The notes: generated from the letters alone by a model not told the origin. 64,000 bases of DNA from Dendrobates tinctorius (GCF_039654945.1 NW_027361696.1:11904001-11968000), one strand, 5' to 3'. Positions 1 through 64,000 are shown, counted from the stretch's first letter. Numbers and translations are program-made.

Positions 1-1449
1 CAGAGCTTGGAAGGGAAGGAGCACCGTTTGACCTTTCCAATGCAGAATTGGCTGGAATTGAGATCAGACGCCATGTTGCGTTTGGAGAGCACCTGATGTG
101 CCCAAACAGTGGAAAGCCCCCAATTCTAACTCCAACCCTAACCCCAACACACCCCTAACCCTATCCCTATTCTTAGCCCTAACCCTAATGGAAAAATGGA
201 AATAAATACATTTTTTTATTTTATTATTTTTCCCTAACTAAGGGGGTGATAAATGGGGGTTTGATTTACTATTTTTAGCGGGCTTTTATGTTTGGCAGCA
301 GTCATACGCTAAAAGACGCTTTTTATTGTAAAAATAGTTTTTGCATCACCACATTTTGAGAGCTATAATTTTTCCATATTTTGATCCACCGAGTCATGTA
401 ATGTCTTATTTTTTGCGGGACGAGTTGACGTTTTTATTGGTACCATTCTCGGGCACCAGCATTTCATGAATTTCTTTGTGGGGGGGGGGGGGGGACGTTT
501 ACACCATTCCGCAGGTGGTAAAATTGATAAAGAAGTTTTATTCTTCGGGTCAGTACGATTACAGCGATACCTCATTTATGTCATTTTTTTTATGTTTTGC
601 CGCTTTTATGCAATTAAAACAATTTTATGTAAAAAATAATTATTTTTGTATCGCTTTATTCTGCGAGCTATAACTTTTTTTCTTTTTTTCACTGATGACA
701 CTGTGTTGCGGCTCATTTTTTCGGGACAAGATGACGTTTTCAGCGGTACCATGGTTATTTACATCCGTCTTTTTGATTGCGCATTATTGCACTTTTTGTT
801 CGGCGGTATGATAATAAAGCATTGTTTTTTGCTTTGTTTTTTATTTTTATTTTTTAAGGGATTCACTAAAGGGGTTAACTAGTGGGACAGTTTTATAGGG
901 CGGGTCGTTACGGACGCGGCAATACTAAATATGTGTACTTTTATTGTTTTGGGTTTTCTTATTTCTAAAAAATTAATTTATTAGGGAATATTTTTTTTTA
1001 AAACTTATTTAGGGATTTTTTTATAAATTATTTTTACCCTTTTTTTTATAACTTTATTTTATTGTCCCGGGGGGGACATCACTGTCTAGTGTCAGATCGC
1101 TGATCTGACACTTTGCACAGCACTCTGTCAGATAAGCGATCTGACAAGCGCTGCACAGGTTTCCTCCATGCAGGGAAGGAGACCCTCGGACAGCACAGCA
1201 CATCGCGCTGCTTGGGGGGTTTCAGGGAAGCACGGAGGGAGCCCCCTCCCTGCCAATTCTTCCCTAATCCCCTGTTACACTGCGATCATGTTTGATCGCA
1301 GTGTGCCAGGGGTTAACGTGCCGGGGGCGGTCCATGACCACCCATGACACATAGTGCCAGGTGTCAGCTGTGAAAATCATCTGACACCCAGCCGCAATCA
1401 GCAGCGCAGGTCACATGGACGGGATAGTACGTCCGATGGCAGAAAGAGG
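1..1449 (+). mobile_element. Non-autonomous piggyBac-like (TTAA) DNA transposon, right part; same family as 49849-52369
   Basis: Ends ...agaaagagg|TTAA (1450-1453); internal sequence is co-linear with about 50960-52369; interrupts a CR1 RT at the TTAA of ...attaatgac (I-N-D-L). Confidence 0.75.
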
Positions 1450-1453
1450 TTAA

Positions 1454-2491
1454 TGACCTTGTAGGGGGCATTCAGAGTATAATTTCAATGTTTGCAGATG
1501 ACACTAAACTCTGCAGGGTAATCAATACAGAGGAGGACAATTTTATATTACATGAGGATTTATGTAAACTAGAAGCTTGGGCTGATAAATGGCAAATGAG
1601 CTTTAATGGGGATAAATGTAAGGTCATGCACTTTGGTAGAACAAACAAGATGTTTAATTACGTGCTTAATTGTAAAACACTGGGCAAAACTGTCACTGAA
1701 AAAGACCTGGGTGTATGGGTGGACGACAAACTCACATTTAGTGGCCAGTGTCAGGCAGCTGCTGCAAAGGCAAATAAAATAATGGGATCTATTAAAAGAG
1801 GCATAGATGCTCATGAGGAGAACATAATTTTACCTCTATACAAGTCACTAGTGCGACCACACTTAGAAAACTGCGTACAGTTCTGGTCTCCGGTGTATAA
1901 GAAAGACATAGCTGAACTGGAGCGGGTGCAGAGAAGAGCGACCAAGGTTATTAGGGAACTGGGGGGTCTACAATACCCAGACAGGTTATTACACCTGGGG
2001 TTATTTAGTTTGGGAAAAAGAAGGCTTAGGGGTGATCTTATTACAATGTATAAATATATGCAGGGACAGTACAAAGACCTTTCTAATGTTTACTCTTAGA
2101 CCTGTGACGGGGACAAGGGGGCATCCTCTATGTCTGGAGACGCGGATCACAGACACGGATTCTTTACTGTAAGAGCAGTGAGACTATGGAACTCTCTGCC
2201 ATGTGATGTTGTAATGAGTGATTCCCTACTAAAATTTAAGAATGGCTTGGATGCTTTTCTTGAAAAGTATAATATTACAGGTTATATAAACTAGTTTCCT
2301 AGCTAGTCTGATTGCCGTATGTGGAGTCGGGAAGGAATTTTTTTCCCCAATGTGAAGCTTACTGTTTGCTACATGGGGGTTTTTTTTGCCTTCCTCTGGA
2401 TCAACATGTTAGGGCAGGTAAGGATAGGATATGGGTTGAACTAGATGGACTTAAAGTCTTCCTTCAACCTTAATAACTATGTTACTATGTT
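1454..2491 (+). mobile_element. CR1 LINE 3' part (RT C-terminus, 3' UTR and tail)
   Basis: ORF 1488-2099 has [56 protein letters not shown]; ends in an actatgtt tandem tail. Confidence 0.95.
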
Positions 2492-2954
2492 CCTTTTGTT
2501 CTGTAAACGGCACCGCGGGCCCGAAGCCATACGCTACTGAAACCAGACGTCAGATTGGACTGTAAAAATGACTGGTGGTGGCAGCAGCGAGTAGTTGTTT
2601 GATTATTGTGGCGTTAACAGAGACCGTAGTGGTGTATACACATATTCTATGTATTCATAGAAGGTGTATATACCATACGCTCACTGTTAGCTTTTCAATA
2701 ACAGGCCTAGTAGTGGTAACGGCCGCAGCCTCCTCCATTAATCATAGGTCAATTGTGTAATTGTCCGGACTATAGGGAGCAGCAGAGGGCTGTTTGTGAC
2801 AAAAAGATAACCACAGGATAGGTTTAGTGCTACCCCCTGGATGCGATCTTTGACGATTAATCAGTTGTAGCTGTAGGATCTGCGGCATCTCTCCTGTGTC
2901 ATCCTTGACAAAGATGACAATATAGTTTTTTCTTACCTAAAATACAAAGGACAT

Positions 2955-3064
2955 ATGTCATCTGTAACTTTAGGCCTTTTAGAGATCATTTCATCTCAAC
3001 TTGCTTTACTGTTCACAATAACAGGAATTTGGACCAGGGGTGCACAGACTTTTACATGCCACTG
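2955..3064 (+). mobile_element. Tc1/mariner terminal fragment
   Basis: Ends ...caggggtgcacagacttttacatgccactg|TA, a typical Tc1 TIR end. Confidence 0.55.
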
Positions 3065-3294
3065 TAGGCGGTATAGACCTGTGTACAGTCGTGTAGTTCG
3101 ATGTATATTTTGCTGTACATGTACTTTGGGATTAGGGCGGTTTCTGGCTGGATCATGATCCTACGCAGCTATCAATGGTTGCCAGGTATGTGGACGTCCG
3201 CTGTGACTCCAGTGTGGTGCTCTGCAGGTTTTCTGTAAAATTTAGTAAGTGTCGGCTCATTATCACAATGTGCCGTTCCATCCTGTGCCGCCTC

Positions 3295-4420
3295 GCCCTG
3301 TGTCCCCACCATGTTCCACCCTGCTCTGTGCCACCCCACTCTGTGTAACCATGCTCTGAGCCACCCCACCCTGTGTGCCCACCACGTGCTACCCTGCTTG
3401 TATGCCCACCCTGTGCCACCTTGCTCTGAGCCATCCCGCCCTGTGTTCCCACCATGTGCCACCCTGCTCTGGGCCCCCCGCTCTGTGCCACCATGCTCTG
3501 AGCCACCTTACCTTGTATGCCCACCATGGTCCACCCTGCTCTGGGCCATTCTGCCCTCTGTCCCCACCATGTGCCACCCTGCTATGAGCCACCTCGCCCT
3601 GTACAACAATGCTCTGAGCCACATCACCCTGTGTACCCTCCATGTGCCACCCTGCTTGTGGCCCACCATGTGCCACCCTGCTTGTGCGCCCACCATGTGC
3701 CACCTTGCTCTGAGCCATCCCGCCCTGCGTCCCCACCATGTGCCACCCTGCTCTGGACCCCCCGACCTGTACCACCATGCTCTGAGCCACCTTACCCTGT
3801 GTGCCCACCATGGTCCACCCTGCTCTGAGCCACCCCTCCCCGTGTACGCTTCATGTGCCACCCTGCCTGTGTGCCCTCCATGTTCCACCATGCTCTGGGC
3901 CATCCCGCTCTGTGACAAAATGCTCTGATCCACCCCACCCTGTGTGCCCACCATGTGCCACCCTCCTTGTGTGCCCGCCATGTGCCACCTTGCTCTTAGC
4001 CATCCCGCCCTGTGTCCCCACCATGTGCCACCCTGCTCTGAGCCACCCATCCTGTGTGCCTGCCATGTGCCACCCCTCTCTGGGCCACCCCGCACTATGC
4101 CGCCATGCTCTGAGCCACCCTGCCCTGTGTGCCCATGTGCCACCCTGCTCTTAGCCACCCTGCCTGTGTGCTTGCCATGCGCCACCATGCTCTGAGCCAC
4201 CCCACCCTGTGTGCCCACCATGTGCCACCCTGCTCTGAGCCACCCTGCCCTCTGTGCCCGCCATGTGCCACCTTGCTCTGAGCCATCCCGCCCTGTTTCC
4301 CACCATGTGCCACCCTGCTCTGAACTACCATGCTGTGAGCCAACCCGCACTTTGTGCCCACCCTGAACGCCCTGACCAGTGTGCCCACCCTCTGCCTGGT
4401 GCCCCACCGTGTCCACATGA
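3295..4420. repeat. C-rich minisatellite (ccaccatgtgccaccctgctctgagccacc... core) in an HSPG2 intron
   Basis: Degenerate tandem copies of catgtgccaccctg; source of the HHVPPC/GGTWW ORFs. Confidence 0.95.
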
Positions 4421-4596
4421 CACTCATCATCACTTGTTTCTATGACAGGAGGAGAGAGAAGGAGGCGGCAGAGAGAGGGATTTCATCAGCCTGGGGCTGC
4501 GGCGTGGACACCTCGTCTTCAGGTGAGAGGATGCCCGTCTGTGCCGTCTGCATCTCATGTCTTCACGTGGCACTAACCTTCCCTTTCACCCTTCAG

Positions 4597-4680
4597 TTAC
4601 CAGCTGGGCAGCGGCGAGGCCAACATCACCACCGAGGACCCCATCAATGACGGAGAATGGCACAAGATCACAGCCATCCG
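4597..4680 (+). CDS. HSPG2: Perlecan third-last exon (LG3 domain): YQLGSGEANITTEDPINDGEWHKITAIR
   Basis: cccttcag acceptor and cg|gtgagg donor; matches recalled perlecan YQLGSGEARLVSEDPINDGEWHRVTALR; phase 2-2. Confidence 0.95.
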
Positions 4681-4897
4681 GTGAGGGGGGCATCACTGCT
4701 CAGTCCTACGACTCCAGCTCTGAGCGGATGATCTCCATGTGTCCACAGCCCACCAAGCTCATGTCCACAGTGACCCCGTTCACTTAAGGCATTGTTACTG
4801 TCATTTACACAATGAAACATAAAGCACTGTGTGTGAACGGCGGCCTGGGAGTGGTGGGGACATGGTGGCCCCGTTAATAACTGCCTTTTTTTGTCAG

Positions 4898-5001
4898 GGA
4901 GGGAAGGTCTGGCTCCATTTACATCGATGGAGAGGAAGTGATGACTGGACAATCGCCAGGCAAAAATGTCATGGTGGACACGAGGAGCAAGGTCTATGTG
5001 G
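4898..5001 (+). CDS. HSPG2: Perlecan penultimate exon: EGRSGSIYIDGEEVMTGQSPGKNVMVDTRSKVYVG
   Basis: tttttttgtcag acceptor and g|gtaagt donor; phase 2-1 fits both neighbours; laminin-G motif. Confidence 0.95.
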
Positions 5002-5689
5002 GTAAGTCAAACCCTCTGTGATCCCTGAAGGCCGCCGCCATGTCTCCAGTAGGCAGCGGGGGCTGCTCATCTCGGTCCGCTCACCGCTCCACACATTCCT
5101 TTCCTGGTCAATCTTCCTGTAAATGTCAGAATCTTCTCCAGATCCGGAAGACGCTGAACCGTGGACGTGGCTCTTGGCAGCATCCGGAGAGGATGGACGA
5201 ATTTCCAAGAAACGTAGTAATGGGCATAAGCTAACTTACTGATTGGGACAGACCCCTACTGTTAGGGGCCCAGCACCCCCAGAATGTTTCTATGTGCAGG
5301 TTTTTCAGAGTGGACCTGCGCTCTGAGCAGAGAAAGTCTACGGTTAGCCAAGTTCTCTAGCACCGACCGGTACCATTATATGCCCAGGGCTATCACCTCC
5401 CGTAGCTGCAAAGGACTCCCTTATGGCATTTCTCCAGTGAGGGGCCTCAGGCTGAATCCTCTGCCATCTAGGAGATCTCTGTTGTCTCCAGCACACGACC
5501 CGTCGGTGCCTCCGATATTGAATCTATGGAGGACAAGTCCTGATTAGTGACTGCCTTCACAGGGACAATGGGGGGGCTTCTCTTCCCACTTCGGGGTCTC
5601 CAACAATGCGTACTTAATGATATTAGAGAAATATGCTGATTGTGTGGAATTTAGTGCAATGCAGCACTTCACCAAGATGAGCAGACAGT

Positions 5690-5915
5690 GGACCTCCCTG
5701 TATCTGACGAGTGCTTGGCGGGGCCTCGCTGTACCGGACGAATGCTTGGCGGGGCCTCGCTGTACCGGACGAATACTTGGCGGGGCCTCCCTGTACCGAA
5801 CGAGTGCTTGGCGGGGCCTCCCTGTATTGGACGAGTGCTTGGCGGGGCCTCCCTGTATTGGACGAGTGCTTGGCGGGGCCTCCCTGTATTGGACGAGTGC
5901 TTGGCGGGGCCTCCC
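5690..5915. repeat. 31-bp minisatellite, about 7 copies (ggcggggcctccctgtattggacgagtgctt)
   Basis: Direct tandem copies in the last HSPG2 intron. Confidence 0.95.
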
Positions 5916-6015
5916 TGTTGCTGCTGAGCTGGTGCCTGTGTAACATTTTTTACTTGTTCCCGCCGCCCACTTTCCCGTGACACAGTGGCCAATTTCCTGA
6001 CCTATCTTCTTACAG

Positions 6016-6179
6016 GTGGCACCCCCCACGTGAAGCTGACTACAGGAGGAAAGTTCTCCACTGGCATCACTGGATGCATCAAAAACTTGGTCCTGCTAAA
6101 TGCCCAGCCATCGCACCAACCCATCGATCTGAAGCACCAAGCGGAGGCCGCACACAACACCAGAGAGTGCCCGCCCTAG
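6016..6179 (+). CDS. HSPG2: Perlecan terminal coding exon: GGTPHVKLTTGGKFSTGITGCIKNLVLLNAQPSHQPIDLKHQAEAAHNTRECPP*
   Basis: tcttcttacag acceptor; matches recalled perlecan C-terminus GGRFSSGITGCVKNLVL...NTRPCPS; TAG at 6177-6179. Confidence 0.96.
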
Positions 6180-7514
6180 GTGGGGGCTCCAGAGAGCCAA
6201 AACTGGGGCACGCAAGAGACTAGTGAGTAACCCAGACAGGACAGAATCGGAGGAGTCTGAATACACGGTGCTTCTGCTGCTACCAAACCCTGCGGTGCTA
6301 AGGAGACGATTTGGACGGCGCGTCTGTATTACCCATCTCTTCTTTTTAATTATTTTTTTTATTGTCTTCAGATTTCATGTTTTACTCCCAGATGAAGGAA
6401 ATTTCTATGTAATGAACCAGATGTTTGTTTTTTTAAAAAGAATCCCTAACAAAAAAAACTAACCATCCTGATGTGTGACATCTGACACCCCGCTCCCCCG
6501 GTGACGTTCTGACGCCCCGCTTCCCCCGTGATGTCTGACACCCCGCTTCCCTGGTCCACACGGTGCGGGAGTCGCCCGCCTAGAAACACCCCATGTCCAT
6601 CACACATGGCACATATGTGATCTCATCACATGGGCGGCTCATACATCAGGCTGCTTGTATGCCATCTCCTCATAAGGTGGGCTCATCATGTGGCTAAGTC
6701 ATACTGTAGGCTGCTCGTCATATGGTAGGATCATCATGTGGCTTGCTCGTCATATGGTGGACTCGTCAGGTGGCCGACTCGTACTGTGGGCTGCTCGTCA
6801 TGTGGCTTGCTCGTATTGCAGGCGGCTCATCATGTGGCCGTCTCGTCCTTCCAGCTCCCAGAGACCTCTCTGTGTATTTATTGTAGGGCGGGGAGGTCCT
6901 TTATTCTCCGTTCCCTATAGGGTCTCCTCGGGGCTCGTCACTTTATTGGTCACCAGTTCACCAGAAAGGGGCGGGGAGCTCAGGTCCGCAATTTCCAGGT
7001 AAATCTTCATCATTCCTCTCTGCCCATTTTTGGGGGTCTCTATATCTGGGGTTCTGGGCAGGAGACAGTACATTGCCCCAGAACCTTCATCCAGCTGCCC
7101 CCGCCATGACGTGCACAGATGTGCTGGCCCCCTGGAGTGGTAGTGAGTCCTTTTGCCCTGCAGGGTGTGGCGGGCACCAGTACTGTCCCAGCATTGTGTG
7201 ATGGTCCAGTCACCCGGATCCCTGCTCGCTAAATGGAGGCGGTCAGGCATCTCATGTCAACTCCTCGGATCAGTATTCAGCCGCTGTACAGCACATTTCA
7301 GGAGTCCCTTACATGGGTCATAGACATCGTACATCAACCCCTTGGGGTCTAAGCCTGTGTCGTTCCTGCCATCACGAGACCACCAGTTGCGAGCATCAGA
7401 GCAAGCAGACGAGCTGTATAGCTCCTCCATGTGCTGCGGTGCCAATGCTATCGGGGGTCTGTACTGCTCAGGGGGCACAACCCGTCATGTCGTCCTGTTA
7501 CATCACAACTAACC

Positions 7515-7520
7515 AATAAA
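7515..7520 (+). terminator. Probable HSPG2 polyadenylation signal AATAAA
   Basis: First AATAAA I see after the stop (about 1.3 kb 3' UTR), followed by a GU-rich element (gtggcgttgtcgtgtctg). Confidence 0.7.
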
Positions 7521-7604
7521 ACAGATTTTGGAACGTGGCGTTGTCGTGTCTGAGAGCGGCCGTAATCAAAAGGAAAGTCCTGCAACATAAATCAGAAGTG
7601 TGTA

Positions 7605-7720
7605 ATTTTTATTTATTTATTTTACTCACTTATATAGCGTCATTACTTCCACAGCGCTTTACAGACATTATCATCACTGTCCCCATTGGGGCTCACAATC
7701 TACATTCCCTATCAGTATGT
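7605..7720 (-). mobile_element. L2-type LINE 3' tail fragment
   Basis: Minus strand reads gtagattgtgagcccc...tgtaaagcgctgtggaa...gctatataa...aataaataaataaa, like the L2 tails at about 44650-44792 and 59590-59730. Confidence 0.75.
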
Positions 7721-8253
7721 AATGTACAGGAAGCGAATAAATATTGGGCGCGGCGGGTGAGGGTGTCCGGGGCACAGAGGGTGAGGGCGCCCACAGTGGG
7801 TGAAGGGCATCTGGGGTGCGGAGGGTTAGGGCGGCGGGTGATGGTGTCCGGGGCACAGTGGTTGAGGGCGTCCGGGGCGTTTAGGGTGAGGGCAGCAGGT
7901 GAGGGCGTCCACAGTGGGTGAGGTCATCCGGGGCGCGGAGGGTGAGGAAGTCTGGGGCGTGGCCCTCAGCAAGATCGTCCATGATATAGGGAGGAGCATG
8001 AGTGTTGAAGGCACGGTCTACAGCGAGAGCGTCCATGCCAGCTAAATGGTACATTGAGAGCGTCTGGGACATGGCCTGCAGCAAAAGAATCCATGATCCA
8101 GGGTGGAGCAAGAGTCCAAGGCACATTCTGCAGTTACCATCCATAACATGAATTGCAGTCTCTGCACTCTCCAGCCAATCTTCATGTAAATCTGTCCCAC
8201 CACCTTCAGTGTCGTCACGGCCCCTGACCTGCAGTGCACCCCAGAGGTGAGGA

Positions 8254-8504
8254 TCACACCGGCTCCGTCGGTACTGTGTCCTGAGGGGTGACTTTACAGG
8301 GTCGAACGTTGTTCTGTAAGATGCAGCTGCGAGTGCAGAGGTGACAGGAGGCGCAAAACGAGTTGCAGCAGGGGATGAATCTGCAGACGCCGACTCTCCA
8401 GATAAACCAGCCTGGAGACCAGCAACACCAGAACAAGAGAGCGACGCTGACCACGAAGCCCAGGATGACGTACAGGTAGAGGAAGGAGGCATAGGATCTC
8501 CGCT
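8254..8504 (-). CDS. LDLRAD2: LDLRAD2 exon 5 (TM helix and Cys-rich tail): ERRSYASFLYLYVILGFVVSVALLFWCCWSPGWFIWRVGVCRFIPCCNSFCASCHLCTRSC...TEPV*
   Basis: tctatcttgcag acceptor; phase 1 matches upstream exons; about 21 hydrophobic residues then WCCWSPGWF, recalled from non-mammalian LDLRAD2; TGA ends at 8254. Confidence 0.85.
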
Positions 8505-8931
8505 CTGCAAGATAGATGTGTAGGTCAGTGGCTGCAATCATCCCCCAGAAAGCAACGCATAGCAATGGTGGAGAGGCTAACACCGAAAGGGTTCCCTACA
8601 CATGGTCTCATCCACCGGCCTGGTGTGGCACAATGGATGACTTCTCGGGAGCAGGAGATGAGGTCAGATTAAAGGGGGCTCCCAGTCTACAACACAAGGG
8701 TCAAAGAACAACCAAGAGGAATTCTGCATCCAACCGACAGGTGATCGGTGTGTGGATCGCCTGTAGTGTTTGGGGTGTGATGGTTCTTGTAACCCTTGGA
8801 GACGCATGTAGTGTTTAGGATAGAATCCTAGAATGGTAGAGTTGTCAGGAAAATATGAGTTAATTCCTAAAATCCTAGATATCATACAGTGCTCCTGCGG
8901 CCCCACACCCCATTTGGTTTGTGCAGTGTAA

Positions 8932-9123
8932 GGGTATGTTTCCACGTTTAGGATTACATCAGGATTTGCTGCAGATTGGATGCTGCGTACAGCCGCAGCG
9001 TCCAGATGTTACAGCATAGTGGAGGGGATTTTACATGCGGTATCACCTCGCGTAGAAAAGGGGGCGGAGCGGGGTTTCCACAGCGTCCAAAGCGCCGGCA
9101 ATCCTGAACGTGGAAACATACCC
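8932..9123. mobile_element. PIF/Harbinger-type MITE
   Basis: TIR gggtatgtttccacgtt / aacgtggaaacataccc; TAA on both sides. Confidence 0.85.
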
Positions 9124-9723
9124 TAACATTGAGCTCCACAATGCAGCCCCAGCTGCAAGACTTCCCCCCTCCCTCTACACTGTGTAATCCTATCCACTAC
9201 CACCCCCTCGCCACATGGTCCTTTGTTCAAACTCGAATTGTATAACGCACATTTATCCTAGAGACAGGAAACACATATTTTCAGAATCAGTTTAATTTAG
9301 GCTACACCCATCAACGTTTTTGCAACATGTGCACCATCAGAATCCGAGAAAACAGTTTCTGCTCCCCAGTAGCACACAGATGTGTCATGTTTGGTCTCAA
9401 ACGAAAGATAATTTCGTAAGAGAAAATATGATAACCCTGGCGTCACTCTGTGAGCTCCCTGGCCAAAGATATGGCAAGTAGAAGTTTTAATAACTTTTTT
9501 TCTTAAAAAAAGGGGGCGTACATCCTCTAGCTCAGCCCAACTAGTGAGGTCAGCAAGAGAAAAGCATAAACTCCAATGCTTCCTGAGGAAGTTGTCAGAT
9601 GCCTGGAGAATCAGCTACAGTACACCAAGCTGTGCTGAAGGACCCTTTGCCCTGGGTATATTCTCCTCCCCTTTATCAACACATCCTATCTGTGACGGAG
9701 ATAGAGTAAGTTTCTTATTTTAA

Positions 9724-10347
9724 AGGGAACCTGTCACCTATTTTGGCCGCTATAAGATGCGGCCACTGCCTTTCAGGGCTTATCTACAGCATTCTATAAT
9801 ACTGTAGATAAGCTCCCTGTCCGACCTGCAAGGTAAGAAAAATTTAGTTTAATTATACTCACCCAGGGGGGCGGTCCAGACCAATGGGTGTCGCAGGTCC
9901 GGGTCCAGCGCCTCCCATCTTCTTGCGATGCCGCCCTCCTCATCGATCCCTGGCATCACGCTCCTGCGCAGGCGTACTTCTCTGCCCTGTTGAGGGCAGA
10001 GCAAAGTACTGCAGTGCACAAGTGCTGGGAAAGCTCAGAGAGGCCCAGGGCCTGCGCACTGCAGTACTTTACTCTGCCCTCAACAGGGCAGAGAAGTACG
10101 CCTTCACAGCAGCGCCATGCCAGGGAACGATGAAGCAAACAGGAGGGCAGCATCGCAAGAAGATGGGAGGCGCCGGACCTGCGACACCCATCGGCACGGA
10201 CCCCCCCGGGTGAGTATAATAAAAGTTATTTTTCTTATCTTTCAGGTCGGACCGGGGGCTTATCTACATCATTATAGAATGCTGTAGATAAGCCCTGAAA
10301 GCCAGTGGCCGCATCTCATAGCGGCCAAAACAGGTGACAGGTTCCCT
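9724..10347. mobile_element. T2/Kolobok-type fold-back MITE
   Basis: TTAA|agggaacctgtcacc...ggtgacaggttccct|TTAA; nearly the whole 624 bp is an inverted repeat. Confidence 0.92.
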
Positions 10348-10871
10348 TTAATCTGTAACTGTTGTACATACTGTATTTTGTGTCCCTTTGTAATATCTTT
10401 GTATTTTTGTAAACACTGCCTATAATTTTGGAGTAAACATATAAATTTACTAGCTTCGTTCTTTTTGCTCTAAGATTGAACCGACATGTACTCTGTGCCT
10501 AGATACGCTACCTGTGGGTTGGTTCCTGGCCCGATATAAATTTTTATAAGGATCGAGGAACTGGTGGCAGCATAGCACCCCTGGCGGTATTGGAAAACCC
10601 TGGCAGTGAAGGGTCGGAGGTTTCTGTGTGTATTCCCGACCTGGGACTGGTGATATACACGCTGCACTCACTGCAGAGTGCCCAATAACCAGGACGCGAC
10701 AAGGCAGCCTTTCCGGCGACAATTATCCTAGGTGCAGTTCCCTGACTGACCTGAGAGTAAGGGGGGGTGCCGGAGAGCTGCAAGTTTCTAACTGGAGCTG
10801 AAAGCGAAACCAAAAGTTGTGGGTTGTAACCCTGACAAATTGTTTGGCAAATAAATGGAATATTTGTGACA

Positions 10872-11795
10872 GGTAGAGTTGAAAGGGACCTCCAGGGTCA
10901 TCTTGTCCAACCGCCAGTCACTAAACCATCTCACAAAGATGTCTGTCCAGCCTCTTAAGACTTCCATTGAAGGAGAACTCACCACTTCTTGTGGTCGCCT
11001 GTTTCACTCATTGTTCACAATCACTCTCAAAATGTTTTTTCTAATATCTAATCTGTATCTTTTCCTTTCAATTTCATCCCATTGCTTCTCGTGTTTCCAT
11101 GATTATAATAATGATGATCCCTCTACACTGTGACAGCCCTTCAGATACTTGTAGACTGCTATTAAGTCTCCTCTTAGTCTTTTTTGCAGCTGAACACTCC
11201 CAGATCCTTTAACCATTCCTCGTAGGACATACTCTGCAGTCCGCCCACCATCCTGGTCGCTCTTCTCTGTACTTGCTCCAGTTTTTCAATGTCTTTTATA
11301 TAATGTGGTGCCCTGAATTGGACACGGTATCCAGATGAGGCCTGACCAAGGAGGAGTAGAGGGAGATAATTACTTCACGTGATCTAGACTCAATACTTCT
11401 CATATACATCCCAGAACTGAACACAGTGTTCCAGATGAGGCCTGACTAAGGCCACACGCACACATTGAGTACTGTATTTGGTGAGTTTTTTACCACAGTA
11501 TTTGTAAGCCAAAACCAGGAGTGGGTGTAAAATGCAGAAGTGGTGCAAATGTTTCTATTATGCTTTTCCTCTGACCGTTCCACTCCTGGTTTTGGCTTAC
11601 AAATACTGGGGTAAAAAACTCACCAAATACTCAGTGTGTGCCCATGGCCTATGGAGGAAATGAGTGTGATAATTACTTCACGTGATCTAGACTCTATGCT
11701 TCTCATATACATCCCAGAACTGGACACAGTATTCCAGATGAGGTCTGACCAAGGAGGAGTAGAGGGCGATAATTACTTCATGTTATCTAGACTCC
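10872..11795 (-). mobile_element. CR1 LINE 3' fragment (tail tip at about 8817-8842)
   Basis: Minus strand encodes RPHLxYxVQF and LEQVQRRATRMVGGL-like RT remnants; 3' UTR ggttggacaagatgaccctggaggtccc; attctaggattcta tail. Confidence 0.85.
11450..11649. mobile_element. Harbinger-type MITE inside the CR1
   Basis: ggccacacgcacacattgagt / actcagtgtgtgcccatggcc inverted ends; taa/tat flanks; palindromic interior. Confidence 0.75.
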
Positions 11796-11799
11796 GAGA

Positions 11800-14700
11800 T
11801 GCCTGTAGTGTTTGGGGTATGATGGTTCATTATAGCCCATGGGGTCGCCTGTAGTGTTTAGGGGGTGACAAAACTTGTTGCGCATAGGGACACCTGTAGT
11901 GATAGGTCCGTAGCGCTAGAAGATGTCTGTAGTGGGTTTTTTTTTTTTGGGGGGGGGGGTGGGTGACTGGTCTTGTAGTCCCTGGGGACACCTGTAGTGT
12001 TTGGGGGCTGACTGTTCTGGTAGTCCCCGGGGATGCCTGGAGTGTTTGAGGAGTGACTATTATTGTCATTTTTAGGAGATTACTGTTCTTGTAGTGTTTG
12101 GGGGGGTGACTGTTCTTGTAGTTCCCGGAGATTTCTGTAGTGCTTGGAGGGTGACAGTTCTTGTAGTTTTTAGGGGGTTACTGTTCTTGTAGTGTTCCCT
12201 GGGATACCTGTAGTGTTTGGAGGGTGACTATTCTTTTAATGTTATTGTAGTCCCTGGGGACACTTGTAGTGTTTGGAGGGTGACTGTTCTTGTAGTTCCC
12301 AGTTACGCCTGTAGTGTTTGAGGGGTGACATTGTAGTTTTTAGGGGGTTATTGTTATTGTTGTGTTTGGGGGGTAACTATTCTTTCAATGTTAGTGTTTA
12401 CAGGATGACTGTTCTTGTAGTTCCCTGAAACGCTTATACTTGTTTGGGAGAGGGGAACTGTTCTTTTAATGTTAGTGTTTGGGGGGTAACTGTTCTTGTA
12501 GTGTTTAGGAGGGTGACTGTTCTTGTAGTTCCCTGGGACACCTGTACTGTTTGAGGGGTGATTGTTCTTGTAGTCCCTGGGGACACTTGTAGTGTTTTGA
12601 GGATGACTGTTCTTGTAGTTCCCAGGAACGCCTGTTGTGCTTTGGGGGTGTGTGACTATTTTTGTAGTGTTTGGGAGGTGACTCTGATGGTAATCCCTGG
12701 GGGCGCCTGTAATGTTTGGGGGGGTGGCGATTCTTGTAGTGCCCGGGGATGCCTGTAGTATATAGGGAGGTGACTGTTCTTGTAGTCCCCAGTGACGTGT
12801 TTATGAGGTAACTGTTCTTGTAGTGTTTGTGGGTGTGACTGTTCTTGTAGTGTTTGGGGGGGGGTGACTGTTCTTGTTGTCCCCGGGGACACCTGTAGTG
12901 TTTGGAGGAGTGACTGTTCTTGTAGTATTTGGGGGGTGACTTCTTGTAGTGTTTGGGGGGGTGACTGTTCTTGTCCCAGGGGACACCTGTAGTGTTTGAG
13001 GGAGTAACTGTTCTTATATTGTTTGAGGGAGTGACTGTTCTTATATTGTTTGGGGGAGTGACTGTTCTTGTAGTGTTTGGAGGGGGTGACTGTTCTTGTA
13101 GTGTTTGGGAGGTGACTGTTCTTGTAGTTCCCAGGGACACCTATAGTGCTTGAGGAGTGGCTGTTATTGTAGTTCTTAGGGAGTTACTGTTCTTGTAGTG
13201 TTTGGGAGGTAACTATTCTTTAATAATAGTGTTTAGGGGATGACTGTTCTTGTAGTGTTTGGGGGGGTGACTGTTCTTGTAGTGATTTGGGTAGTGACTG
13301 TTCTTGTAGTGGTTGGGGGAGTGACTGTTCTTGTAGTGTTTGGGGGAGTGACTGTTCTTGTAGTGTTTGGGGGTGACTGTTCTTGTAGTGTTTGGGGTTA
13401 ACTATTATTTTAATATTAGTGATTAAGGGATGGCTGTTCTTGTAGTGTTTGGGGGATGACTGTTCTTGTTGTCCCCAGGAAGTAGTGTTTGGGGGGTCAC
13501 TATTCTTGTAGTGTTTGGGGGGTCACTATTCTTGTAGTGTTTGGGGGGTCACTGTTCTTGTAGTGTTTGGGGGGTCACTGTTCTTGTAGTGTTTGGGGGT
13601 GACTGCTCTTGTAGTGTTTGGGGGTAACTGTTCTTGTAGTGTTTAAGGGGTGACTGTGATTGTAGTTCCCTGGGACATCTGTAATGTGACTGTTCTTGTA
13701 GCCTTTCGGGGTGACTGTTCTTGTAGTTCACAGGGACACCTTTAGTGTTTGAGGGGTGACTGTTATTGTAGTTTTTAGGGAGTTACTGTTCTTGTAGTGT
13801 TTGGGGGGTAACTATTCTTTAATAATAGTGTTTAGGGGATGACTGTTCTTGTAGCGTTTAGGGGGGTGACTTCTTGTAGGGTTTGGGGGGGTGACCGTTC
13901 TTGTAGTGTATGGGGGGTGACTGTTCTTGTAGTGTTTGGGGGATGACTGTTCTTGCTGTCCCCAAGGACACAAAGTAGTGTTTGGGGGGGGGGGTCACTG
14001 TTCTTGTAGTGTTTGGGGGGGTGACTGTTCTTGTAGTGTTTGGGGGGGTGACTGTTCTTGTAGTGTTTGGGGGGGTGACTGTTCTTGTAGTGTTTAGGGG
14101 GTGACTGCTCTTGTAGTGTTTAGGGGGTAACTGCTCTTGTAGTTCCCTGGGACACCTGTAATGTGACTGTTCTTGTAGACTTTCGGGGTGACCTTGTAGT
14201 TCACAGGGACACCTTTAGTGTTTGAGGGGTGACTGTTATTGTAGTTTTTAGGGAGTTACTGTTCTTGTAGCGTTTGGGGGGTAACTATTCTTTTAAAATT
14301 AGTGTTTAGGGGATGACTGTTCTTGTAGCGTTTGGGGGGGTGACTGTTCTTGTAGTGTTTGGGGGGTGACCGTTCTTGTAGTGTTTGGGGGGTGACCGTT
14401 CTTGTAGTGTTTGGAGGATGACTGTTCTTGTTGTCCTCAAGGACACAAGTAGTGTTTGGGGGGTCACTGTTCTTGTTGTGTTTGGGGGGGGTGACTGTTC
14501 TTGTAGTGTTTGGGGGGAGACTGTTCTTGTAGTGTTTGGGGGTGACTGTTCTTGTGTTTAGGGGTGACTGTTCTTGTAGTGTTTAGGGGGTGACTGTTCT
14601 TGTAGTTCCCTGGGACACCTGTAATGTGACTGTTCTTGTAGCCTTTCGGGGTGACTGTTCTTGTAGTTCACAGGGACACCTTTAGTGTTTGAGGGGTGAC

Positions 14701-15410
14701 TGTTATTGTAGTTTTTAGGGAGTTACTGTTCTTGTAGTGTTTGGGGGGTAACTATTCTTTAATATTAGTGTTTAGGGGATGACTGTTCTTGTAGTGTTTG
14801 GGGGGGTGACTGTTCTTGTAGTGTTTGGGGGGTGACCGTTCTTGTAGTCTTTGGGGGGCTGACTGTTCTTGTAGCGTTTGGGGGGGTGACTAGTCTTTTA
14901 TTAGTGATTAGGGGATGACTGTTCTTGTAGTGTTTAGGGGGGCGACTGTTCTTGTTGTCCCTGGGGACATCTGTAGTGTTTGAGCGGGGTGACTGTTCTT
15001 GTAGCGTTTGGGGGAGGTGACTGTTCTTGTAGTGTTTGTGGGGTGACTGTTCTTGTAGTTCCCAGGGACGTCTGTAGTGTTTGAAGGGTGACTGTTATTG
15101 TAGTTTTTAGGGGGTTACTGTTCTTGTAGTGTTTGCGGGTAACTATTCTTTTAATATTAGTGTTTAAGGGATGACTGTTCTTGTAGTGTTTGTGGGGGTG
15201 ACTGGTCTTGTTGTCGCCAGGGACACCTGTAGTGTTTGGGGGGGTGACTGTTCTCATAGTCCCTGAGGACACCTGTAGTGTTTGGGGGTGGCTGTTCTTG
15301 TAGTCCCTGGGGACACCTGTAGTGTTTGGGGGGGTGACTGTTCTTGTATTTCCTGAGGACATCTGTAGTGTTTTGGGTGGCAACTGTTCTTTTAATCTTA
15401 GTGTTTGGTT
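11800..15410. repeat. G/T-rich ~27-bp minisatellite (gtgactgttcttgtagtgtttgggggg) in LDLRAD2 intron 4
   Basis: More than 100 degenerate copies with ~470-bp higher-order blocks (about 13680, 14160, 14620); array edge also visible at 8757-8816. Confidence 0.95.
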
Positions 15411-16040
15411 TATACGTTCCAAACACCACCATGGTTTGTTTTGTTTTGTTTTTTTGCAGCATTTGCAGAAAAAATGTTTAATCTTCCGAAACGGCAGTAA
15501 AAATGCTGTAGTTTATCCATGATTTCAGAGTCACAGTGAACACACCAAGTCTTGTGGGACCCACGTGAATTCCTGGCTGGAGGCATGTGGGAGATGACAC
15601 AGCATCGGTGACACCCACTCACATCCATCATCCATGCGGCACTGGCTGCTCCTGTGCTACGTGTGTTGCACCACGCTGACTGACCATTACTAACTCCTAT
15701 ACTATGTTAGTAGGTGGACGTCCAATACTCAAAGAACCACAAGCACCAGCAAACCCCTGGTTACTGCCACTGACTGGTGACTGCAAAATAAGGCCCAGGC
15801 ATCATCAGCCGCTGATGGACCATCCATGTACTACAGGCAGCACCTAATGTCTCAGGGACAGATGGTCAGACATGATAACATGCAACATGTGCGATCCGTG
15901 TCCCTTCTGACTGATGAGACAGACAGGTGTCCACGTATACCCACGAGTATATGTGCGATCCGTGTCCCTTCTGACTGATGAGACAGACAGGTGTCCACGT
16001 ATGCCCACGAGTATATGGACCCTCAGTAAATGTCAGGTAC

Positions 16041-16193
16041 CTAAGCTGGAGCCATGAGGTTGGACGTCTGGAACAAGCGGCTTCTGATTTGCCTCATTCC
16101 CACAGGTGAGATTTCCCGCCAGCACCTGCAGATCTGGTACAGTAGTCGTGCCGGGGTTTTTGGCTTCAGCTGGAGTTCTGGTGCCCATGGTAC
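16041..16193 (-). CDS. LDLRAD2: LDLRAD2 exon 4 (Thr/Pro-rich stalk): GTMGTRTPAEAKNPGTTTVPDLQVLAGNLTCGNEANQKPLVPDVQPHGSSL
   Basis: gattggcag acceptor and tag|gtacct donor; 153 nt, phase 1-1, open. Sequence is poorly conserved so the boundaries are inferred. Confidence 0.6.
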   Translation of the reverse strand, partial: VPWAPELQLKPKTPARLLYQICRCWREISPVGMRQIRSRLFQTSNLMAPA

Positions 16194-16289
16194 CTGCCAA
16201 TCGTACACATGAGGAACAGTGAGGGTCCGATCTGTTAACAGGGGAGGGAGGTACATCTGGCATCTTTCTCTGAGGTGCTCAGCACCATT

Positions 16290-16690
16290 CACAACACATG
16301 CAGGAGACATAAGGGACCTTCGTCTTTCATCCCAGCAGGTCAGAGACATGAGGGACCCCCATTCTTCCTTGTCAGACCCAGGCGGGTCAGAACAGAGACA
16401 TGAGGGACCACCATCCTTCCTCGTCATTCCACTGCGGGTTAGAGCAGAGACATGAGTGACCCTCCGTCCTTCCTCAGAGCCCGGCTGGTCAGAGCAGAGA
16501 CATGAGGGACCCCCATCCTTCCTTGTCAGACCCTGGTGGGTCAGAGCAGAGACATGAGGAACCCCCATCCTTCCTCCTTAGACCCCAGTGAGTCAGAACA
16601 GAGACATGAGGGTCCCCCATTGTTCCTCCTCAGACCCCGGCGGGTCAGAGCAGAGACATGAGGGACCCCCGTTCTTCCTCCTCAGACCCT
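16290..16690. repeat. ~53-bp tandem repeat (gtcagagcagagacatgagggacccccatccttcct) in LDLRAD2 intron 3
   Basis: About 7 degenerate copies. Confidence 0.9.
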
Positions 16691-16737
16691 GGAAGTGTGC
16701 CACCAATGATCCCTCCAGTCAGACACAGAGCGCTCAC

Positions 16738-16914
16738 CTGTGCCGCCGCTTCTTCTGTTCGTGGAGACGCAGTTGGCTGGGGGTCCGCTGGCCTGATCGC
16801 TGCCATCTCCACAGTTATCGATGTTCTGAGGGTCACAAACCAGGCTGTCCGGGACACATTTACCATTATGGCAGGAGAAGTACGGCTCTGACCGGCACTC
16901 CGAGATGTTGAAGC
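16738..16914 (-). CDS. LDLRAD2: LDLRAD2 exon 3 (LDL-receptor class A repeat): GFNISECRSEPYFSCHNGKCVPDSLVCDPQNIDNCGDGSDQASGPPANCVSTNRRSGGT
   Basis: gctttccag acceptor and cag|gtgagc donor; 177 nt, phase 1-1; six-Cys LDLa pattern. Confidence 0.95.
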
Positions 16915-17027
16915 CTGGAAAGCACCAAGTCGTTAGTGGTGTGAATGCTTCCATGTTGCCGGCGCTCCTGGGGTCAATAACGATCCGGACATGTAACCGA
17001 GGAGGAACCTGCGATAACTGCACTCAC

Positions 17028-17480
17028 CTACTCGAAAGGAGGTGAAGTCTCCCACAAAGTCCACTCTGGGCTGCTGCCCGCGGGTCACCAGGCGCAGGGT
17101 CAGGTAGGCTCCGGTGGACAGGACGGGCCGGGGGATCGTTTTACCACAAAGTGGGAAGCCCAACGGCTCAGCATGGAGGTCTTTGCCATTGTAGAACTGG
17201 ATGTAGGAGCCGGCATTACAGGGGTCACTATGGGTTCCTGGGGGCCGCCTGGTGTCCTGGGAGGGTGAAGCACGGGCACTGCCATTGGACATCCGCAGGA
17301 GGCTATACACCAGGAAGAAGCGGAACTGGAACTGAATCTTGTCCTTCAGGGCGGCCGCCCGCATGGTCACATGGCAGTCGGTACCTGTTTCCACAAAGTA
17401 GTACTTCCGGGATTCGGCGTGTGAGCGAACAATCATCCCATCTCCCCCGACCGTCTGTCCGCAGAGTTCCACCATGCTGA
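17028..17480 (-). CDS. LDLRAD2: LDLRAD2 exon 2 (CUB-like domain): VSMVELCGQTVGGDGMIVRSH...FQFRFFLVYSLL...LRLVTRGQQPRVDFVGDFTSFRVG
   Basis: ccctctgcag acceptor and tag|gtgagt donor; 453 nt, phase 1-1; strong similarity to recalled LDLRAD2 (ELCGQT, FQFRFFLVYSL, RLVTRG.QPRVDFVG). Confidence 0.95.
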
Positions 17481-17984
17481 CTGCAGAGGGACATGACACA
17501 GCGGTTATTACATATATATGACGGCAGACCGGCAGTAAGCGCCCCCCACCGAGAAGAAAGAAACGGCAAACCCCTTACCACCCATCCCCCTCACACCTGG
17601 GCTCCGACCAGGCGTCTTCTGACCGCAGGTTGTCATGCCAGAATCAAGGTGAAAACATGATGTTTCATGCACAACCAGCACCGCAGCATTCAGGCCAGCA
17701 CCGACAGTGTAATAGACCCCGCAGCTGTGCAGGATGAGACTGAGGAAGAGACCGAACTTAAAACCCAGAATAGAGGGAGGCGTGCAGCTGCCATGACAGG
17801 TGAAGAAACGAGCCGTGTGCAGCCACGCTCCATCAGGCAGGTGACGCCTCGTCCTTTAACCCAGTGTCATCGTGGCCTCTGGAGAATTTCCAGCCTCCCC
17901 TTTTACTGCCTCGGTCTCCAGGCAGACATGGCCCTGAATCTGGGGAGACGAAAGGCCAAAGTATAGAAACCACGAAGCCCAACA

Positions 17985-20530
17985 ATGAAGGCGGAGAACC
18001 GGACGCTGGAGGAGAGGAGCCGGAGAATGGAGACGAGGAACCGGACGCTGAAAGAGAGAAGTCGGTTAATGGAGGCGAGGAGTCAGACGCTGGAGGACAG
18101 CAGCCGGATGCTGAAAGAGAGGAGCCGGAGAATGGAGGCAAGGTGCCGGACGCTGAAAGAGAGGAGCTGGAGGAGAGGAGCCAGAGAATGGAGGTGAGGA
18201 GCCGGACGCTGAAAGCGAGGAAATGAGCTGGAGGCAAGCAGCCAGACATTGGAGGCACGGACAATAATGGACACGAGGACAGAAGACTGGGGCAAGGAAT
18301 TGCATCCATGCTGCATGACTAAGGAGAATGAAGGCGAGGAATTGGACGCTGGAGTAGAGGAGCCAGAGAATGGTGATGAGGAATCGGACGCTGGAAGAGA
18401 GAAGCCAGTTAATGGAGGCGAGGAGCTAGACGCTGGAGGAGAGGAGCCAGACGCTGGAGGAGAGGAGCCGGACGCTGAAAGAGAGGAGCCGGAGAATGGA
18501 GGCAAGGAGCCGGACGCTGAAAAAGGAGCTGGAGGAGAGGAGCCAGAGAATGGAGATGAGGAGCCGGACGCTGAAAGCGAGGAGCCGGACGCTGGAGGAA
18601 ATGAGCTGGAGGCAAGCAGCCAGACACTGGAGGCACGGACAATAATGGACACGAGGACAGAAGACTGGGGCAAGGAATTGCATCCATGCTGCATAACTAA
18701 GGAGAATGAAGGCAAGGAATTGGACGCTGGAGTAGAGGAGCCAGAGAATGGTGACGAGGAACCGGACGCTGGAAGAGAGAAGCCAGTTAATGGAGGCGAG
18801 GAGCTAGACGCTGGAGGAAAGGAGCCGGAGAATGGAGGCAAGGAGCCAGACGCTGAAAGAGAGGAACCGGAGAATGGAGGCGAGGAGCCGGACGCTGGAG
18901 GAGGGGAGCCGGTCGCTGGAGGAGAGGAGCCAGAGCGCTGAAACAGAGGAGCAGGATGCTGGAGGAGAGGAGCCGGACGCTGAAAGAGAGGATCTGGAGG
19001 AGAGGAGACAGAGAATGAAGGAGAGGAGACGGAGAATGGAGGCAAGGAGCCGGACGCTGAAAGAGAGGAACCGGAGAATGGAGGCGAGGAGCCGGACGCT
19101 GGAGGAGAGGAGCCGGAGAATGGAGGCGAGGAGCCGGACGCAGGAGGAGAGGAGCCGGTCGCTGGAGGAGAGGAGCCAGAGCGCTGAAACAGAGGAGCAG
19201 GATGCTGGAGGAGAGGAGCCGGACGCTGAAAGAGAGGATCTGGAGGAGAGGAGACAGAGAATGGAGGCAAGGAGCCGTACGCTGAAAGAGAGGAACCGGA
19301 GAATGGAGGCGAGGAGCCGGACGCTGGAGGAGAGGAGCCGGTCGCTGGAGGAGAGGAGCCAGAGCGCTGAAACAGAGGAGCAGGATGCTGGAGGAGAGGA
19401 GCCGGACGCTGAAAGAGAGGATCTGGAGGAGAGGAGACAGAGAATGAAGGAGAGGAGACGGAGAATGGAGGCAAGGAGCCGGACGCTGAAAGAGAGGAAC
19501 CGGAGAATGGAGGCGAGGAGCCGGACGCTGAAAGAGAGGAACCGGAGAATGGAGGCGAGGAGCCGGACGCTGGAGGAGAGGAGCCGGTCGCTGGAGGAGA
19601 GGAGCCAGAGCGCTGATACAGAGGAGCAGGATGCTGGAGGAGAGGAGCCGGACGCTGAAAGAGAGGATCTGGAGGAGAGGAGACAGAGAATGAAGGAGAG
19701 GAGACGGAGAATGGAGGCAAGGAGCCGGACGCTGAAAGAGAGGAACCGGAGAATGGAGGCGAGGAGCCGGACGCTGGAGGAGAGGAGCCAGAGCGCTGAA
19801 ACAGAGGAGCAGGATGCTGGAGGAGAGGAGCCGGACGCTGAAAGAGAGGATCTGGAGGAGAGGAGACAGAGAATGAAGGAGAGGAGACGGACGCTGAAAG
19901 CGAGGAGCTGGAGGAGAGGAGCCGGAGAATGAAGGCGAGGAGCCAGACGCTGAAGGCGAGGAGCCGGACGCTGGAGGAGAGGAGCCGGTCGCTGGAGGAG
20001 AGGAGCCAGAGCGCTGAAACAGAGGAGCAGGATGCTGGAGGAGAGGAGCCGGACGCTGAAAGAGAGGATCTGGAGGAGAGGAGACAGAGAATGAAGGAGA
20101 GGAGACGGAGAATGGAGGCAAGGAGCCGGACGCTGAAAGAGAGGAACCGGAGAATGGAGGCGAGGAGCCGGACGCTGGAGGAGAGGAGCCGGTCGCTGGA
20201 GGAGAGGAGCCAGAGCACTGAAACAGAGGAGCAGGATGCTGGAGGAGAGGAGACAGAGAATGAAGGAGAGGAGACAGACGTTAAAAGCGAGGAGCTGGAG
20301 GAGAGGAGCCGGAGAATGAAGGCGAGGAGCCGGACGCTGAAGGCGAGGAGCAGGATGCTGGAGGAGAGGAGCCGGACACTGAAAGAGAGGAGCTGGAGGA
20401 GAGGAGCTGGAGAATGAAGGCGAGGAGCCAGACGCTGAAAGCGAGGAGCCGGACGCTGGAGGAAAGGAGCTGCAGGCAAGCAGCCAGACACTGGAGGCAC
20501 GGACAATAATGGACACGAGGACAGAAGATT
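17985..20530. repeat. Purine-rich 21-bp-based minisatellite (gacgctggaggagaggagccg) with higher-order blocks
   Basis: Tandem 21-mers and variants; diagnostic block ggcaagcagccagaca...ggacaataatggacacgagg at about 18233, 18611 and 20476. Confidence 0.95.
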
Positions 20531-20789
20531 CGTGTGCCACGTTGCAAGCAGAAGACGACTGTGGCTTGTGGCCCCAGCTCCGCTCAGGACATATCGTCCT
20601 TCCGTGGACCGGCCCCCGCCTCGAGGACGGCCTCATGGTCCAGACTGATGGTTGGGGCCCGTTCACACACCCAGTGCCGGCTTCTCATCCACCATTGTTT
20701 TTTCTGGCCGTTTTCCTGCGTTGCTCATTTTTCATTCCCATTAGATAAGTCATCCATGAGATAAAAATGAAAAAAGGCAATAGGGATCG

Positions 20790-21065
20790 GTCGATGCCGG
20801 GGACCCCACAATAGGGTCTAGCGATACCAAGGACCCACACAATAGGGCCCAAACGATACCAGGGACCCCATAATATGGCCCGGCCAATACCAAGGACCAT
20901 CACAATAGAGTCCGGCTGATACCAGGGACCCACAGAATAGGGTCCGGCTGATACCAGGGACCTACAATAGGGTCGGTGACACCAGGACCCACACAATAGG
21001 GCCTGAACGATACCAAGGATCATCTATAATAGAATCCGGCCGATACCAGGGACCCACACAATAGG
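20790..21065. repeat. ~32-bp tandem repeat (gataccagggacccacaatagggtccggc)
   Basis: About 8 degenerate copies. Confidence 0.85.
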
Positions 21066-21409
21066 ACCCTACAGGACTGCCGCCAATACATCATGGCTCC
21101 ATCACGAGGGACAGGATCTATCATTCTACAGGAAACAACCTAGGGACCTCGGCCCCAGTTGGAAGAATACAGATCTGCTCCATTGACCATCACTGAACCA
21201 TGGTTATGTTTGGAGAAAGCCTGGATTGGGACCCGCTGGTCGCCTGACTCTATCGAGATGTTTGGAGAAGCCAGGTTGTGACCCTCGGGTCAACTGGCCT
21301 TGTACCTTAATGGACTCTCATCTTCCTATGCTTGTCGTTACCTCCTCTCTGTGTGCGTGCCAAAGATGGGGTAGTCGACCCTGGAAGCTCTGACATAACA
21401 GCTGAGTAC

Positions 21410-21840
21410 TGTGGGAGGGGTTATACAGAGTGTGCTGGGCGGGGTTATGCAGAAGGGCTGTGGGCATGGTTATACAGAGTGCTCTGGGTGCAGTTATTCA
21501 GAGTGCTGTGGGTGGGTTTATACAAAGTATTCTGGACGGGGTTATACAGAGTGCTCTGGGTGGGGTTATACGGAGTGCTCTGGGCAGGCTTTTTTCAGAG
21601 TGCTTTGGGTGCGGTCATACAGAGTGCTGTGGGATGAGTTATACAAAGTGCTCTGGGTGGGTTTATAGAGTGCTGTTGGCAGGTTATACAGAGCGTTGTG
21701 GGCGGGGTTTTACAGCGCACTGTGGGTGGGGTAATACAGAGCACTGTGGGTGGAGTTATAGAGTGCTGTTGGAGGGGTTATACAGAGTGCTGTGGGCGGG
21801 GTTATACAGAGTGCTGTGGGTGGCATAATAAAGAGTGCTG
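21410..21840. repeat. ~22-bp tandem repeat (gggttatacagagtgctgtgggc)
   Basis: About 19 degenerate copies. Confidence 0.9.
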
Positions 21841-22689
21841 GGGGATCTGCAGGAGTGAAAACACGGATTTTATCAAAACTGCAGCAAGCGGCTCAGTAAG
21901 TGACACATCGCTGGAATCAGTGTATCCGCCCCAACACCATGCTGTTCTGAGATGGGGAGTGAAAACTTGGTGACAGATTTCTTTATATATCAAATTAGTT
22001 TCATTATACGGTTGTGTAAATATTATCTAGTTAGCACTATCCATAATATCGCCATATATGATACCGCCATATATTATACCACATCCACTCAAGTTGAGAG
22101 CTTCAACTTCCACCTGAGTGACACAACCCAGGGACAGAGCAGAAGACCACAGAATGTACCGTGCTGCAATAATGTATCACACAGCACAGTATATACAGGA
22201 CAGAGATCAGATACCGCGTGTCACACACTCCAGAATTTGAGCAGTGGACAGAGGAGGACAGTGGACTCCTGACGACCGACAGCGAAAATCCACAAAAAAT
22301 CAAGCAACGACACAAAGCAGCCAAAGATCTAGAAATCACTGACAACATCTGTGGAGGAGAAAAAAATCAAAGTGTCGGAAACGGAATAAAATCTTCAAAA
22401 CAAAGAAGTAAAATTCCTGGTGGTAAACGAGAAAACGTCAGAGAGGAAGGAACAGCCCAGGATCAGCGAGGGCAGCGAAGAAACCAGGACAAAGTACTGA
22501 AAACAAGGGCTGACCAATCATCAGACGGCAGAAGCTACCCAAGTGTGCAACAACGAAAGAAGCCAGAGAATAGCAGATACGAGTGTGAAGAACAGTGTCA
22601 GGTCTGGAACCATAATACACAGGAGCAACAGGAATAATAAGTAACGGAGCAAGGCCGAAATATGGACAGAGGGGCACCACTCCGCATCA

Positions 22690-25600
22690 CAGCCCCACAG
22701 TATCACAGGGGAGGATGAAATACACAGCCCAACAAGATCATAGGGGAGGATGAGATACACGGCCCAACAGTATCACAGGGGAGGATGAAATACACAGCCC
22801 AACAAGATCATAGGGGAGGATTAGATACACAGCCCAACAGTATCACAGGGGAGGATGAGATACACGGCCCAACAGTATCACTGGGGAGGATGAGATACAC
22901 GGCCCAACAAGATCATAGGGGAGGATGAGATACACGGCCCAACAGTATCACAGGGGAGGATGAGATACACGGCCCAACAGTATCACACAGGGGAGGATGA
23001 GATACACGGCCCAACAGTATCACAGGGGAGGATGAGATACACGGCCCAACAGTATCACACAGGGGATGAGATACACGGCCCAACAAGATCATAGGGGAGG
23101 ATGAGATACACGGCCCAACAGTATCACAGGGGAGGATGAGATACACGGCCCAACAGTATCACTGGGGAGGATGAGATACACGGCCCAACAAGATCATAGG
23201 GGAGGATTAGATACACAGCCCAACAGTATCACAGGGGAGGATGAAATACACAGCCCAACAAGATCATAGGGGAGGATTAGATACACAGCCCAACAGTATC
23301 ACAGGGGAGGATGAGATACACGGCCCAACAGTATCACTGGGGAGGATGAGATACACGGCCCAACAAGATCATAGGGGAGGATGAGATACACGGCCCAACA
23401 GTATCACAGGGGAGGATGAGATACACGGCCCAACAGTATCACACAGGGGAGGATGAGATACACGGCCCAACAGTATCACACAGGGGATGAGATACACGGC
23501 CCAACAAGATCATAGGGGAGGATGAGATACACGGCCCAACAGTATCACAGGGGAGGATGAGATACACGGCCCAACAGTATCACAGGGGAGGATGAGATAC
23601 ACGGCCCAACAGTATCACACGGGGAGGATGAGATACATGGCCCAACAAGATCATAGGGGAGGATGAGATACACAGCCCAACAAGATCATAGGGGAGGATG
23701 AGATACACAGCCCAATAGTATCACAGGGGAGGATGAGATACACGGCCCAACAAGATCACAGGGGAGGGTGAGATACACAGCCCAACAGTATCAGAGGGGA
23801 GGATGAGATACACGGCCCAACAGTATCAGAGGGGAGGATGAGATACACGGCCCAACAGTATCAGAGGGGAGGATGAGATACACGGCCCAACAAGATCATA
23901 GGGGAGGATGAGATACACAGCCCAACAGTATCACAGGGGAGGATGAGATACACGGCCCAACAGTATCACACAGGGGAGGATGAGATACACGGCCCAACAG
24001 TATCACAGGGGAGGATGAGATACACGGCCCAACAGTATCACAGGGGAGGATGAGATACACGGCCCAACAAGATCATAGGGGAGGATGAGATACACAGCCC
24101 AACAGTATCACAGGGGAGGATGAGATACACGGCCCAACAGTATCACACAGGGGAGGATGAGATACACAGCCCAACAAGATCACAGGGGAGGGTGAGATAC
24201 ACGGCCCAACAGTATCACAGGGGAGGATGAGATAAACGGCCCAACAGTATCACAGGGGAGGATGAGATACACGGCCCAACAGTATCACAGGGGAGGATGA
24301 GATACACGGCCCAACAAGATCACGGGAGGATGAGATACACGGCCCAAAAGTATCACACAGGGGAGGATGAGATACACGGCCCAACAAGATCATAGGGGAG
24401 GATGAGATACACAGCCCAACAAGATCATAGGGGAGGATGAGATACACAGCCCAACAAGATCATAGGGGAGGATGAGATACACAGCCCAACAAGATCATAG
24501 GGGAGGATGAGATACACGGCCCAACAAGATCATAGGGGAGGATGAGATACACAGCCCAACAAGATCATAGGGGAGAATGAGATACACAGCCCAACAAGAT
24601 CATAGGGTAGGATGAGATACACAGCCCAACAGTATCACAGGGGAGGATGAGATACACGGCCCAACAAGATCATAGGGGAGGATGAGATACACAGCCCAAC
24701 AGTATCACAGGGGAGGATGAGATACACGGCCCAACAGTATCACAGGGGAGGATGAGATACACGGCCCAACAGTATCACAGGGAGGATGAGATACACGGCC
24801 CAACAGTATCATAGGGGAGGATGAGATACACGGCCCAACAAGATCATAGGGGAGGATGAGATACACAGCCCAACAGTATCACAGGGGAGGAGGAGATACA
24901 CGGCCCAACAGTATCACAGGGGAGGAGGAGATACACGGCCCAACAAGATCAGGGGAGGATGAGATACACAGCCCAACAGTATCACAGGGGAGGATGAGAT
25001 ACACGGCCCAACAGTATCACAGGGGAGGAGGAGATACACGGCCCAACAGTATCACAGGGGAGGATGAGATACACGGCCCAACAAGATCAGGGGAGGATGA
25101 GATACACAGCCCAACAGTATCACAGGGGAGGATGAGATACACAGCCCAACAGTATCACAGGGGAGGAGGAGATACACGGCCCAACAGTATCACAGGGGAG
25201 GAGGAGATACACAGCCCAACAGTATCACAGGGGAGGATGAGATACACGGCCCAACAAGATCAGGGGAGGATGAGATACACAGCCCAACAGTATCACAGGG
25301 GAGGATGAGATACACGGCCCAACAGTATCACACAGGGAAGGATGAGATACACGGCCCAACAAGATCATAGGGGAGGATGAGATACACAGCCCAACAAGAT
25401 CATAAGGGAGGATGAGATACACAGCCCAACAGTATCACAGGGGAGGATGAGATACATGGCCCAACAGTATCACACAGGGGAGGATGAGATACACGGCCCA
25501 ACAAGATCATAGGGGAGGATGAGATACACGGCCCAACAGTATCACACAGGGGAGGATGAGATACACGGCCCAACAAGATCATAGGGGAGGATGAGATACA

Positions 25601-26956
25601 CAGCCCAACAAGATCATAGGGGAGGATGAGATACACAGCCCAACAAGATCATAGGGGAGGATGAGATACACGGCCCAACAAGATCATAGGGGAGGATGAG
25701 ATACACAGCCCAACAAGATCATAGGGGAGAATGAGATACACAGCCCAACAAGATCATAGGGGAGGATGAGATACACAGCCCAACAGTATCACAGGGGAGG
25801 ATGAGATACACGGCCCAACAAGATCATAGGGGAGGATGAGATACACAGCCCAACAGTATCACAGGGGAGGATGAGATACACGGCCCAACAGTATCACAGG
25901 GGAGGATGAGATACACGGCCCAACAGTATCACAGGGGAGGATGAGATACACGGCCCAACAGTATCATAGGGGAGGATGAGATACACGGACCAACAAGATC
26001 ATAGGGGAGGATGAGATACACAGCCCAACAGTATCACAGGGGAGGAGGAGATACACGGCCCAACAGTATCACAGGGGAGGAGGAGATACACGGCCCAACA
26101 AGATCAGGGGAGGATGAGATACACAGCCCAACAGTATCACAGGGGAGGATGAGATACACGGCCCAACAGTATCACAGGGGAGGAGGAGATACACGGCCCA
26201 ACAGTATCACAGGGGAGGATGAGATACACGGCCCAACAAGATCAGGGGAGGATGAGATACACAGCCCAACAGTATCACAGGGGAGGATGAGATACACAGC
26301 CCAACAGTATCACAGGGGAGGAGGAGATACACGGCCCAACAGTATCACAGGGGAGGAGGAGATACACGGCCCAACAGTATCACAGGGGAGGAGGAGATAC
26401 ACGGCCCAACAAGATCAGGGGAGGATGAGATACCCAGCCCAACAGTATCACAGGGGAGGATGAGATACACGGCCCAACAGTATCACACAGGGGAGGATGA
26501 GATACACGGCCCAACAAGATCATAGGGGAGGATGAGATACACAGCCCAACAAGATCATAAGGGAGGATGAGATACACAGCCCAACAGTATCACAGGGGAG
26601 GATGAGATACACGGCCCAACAAGATCATAGGGGAGGATGAGATACACAGCCCAACAGTATCACAGGGGAGGATGAGATTCACGGCCTAATAGTATCACAG
26701 GAGAGGATGAGATACACGGCTCAGCAGACAGTATCACACAGGAGAGGATTAGATACACAGCTCAGCAGACAGTATCACACAGGATAGGATTAGATACACA
26801 GCTCAGCAGTCAGTATCACACAGGAGAGGATTAGATACACGGCTCAGCAGTCAGTATCACACAGAAGAGGATTAGATACACGGCTCAGCAGTCAGTATCA
26901 CACAGGAGAGGATTAGATACACGGCTCAGCAGACAGTATCACACAGAAGAGGATTA
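22690..26956. repeat. ~35-bp minisatellite (ggggaggatgagatacacggcccaacagtatcaca) grading into a ~41-bp variant (ggagaggattagatacacggctcagcagacagtatcacaca)
   Basis: More than 100 highly homogeneous copies; 1155-bp internal duplication (near-identical ORFs at 24856 and 26011). Confidence 0.97.
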
Positions 26957-27314
26957 GGCTAAGTGCACACGCTGCGGATTGGTCTGCGGAATTTTATCTG
27001 CAGAACCTCAGGTAAAACCGCAGGTAAAATGAGCTGCGGTTTTACCAGCGGATTGGCCTGCGGTTTATCACCTCTACAATGGAGGAGATGGTAAACCGCA
27101 GCAGAATCCGCAGAAAAGAAGTGACATGTCATTTCTTTCTGCGGATTCAAAACCGCAGCTTTTCCGCAGTTAAAAATCCGCAGCATGTGCACAGCAGATT
27201 GTAAATCACATAGGATAACATGCTACTGTACACTGTCTGCAGTACTGCTGCAGTTCTGCTGCGGCCAAAACCGCAGCGGATCCGCAGCATAAACCGCAGC
27301 GTGTGCACATGGCC
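26957..27314. mobile_element. Harbinger-type MITE
   Basis: TTA|ggctaagtgcacacgctgcgg...ccgcagcgtgtgcacatggcc|TTA. Confidence 0.88.
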
Positions 27315-28014
27315 TTAGACAGGCTCAGACTGGCCCACAGGGTAACAGGGGAATCCCCTGGTGGGCCCCTGTGCAGATCTGGGCCCCCAACCCCACTATA
27401 TGGATAATACTTGGTATAATTCACTTGATTTACTCCGTACAGAAAAAAACAGCATCTCATCATTCATTAACCAAACTGCACAGCTTATTATATAGGGAAA
27501 TAGGTAAATTTGTGAATGAGGGTAGTGTAATATTTGTATACTGGTGAAAAGTGGGCCCTTGGCACCCCAGTCCGACACTGGGATTAGATACACGGCTCAG
27601 CAGACTATCACACAGGAGAGGATTAGATACACTGCTCAGCAGACATTATCACACAGGAGAAGATTAGATACACGGCTCATCCTTAAGGTTGTTTCCATAT
27701 CCGCGCTGGATGACGAGTTTCTTTGACTGTAACATGTGCACAAGACAAAGTGATGAGGAATGAAGACAGTGATCCCCAATGGGGTAGTGATGTCTGTACA
27801 GTGCTGCAGTATGTGATGGTGACATATAAGCACATATAAAAAATCTACAGGTTTCTACATTGGATTTTAGAAGTCACCGACAAATATAGAGGAACCCCCA
27901 TCAGCCGAATATAACAGGACCCCACCGTCCCTCAGCGTGGATCCTCCGGGGCAGCACATCAGCCCGTCTATACATGACCCAAAAAGTTCCCACTCAGAGT
28001 CACAGACCCCACAG

Positions 28015-30815
28015 AAACCCCGTTATCCCGCTGTAGGGAGCAGAGACCCCTGTTACCCCTCTGTAGGGAGCAGAGACCCCTGTTACCCCTCTGTAGGGAG
28101 CAGAGAACCTTGTTACCCCTCCGTAGGGAGCAGAGACCCCCGTTACCCCTCCGTAGGGAGCAGAGACCCCCGTTACCCCGCTGTAGGGAGCAGAGACCCC
28201 CGTTACCCCGCTGTAGGGAGCAGAGACCCCCATTACGCCCCTGTAGGGAGAAGAGACCCCGTTACCCTTCTGTAGCGAGTAGAGACCCCCGTTACCCCTC
28301 TGTAGGGAGCAGAGATTCCCATTACCCCTCTATAGGGAGCAGAGACTCCCGTTAACCCTTTGAAGGGAGCAGACACCCCCGTTACCCCACTGTATGGAGC
28401 AGAGATCCCCTTTACCTCTCTGTAGGGAGCAGAGACCTTCTTTACCCTACTGTAGGGAGCAGAGACCCCGTTTACCAATCTGTAAGTAGCAAAAACCCCT
28501 TAACCCCTCTGTAGGGAGCAGAGACCCCCGTTACTCCACTGTAGGGAGTAGAGACCCCCGTTACCTCTCTGTAGGGAGCAGAGACCCCTGTTACCTCTCT
28601 GTAGGGAGCAGACACCCCCATTACCCCTCTGTAAGGAGCAGACAACCCCTTCACCCCTCTGTAAGGAGCAGAGACCCCATTACCCGTCTGTAGGGAGCAG
28701 ACACCCCCGTTTCCCCACTGTATGGAGCAGAGACCCCTGGTATCCCTCTGTAGGGAGCAGAGACCCCGTCACCCCTCTGTATGGAGCAGACACCCCCATT
28801 ACCCCTCTGTAGGGAGCAGAGACCCCTGTTACCTGTCTGTAGGGAGCAGAGACCACCGTTACCCATCTGTAGGTAGCAGAGACCCCCGTTACTCTGCTGC
28901 AGGGAGCAGAGACCCCCCGTTACCCCTCTGTATGGAGCAGAGACACCCATTACCTGTCTGTAGGGAGAAGAGACCCCGTTACACGTCTGTAGGGAGCAGA
29001 GACTCCCATTACCTGTCTGTAGGGAGCAGAGATCTCCGTTACCTGTCTGTAGGGAGCAGAGACCCCAGTTACCTGTCTGTAGGAAGCAGAGACCCCCGTT
29101 ATGCCTCCGTAGAGAACAGAGACACCCATTACTATCACTGTACGGATCAGTGACGTCGTTAACCGTCTGTAGGGAGCAGAGACCCCATTACGCATCTGTA
29201 GGGAGCAGAGACTCCCATTACCTGTCTGTAGGGATAAGAGACCCCCGTTACCTATCTGTAGGGATCAGAGATCCCCGTTACCCCTCTGCAGGGAGCAGAG
29301 ACACCCATTACCTGCATGTACGGAGCAGAGACCCCGTTACACGTCTGTAGGGAGCAGAGACTCCCATTACCTGTCTGTAGGTAGCAGAGATCCCCGTTAC
29401 CCCTCTGTAGGGAGCAGAGATCCCATTACCTGTCTGTAGGGAGCAGAGACCTCGTTACCCCTCTGTAGAAAGCAGAGACATCTGCAAACACCTACAAACA
29501 GGTGTAGGGAGCAGAGACCCAAGTTACCTGTCTGTAGGAAGCAGAGACCCCCGTTACGCCTCCGTAGGGAACAGTGACACCCATTACTGTCACTGTACGG
29601 AGCAGTGACGTAGTTACCCATCTGTAGGGAGCAGAGACCCCGTTACGCATCTGTAGGGAGCAGAGACCACCGTTACCCATCTGTAGGTAGCAGAGACCCC
29701 CGTTACTCTGCTGCAGGGAGCAGAGACCCCCCCGTTACCCCTCTGTATGGAGCAGAGACACCCATTACCTGTCTGTAGGGAGAAGAGACCCCGTTACACG
29801 TCTGTAGGGAGCAGAGACTCCCATTACCTGTCTGTAGGGAGCAGAGATCTCCGTTACCTGTCTGTAGGGAGCAGAGACCCCAGTTACCTGTCTGTAGGAA
29901 GCAGAGACCCCCGTTATGCCTCCGTAGAGAACAGAGACACCCATTACTATCACTGTATGGATCAGTGACGTCGTTAACCGTCTGTAGGGAGCAGAGACCC
30001 CATTACGCATCTGTAGGGAGCAGAGACTCCCATTACCTGTCTGTAGGGATAAGAGACCCCCGTTACCTATCTGTAGGGATCAGAGATCCCCGTTACCCCT
30101 CTGCAGGGAGCAGAGACACCCATTACCTGCATGTACGGAGCAGAGACCCCGTTACACGTCTGTAGGGAGCAGAGACTCCCATTACCTGTCTGTAGGTAGC
30201 AGAGATCCCCGTTACCCCTCTGTAGGGAGCAGAGATCCCATTACCTGTCTGTAGGGAGCAGAGACCTCGTTACCCCTCTGTAGAAAGCAGAGACATCTGC
30301 AAACACCTACAAACAGGTGTAGGGAGCAGAGACCCAAGTTACCTGTCTGTAGGAAGCAGAGACCCCCGTTACGCCTCCGTAGGGAACAGTGACACCCATT
30401 ACTGTCACTGTACGGAGCAGTGACGTAGTTACCCGTCTGTAGGGAGCAGAGACCCCGTTACGCATCTGTAGGGAGCAGAGACTCCCATTACCTGTCTGTA
30501 GGGAGCAGAGACCCCTGTTACCTGTCTGTAGGGAGCAGAGATCCCCGTTACCCCTCTGTAGGGAGCAGAGATCCCCGTTACCCCTCTGTAGGGAGCAGAG
30601 ACCCCGTTACCCCTCTGTAGGGAGCAGAGACATCTGCAAACACCTACAAACAGGTGTAGGGAGCAGAGACCCCAGTTACCTGTCTGTAGGAAGCAGAGAC
30701 CCGCGTTACGCCTCCGTAGGGAACAGAGACCCCCATTACCGGTCTGTATGGAGCAGAGACCCCCGTTACCCCTCTGTAGGGAGCAGAGACCCTGTTACCT
30801 GTCTGTAGGGAGCAG
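28015..30815. repeat. 29-30-bp minisatellite (minus-strand unit tgctccctacagacaggtaacagggtctc) overlapping the LDLRAD2 exon 1 donor
   Basis: About 95 copies; 815-bp internal duplication (near-identical ORFs at 28950 and 29765). Confidence 0.97.
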
Positions 30816-30874
30816 GTGGGAGCCATGATCATCATCAGCAGACATAGCGGTGGTAGCGGCCGTGGCGTCCTCAT
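30799..30874 (-). CDS. LDLRAD2: LDLRAD2 exon 1 (signal peptide): MRTPRPLPPLCLLMMIMAPTCSLQT
   Basis: ATG with A at -3; basic N-terminus plus hydrophobic core; acag|gtaaca donor in phase 1 joins exon 2 as SLQT-V-SMVELCG, paralleling recalled human ALET-A-DLAELCG. Confidence 0.8.
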
Positions 30875-31099
30875 CCTGGCACCGCTCACAGTGACGGTAG
30901 CAGAGTCCAGCTCCTCGCTGAGTACAATGGACCCCACAAGTCGCTGCCGTCTGCAGGACGAGCCTCTTTGTTTTCAGGTTTTGTGTCTCATCGTCTCCAT
31001 GACAACCACAAGTGCAAGAGGGGTGTGAGGGTGAGTAGCCCACCCAATGCAGCCGCCTGTCACCGTCATCCTACAGCATGTCACTACTATAAGGACTTC

Positions 31100-33570
31100 G
31101 AACACGTCACCGCTCTAATACCGAACCGTGCAGGATATCACCGCTCTAATACAGAACCGTACAGGACGTCACCGCTCTAATGCCGAAACGTACAGGACGT
31201 CATCGCTCTAATACTGAAACGTACAGGACGTCACCGCTCTAATACCGAACCGTACAAGACGTCACCATTCTAATACCGAACAGCATCGACATCACGGGTC
31301 TAATGCCGAAAGGTACAGGACGTCATCACTCTTAATACCGAACCGTAAAGGATGTCACCGCTCTATTACCAAACTATACAGGATGTCACCGCTCTAATTC
31401 CGAACCGTACAGGACGTCACCGCTCTTAATACGGAATCGTACAGGATGTCACCGCTCTAATACCTAACGGCACCGATGTTACCGGTCTAATGCCAAAATG
31501 CACAGGATGTCATCGCTCTAATACCGAACCATACAAGACGTCACCACTCTAATACCAAACCGTAAAGGATGTCATCGCTCTAAGGCTGAGTGCACACGTT
31601 GCAGAAAATTTCTGCTCAAAAACCTGAATCCCTTCCCAGAAACCGCGGCGTTTTTGGCGCGGTTTTGATGCGTTTTTGATGCGTTTTTTCCACAGCGGTT
31701 TCAAACCGCATGGAAGAAGCCAAAACCGCGGAAACATTCGCAAAATTAATGAGCATGCTGCGTTTTTTACCGCGATGCGTTTTTTTCATGGTAAAAAACG
31801 CATCAATGTGCACAAAAAGTGCAAAATGCATAGAAATGACTGGGAAGCTTATTTTTAGCGGTTTTATAGTGAAAACCGCTGTAAAAACCGCTAAAAAAAC
31901 GCTGTGTGTGAACACAGCCGAACCATACAGGATGTCACCACTCTAATACAGAACCGTAAAGGATGTCATCGCTCTAATACCGAACCATACAGGACGTCAC
32001 TGCTCTAATACAGAACCGTAAAGGATGTCATCGCTCTAATACCGAACCATACAGGACGTCACCACTCTAATACCAAACCGTACAGGACGTCACCGTTTTA
32101 ATACCGAACCGTACAGAACGTTACCGCTCTAATACTGAAACGTCCAGGACGTCACCGTTCTAATACCGAACCGTACAGTCAATGCTCTAATACTGATCTG
32201 TAAAGGATGTCACCGCTCTAATACCAATCCGTACAGGACGTCACCGCTCTAATACAGAACCGTAAAGCATGTCACCGTTCTAATACCAAACTATACAGGA
32301 TGTCACGCTCTAATTCCTAACCGCACCGATGTTACTGGTCTAATGCCAAAATGCACAGGATGTCACCGCTCTAATACCGAACCATACAGGACGTCACCGC
32401 TCTAATACAGAATCGTAAAGGATGTCACCGCTCTAATACCGAATCACACAGGACGTCACCGCTCTAATACCACACCGAACAGGACGTCACCGCTTTAATA
32501 CCGAACTGTACAGAAAGTTACTGCTCTAATACTGAAACGTCCAGGACGTCACCGTTCTAATATCGAACCGTACAGTACTTCACTCTAATACTGATCCGTA
32601 CAGGACGTCACCGCTCTAATACAGAACCGTAAAGGATGTCACCGCTCTAATACCGAACCATACAGGACATCACCGCTCTAATACCGAACCGTACAGGGCG
32701 TCATCGCTCTAATACCAAACCGTACAGGACGTCACCGCTCTAATACCTAACTGTACAGGACGTCACCGTTCTAATCTCGAACCGTAAAGGTTGTCACCGC
32801 TCTAATACCAAACCGTAAAGGTTGTCACCGCTCTAATACCAAACCGTAAAGGTTGTCACCGCTCTAATACCAAACCGTATAGGTTGTCACCGCTCTAATA
32901 CTGAACCATACAGGACATCACCACTCTAATACCGAACCATACAGGATGTCACCACTCTAATATCGAACCGCACTGATGTCACTGCTCTAATACCAAACTG
33001 TACCGACGCCACCGTTCTAATACCGAACCATATAGGACTTCACCGCTTTAATATTAAACCATTCAGGACGTCACCGCTCTAATGCCAAACCGCACAGGAC
33101 GTCACCGCTCTAATACTAAACCGTATAAGGCGTCACCACTCTAATACCGAACCGTACAGGACGCCACCGCTCTAATACCAAACCGTATAGAACGTTTCCG
33201 CTCTAATACTGAACCATACAGGACGTCACCACTCTAATACCAAACCGTACAGGATGTCACCGCTCTAATACCGAACCGTAAAGGATGTCACCGCTCAAAT
33301 ACTAAATCGTACAGGACTTCACCGATCCAATACCGAACCGTACAGGACATCACCGCTCTAATACCGAACCGTAAAGGACATCACCGCTCTAATATTGAAC
33401 CGTACAGGACATCACCGCTCTAATACCGAACCGTGGAGGACATCACGCCTCTAATACCGAACCTTACAGGGCATCACGGCTCTAATACCGAACCGTACAG
33501 GACGTCACCGTTCTAATACCGATCTGCACAGGACGTCACCGTTCTAATATCGAACCGCACCGATGTCACT
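31100..33570. repeat. 31-bp minisatellite (ccgctctaataccgaaccgtacaggacgtca) directly upstream of LDLRAD2 exon 1
   Basis: About 65-70 copies, interrupted by a MITE. Confidence 0.97.
31584..31919. mobile_element. Harbinger-type MITE inserted in the 31-mer array
   Basis: taa|ggctgagtgcacacg...gtgtgaacacagcc; palindromic ccgcgg-rich interior. Confidence 0.75.
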
Positions 33571-33574
33571 GCCT

Positions 33575-36500
33575 TGCCTCCTTTTCTATCCCCGACCTCC
33601 AGCCTCTCCTTTTCCTCTGTCCCCAACCTCCAGTCTTTCCTCCTCTATCTCTGGCCTCCAGTCTCTCCTCCTCTATCCCCACCCTCCAGCCTCTTCTCTT
33701 CCTCTATCCTGAGCCTCTCCTCCTCTATCTCCAGCCTCTCCCACTCCTCTGTCATCGGTCTCCAGCCTCTCCTCCTCTATCTACTGGCCTCCAACATCTT
33801 CTCTATCCTCGGCCTCTAGCCTCTCCTGCCCCTCTATCCCAGCCTCCAGCCTTTCCTCCTGCTCCTCTATCTCTGGCCTCTAGAATCTCCTCTATCCCTG
33901 CCCTTCAGTCTCTCCTCCTATATCCCTGGCCTCCATTCTCTCCTCCTTCTCCTCTATTCCCAGCCACCAGCCCCTCCTTCTGCTCCTCTATCCCAGGCCT
34001 TCAGTCTCTCCTCCTTCTCAATTCACGGCCTCCAGCCTCTCGTCCTCCTCTATCTCCGGCCTCTAGCCTTCTCCTCTATCCTCGGCCTCCAGGCTTTGTC
34101 CTATCTCTCCTCCTCTATCCCTTGCCTCCAGGCTCATCTCATCCTCTATCCTCGGCCTCCAGCCTCTCCTTCTTTATCCTCGGCCTCCAGCCTCTTTTGC
34201 TGCTCCTTGATTCCCGGCCTCCAGCATCTTGTCCTCCTCTATCCCCGACTCCAGCCCCTTCTCCTCCTTTAGCCTGGCCTCCAACCTCTCCTTCCCCTCC
34301 TCTTTCCTTGGTCTCCAGCCTCTCCTCCCCCTCTATCCCCGGCCTTCAGTCTCTCCTCTTACATCTATCCCCAGACTCCAGACTCTCGTCCTCTGTCCCC
34401 GGCCTCAGTCTCTCCTCTATCACTGGTCTCCAGCCTCTCCTACTCCTTTATCCCCGGCCTCCAGCCTCTCTTCCTTCTCCTCTATTCTCGGCCTCCAGCC
34501 TCTCTTCCTGCTCCTCGATCACCGGCCTCCAGCGTCTTCTCTATCCCCGGCCTTCAGTCTGTCCTCCTCTATCAGCGGTCTCCAGCCTCTCATCCTCTAT
34601 CACCGGCCTCCAGCCTTTCCTCTTCTATCCCCGGCCTTCAGCCTCTTCTCCTCCTCTAGCCTGGCCTCCAGTGTCTCCTCCTCCTTTATCCCTGGCCTCC
34701 AGTCTCTACTCCTCCTCTATCCTTGGCCTCCAGCCTCTTCTCCTCCACTCTCCCCAGCCTCTTCTCTTCCTTTATCCCCGGCCCCTAGCCTTACCTCCTT
34801 TTCTATCCCCGGCCTCCACCCTCTCCTCTATCCCCGGCCTCCAGCCTCTCTTCCTCTATCACTGGCCTCCAGTCTCTCCTCCTCCTCTATCCCCAGCCTT
34901 ATATCTCTCCTCTTCCTCTATCCCCAGCCTTCAGCCTGTCCTCCTACTCCTCTATCCATGGCTTCCAACCTCTCCTCTATCCCTGGCTTCCAGCCTTTTC
35001 TCCTACTCTATCCCAGTCCTCCAGCCTCTCTTCTTCCTCTATCCTCGGCCTTCATTCAATCCTCCTCCTCTATCCCCTGGCCTCCAGCCTCTCTTCCTGC
35101 TCCTCTATCCCCAGCCTCCAGCCTATCCTTTTCTATCCCCGGCCTTCAGCCTCTTCTGCTTCTCAATCCCCAGCCTTTCCTTCTCCTCTATTCCCAGCTT
35201 CCAGCATTTCCTCCTCTTTTATCCCCGGCCTCCAGCCTCTATCCTCAACCTTCAGCCTCTCTTCCTCTATCCGTGGCCTCCAGTCTCTCCTCCTACTCCT
35301 CTATCCCCTGCCTCCAGCCTTTTCTCCTCCTTTATCCCCGGCCTCCAGCCTCTCTTACTCCTCTATTCCCAACCTTCAGCCTCTCCTCCTCCTCTATCCG
35401 AGGCCTCCAGCCTCTCTTTTCCCTCTCTCCTCGGCCTTGATCCAATCGTCCTCCTCTATCCCCGGCCTTCAGCCTCTCTTCCTGTCACTCTATCCCCATC
35501 TCCATTCCCTCCTCCCCTATCCCCAGCCTCTAACCTCTCTTCTATCTCTGGCCTCCAGGCTCTCCTCCTACTCCTCTATCCCCGACCTCCAGCCTCCTCC
35601 TCCTATATCCCCAGCCTCCATCCTCTCCTTCTTCTTCTCTATCTATGGCCTCCAGCCCCTCCTCCGGCTCCTCTATTCCTGGCCTCCAGTCTCTCCTTCT
35701 CAATCCTCGGCCTCCTGTCTTTTGTCCTCCTCTATCCTTGGCCTTCAGCCTCTCGTCCTCCTCTATCCTTGGCCTTTAGCCTCTCGCCCTTCTCTATCTC
35801 TAGCCTCGTCCTCCTCCTCTATCCCCGGCTTCCAGTCTCTACTCCTCTATCTTCGGCCTCCAGGCTCCCCTCCTCCTCTATCCCCTGCCACCAGCCTCTC
35901 CTCCTCTGACCTCAGCCTCCAGCCTTTCTTCCTTCTCCTCTATCCCTGGCCTACAGCCTCTCCATTTCTATCCCCGGCTTCCTACCTCTCCCCCTCCTCT
36001 TCTATATCCGGCCTCCAGTCTCTCCTCATCTATCCCTGGCCTCTCCTCCTCCTCTGTCCCCAGCCTCTCCTCTTATATCCCAGGCCTCCAGCCTCTTTCT
36101 CTCCTTTATTCACGACCACCTGTCTGTCCTCTTCCTCTATTAATGGGCTCCAGCCTCTCCTCCACCTCTATCCCCGGCCTCCAGACTCTTTTCCTCCTCT
36201 ATCCCCGGCCTCCAGCCTCTCCTCTTCCTCTATCCCTGGCCTCCAGCCTCTTTTCCTCCTCTATCCCTAGTCTCCAGCCTCTCCTCCTCTTTCTTCAACC
36301 TCTAGCCTCTCCCACTCCTCTATCCACAGCCTCTAGGCTTACTCCTCTATCCCCAGCATCCAGCTTCTCCTCTGTTCCCAGCCTCCAGTCTCTCCTCTAG
36401 CCTCGCCTCCAGCCTCTCCTCTATCCCAAGCCCCCAGCCTCTCCTAGTCCTCTGTCCCCGGCCTCCAGCCTCTCCTCCTCCTCTATCCCTGGCCTCCAGC

Positions 36501-39500
36501 CTCTCCTCCTCTAAACCCAGCCTTCAACCTCTCCTCCTCTATCCTTTGCCTCCAGCCTATCCTTTTCTATCCCCAGCCTCTCCCCCTCTTTTTCTACATC
36601 TGGCCTCCAATCTCTCCTCATCTATCACCGGCCTCCAGCCTCTTCTCATCTATTCCTGGCCTCCAGTCTCTTCTCTATCCCCAGCTCCCAGCCTCTTCTC
36701 CTCCTCTATCCCCAGCCTCCAGCCTTTCCTCTATGCCCGGCCTTCAACCTCTCCTCTATCTCCGTCCACCCTCTCCTCCTCCTCTATCCCCGGCCTTCAG
36801 CCTCTCCTCCTCTATCCCTGGCCTCCAGCCTCCCTTCTTCCTCTAACCTCGGCCTTCTTCCAATCCTCTTCCTCTATCCCCAACCTCCAGCCTTTCCTCC
36901 TCTATCCCCTGCCTCCAGCCTCTCCTTTATCCCCGGCCTCCAGCCTCTCCTCCTCTATCCCCGGCCTCCAGCCTCTCCTCCTCTATCCCCGGCCTCCAGC
37001 CTCTCCTCCTCTATCCCCGGCCTTCAGCCTCTCCTCCTCTATCCCCGGCCTCCAGCCTCTCTTCTTCTATCCCTGGCCTCCAGCTTCTCCTCCTCTTGCT
37101 CCAGCCTCTCCTCTCTATCTTTGGTCTTGTCACGTACCCGCTTCTCAGCACGTAACTTGGGGTTGCGCCTGCAAGGGTTAATCTCTCTCCTCTCAGTCCA
37201 GCATTCAACCTCTGTCCTATGCTGCAATGGGAGCAAAAATCACACCCCGACGCAGACCACACACCCCGCGCATACACGCTGCCACCACTCACCGAACACA
37301 CGGGCGATGAGTCCCGGAAACACTACTACTGTCTACCAATCACCAGGATCACACACTTTAAGGATATGGATTCTTTAGAGCATACAAGGTTCCATCTTAT
37401 TAAAGTTTTAAGCTTTAATAGAAAAGATACAGTGCTTACAATAAAAAGATATAAAAAATATGGAAATAAAAAGTGACATACAAATATGCAAAACACTGGT
37501 GAAATAAAAGTGAAAAAAACTTACAGAAATGTCTAAACTTTGTAGTCTGGCATCCTTTTCCCTGAGGGGATGAATATGGAATAGCTCAGACCAGCTTGGC
37601 TGTCCCTCAGTCTGTGAACATCTTTCTTTGTGTAAAGGCCTAATTTATAGATTTAACCCGGAGATCAGATTTCTAGACCAGCCTCTCAGGTTAATATCGA
37701 ATTCCTGGTTTGTGATTAGACTAAGGTTACCTTGCCACTGAATACATTATTTTACTCGGAACACTGTATGCTTTTCCTTCTCATAGTAAATAGTGAAATC
37801 TGCAATGTGGCATCTTCCCATAAAAGACACTAGGAGGTGTGACATGTTTCCAATTCTGTGTGTGTTCTCAGGAAGGCCCCCTGGGTGGTCAGGGACCAGG
37901 AAAACTGTCTTCTCAGGATAACACAGGTTGTGACCTTTGTGAGATATGCAGCCTAGAACAGATGTTAATTACTGCTGGTCATACATCCATACATATACAT
38001 ATTTTACTACAAGCCTCTAGCCTTCTCCTCCTCTATCCCTGGCCTCCAGCCTCTCTTTCTCCTCTATCCTTGGCCTTCATCCAATCCTCCTCCACTATGC
38101 CCAGCCTTCAGCCTCTCTTCCTGCTCCTCTATCCCCGGCCCCCAGCCTCTCCTTATTTTCTATCCCCGGCCTCCAGCCTCTCCTCCTCTATCCCAGGCCT
38201 TCAGCCTCTCCTGCTCCTCTATCCCCAGCCTCCAGCCTTTTCTCCTTTATCCCCAGCCTCTCCTCCTCTATACCCGGCCTCCAGCCTCTCCCCCCCTTTA
38301 TCCCCGGCTTCCAGCCTTTCCTCCTCCTCTATACCCAGCCTCCAGCCTCTCCTCCTCCTTTATCCCCAACCAACAGCCTCTCCTCCTCTATCCCCGGCCT
38401 TCAGCCTCTCTTCCTGCTCCACTATCCCCGGCCTCCAATCTCTCTTCCACCTTTATCCTTTGCCTCCAGCCTCTCCTCCTCTATCCCTGGCCTTCAGCCT
38501 TTTCTCCTCCTCTAACCCCAATCACCAGCCTCTCCTCCTCTAACCCCGATCTCCAGCCTCTCCTCCTCCTCCTCTATCCCCTGCTTCCAGCCTCTATTCT
38601 TCCTGTAAACTCAACCTTCATCCTCTCCTCCGCCTCTATCCCCGGCCTTCAGCCTCTCTTCCTGCGCCTCTATCCCTGGCCTCCAGTCTCTTCTTCTCTA
38701 TCCCCGTACTCCAGCCTCTCCTCCTCCTCTATGCCTAGCTCCAGCCTTTCTTCCTCCTCCTTTACTCCCAGCCTCCTGCCTCTTCTCCTCTATACTCGGC
38801 TTCCAGCCTCTCCTCCTACTCCTCTATCCCTGGCCTCCAGCCTCTCCCCCTCCTTTATCCCCCGCCTCCAGTTTTTTCTCCTCTATCCCTTGCCTCCAGC
38901 CTCTCCTCCTGCTCCTCTATCCTGGCCTTCAGCCTCTCCTCCTCGTCTATCCCTGGCCTGCAGCTTCTCCTCTTCCTCTATTCCTGGCCTTCAGTCTCTC
39001 TATCTGCTCCTCTATCCCCGGCCTCCAGTCTCCTTCTCTATTCCGGCCTCCAGCCTCTCCTCCTCTATCCCCGGCCTCCAGCCTCTCCTCTTCTATCCCC
39101 GGCCTCCAGCCTCTCCTCTTCTATCCCCGGCCTCCAGCCTCTCCTCTTCTATCCCCGGCCTCCAGCCTCTCCTCTTTTATCCCCGGCCTCCAGCCTCTCC
39201 TCTTTTATCCCCGGCCTCCAGCCTCTCCTCTTTTATCCCCGGCCTCCAGTCTCTCCTCTTTTATCCCCGGCCTCCAGCCTCTCCTCTTCTATCCCCGGCC
39301 TCCAGCCTCTCCTCTTCTATCCCCGGCCTCCAGCATCTCCTATCCCCGGCCTCCAGCATCTCCTATCCCCGGCCTCCAGCCTCTCCTCTTCTATCCCCGG
39401 CCTCCAGCCTCTCCTCTTCTATCCCCGGCCTCCAGCCTCTCCTCTTCTATCCCCGGCCTCCAGCCTCTCCTCTTCTATCCCCGGCCTCCAGCCTCTCCTC

Positions 39501-39590
39501 TTCTATCCCCGCCCTCCAGCCTCTCCTCTTCTATCCCCGCCCTCCAGCCTCTCCGCCTCTATCCCCGGCCTCCAGCCTCTCCTCCATTTA
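33575..39590. repeat. Polypyrimidine ~29-bp minisatellite (cctctatccccggcctccagcctctcct), split by a solo LTR
   Basis: About 5 kb of C/T-rich tandem copies, most homogeneous at 39040-39590. Confidence 0.97.
37128..38011 (-). mobile_element. Solo LTR
   Basis: TGT...ACA termini; unique 884-bp insert within the CT array; degenerate 5-bp flanks ggtct/agcct. Confidence 0.65.
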
Positions 39591-39907
39591 CCAAATGGCT
39601 GCAATGAAACAAAGAGTGAAAAATTTAAAGGGGTCTGAAAACTTTCAGTACTCACTGTATGGGCCCCTGTCAGGTATATATTAGTGATGACATCAGAATG
39701 TATGGGCCCTTGTCAGGTATATATTAGTGATGACATCAGAATGTATGGGCTCCTGGTAGGCATATATCAGTGATGACATTGGAATGGAATATATATAGAG
39801 AGAAAGTAAAAAAAAACTCTGCATCACCATTAAAAAATAGAAATAAAAACATTATCCAAAGCATTAAAATAAAAAAAAAAAATAATGACCGCAGGTAACA
39901 GCTCTAT

Positions 39908-40103
39908 GGCCGGTGTCACACTTGCGAGTGTGATGCGCGAGTCTCTTGCATCAATACCCGGCACTGCCGCTGGCGGTTCGGACCGGAGTGTGCGGCTGCA
40001 TAGAAATACATGTAGCCGCACACTCCGTTCCCGAGTGCCGGCTGCAGTGCCGGGTATTGATGCGTGAGTTTCTCACATCACACTCGCAAGTGTGACCCCG
40101 ACC
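39908..40103. mobile_element. Harbinger-type palindromic MITE
   Basis: tat|ggccggtgtcacacttgcgagtgtgatg...catcacactcgcaagtgtgaccccgacc|tat. Confidence 0.88.
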
Positions 40104-40359
40104 TATCAGTGATCCACAGCCCACACTGAAAAAAAGATTGCAAGGTTTCTTAAGTAAGCTGTATTGCAAGTTGTGAGCTTAGAAGCAGATGATATAGGTA
40201 CACAGAGATACAGTGTTATGTACAATTGTCTCTATGTTCCTGCATTGTACAGTTCAAGAAAATATTAGATTTTTTCATGTAAAATAAATACAACTGAAAA
40301 AAAAATATGACAACTTTTTTTACCTCTTCATTCCCCCCAGCATTTTTTCACTTTAATGA

Positions 40360-40919
40360 TCAGAACACTCCTGGGAAGGTTCACCACTGTTCCATGTTTT
40401 TTCCATTTGTGGATAATGGATCTCACTGTGGTTTGCTGGAGTCCTAAAGCTCTAGAAATGGCTTTATAACCTTTTCCAGACTGATAGATCTCAATTACTT
40501 TGCTTCTCATTTGTTCATGAATTTCTTCCAATCGCAGCATGTTGTCTACCTTTTGAGGATCGCTTTGTCTATTTCACTTTGTCAGTCAGGTCCTATTTAA
40601 GTGATTTTTCGATTGAAAACAGGAGTGGCAGTAATCAGGCCTGTTTGTGGCTAGGAAAACTAAACTCCGCTTTTTAAAGATGTGACTGACAAACCACAGT
40701 TAAAACAAAGTAGGGGGCAATCACTTTCACGCAGGGCCCTGTATTTTTTTCCCATTAATAATAAAGACCATTTAAAAAATGAGTTTTGTGATTACTTGTG
40801 TTGTCTTTGTCAAATAATTTAATTTGTTTGTTGCTCTGAAATATTTACGTGTGACAAACATGCAAAAGAGTAAAAAATCAGGAGGGGGTGGGGGGGCAAA
40901 AACTTTTTCACATCACTTT
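40360..40919 (-). mobile_element. Tc1 transposon 5' fragment with transposase N-terminal HTH
   Basis: ORF MRSKVIEIYQSGKGYKAISRALGLQQTTVRSIIHKWKKHGTVVNLPRS; TIR-like gtgatgtgaaaaagtttttgcccc. Confidence 0.9.
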
Positions 40920-41054
40920 ACAGTACAGGGCCACACAGATCTTTCTATAAAAGTATGTACCCACCACATCTCCTATACATACAGTATTGATTCCCCACAA
41001 GTAGTGACTTAAAATACAATGATCAAGTTTCTGCTCTGCTTTGTGGCGTTTTGT

Positions 41055-41820
41055 CTGAGGTATGGCAAGCACAATCTAGCAACGTCCTCACGTGTGGTCT
41101 GAGGCACAATCTAGCAACGTCCTCACGTGTGGTCTGAGGCACAATCTAGCAACGTCCTCACGTGTGGTCTGAGGCAATCTAGCAACATCCTCACGTGTGG
41201 TCTGAGGCACAATATAGTAACATCCTCATGTGTGGTCTGAGGCACAATCTAGTAACATCCTCATGTGTGGTCTGAGGCACAATCTAGTAACATCCTTATG
41301 TGTGGTCTGAGGCACAATATAGTAACGTCCTCGTGTGGTCTGAGGCATAATCTAGTAACATCCTCACATGCAGTCTGAGGCACGGCAGGCACAATTTAGT
41401 AATGTTCTCACGTGTGGTCTGAGGCAGAGCAGGCGCAATCTAGCAATGTCCTCACGTGTGGTCTGAGGCAAGGCCGGCACAATCTAGCAACATCCTCACG
41501 TGTGGTCTGAGGCATAATCTAGTAACATCCTCACGTGTGGTCTGAGGCATAATCTAGTAACATCCTCACATGCAGTCTGAGGCAGGGCAGGCACAATTTA
41601 GTAATGTCCTCACGTGTGGTCTGAGGCAGGGCAGGCAGAATTTAGTAATGTCCTCACGTGTGGTCTGAGGCAGGGCAGGCACAATCTAGTAATGTCCTCA
41701 CGTGTGGTCTGAGGCAGGGCAGGCACAATCTAGTAATGTCCTCATGCGTGGTCTGAGGTACAATCTAGTAACATCCTCATGTGTGGTGGTGTGAGGCAAA
41801 ATCTAGTATCGTCCTCACAT
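41055..41820. repeat. 35-45-bp minisatellite (tctgaggcacaatctagcaacgtcctcacgtgtgg)
   Basis: About 19 copies; many carry CACGTG. Confidence 0.95.
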
Positions 41821-41831
41821 TTTCAGCTTCC

Positions 41832-42466
41832 TGTCATGATCCCAGTGCAGGTTTTTGACCTGCACGTCAGGAGTTAATGTCTTGAGCTCAGTGCAGGCTT
41901 TGACCTGCACGCCTGGGGTTAATTATTATAGCCTCTCTTTGGTTCAGAGAGAGCTTTTTATAGCCCTGAGAAACTCCAATCCCTGTCAGTTATACTTTTG
42001 CCTTTGGCCGAGTGTTTTGACCCCTGTGTGCCTGTTCGTTGTCTTATAGCTTGCTTATATGGTTCTGATCCGGTTCTGTCCCCCGTTGTGAGTTTGCCTG
42101 TTGATTCTGTACTGTATATCTGCTTCTCTGGTTTCTGACTTCTTGGCTACGTCTTGACTATCCGTTCTGTCTAGCCCTTTGGTAATTGTCGTGCTATCTC
42201 GTGCTTTGACCCCGGCCTGATCTTATGTCCCTGTTAATGCCAATTAGTAACTTTGTTTCATAGTTACCATTCTAGGAGTTTTCATGCAGCTCCTAGCTCT
42301 CTGGAGTTTAGGCCATGCCCCCAGCAGACACGTGCTTCAGGTCCTGTGGGTCTGAAGCACGCATCTACTCTGCTGCTGCCCGCTCCACAGGTATCTCTGA
42401 GCACAGTTTCTTACTCAGGACACGCGCACTGGCTCAGTGAGCAAGTGCAGTGCGGTGTTCCTGACA
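41832..42466 (+). mobile_element. Solo LTR (Gypsy-like)
   Basis: CTTCC|TGTCATGATC...CCTGACA|CTTCC, a perfect 5-bp TSD. Confidence 0.9.
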
Positions 42467-43494
42467 CTTCCAATCTCGAATACATTAGCTGAATAGTGAA
42501 GGAGGGAGCAATCATGTCTGTCTTACATCATCGAATTCAACAGTAAATACTATTAAAGTCTCAGTGCCACCATACCAGCTGTGAGGCATGGCGTCTGAAG
42601 GAGAGGACAGGACCCCTCCGGAGGATTCTCCATTCCAAGAAGGCTATGGATTCTAGAAGTGCATCGCAATTAGAACACTGCAGCGCTTCACAGTTAAACT
42701 TATGATGAAGCAAGACAGACCATCTCCAGTTAAGCCATCAAAAATATTTAAATTACAAGTTTTTCCCCATCCGAAAAAATGCTAATTTTAATCTAGTTAC
42801 ATAGGCTTCTTAAAGGGAACCTGTCACCAGGTTTTACCCATACATAGTACCACCAATATGCCCTTATACACACCATTTTAGAGTGCAGTACTTCTGTCCC
42901 CAAGCCAATGTGCACAATGTATACTCACCTCCGGGGCGGTCCGGTGTAATGGATGTCGCTGGTCATCCGGCACAGTCATCCTTCCGGTGGATGATGCCTC
43001 CTACATCATCCACACAACCTCCCCATTAGGCTTCTGTGCAGGAACACTTCTCTGCCTTGCCGAGCACAAAAAAAAAAGTACTGTAAAGTGCAGAAAGCAG
43101 TGTGCCTGCACCGAAACACGATAGAAGACAATGTGTGGATGACGTAGGACGCTTCATTGACTCAGAGAAAGAAGGAGGGTGATAGAAGAGGAGGAGGCAC
43201 CGGATTAAGACTAGCGGAGCCCATTGAATGGGTCCGCCCTGTAGGTAAGTCTAACATGTTTGGTTTTTTTAACGTTACGCAAATTGGCATTGTAGAATGT
43301 TGCATATATAAGGGTATAAAGGTAGTGGTCGTGGTATATAAAATGCTGTATATGCGGCATACAGGTAGTAGTCATTCTATATATTCCGCATTCTAAAATT
43401 CTGTATACAGTGGAAAGCAGGTAGTGGTCATACTATTTATACAGCTTTCTAGAATACTGTATATAATGGCATACAGGTAGTGGTTGTAGTTTAT

Positions 43495-44792
43495 CTGTTT
43501 TGACACCAATCTCTCCTTCACATCCCATATACAATCTCTTGCCTGCTCTTGCCGCTTACACCTAAAGAACATCTCTTCTCACCTTTTCTCACCATGGAAA
43601 CAACAAAAAACCCTCACTGTAGCATTGATCCACTCCCGCCTGGATTACTGCAACGTTCTATTAATTGGCCTCCCCATCACTCGACTATCCCCTCTCCAGT
43701 CCATACTTAATACAGCAGCCAGGGTCGTCCATCTGGCTAATCGGTACTCGGACGTGTCCGCTCTTCGTCAGTCATTACACTGGCTGCCCATTCATTATAG
43801 GATCCAATTCAAAGTACTTGTTTTCACCAACAAAGCTCTCCACAGTGCGGCACCCCCTACATCTCCCTCATTTCTGTCTATCGGCCTAGCTGATCGCTGC
43901 GCTCTGCAAACGACTTTCGACTAACCTCTGCACTAATCCGTACCTCCCACTCCCGACTCCAAGACTTCTCCCGTGCTGCTCCTATCCTCTGGAATGCTCT
44001 ACCCCAAGAAATTAGGACTAACCACAATTTGCATAGTTTTAGGCGCTCCCTCAAAATACATTTGTTCAGAGCGGCCTATCACGTTCACTAATCAAAGTCA
44101 TTCTATGTGTCAAGCCCCCCGTTACACACTGCGATATCGCTAGCAATATCGCTGTAAAGTCACCGATTTTGTGACGTTGCAGCGATATTGCTAGCGATAT
44201 CGCTATGTCTGATACTTACCTCCGACCGGCTCCCCCGCTGGTTATCGCTGATCACGCGAGAAGCTCCTGGACCATTCCTCGTCGGTCACTTCCTGCTGCG
44301 CTTCCTGCGGCGCCGACGAGCGACGCGTGGAGCCGGGCAGGAGGACGCAGGATCGCCGCGTCTGACAGGTAAGTAGCGATCCCAAGTCCCCTGCGATGTC
44401 GCTGGTGAGATCTGCCTGTGTGGCAGCTCACTAGCGACCACCTAGCGATGCACCAGCGATCCTGACCGCGTCATATCGCTGGTCGGGATCGCTGGTGCAT
44501 CGCTAGGTGTAACGGTACCCTCAGTGTGCATGTGTAGCTCATTCACTATCTCCATCCATCCTTCACTCCCTCAAGATGGCTGGACCATCATTGTAAATAT
44601 ACAATTGTAAATACACACCTGTACTTTGTCTCCCTCACCTCATTGTAGATTGTAAGCTCTCACGAGCAGGGTCGTCTTATTTTGTTTTAATTATTGTATT
44701 GTTAATGTTGATACTTATGACTTGTGTTTTAAAACTGTTGAACTGTAAAGCGCTGCGGAATATGTTGGCGCTATATAAATAAAGATTATTAT
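43495..44792 (+). mobile_element. L2 LINE 3' fragment
   Basis: IHSRLDYCNVLLIGLP...LQSILNTAAR...LHWLPIHYRIQFK; tail tgtaaagcgctgcggaatatgttggcgctatataaataaagattattat. Confidence 0.92.
44113..44520. mobile_element. Harbinger-type MITE inside the L2
   Basis: tca|..ccgttacac...gtgtaacggtaccc|tca; atcgct/agcgat-rich palindrome. Confidence 0.75.
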
Positions 44793-44834
44793 CTGGGTGG
44801 GGTGGGAGGCAGATACATAATGAATGAATACCCT

Positions 44835-45203
44835 GTAGTAAATAAACAGCAATAGTGCATGAAAATATAGGATACTTAGTTAACATGTTTTTTGATAAAA
44901 AAAAAAAATACAAAAGCCATCCCATAATTTCATAGTGACCCTAATTGGGACAGTCCTAACTAATATTAAAAACCTTTATATATTGATGTGGTTTCCCATG
45001 GCTGTATGTCCACTAATTGGGTCCAATCCTTCTCAGCCCTTATCCACATGCATGTCACGTGACAAAACGGTAAGGTTTTTAATATTAGAGTTAGGACTGT
45101 CCCAATTATGGTCACCGTGAAGTGGTGCGATGGCTTTTTTTTTTTTATAAAAAGCATGTTAACTAAATAATCTTTATTATTTTCATGCTATTTATTTACT
45201 GCA
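44835..45203. repeat. Long imperfect inverted repeat, possibly Penelope-like
   Basis: gtgaccctaattgggacagtcctaactaatattaaaaacctt mirrored by aaggtttttaatattagagttaggactgtcccaattatggtcac; related motif at about 52580-52630. Confidence 0.6.
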
Positions 45204-47503
45204 AGTTATGCAATCATGTTTGCTTTTTTCTGTTCAGTGGCCAGTGTGAACGTGAACCTACACGCCGCATGCACACCAGTTTATTTGTCTTTTATGGGGA
45301 AAACCTGGTGACAGGATCCCTTTAAGCAGGTTGTACAAGTGTACCTTATTGTTTCAAAAGTGGTTTACCTGTCCACACCTGATATTATAGTACCTTTCAT
45401 GTGTTACACAGATACATCATGGGCTTTTCCTCCCATATGCATGAAATGAAAGGCTAAAATACAACATGGAGACACAATCAGAGCAATGTTTCATTTACAT
45501 TCAGAACTGGTTTAAGAGGAACAAATTACCATTTCACATAAAAATCTCAGACTTTTACTTTTAATATTGGATAAATAACATTTTAACATTATATATAGAA
45601 ACATTTTGGATTTTATAAAAGTGCATTTTTTTGCATTGAAAACTTTATGGCTTTGCTTGTTTCATTTTATGAATTTTTTATGTATTGTAAAACTGTAATA
45701 TGCTGTTGGTGCATGTGGGCAAGACTGTTGGTAGGGTCTTTGTCTATGCCCCTCTGGGTCTACCTCCGGTGTCTGAGGTTTCGGTGTCCCGGACCAGAGA
45801 TCATGATACCTTCCTTGAATAGTGAAGGAGACAGCAGCCGACCCTGAGAGACATCAAAGGTGGGAATGCCTCTTCACGCTGAAGAGAGTCTGCTAGATCC
45901 AGGCCTAGCAGACCAGCGCTGGTGGGTTCATGGACGCCAGGAAGGGGCTGGCCTGAAGGAAGGTTTCTTTTTTTTTCCTGGCGGGTCAGAGAGTTGTCCT
46001 GTCAGTTGCTTTTTTGGACTGAACATTTCCAAAACAACCAAAATTGGACTGTGCACCTCTTGGGAAGCTGGAGTTTAGTCCTCTGTTGCAGAAGTTAAGT
46101 ACTTTTGCCTTGATAGGCGGAGGGCAGTAAGTACTAGAAAGTCATTGTGCATGATTGTTCAGGGTGCTGACGAAGGCTTAGACCGGAGCCTGGATTTTCT
46201 TTTTTTCTTTTTTAAGAGTAGGGTCGCAGGAGCCTCTGGAAAACGTGGAGGCCTCATGAATAGGAAGGTTTCCCCAGGAGATGTCCATACTGCTCAGGGG
46301 AAAACTAGGATATATTTGTCCTGTCTCTTCCTAATGGAGCTCCCTCACTGCCTGGTAGGATATACCTGTCCTGAAGATCCTGAATCCTTCTTCGCAGACT
46401 GGTGACGAAGATAGTCATGGAATAACCTAGACGCAGACTTTCGGGTGAGTGGCAGGTAACGGATTCGTCTTCCCTCCCTACTCTGGCTCTGGGGGGCGAG
46501 AGGGTAGGGGGATTTGTGGCAAAGACCGTCCGCTGGGGAACCCCAAACACTCTTGATGTGTTAGGGCTCTGCCTTGTAGACCACAGATGATATGGTAGTG
46601 ACAATTCTAAGTGGGAGATCAGAGTGAGATTTCCACTCTGCCGCCCTCAAAAGCCATATCTGAAAAAAAAAAAAAAAAAAAAAGGGATATCATTAATAAA
46701 AAAAAACAAAACCTAAGGCAGAAACCTGCCTGGGTGGTCCGGACCCGTGTCTGCCTCCTATTGACACAAATCTAAATGGATTCGCTTCATGCCAGTTGGT
46801 GGTGTATCCTCCTCTATAGGGAAAGAACTACATTTTTTTTTGCATAGCATAAGCAGCATACACCCATGTTTTTTTGTGTGCCCCAATGAAGCATTAACCC
46901 CCCCACACACACCAGAGGGCCACACAGCATAACCCCCCCACCAGAGGGCCACACAACATAAACCCCCACACACAACCAACCAGAGGGCAACACAGCATAT
47001 CCCCCCACACACACACCAGAGGGCCACACGGCGTGACCCCCCCCTCCCCCAATCATAAACCTCCACCTCACACTAATCAGTGGACCCCACAGGATAAATC
47101 CAACAAAGCCCACCAGACACCTCCCTAAGCGAAAATCCCAATCATACGCCCCCTCCCCCAAGCGTGAATCACATCAGACGCCCCTCTGCCCTCAAGCATA
47201 AACCCTTCATCGGACGCCACCCCAGCTTAAACCCCCATTTGACATTGGACAACCCCCCCACAGCATCAGTCCCAGAGGACTTCCCCCTCAAGCATAAACC
47301 CATATCCCACAACGGATGTCCACCCCTCCAAGCATTGCTCCCATGGGAAGCCACCCACCCCCTCAACCAAGAATAAACCCTCATCGGACATGTACCCCCG
47401 CAAGCATAAACTCTCACCAGACGGCACCTCCCCTAAGCATAAAAACAATCCCCCCTTCAAGTCACAAGAGATGCAGACAGGCCCTCCCCGAATATAAGCC
47501 CCC

Positions 47504-48662
47504 TGTCACGGTCACGTGTGTCTGGACGCAGCGAGTACCGCAAGGCGAACCCATAAGACACCCGTGACCCTGGATACAGCGTCTCCAGTGGGGCGAATTT
47601 AAATAATAAAACGTGCAGCTGGATACGCCGCCTCCAACTGGCGAATTTAGATATTACATGTATATATAAAGTAGTCTAGAAACCCGCCTCCAGTAAGGCG
47701 AATTTAAATAATAAAGGGGAACCTGGGTAACATTAACAATGGTGGGCCCTGCAATAGGGAATAGGGAAGTGGAGACCTCCTGTACTCCCCTAAGCCAGTG
47801 TCCCTGCACTCCTAACGTTCCCTATGCCGGTTCCGCACCGGGCGACGCACAGGAACCTTTTAACCCTAGCTCGCCCTGACCTAAACCCTCACTAGGGAAT
47901 TGGTCGGTGCGGAAACTAATCCCACCACTGCACTAAACACACACAAGGAAAGATGACAATACAGGGGAAACACCACTTAGCTTTGCTCTGTGGCGTACGC
48001 TCCTAGCAACAGAGCCCACCACCTGTGTGCATCTTCTCCTCCACCCGGATTCATCACCATAACTGGATCCTTCACCATAGTGCAGCCTTGGAGCAGAGTC
48101 CACCACCAATTGCAGCAGTCCAATAACAGAGTCCCAATGATGAGTTCAGCTTCTGCCCAAAAAGTCAAGCATGCTTGAGTCCAGCTCTTAGCAACCAAGT
48201 CCCGCATGCTGAGTGCAACTCTCTCCATAGTCGCCACTCCACCAAGCCATGCAAGCACTTCCTGCCGACACCATAAACTGTGACTCCGCCATGCCAGCCC
48301 TTCCTGCAGACCACATAGCTGCCACTCATCCCCTCTGGCTGGGCTGTGCAGGACTCATATTCAGCTCCTTCATCACCCAGGCTTGCTTCCCAAATGACGA
48401 ACACACAACATCACCAACAATCATCAAACCCACCTGAACTCTTTTATAGAGCCTCACACCTGATTTATAATTACGTGCACTAAACCAAAGAAACTAAAGT
48501 GAACTACCACTCACCACCACCGGGGCAACTTAGAATGAACGACACCACGTGTAATAATTCTAATGGCCACCGGGGGCAATCACATCACTTTGGCACCTAG
48601 CCAAAGGAAAAAAAAAGTTCACTTATCCATTTAGTCTGTCAGATCCACGCTGGATCATGACA
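47504..48662 (-). mobile_element. Solo LTR (Gypsy-like)
   Basis: TGTCA...TGACA termini; minus strand starts tgtcatgatc like the 41832 LTR; cccc flanks on both sides. Confidence 0.75.
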
Positions 48663-48689
48663 CCCCTCTCCCAAGCATCAAGTCCCCAA

Positions 48690-49848
48690 GCCATTCAGAC
48701 ACCAGAATTGTGCATTAACCCCCCCGGAGCCCAACCAGACCCCACAAGTGTGCAACTAGACGCACAAGCGTGCATTAATCCCCCCCTCCGGGAGCGCAAC
48801 CAGACCACACAAGTGTGCATTAATCTCCCCCCCTCTGGGAGCCCAACCAGACCCAAGCGTACATTAATCCCCCACTCCAGAAGCGCAACCAGACCCCACA
48901 AGCGTACATTCATCCTCCCCCTCCGGAAGCCCAACCAGACCCAAAAAGCGTGCATTAATCCTCCCCCTCCGGAAGCCCAACCAGACCCCAAAAGCGTGCA
49001 TTAATCCTCCCCCTCCGGAAGCCCAACCAGACCCCAAAAGCGTGCATTAATCCTCCCCCTCCGGAAGCCCAACCAGACCCAAAAAGCGTGCATTAATCCT
49101 CCCCCTCCAGAAGCCCAACCAGACCCCAAAAGCGTGCATTAATCCTCCCCCTCCGGAAGCCCAACCAGTCCCCAAAAGCGTGCATTAATCCTCCCCCTCC
49201 GGAAGCCCAACCAGACCCCAAAAGCGTGCATTAATCCTCCCCCTCCGGAAGCCCAACCAGTCCCAAAAAGCGTGCATTAATCCTCCCCCTCCGGAAGCCC
49301 AACCAGTCCCAAAAAGCGTGCATTAATCCTCCCCCTCCGGAAGCCCAACCAGACCCAAAAAGCGTGCATTAATCCTCCCCCTCCGGAAGCCCAACCAGAC
49401 CCAAAAAGCGTGCATTAATCCTCCCCCTCCGGAAGCCCAACCAGACCCCAAAAGCGTGCATTAATCCTCCCCCTCCGGAAGCCCAACCAGACCCCAAAAG
49501 CGTGCATTAAACCCCCCCATGGAAGCCCTACCAGACCCAAGCGTACATTAATCGCCCCCTATGGAAGCCCAACCAGACCCAAGCGTACATTAATCCCCCC
49601 TACGGAAGACAAACCAGACCCAAGTGTACATTAATCCCCCCTACGGAAGACAAACCAGACCCAAGTGTACATTAATCCCCCCCTACGGAAGCCCAACCAG
49701 ACCCAAGTGTACATTAATCCCCCCCTACGGAAGCCCAACCAGACCCAAGTGTACATTAATCCCCCTTACGGAGGTCCAACCAGACCCCAAAAGCGTGCAT
49801 TAATCCCTCCTTCCGGGAGCCCAACCAGACCCCACAAGCGTGCATTAA
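48690..49848. repeat. 46-bp minisatellite (tgcattaatcctccccctccggaagcccaaccagaccccaaaagcg)
   Basis: About 25 copies; resumes at about 52374-52440 and 53170-53240 after TE insertions. Confidence 0.95.
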
Positions 49849-52369
49849 CCCCTTTGAGACAAAGCCTGTTTTCACCTTAATGACCAGGCCAATTTTTACA
49901 ATTCTCACCACTGTCACTTTATGAGGTCATAACTCTGAAACGCTTCAACGGATCCTGGTGATTCTGAGATTGTTTTCTCGTGACATTGTACTTTATGATA
50001 GTGGTAAAATTTCTTCAATATGACTTGCGTTTATTTGTGGAAAAAAAAGGAAATTTGGCGAAAGTTTTGAAAATTTCGCATTTTCCAAACTTTCAGTTTT
50101 TATGCCCTTAAAACAGAGAGTAATATCAAACAAAATAGTTAATAAATAACATTTCCCACATGTCTACTTTACATAAACACAATTTTGGAAACTTTTTTTT
50201 GTTAGGAAGTTATAAGGGTTAAGCGTTGACCAGAGATTTCTCATTTTTACAACAAAATTTGCAAAACAATTTTTTTAGGGACCACCTCACACTTGAAGTG
50301 ACTGAGTGGCCTATATAACAGAAAATGTCCAAAAGTGACACCATTCTAAAAACTGCACCCCCAAGGTACTCAAAACCACATTCAAGAAGTTTATTAACCC
50401 TTCAGGTGCTTCACAGGAATTTTTGGAATATTTGAAAAAATTAAATTCAGAACCAATTTGTTTTATTCTACTAAGGGTAACAGGAGATATTGGAAGTTGT
50501 ACAATTTGTCCTGAGTATGCTGATACCCCATATATGCAGGTAAACCACTGTTTGGGCGCATGGCAGAGCTCGGAAGGGAAGGAGCGCAGTTTGACTTTTC
50601 AATGCAAAATTGGCTGGAATTGAGATCGGACGCCATGTCGCATTCAGAGAGCCCCTGATGTGCCTAAACAGTGGAAATCCCCCACAATTGACACCGTTTT
50701 GGAAAGTAGACCCCCTGAGGAACTTATCCAGATGTGTGGTGAGCACTTCGAACCCCCAAGTGCTTCACAGTGGTTTGTAATGTAGAGAAGTAAAAATTAA
50801 AAAAATCATTATTTTCATAAAAATGATCTTTTTGCCCCTAATTTTTCATTTTCCCTAGGGTAACAGGAGAAATTGGACCCCAAAAGTTGTGCAATTTGTC
50901 CTGAGTATGCTGATATCCCTCCATATGTGGGGGTAAACCACTGTTTGGGCGCATAGCAGAGCTCGGAAGGGAAGGAGCTCAGTTTGACTTTTCAATGCTA
51001 ACTTGACTGGAATTGAGATCAGACGACACATTACGTTTGGAGAGCACCTGATGTGCCAAAACAGTGGAAACCCCCCAATTCTATTCCAACCCAAATCCCA
51101 ACGCTAACCACAAACCTAACTTTAGCCCCAACCCTAACGGGAAAATGGAAATAAATAATTTTTTTTTATTTTATTATTTTTCCCTAACTAAGGGGGTGAT
51201 AAAGGGGGGTTTGATTTACTATTTATAGCAGGTTTTTATGTTTGGAAGCTGTCGCACGCTAAAAGACGCTTTTTATTGCAAAAAGTAGTTTTTGCATCAC
51301 TACATTTTGAGAGCTATAATTTTTACATATTTTGGCCCACAGCGTCACGTGAGGTCTTGTTTTTTGCGGGACGAGTTGACTTTTTTATCGGTACCATTTT
51401 CGGGCACATGACTTTTTATTCCGATTTTTGGGAGGCAGAATGAACAAAAACCAGCAGTCCAGGAATTGCTTTTTTTTAATTTTTTTATAATTTTTTTTTT
51501 ATATATACCGTTCCATGTGTGGTAAACTTGACAAAGCAGTTTTATTCTTTGGGTCAGTATGATAGCTATACCTCATTTATATTTTTTTTTTCATGTTTTG
51601 GCGCTTTTACACAAAAACTATGTTATAGAAAAAAATAATTATTTTTGCATTGCTTTACTCTGAGAGTTACAACTTTTTTATTTTTCTGCTGATGGAGGCT
51701 TGATTTTTGAGGGACAAGATGATGTTTTCAGTGGTACCATTTTTATTTACTTGTCTTTTTGATTGTGTTTTATCGCACTTTGTTCGACGGTATGATGATA
51801 AAGCATTGTTTTTACCTCGTTTACTTTTGTTTACAGTGTTCACTGAAGTGGTTAACTAGTGGGACAGATTTATAGAGCGGGTCGTTACGGATCCGGCGAT
51901 ACCAAATAGGTGTACTTTTATTTTTTTTTTCTTTATTTGGGGATTTTTACAAAAAGTATTTTTACACATTCTAATTTTTTTTTAACTTTATAACAGTGTC
52001 TCAGGTTGGGACGTCACTATATCATGTGAAATCGCTGATCTGACACATTGCATAGCACAGTGTCAGATCAGCAATCTGACAGGCAGTGAAGGAGGCTTGC
52101 CGGCGCTCGCAAGTCAACTCCCTGCAGGACCCCACGGCCATCTTGGAGCCGTGGGTCTCCATGGAGACCACCGGAACAATGCGATCGCATTGCGTTTTTC
52201 CAGTGGGAGAGTGCAGGGAGTCCCCCTCCCTGCGCAATTTTTCTCTATGCCGCTGTCAGTACTAAAAGCGGCATCAGAGGGGGTAAATGCCACGATCGGT
52301 GATTGCCATGGCGCTCAGCGTGAGGTAGCGTGATCGTGCCGCCGTACTAGTACTGCAATCAAGGAGGGG
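49849..52369 (+). mobile_element. Non-autonomous piggyBac-like transposon
   Basis: TTAA|cccct...agggg|TTAA, inserted at a TTAA of the 46-mer; no transposase ORF; internal ~400-bp duplication. Confidence 0.85.
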
Positions 52370-52449
52370 TTAACAAGCGTGCATTAAACCGCTGAGAGCC
52401 CAACCAAATCCCACAAGCATGCATTAATCCCTACCCTCCAAGATGCCAA

Positions 52450-53170
52450 CCAAGAGACAAAATGAGCAAAAACCCTGCTGTAACTAAATAAATAAAAAAA
52501 CAAAAGTGCATTAAAATAACAGAGCTCTTAGTAATACTGTTTTTGAACAAAAATAACAAAAGTCATCCCACCATTGACAAGGTGACTCTGATCGGGGCGG
52601 TCCTACACTGTCTAATATTAATGACCTTACCATATGTCAGAGTTGACCTCAGTGTGTGAATAAGGGCAGACACTGACGGGTCCCAACCACTAGGTTATCA
52701 GTCAGGGGAAGCCTTTAAATACAGTTTCCAGCTCAGGAGAGGGAGGCCAAAGCCCGGCTTGCACAGAATGCAAAAATACAAAGGAAAAAAAACACAAAAA
52801 TTGAGCTTGCTTTGAGTTGGTACACATGCAGCACATAAACGCATGTTCACATTGGCCATAAAGCATACAAAACCTACAAGAGACAAAATGAGAAAAACCC
52901 TGTTGTAATTAAATAAAAAGTGCATTTAAGTAATTCAGAGTTCTTAGTAATACTGTATTTGAGCAAATATAGCATAAAAGCCGTCCCACCATCCACAAGG
53001 TGACTCTGTGGTCGGGGCGGTCCTACACTAATTTTTTTTTACTTAGTTACAGCAGGATTTTTGCTCATTTTGTCTTTTGTAGGTTTTGTATGCTTTATGG
53101 CCAATGTGAACATGCGTTTATGTGCTGCATGTATACCAACTCAAACCAAGCTCATCTCTGTGTTTTTTCA
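52450..53170. mobile_element. Element with a tandem plus inverted terminal arrangement, possibly Penelope-like
   Basis: Direct repeat aagagacaaaatgag...ggggcggtcctacac at about 52452 and 52878; inverted copy of about 52786-52915 at about 53035-53168. Confidence 0.5.
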
Positions 53171-53399
53171 GACCCCACAAGCGTCCATTAATCCCCCACT
53201 ACCAAAGCGTTCAAGATCACAGCAACATTAATCCCACTAGATAGCCCTCAACCAAAAATCTAAGACATCAACTCTTAAGAACGTTTTCCAGTGAGGAGTC
53301 TGACCTCTGACTTCGCTCCCAGCAGCTGACAGACAGGGGCATCAGACTGCTGAGACAAATATCTAATGGCAGTTTCTCTTCCTGCCTGTGCGACGTCAG

Positions 53400-53630
53400 A
53401 ACAGGCCCCCGGAAATGACATCATACCTAGAAGCAGCCCATTCATTGTAGCGTCCACCCTCCAGCCTCACCACCTTCTTCCGGCCGTCGCTCTGCCGATG
53501 TCACTGTGTGGGCGGAGTCAGTAAATCCCGCTCTTGCAGCTGATTGGACGACACGCCGTAGCGTCATCACGTCGCCGCCCGCCCTGAGAGTGACGTCTGT
53601 TGTGTGGTGTGCGGCCCAGTGCTCGGTGCT
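53400..53630 (+). promoter_or_regulatory. USP48 CpG-island, TATA-less promoter and 5' UTR
   Basis: CCGGAA 53409, CTTCCGG 53477, GGGCGG 53510, ATTGG 53543, TGACGTC 53591; high CpG density just upstream of the ATG. Confidence 0.75.
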
Positions 53631-53764
53631 ATGGCTCCACGGCTGCAGCTGGAGAAGGCGGCCTGGCGGTGGGCCGAGAGCGTCCGCCCGGAGGAAGTTA
53701 CCCTGGAGCACATCGAGACGGCCTACCGCGTCCTCTTGGAGCCGTGCGTGCGGGGACTGTGCCG
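53631..53764 (+). CDS. USP48: USP48 exon 1: [45 protein letters not shown]
   Basis: Matches recalled USP48 N-terminus [23 protein letters not shown]; cg|gtaact donor, phase 2. Confidence 0.97.
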
Positions 53765-53799
53765 GTAACTGCCGCGGCGCGCTAAATCCTCCCTCCCAG

Positions 53800-55310
53800 G
53801 CCGCAACCGGCACTGCCTCCCGGGGACCAGACCCCCACCGACCGCGACCGGCACTGCCTCCCGGGGCAGGACCCCGCCACCGGCTCTACCTCCCGGGGCA
53901 GGACCCCCCCACCGACCGCGACCGGCACTGCCTCCCGGGGGGCAGGACCCCCCCGCCAACCGCGACCGGCACTGCCTCCCGGGGGGCAGAACCCCCCCCG
54001 CCAACCGCGACCGGCACTGCCTCCCGGGGGGCAGGACCCCCCCCGCCAACCGCGACCGGCACTGCCTCCCGGGGGGCAGGACCCCCCCCGCCAACCGCGA
54101 CCGGCACTGCCTCCCGGGGGGCAGGACCCCCCCCGCCAACCGCGACCGGCACTGCCTCCCGGGGGGCAGGACCCCCCCCCCCCTGCCAACCGCGACCGGC
54201 ACTGCCTCCCGGGGGGCAGGACCCCCCCCCCCCCTGCCAACCGCGACCGGCACTGCCTCCCGGGGGGCAGGACCCCCCCCCCCCTGCCAACCGCGACCGG
54301 CACTGCCTCCCGGGGGGCAGGACCCCCCCCGCCAACCGCAACCGGCACTGCCTCCCGGGGGGCAGGACCCCCCCCCCGCCAACCGCAACCGGCACTGCCT
54401 CCCGGGGACCAGACCCCCACCGACCGCGACCGGCACTGCCTCCCGGGGCAGGACCCCGCCACCGGCTCTACCTCCCGGGGCAGGACCCCCCCACCGACCG
54501 CGACCGGCACTGCCTCCCGGGGGGCAGGACCCCCCCGCCAACCGCGACCGGCACTGCCTCCCGGGGGGCAGAACCCCCCCCGCCAACCGCGACCGGCACT
54601 GCCTCCCGGGGGGCAGGACCCCCCCCCGCCAACCGCGACCGGCACTGCCTCCCGGGGGGCAGGACCCCCCCCGCCAACCGCGACCGGCACTGCCTCCCGG
54701 GGGGCAGGACCCCCCCCCCGCCAACCGCGACCGGCACTGCCTCCCGGGGGGCAGGACCCCCCCCGCCAACCGCGACCGGCACTGCCTCCCGGGGGGCAGG
54801 ACCCCCCCCGCCAACCGCGACCGGCACTGCCTCCCGGGGGGCAGGACCCCCCCCCCCCCTGCCAACCGCGACCGGCACTGCCTCCCGGGGGGCAGGACCC
54901 CCCCCCCCCCTGCCAACCGCGACCGGCACTGCCTCCCGGGGGGCAGGACCCCCCCCCGCCAACCGCAACCGGCACTGCCTCCCGGGGGGCAGGGCCGACC
55001 CCGCCGACCGGCACTGCCTCCCGGGGGGCAGGACCGACCCCGCCACCGACCGGCACCGCCTCCCGGGGGGCAGGACCGACCCCGCCACCGACCGGCACCG
55101 CCTCCCGGGGGGCAGGACCGACCCCGCCACCGCCTCCCGGGGGGCAGGACCGACCCCGCCACCGCCTCCCGGGGGGCAGGACCGGCACCGCCTCCCGGGG
55201 GGCAGGACCGGCACCGCCTCCCGGGGGGCAGGACCGGCACCGCCTCCCGGGGGGCAGGACCGACCCCGGCACCGACAGGCACTGCCTCCCGGGGGGCAGG
55301 ACCCCCCATC
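53800..55310. repeat. Extremely GC/CpG-rich ~45-bp minisatellite (ccgccaaccgcgaccggcactgcctcccggggggcaggacccccc) in USP48 intron 1
   Basis: About 33 copies; ~580-bp higher-order duplication (blocks at about 53821 and 54403). Confidence 0.97.
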
Positions 55311-55920
55311 GGCTGCCCGTGGGGGGGACTGCCGTGGTGTTGGAGGGGCAGCTGCTGGGTTGCCGTGAGGACTGTCGGGCGACCCTCGCCCTCCTCACAC
55401 TTATTGTCTGCAATGATTGGGCACAGAGCCGCCATCTAAGCCCAATATCAGAAAGTAAGCCAGTTGTTTCCGGGAAAATCACCGGTCTGTATTTAACTCC
55501 TTCACCCCTGTTCCCCCCCCCCCTCCATGACGGGGCAGACTTAACATTTTCGGGCAGCGTCTCAATGATGTTACGTAGGATCGGTGATTGCTCACACGAA
55601 TGTTGTATGTCATTAGTCATGTGACGTCAGATTGGGGTTGATCGATAGCTTTATGATGTGGGGGCAGCGGATGCCACCATTAACATTACTTACGTGGGAG
55701 TGTGCCACAGACTTTCATGTAGACGCCACTCTTCTCTTTCTCACGTTGGCCCTCATATGTGACTGCCCCTGCGATCCTTACAGGGACTGCCGCACTGAAT
55801 GGCGTCAAGAGCCAAAGCAGGCACTCAGTGCTGCCAATCACCGAGGCCTGTACGAAGTCTGAGTGGACGCTCCCTGTAATTGGACATTTCTATCTTTTCA
55901 CTGCTGGTTTTGTTTTCCAG

Positions 55921-56041
55921 AAGGAACTGTAAAGGAAATCCTAACTGTCTGGTGGGTGTGGGTGAGCACGTGTGGCTGGGGGAGATTGACGAGAACAGCT
56001 TCCATAACATCGACGATCCCAACAGTGAGCGACGAAAGAAG
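55921..56041 (+). CDS. USP48: USP48 exon 2: [40 protein letters not shown]
   Basis: ttttgttttccag acceptor and aag|gtcagt donor; phase 2-0. Confidence 0.97.
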
Positions 56042-56251
56042 GTCAGTCCCATCCTCCTTCTCCAGAGTGAGTGTTCTTACCGGCTAATGCTGCCCTCCTC
56101 CTCCTGTATCCATTGTGTTACCGTGTTGTGTCCCACTCTTCAGCATCCACCTCACTTAGTCTCCCGAAAACCAGCTGCCTAGTCACCTCGTCTAGTCAAG
56201 CCTTGCCTCTCCACGCCGGCTGCCTCACCTGTTCCCACTTTTCCTCTCCAG

Positions 56252-56408
56252 AACACCTTTGTCGGGCTGACCAATCTGGGGGCCACATGTTACGTGAACA
56301 CGTTCGTGCAAGTCTGGTTCCTGAACATGGAGCTGCGGCGAGCATTCTACCTGTATGAGGATGCCTCCAGCGTGCAGAGGGTGGAGGACTGCATCCAGGA
56401 GGACAAAG
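56252..56408 (+). CDS. USP48: USP48 exon 3 with catalytic Cys box: [52 protein letters not shown]
   Basis: ttcctctccag acceptor and aag|gtcgga donor; USP Cys box GLxNLGATCYxN; phase 0-1. Confidence 0.96.
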
Positions 56409-56625
56409 GTCGGAGGGGCGCTCGTTTGAATGGGGGGTGGGTGTACTTTTCTGGGATGAAAATAAAATTAAATATAACAATTTCTCCAGACTCTGGAGAT
56501 GGATCTGGACACTTCACATGTCTGCAGATCATTTATGTACTGGGAGCACTAAAGAAATCTGCTCTGCCCACGCCCTAATGGTGGAGACAGAAGGGAGATG
56601 ACTATGTCCTGTGTTTCCCCCCCAG

Positions 56626-56753
56626 AGTACGAGCCGCAGACCATCTGTGAGCACCTGCAGTATCTCTTCGCTCTACTCCAGAACAGTAACAGGCGATACA
56701 TCGACCCGTCGGGGTTCATCAGGGCACTGGGACTGGACACGGGGCAGCAGCAG
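56626..56753 (+). CDS. USP48: USP48 exon 4: [43 protein letters not shown] (gene continues beyond the window)
   Basis: tttcccccccag acceptor and cag|gtgagg donor; phase 1-0; ends just before the expected DAQEF motif. Confidence 0.97.
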
Positions 56754-56960
56754 GTGAGGACTGGTGGTATGACACCCTGACATGGGGTTATGGAGACCCC
56801 CTGAGCCTGCTGTGCACCAACTACCAGGGATGACACTCATAGAAGGGTGACACGTTCTCCTCCAGACACTAGACCTCCTATAGCCGCCCTCACGCCACAC
56901 CTGAGGGCCACTCATACGCCAGTTATACCACGGAGCTGCAGTCACTGTTTATATACATTA

Positions 56961-57384
56961 GGCTAGTTTCACACTAGCGTATGAAGGAGCTGCGAAGGGA
57001 TACAGACTTCCTCCGTGAAGCTCTGCGCCCTGACACGCCTCCTCCGTTAAGCTCCGCCCCCGTCGGCCTGCGTACCCAATCTTTAGCATTGGTTATGCAG
57101 GCCATGCCAATGTATGCGGATGCCTCCGCATGCGTCGTTTTGACGGTGCGGCGACTGCATCAAAATGCAACACGTTGCGTTCGGCGCAGGTCGCCGCACC
57201 ATCAAAACGACGCATGCAGAGGCATCCGCATACATCGGCATGGCTTGCGTACCCAATGCTAAAGATAGGGTACGCATGCCGATGGAGGTGAAGCTGAACG
57301 GAGGAGGTGCGGCAGGGGGCGGAGCTTCACGGAGGAAGTCCGCATTCCTTCGCAGCTCCTCCATACGCTAGTGTGAAACTAGCC
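56961..57384. mobile_element. Harbinger-type fold-back MITE
   Basis: tta|ggctagtttcacactagcgtatg...catacgctagtgtgaaactagcc; near-perfect 424-bp palindrome. Confidence 0.92.
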
Positions 57385-57912
57385 TTGCATTACTGATCCT
57401 GAGTTACATCCTGTATTATACCCCAGAGCTGCACTCACTATTCTGCTTGTTCAGTCACTGTGTACATACATTACTTTACTGATCCTGAGATACCTCCTGT
57501 ATTATACTCCAGAGCTGCACTCACTATTCTGCTGGTGCAGTCACTGTGTACATACATTACTGATCCTGAGTTACATACTGTATTATACTCCAGAGCTGCG
57601 CTCACTATTCTGCTGGTGCAGTCACTGTGTACATACATTACATTACTGATCCTGAGTCACATCCTGTATTATACTCCAGAGCTGCACTCACTATTCTGCT
57701 GGTGGAGTCACTGTGTACATACATTACATTACTGATCCTGAGTCACATCCTGTATTATACTCCAGAGCTGCACTCACTATTCTGCTGGTGCAGTCACTGT
57801 GTACATACATTACATTACTGATCCTGAGTTACATCCTGTATTATACCCCAGAGCTGCACTCACTATTCTGCTGGTGCAGTCACTGTGTACATACATTACT
57901 GATCCTGAGTTA
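57385..57912. repeat. 81-86-bp satellite (ccagagctgcactcactattctgctggtgcagtcactgtgtacatacattactgatcctgag...)
   Basis: About 6 tandem copies; array starts at about 56920, before the MITE. Confidence 0.93.
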
Positions 57913-58360
57913 CCGTATTTTTCGGACTATAAGACGTACCTAGGTTTTAGAGGAGGAAAAAAATGTGGTCAATTCTGTACTTAATATCCTCTATCCTGGT
58001 GTGCATGGCCCCCTGGTCCCCATCCTGGTGTGCACGCCCCCTGCCCTTTCGTCCCCATCCTGGTGTGCACAGCCCCATCCCTATTCTGGTATGATTGTCC
58101 CCCATCCCGATCCTGGTATGCATGGCCCCAAACATTAAAAAAAAACAAACAAAAAACTAGTTACCTTCCTGGCGCTCCCTCGCAGTGTCCTGCTCCATTG
58201 CCAGCAGCTGCTTAATGCTTGTAAGCAGTGATTGGCAGAGACACCATGCGCTGTATGCAAGCCTAAGGGCAGCCGCCAGAATACTCACTGCTCTGCACGC
58301 CGGGACTGTATGCGCAGAGTAGTGCGCACAGTGTCAGCCAGAGCATTCCTGCAGCTGCCG
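57913..58360 (+). mobile_element. pogo/Tigger-like non-autonomous fragment
   Basis: TA|ccgtatttttcggactataagacg terminus; the far boundary is uncertain. Confidence 0.5.
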
Positions 58361-58369
58361 GGCGGTCAC

Positions 58370-59555
58370 ATACACCCGATTGCCGCGGCACTCAGCTGTA
58401 TGTGACCACTGACAGCCCGCAGCAACGCTCACGAGGGGGGCTCCCTGCATGCTTCCCTCCGAACAATGCAATGCAATCGCGTTGTTCTGATGGTCTCCAT
58501 GGAGACCCCGGGCACCAAGATGGCCACCAAGGGTCCTTCTGGGTCCTGCAGGGAAGGTGGCTTGTGAGCGGAATGAATCCTTCCCTGCCTGTCAGATCCT
58601 GATCTGATACTCTCAGTGCAGTGTCAGATCAGCGATCTGACATTAAATAGTGATGTCCCATCCTGGGACAATGTAAAACAATAAAAATAAATATATTAGG
58701 CTAGTTTCACACTAGCGTTCACGGGCGCAGGGCCGCCGCTAAGCCCCGCCCCTAGCCACGCCCCCTCCGGTCAGTTCCTCCTCTGATCGCATGATACTGC
58801 ATGCTATCACCGTACCCTATATTTAGCGCTTTTGTACGCTGGGCGCAGCGCCAGCAAAATCATACCAGCGCACGGTCAGCGTACCAACGCTAAATATAGG
58901 GTACGGTGATAGCATGCAGTGTCATGCGATCGAAGGGGGCGGGGCTTAGCGGCGGCGCTGCACTTGAGAACGCTAGTGTGAAACTAGCCTTAGAATGTGT
59001 AAAAATATTTTTTAAAAATCCCTAAATAAAGAAAAAAATAAATTTTCCAATAAATACATCTATTTATGAAAATAAAAGAGCACATATTGGTATTGCCCTG
59101 TCCGTAGCGACCCGCTCAATAACTGTCCCACTAGTTAACCCCTTCAGTGAGCAACGTAAAAAAATAAATAAAAAGAGGCAAAAATCAAAGCTTTAATCAT
59201 ACCGCCGAACAAAAGTGCAATAAAAGGCAATCAGAAAGACAGATGTAAATTAAAATGGTACCGCTGAAAAATGTTATCTTGTCCTGCAAAAAACAAGCCG
59301 CCATAGAGCTCCATCAGCAGAAAATAAGTTATAGCTCTCAGAATAAAGCGATGCAAAAATATTTTTTCTATGAAATAGTTTTTGTGTAAAAGCACCAAAA
59401 CACAAAAAAAATATAAATGAGGTATTGCTGTAATCGTACTGACCTGAAGAATAAAGCTGTCTTACCAAATTTCCCACACGCGGACCCGTATAAAAAAAAA
59501 AAAAACACAAAACAAAAAGCAACTCCTGAATTGCTGGTCTTCCAAAAATCAGAAG
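58370..59555 (-). mobile_element. piggyBac-like element fragment (family of 1-1449 and 49849-52369), inverted; related piece at about 61090-61335
   Basis: Reverse complement of shared motifs gtcagatcgctgatctgacac, ggggttaactagtgggacag and tcagtacgattacagc. Confidence 0.8.
58699..58989. mobile_element. Harbinger-type MITE (same TIR as 56961)
   Basis: TTA|ggctagtttcacactagcgttc...gaacgctagtgtgaaactagcc|TTA. Confidence 0.92.
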
Positions 59556-59559
59556 AATA

Positions 59560-60702
59560 ATAATCTTTATATAGCGCCAACATATTATAATAATAATTTT
59601 TATTTATATAGTGCCAACATATTCCGCAGCACTTTACAATTAAGCGGGGACATGTACAGACAATAAATTCAATACAAGTTAAACAGTGACATTAGGAGTG
59701 AGGTCCCTGCTCGCAAGCTTACAATCTACAAGGAAATGGGGGGACACAGTAGGTGAAAAGTGCTTATTTCAGGTCTGGCAATTATAATAAATAGGGATTT
59801 TAATATAAAGCTGCATGATCCAGTCATCAGCCCATGTGTTTAAGTGCAATAGTCAAGTATCAGGTGCAGTTATCATGTGCATGGAGGGTGTGGAGACAGA
59901 TGAATAGTAGGGTGCAGATTCAGAATAATATTTGGAAGGAGGGAACAGGGCAAAGTTAGTTTACTGAGTAGTTGATGTGATAGGCTTGTTTGAAGAGTTG
60001 GGTTTTCAAAGCGCGCTTGAATAGGTCGGAGCTAGGTATCAGTCTGATCGTCTGAGAAAGTGCATTCCAGAGAGCTGACGCAGCACGAGAGAAGTCTTGG
60101 AGACGGAGGTGCAAGGTTCGGATTACGGTGGATGTTAGTCATAGGTCATTTGTAGAACGGAGGGCACGTGTAGGGCGATAGACAGAGATGAGAGCGGAGA
60201 TATAAGGCTGTGCAGAACTGTGGAGAGCTTTGTGGGTGAGAGAGATGAGTTTATACTGGACCCTGTAGCGAATACGTAGCCAGTGTAATGACTGGCACAA
60301 GATGGAGGCATCGGTGAAGCGGCTGGACAGAAATATGACCCTGGCTGCCGCATTCAAGATGGATTGGAGAGGAGAAAGTTTGGTAAGAGGGAGACTGATC
60401 AGAAGAGAGTTACAGTAGTCCAGACGAGAATGAATAAGAGCAACAGTAAGAGTCTTAGCAGTTTCAAAGATGAGAAAAGGTCGGATTCTAGAGATGTTTG
60501 TAAGATGCAGGTGACAAGAGCGAGTGAGTGATCGGATATAGGGAGTAAAGGAAAGTTCTGTGTCGAATATGACCCCAAGACAGCGGGCATGCTGCTTGGG
60601 AGTTATGGTTGAACCCTCCAGGGTTATTTCGATGTTCGGTAGAGTGAGGTTAGTAGAGGGGAGAAACACAAGAAGTTCAGTTTTGGAGAGATTCAGTTTC
60701 AG
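59560..60702 (-). mobile_element. L2 LINE 3' fragment
   Basis: ORF 60139-60669 has ARCLGVIFDTELSF, IHSRLDYCNSLL, LQSILNAAAR, LHWL; L2 tail at about 59560-59640. Confidence 0.93.
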
Positions 60703-61088
60703 CAGTGCTTTACAATTTAAGTTTCAAACATAACAGTCAAAAGTAACAACTTTAGCAATAATACAATGATTAAAGCAAAATAAAACTGCCCTGCTCGTGA
60801 GAGCTTACAATCTACAATGAAGTGGGGGAGATACAAATTACAGGTGTGTATTTACAATGATGGTCCAGCCATCTTGAAGGAGTGGGGGATGGATGTGGAT
60901 AGTGAATGGGCTACACATAAAATGACTGATTAGGGAATGTGATAGACTGTGCTGAACAAATGTGTTTTGAGGGAGTGCCTAAAACTGTGCAAGTTGTGCC
61001 TGGTCCGAATTTCTTGGGGTAGAGCATTCCAGAGGATTGGCGTAGAGCAGAAGTCTTGGAGTCGGGAGTGGGAGGTATGGATTAGTGC
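60703..61088 (-). mobile_element. Second L2 3' fragment (same family as 43495-44792)
   Basis: SHSRLQDF..PILWNALPQEIR...FRHSLKTHLF; gtagattgtaagctctcacgagcaggg motif. Confidence 0.85.
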
Positions 61089-61733
61089 CGTAATAGAAAA
61101 CAAGCAGAAAATGTCATGTGCCCGAAAATGGTAAAAACTGATTTTCGCAATAAAAAGCATCTTTATGTGTGACAGCAGCCAATCGTAAAAACCCAATATA
61201 AATCTGGTATCGCTGTAATCGCACCGATCTGAAGAATAAAGTTGCCTAATCACACTGCATGAGGAATGCATAAAAAACAAAACCAATTCTTCACATGCTG
61301 TTTATTTTTTTCCATTCTGCCTCCCAAAGATCGCAGTAAGGCTTGGCGCACATTTATCCTGCGCTCTGCGTTGAGCGCTTACAGTGGGTTTCCGTGTAAA
61401 TCTCTGAAATATGTGATTCAGACAGAACCTCTGGCGGAAGATTCCCAATAATGAGGCAGATGGAGTCACTGTGAATCGGCGGTGTCCGTCTTTTTAGGAT
61501 TGCATAAAAGTGCTGTCGGCCACAGTTTTGTGCACTTCCGAAAAAAACACCACTTAACAGAGGGCAGACGGAGTGCAGAGTAAATTTCCTGCCTCATTAT
61601 AGTGAATGGATTCCTTGGGGGGATTTCATCCAGGTACGGATTGATAATCTGCCCAGGCGTTCATTTGCCTGGTGGGCCGGCGGCTCTGAATTGCAAAGTG
61701 ACCACAGGTCCTCTAAAACTTTTGACAAAGCCA

Positions 61734-62156
61734 GTCAGCGCATGCTGTCTCGTGCACACGCTGACACCGCAAACCTTCTTGCCACATCTCGCATTGATGT
61801 GCCATCCTGGATGAACTGCACTACCTGAGCCTCTTGTGTGGGTTGTAGAGTCCGTCTCGTGCTACCATGAGTGTGAAAGCACAACCAACATTCAAAAGTG
61901 ACCAAAACATCAGCCAGAAAGCATTGGTACTGAGATGTGGTCTGTGGTCCCCACCTGCAGAACCACTCCTTTATTGAGGGTGTCTTGATAATTGCCAATA
62001 ATTCCCATCTGTTGTCTATTCCATTTGCACAACAGCATGTGAAATTGATTGTCAATCAGTGTTGCTTCCTAAGTGGACAGTTTGATCTTACAGAAGTTTG
62101 ATTTACTTGGAGTTATATTCTTTTGTTTAAGTGTTCCCTTTATTTTTTGAGCAGTG
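61734..62156 (-). mobile_element. Tc1 5' fragment
   Basis: Minus-strand TA|cactgctcaaaaaataaagggaacact TIR; AQVVQFIQDGTSMRDVARRFAVS HTH remnant. Confidence 0.85.
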
Positions 62157-62893
62157 TACATTATGTAGGAGTTACTGTGACTTTTGTATATATCATGTAG
62201 GTGACACTGCAATTATACACAGCAGTCTATATTACAGCAACTGCTTTGTATAATTGCAGTATCGCCTATATAATGTGTACAGAATGCTATATATACAATA
62301 TATAGGTAATACTCCTGTATATACAATATATAGGAAATACTGTGCAGTATCACCTATATAATATATAGAGAAGAAGCAGTATGACCTACATAATGTATAG
62401 ATAGCAGTCTGCATACATCATATAGGTGATACTGCAACTGTTGTATATACAATATATAGGTGATACTGCAATTATATAAATCAGTAGCGGTATCATCTAC
62501 ATATTGTGTACAGACGGCTCTGTATACAATATATAGGTGATACTGCTGCTGGATATACATTATAAGTGATACTGCTGTACATACATTATAAAAGTGATAC
62601 TGTGACTATACACAGCAGTTGCAGTATCACCTATATAATGTATATACAGTAGTCTTAATGTGATGTATGCAACATAATATAGTATAACACGGTCTTAATT
62701 ATAATGTAGAGTTGTGTGTGTATATAGTGTAGATTTGTGTATATAGTATAGAATCCACACTAGATACACTGGCACATCTCTACACTATATAGTATGTACA
62801 CAGCTCCACTCTATATTCCTTACCACAGTATATAGTGTGGATCTGTGTTCATTGGATACATTCCCCCTGTCCTGTATACATGGTTTAAATATA

Positions 62894-63027
62894 NNNNNNN
62901 NNNNNNNNNNNNNNNNNNNNNNNNNNNNNNNNNNNNNNNNNNNNNNNNNNNNNNNNNNNNNNNNNNNNNNNNNNNNNNNNNNNNNNNNNNNNNNNNNNNN
63001 NNNNNNNNNNNNNNNNNNNNNNNNNNN
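62894..63027. other. Assembly gap (134 N) in USP48 intron 4
   Basis: Run of N. Confidence 0.99.
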
Positions 63028-63609
63028 GTGGAAAGTGGAGAACTCTTTATTAGCCCATGTGACAACGTTTTGGATCCATAACAGATCATTTTTCTGCTAT
63101 GGGATTGAAATATTACCACATGGGCAAATAGAGTCCTCCACTTTTTTTCTTATTTAATCGGTGTGCTGATTATTTTCTTTTTATAAATCCCTTTGATTTA
63201 ACGGTATATTTCCTAAAAGCATTTCACCCAATGAATAATATTTGGTGCTCAGTTCTGACACCTATCAAGGCAGACATCACCACCCGGCACAAGCAGGCAA
63301 GTGCCGGGTCCACAAGCCGTCGAGGACATGGCATGGGGCTCATAAGTAGTGGGGCTCCGATGCCAGCACTGACACAGTTGAAAACAATAATGAGTAGTGA
63401 GGGAGCCATCCGCTAATTTCTCGTCATTCCCCCTCTGCGTCTGAGCTCTGTGACGTCTTGGCCCAAAGGGCGCAATTACATCATTACATCACATCCTCTG
63501 TGCCAAGCAGTGCGGAGGATCAGAATACACTGAGGAGACCAGAGCAGCAGGGAACAGGGAGAAGAATTATATGGGGCCCACTATACTGTATGAAGTTATA
63601 TATGGGGCC

Positions 63610-64000
63610 AAAAATGCTGTATGGAGGACTACGTGGTCCCCGTAGTGCTGTATGGAGGACTACGTGGTCCCCGTAGTGCTGTATGGAGGACTACGTGGTC
63701 CCCGTAGTGCTGTATGGAGGACTGCGTGGTCCCCGTAGTGCTTGTATGGAGGACTGCGTGGTCCCCGTAGTGCTTGTATGGAGGACTGCGTGGTCCCCGT
63801 AGTGCTTGTATGGAGGACTGCGTGGTCCCCGTAGTGCTTGTTTGGAGGACTGCGTGGTCCCCGTAGTGCTTGTATGGAGGACTGCGTGGTCCCCGTAGTG
63901 CTTGTATGGAGGACTGCGTGGTCCCCGTAGTGCTTGTATGGAGGACTGCGTGGTCCCCGTAGTGCTTGTATGGAGGACTGCGTGGTCCCCGTAGTGCTTG
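63610..64000. repeat. 31-32-bp minisatellite (tgtatggaggactgcgtggtccccgtagtgct), runs off the window
   Basis: About 12 near-identical copies. Confidence 0.97.

What the first reader, a model, noticed from the sequence alone, without database searches (positions are those of the whole stretch)
28015..30874. A 5' splice site amplified about 95-fold: the LDLRAD2 intron 1 minisatellite is the exon 1/intron 1 junction
Seen: on the minus strand exon 1 ends ...acc TGC TCC CTA CAG ACA G|gtaacagggtctc, and this 29-mer is the unit of the array that follows for 2.8 kb. The first unit therefore encodes the CSLQT end of the signal peptide and the donor. Nearly all copies keep GTAA. Many copies at about 28830-30690 keep the full ACAG|GTAA(c/t), while distal copies mostly read AGGG|GTAAC. 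Inference: the gene presents dozens of competing U1 sites. Units of 29/30 nt would put most alternative donors out of frame, while some could add VSAPYRxV-type repeats after the signal peptide. Array length could therefore tune expression or isoforms.
Basis: partly seen in the sequence, partly recalled or inferred. Interest (0 to 1): 0.72.

Follow-up and report, generated by a model that had tools for sequence, protein, structure and literature searches.

The report
Splice-donor minisatellite in frog LDLRAD2 intron 1
Intron 1 of a poison frog's LDLRAD2 gene begins with 93 tandem copies of its own exon-1/intron-1 junction. Assembled mRNA uses only the first, genuine splice site, so this is a very large but ordinary example of a repeat type already known from human F7, IFI6 and CBS and from amphioxus "mirages".

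Summary
A 30-bp minisatellite (28018-30815, minus strand, 93 units) starts 17 nt inside the first coding exon of LDLRAD2. Exon 2 is 100% identical to a Dendrobates tinctorius protein. Unit 1 carries the end of the signal-peptide exon plus the GT donor. Transcript contigs from two runs break exactly at 30799 and continue with the first 30 letters of exon 2 (17480), so the exon and donor are real.

GTAA survives in 79 units. Twenty-two pseudo-sites pair with U1 as well as the authentic CAG|GTAAC.

The functional reading is not supported. No contig enters units 2-3. The donors of units 2-6 are all out of frame, and every later donor lies behind a TAG at 30646-30644. No VSAPYR-insert isoform is therefore possible on this allele; any alternative donor gives a premature stop.

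The architecture is a known class: F7 IVS7, IFI6, CBS, LMNB2 and PDGF (PMC1557585) and amphioxus mirages (PMC3087553). There, as a rule, the most upstream donor wins.

This scan already reported the same kind at seven other genes of this genome: GALNT16, MRAS, MRPL37, EIF1AD, TRIM69, SURF2 and ODAD3. The window is 41% tandem repeat and intron 1 is 75%.

Verdict: a real, unusually large new member of a known kind, most likely neutral.

The parts
30799..30874 (-). Coding part of LDLRAD2 exon 1. ATG at 30874, 25 codons plus 1 nt (phase 1), encoding the signal peptide MRTPRPLPPLCLLMMIMAPTCSLQT.
   Evidence: Sequence. Identical N-terminus in P0001. tblastn of P0001. Contigs of X15 and X16 cover it with no differences.
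30875..31103 (-). 5'UTR, at least this far. The X15 contig runs about 127 nt further, into the 31-bp minisatellite at 31104-31583.
   Evidence: table 8: record 1 positions 1598-1902 lie on 30799-31103 and the record is 2029 long. X16 record 3 likewise.
30797..30798 (-). [quoted passage not shown] It is the only donor seen in transcripts.
   Evidence: Loose ends at 30799 in X15 and X16 equal the start of exon 2.
28018..30815 (-). Minisatellite of 93 units of 29-30 nt, consensus CTGCTCCCTACAG-AGGG|GTAAC-GGGGGTCT. The first unit is the exon 1/intron 1 junction.
   Evidence: TRF. Unit tables. Column conservation.
30644..30646 (-). TAG that closes the exon-1 reading frame inside the 39-nt variant unit 6. 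Every donor downstream of it lies behind a premature stop.
   Evidence: the read-through ORF is 76 aa.
29635..30449 (-). Higher-order repeat, copy A (27 units, 815 bp).
   Evidence: 809 of 815 identical to copy B. Offset 815 is the second-best self-match.
28820..29634 (-). Higher-order repeat, copy B (27 units, 815 bp).
28018..28819 (-). Distal, more degenerate part of the array. Units are mostly AGGG|GTAAC (weak pseudo-donors), and several have lost GT.
   Evidence: units 67-93.
17481..30798 (-). Intron 1, 13,318 nt, of which 75% is tandem repeat in five separate arrays.
17028..17480 (-). Exon 2 (CUB-like domain). Acceptor ctctgcag|TC, phase 1 in and out.
   Evidence: Sequence. 100% identity to P0001, and 249 LDLRAD2-type hits. 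Weak Pfam CUB match.
16737..16914 (-). Exon 3 (LDL-receptor class A domain).
   Evidence: Pfam PF00057, E = 1.7e-6. tblastn.
8254..8504 (-). Last coding exon (transmembrane segment and Cys-rich tail, ERRSYASF...TEPV, plus stop).
   Evidence: tblastn of P0001. Acceptor read.

Best explanation
This is a junction minisatellite of the 'mirage' or F7-IVS7 type. A segment of about 30 bp, made of the last 17 nt of LDLRAD2 exon 1 plus the first 12-13 nt of intron 1, was duplicated in tandem into the intron. It then expanded by slippage or unequal exchange to 93 units, and one step of that expansion was a recent 815-bp (27-unit) duplication.

The exon end is ancient and the array is derived from it, not the reverse.

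The pre-mRNA therefore carries the authentic donor followed by 22 equally good and about 55 weaker pseudo-donors. The spliceosome still uses the most upstream, cap-proximal one, as in the known human cases. The copies are removed with the intron and have no detectable effect on the mRNA.

Shown here: the array, the exon, the junction used, and the frame consequences.

Inferred: the neutral origin, the reason for first-site choice (5'-to-3' 'first come' selection, helped by the cap at a first exon), and the silence of the pseudo-sites at low level.
For: Array and unit anatomy.

Gene identity and model: exon 2 is 100% identical to D. tinctorius LDLRAD2 isoform X4, with hundreds of vertebrate orthologues. 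The P0001 N-terminus equals the exon 1 + exon 2 reading. All exons were placed by tblastn.

Junction use: in two runs, contigs with no mismatch end at 30799 and continue with the first 30 letters of exon 2. No contig lies on 30725-30798.

The exon end predates the array. The residues before the junction are conserved: CSLQT|V in D. tinctorius, HCLQT|V in Ranitomeya, CPLQT|V in Phyllobates, FSLET|V in Leptodactylus, QSLET|V in Xenopus and YTIET|V in Ascaphus. By contrast, the two higher-order copies in the array differ at only 6 of 815 positions.

No sign of selection on the donors. GTAA (88-99% per column) is no better kept than the pyrimidine block CTGCTCCCTACAG (83-100%). The +5 C/T variation fits CpG decay.

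Context: 41% of the window and 75% of intron 1 is tandem repeat, in 22 loci, so seeding of an array on a junction needs no special cause.

Precedent: F7, IFI6, CBS, LMNB2 and PDGF have the same architecture. In F7 the pseudo-sites are functional but lose to the most upstream site (PMC1557585). Amphioxus mirages do not disturb splicing (PMC3087553).
Against: The transcript evidence is from assembled contigs, which drop rare isoforms. Products of the pseudo-donors would carry premature stops and be degraded, so low-level use cannot be excluded.

Reads were laid only on 30725-31103 (units 1-3), because the reads tool turns away long repeats. Donors deeper in the array, including the strong one in unit 5 at 30680, were not examined.

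In IFI6 and CBS the two proximal pseudo-sites are used.

The array length rests on one assembly. No genomic DNA of relatives could be fetched, so the age of the array is unknown.
Confidence: 0.85

Rival explanations
1. The pseudo-donors compete for U1. A fraction of transcripts is spliced from them, and array length or composition tunes LDLRAD2 output. Given the frames, this would work through NMD of frameshifted or stop-containing mRNAs, not through insert isoforms.
For: 22 pseudo-sites have the same seven contiguous U1 pairs as the authentic site, and five (CAG|GTAACT) have one more match. IFI6 and CBS do use proximal pseudo-sites. NMD would hide such products from contig assemblies.
Against: Both transcript assemblies show only the 30799 junction, and nothing lies on units 2-3. 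Units 2-4 have weak -3..-1 contexts (GGG, CCG, GGC). The first equal site is 119 nt downstream. In-frame insert isoforms are impossible on this allele. In F7, identical and even stronger pseudo-sites do not compete.
Confidence: 0.08
2. The array is a splicing platform. Each unit carries a branch-like TAAC, a pyrimidine tract and CAG directly followed by GTAAC, which is the form of a recursive splice site. The array could be removed stepwise, or could recruit U1 and so enhance the upstream donor or protect the long repeat-rich intron.
For: 75 of 93 units have at least 10 of 14 pyrimidines followed by AG. 21 of them then read ACAG|GTAA. TAAC lies 21-22 nt before the next AG in 41 cases.
Against: These motifs come for free from the copied exon end, which codes APTCSLQT. 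An earlier AG (TACAG) lies 4 nt upstream of the CAG|GT, and its use would add 4 nt. No RNA evidence bears on this, and no conservation data exist. The same architecture elsewhere is treated as neutral.
Confidence: 0.04
3. Artefact or reverse origin. Either the array length or its 815-bp duplication is a mis-assembly, or a pre-existing intronic minisatellite supplied the exon end by exonisation or conversion, rather than the exon seeding the array.
For: The array itself was not checked with independent reads here. The two higher-order copies are 99.3% identical, a situation in which assemblers can err.
Against: The six differences between the copies argue for two real copies. The exon end S/P-L-Q/E-T|V is conserved out to Xenopus and Ascaphus, so it is far older than any array whose units are still 77% alike. 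Unit 1 is confirmed by RNA as far as the donor.
Confidence: 0.03

Closest known systems
Human F7 intron 7 VNTR (37 bp x 5-9), Borensztajn et al. 2006, PMC1557585
   Same: The first monomer spans the exon-intron boundary. The authentic donor is followed by identical pseudo-donors. Only the most upstream one is used in normal transcripts.
   Different: F7 copies only 4 exonic nt, against 17 here. It has 5-9 copies against 93. It sits at an internal exon, not a first exon. Its pseudo-sites are strictly identical, whereas here they form subfamilies (23 CAG|GTAA, the rest weaker). Function of the pseudo-sites was shown by mutagenesis in F7 and has not been shown here.
Human IFI6 (6-16) intron 2 and CBS intron 13 junction minisatellites (as summarised in PMC1557585)
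   Same: Tandem reiteration of a splice donor, with 25 pseudo-sites in IFI6 and 15-20 repeats in CBS.
   Different: [quoted passage not shown] Here the contigs show none. Here the proximal three are weak and out of frame.
Human LMNB2 (100 bp x 10-15) and PDGF intron 4 (81 bp x 16-18) (PMC1557585)
   Same: A junction-spanning minisatellite in which only the authentic donor is used.
   Different: Longer units and far fewer copies.
Amphioxus 'mirages' (Adh3, globins BflGb6 and BflGb9), PMC3087553
   Same: Minisatellite-like tandem duplications of exon-intron boundaries. They are length-unstable and do not disturb normal splicing.
   Different: They occur in a cephalochordate, have units of 10-160 bp and few copies, and duplicate both 5' and 3' boundaries.
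Other junction minisatellites of this same genome noted by this scan (GALNT16, MRAS, MRPL37, EIF1AD, TRIM69, SURF2, ODAD3)
   Same: The same species and the same architecture, and the same result that assembled mRNA uses the first donor (earlier notes, not re-tested here).
   Different: This one is the largest by copy number (93, against 72 for SURF2). It lies at the signal-peptide exon.

Membership tests
Junction minisatellite (mirage / F7-IVS7 type) | Head-to-tail tandem array with a unit of about 10-160 bp | tested here: met
   TRF: period 30, 92.9 copies, score 2875. 93 units listed.
Junction minisatellite (mirage / F7-IVS7 type) | The first unit spans a genuine, transcript-verified exon-intron boundary | tested here: met
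   Contigs of two runs join 30799 to the start of exon 2. The P0001 N-terminus agrees. Unit 1 is 30815-30787.
Junction minisatellite (mirage / F7-IVS7 type) | The donor sequence is reiterated in the following units | tested here: met
   GTAA is present in 79 of 93 units and CAG|GTAA in 23. Nine units repeat the 17 exonic nt plus GTAA exactly.
Junction minisatellite (mirage / F7-IVS7 type) | Normal splicing is kept: the most upstream donor, or at most the first few, is used | tested here: inconclusive
   At contig level only 30799 is used, and nothing lies on units 2-3.
Junction minisatellite (mirage / F7-IVS7 type) | Length polymorphism (VNTR) among alleles | not tested
No second haplotype or individual was available.
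LDLRAD2 orthologue | CUB-like domain, then an LDLa domain, then a TM segment and a Cys-rich tail, with orthologues named LDLRAD2 | tested here: met
   Exon 2 gave 249 hits, nearly all of the named ones called LDLRAD2, the best at 100% identity. Pfam LDLa in exon 3 and a weak CUB match in exon 2. The full protein was placed on the window.
Recursive splice site (ratchet point) | A pyrimidine tract and AG juxtaposed to a regenerated 5' splice site (YnNCAG|GTAAGT-like) | tested here: met
   21 units read Py-rich...ACAG|GTAA(C/T). This is a motif match only, and +5G is absent.
Recursive splice site (ratchet point) | Use in vivo (saw-tooth read density, lariats or intermediate junctions) and evolutionary conservation | not testable with these tools
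   This needs total or nascent RNA reads over the array and genomes of relatives. Neither was available.

The most novel reading that the evidence does not exclude
The array is not inert. It might act as a ladder of recursive-type sites or a U1 landing pad that affects splicing or NMD-coupled output of LDLRAD2 according to its length. Or, more broadly, the recurrence of donor-junction minisatellites in at least eight genes of this frog might reflect a mutational process that preferentially seeds or retains arrays at 5' splice sites. That would make this genome a natural library for testing how the spliceosome chooses among identical donors.
Probability: 0.07. Interest if true: 0.65.

Novelty: new member of a known kind. 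Interest (0 to 1): 0.25.

Why it matters
As a single locus it matters little. It adds a frog example, with the highest copy number I am aware of (93, against 5-26 in the human cases cited in PMC1557585), to a class described since the 1990s.

Its use is as a natural experiment. There are 22 pseudo-donors equal to the authentic one, all of them non-productive, downstream of a first exon. If raw reads confirm exclusive use of the first site, that extends the 'most upstream site wins' rule of F7 to a cap-proximal exon and to a 2.8-kb array.

Together with the seven sister loci already noted in this genome, it suggests that minisatellite-rich frog genomes hold many such arrays. A genome-wide count of donor-side against acceptor-side arrays, observed against expected, could test whether they are merely tolerated or are favoured.

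Tried and rejected
1. Genomic DNA of the orthologous junction in relatives could not be obtained. For Ranitomeya imitator (P0002) the gene range of 170 kb is too long. For Phyllobates terribilis (P0121) the sample file is too large. Leptodactylus, Xenopus and Ascaphus isoforms are not on record. Only the protein N-termini could be compared.

2. A word search with the exon-1 read-through ORF (30647-30874) looked for called ORFs from unspliced or alternatively spliced contigs, or from relatives' arrays. No candidate was found. A search with residues 1-40 of P0001 found only the three dendrobatid proteins, none with an insert after LQT.

Runs X1 and X2 (organism A) gave nothing on that stretch.

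4. MaxEntScan and SignalP are not available. I used a rough position matrix recalled from memory, used only for ranking, and a count of U1 base pairs.

5. The joined exon1+exon2 model was not built or searched. Exons were handled one by one by reference, and frames were computed from offsets.

6. I looked for selection on the donors in the column conservation and rejected it: GTAA is no better kept than the rest of the unit.

7. I rejected the idea that the weak proximal pseudo-sites (units 2-4) show purifying selection. With 25% strong units, three weak ones in a row has a probability of about 0.4.

8. The unit core has no real copies outside the array. There are only two 2-mismatch chance hits, at 32591 and 2770.

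Full report
**What is there**

On the minus strand, TRF finds one array at 28018-30815 with period 30, 92.9 copies, 77% matches and score 2875. Anchoring on the conserved core gives 93 units. Of the 92 spacings, 61 are 30 nt, 22 are 29 nt, five are 31, one is 32 and three are 39.

The consensus unit is a pyrimidine-rich block ending in TACAG, then four variable bases, then GTAAC and a G-run. Unit 1 (30815-30787) consists of the last 17 nt of a coding exon, whose last base is 30799, followed by GTAACAGGGTCT. The 15 nt upstream of 30815 do not look like a unit tail, so the array begins there. Nine other units repeat those 17 exonic nt plus GTAA exactly.

**Is the exon real?**

Yes. The ORF downstream at 17480-17028 was searched by reference, restricted to the exon. 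It is 100% identical to LDLRAD2 isoform X4 of Dendrobates tinctorius (P0001) and 91% identical to Ranitomeya imitator. There were 249 significant hits, and nearly all of the named ones are called LDLRAD2.

Exon 3 (16914-16737) carries a Pfam LDL-receptor class A domain, and exon 2 has a weak CUB match. P0001 starts with the 25 residues encoded from ATG 30874 and continues across the junction as ...CSLQT|VSMVELCGQ. tblastn places all of its exons in the window. The phases agree: exon 1 ends in phase 1 and exon 2 starts in phase 1.

There is independent transcript evidence. I laid Logan contigs of four runs on 30725-31103. In X15 and X16 (organism C), contigs with no mismatch cover the stretch from 30799 to 31103. 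They break exactly at 30799 with a 255-nt loose end. The 30-letter consensus of that loose end is the reverse complement of the first 30 bases of exon 2, as read. Both contigs are long, at 2029 and 1577 nt.

Nothing lies on 30725-30798, that is, units 2-3. Runs X1 and X2 gave nothing.

**Anatomy of the array**

- GTAA stands at the donor position in 79 units, and GT in 88.
- 23 units, counting the authentic one, read CAG|GTAA. These make the same seven contiguous base pairs with the 5' end of U1 snRNA, whose sequence is established knowledge.
- Five of them (CAG|GTAACT) have one more match than the authentic CAG|GTAACA.
- None has the consensus +5G, so units with GGG, GGC, CGT and the like at -3..-1 are weak sites.
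- The strong units all lie between 28833 and 30799. The distal 800 bp is a more degenerate AGGG|GTAAC subfamily in which several units have lost GT.
- The +5 C/T alternation sits in a CpG and fits CpG decay.
- Per column, GTAA (88-99%) is no better conserved than the pyrimidine block (83-100%). I see no signature of selection on the donors.
- The array is hierarchical. 30449-29635 and 29634-28820 are two 815-bp, 27-unit copies that are 809/815 identical, so more than a quarter of the array stems from one recent duplication.

**Consequences of using another donor**

The exon-1 frame stays open for only five units and closes at TAG 30646-30644, inside a 39-nt variant unit.

The donors of units 2-5 are at +29, +59, +89 and +119 nt, all 2 mod 3. 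The GT in unit 6 is at +151, which is 1 mod 3. Exon 2 read in these two shifted frames stops after 15 and 58 codons. All remaining donors lie behind the TAG.

Every alternative donor therefore gives a premature stop far upstream of later junctions. Such transcripts are expected NMD substrates (inference from established rules).

The copied exon end is pyrimidine-rich and ends in CAG, so each unit also looks like an intron end. In 75 units at least 10 of 14 bases are pyrimidines before an AG. In 21 units this is followed by ACAG|GTAA, the form of a recursive splice site. A branch-like TAAC lies 21-22 nt upstream of the next AG in 41 cases.

I treat this as a by-product of the sequence that was copied. 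No RNA evidence bears on it.

**Direction of origin**

The residues before the junction are conserved across frogs: HCLQT|V in Ranitomeya, CPLQT|V in Phyllobates, FSLET|V in Leptodactylus, QSLET|V in Xenopus and YTIET|V in Ascaphus. The exon end is therefore old and the array was seeded from it.

Whether other dendrobatids share the array could not be tested, because no genomic DNA of relatives could be fetched.

**Context**

The window holds 22 separate tandem-repeat loci covering 41% of its length. Intron 1 (13,318 nt) is 75% tandem repeat, in five arrays.

Here is a rough estimate (inference). With about 22 arrays per 64 kb and units of about 30 bp, the chance that one of them was seeded on one of the four donor junctions of this gene is a few per cent per window of this kind. 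In a minisatellite-rich genome, such loci are therefore expected now and then without any special mechanism. Arrays that extend from a donor into the intron are also the kind least likely to be removed by selection, if the first site wins.

Consistent with this, the scan's notes list seven other junction minisatellites in this same genome: GALNT16, MRAS, MRPL37, EIF1AD, TRIM69, SURF2 and ODAD3. I did not re-test them.

**Comparison with what is known**

Borensztajn et al. 2006 (PMC1557585) describe exactly this architecture.

- In human F7 intron 7 (37 bp x 5-9, first monomer spanning the boundary), the pseudo-sites are functional. Even so, the most upstream site is always chosen, even over stronger downstream copies.
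- The same paper lists IFI6/6-16 (25 pseudo-sites, the two proximal ones used) and CBS (15-20 repeats, two used).
- It also lists LMNB2 and PDGF, where only the authentic site is used.
- In amphioxus, such arrays are called mirages and do not disturb splicing (PMC3087553).

The LDLRAD2 array meets the structural criteria of this class. Exclusive first-site use is met at contig level only, and length polymorphism was not tested. It differs in scale (93 units, 2.8 kb), in copying 17 exonic nt, in sitting at a cap-proximal signal-peptide exon, and in its subfamily and higher-order structure.

**Limits**

- Contigs cannot exclude rare isoforms.
- The reads tool turns away long repeats, so I worked beside the array and did not lay it.
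- The splice-site matrix was recalled from memory and was used only for ranking.
- MaxEntScan and SignalP were not available.
- The joined exon1+exon2 model was not built or searched. Exons were treated one by one by reference.

**Verdict**

The functional interpretation is unsupported, and its insert-isoform part is excluded on this allele. This is a very large new member of a known kind, most likely neutral (confidence 0.85). Interest is low to moderate (0.25).

Noticed in passing
window 17481-30798: LDLRAD2 intron 1 is 75% tandem repeat. It holds five unrelated arrays: 18323-20470 (21/42 bp), 20778-21069 (32 bp), 21404-21844 (24 bp), 22688-26957 (35 bp, about 120 copies) and the junction array. 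The whole window is 41% tandem repeat, in 22 loci.
   Followed up: partly
window 31104-31583 (and 31918-33557): A 31-bp minisatellite lies directly upstream of exon 1. Transcript contigs of X15 and X16 run about 127 nt past 31103 into it. Either the 5'UTR includes several of its units or the contigs break there; the true transcription start is unknown.
   Followed up: partly
window 30975-31001, minus strand: The 5'UTR holds a short upstream ORF (two ATGs, then TGA after 8 codons) ahead of the main ATG at 30874.
   Followed up: no
window 30628-30666, 30291-30329, 29476-29514: Three copies of a 39-nt variant unit carry an insert in place of the donor. The first supplies the TAG that closes the exon-1 frame. 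Their spacing marks the higher-order structure.
   Followed up: yes
window 16341-16689: A 52-bp minisatellite starts 48 nt after the exon 3 donor (16737) without including it. Its unit shares the decamer GTCTCTGCTC with the 30-bp junction unit, which may be chance.
   Followed up: no
window about 16045-16195, minus strand: An alternative exon (TMGTRTPAEAK...PHGSSL) is present in Ranitomeya isoform X1 and in Phyllobates but skipped in D. tinctorius isoform X4. A 64-bp two-copy repeat (15887-16017) follows it.
   Followed up: partly
(orthologues): Many annotated frog LDLRAD2 models (Bufo, Hyla, Mantella, Pyxicephalus, Anomaloglossus) start at MVDFCGQ inside exon 2. Their signal-peptide exon 1 seems to be missed by annotation.
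   Followed up: no
window 62894-63027: A run of 134 N (gap or masked). Left untouched.
   Followed up: no
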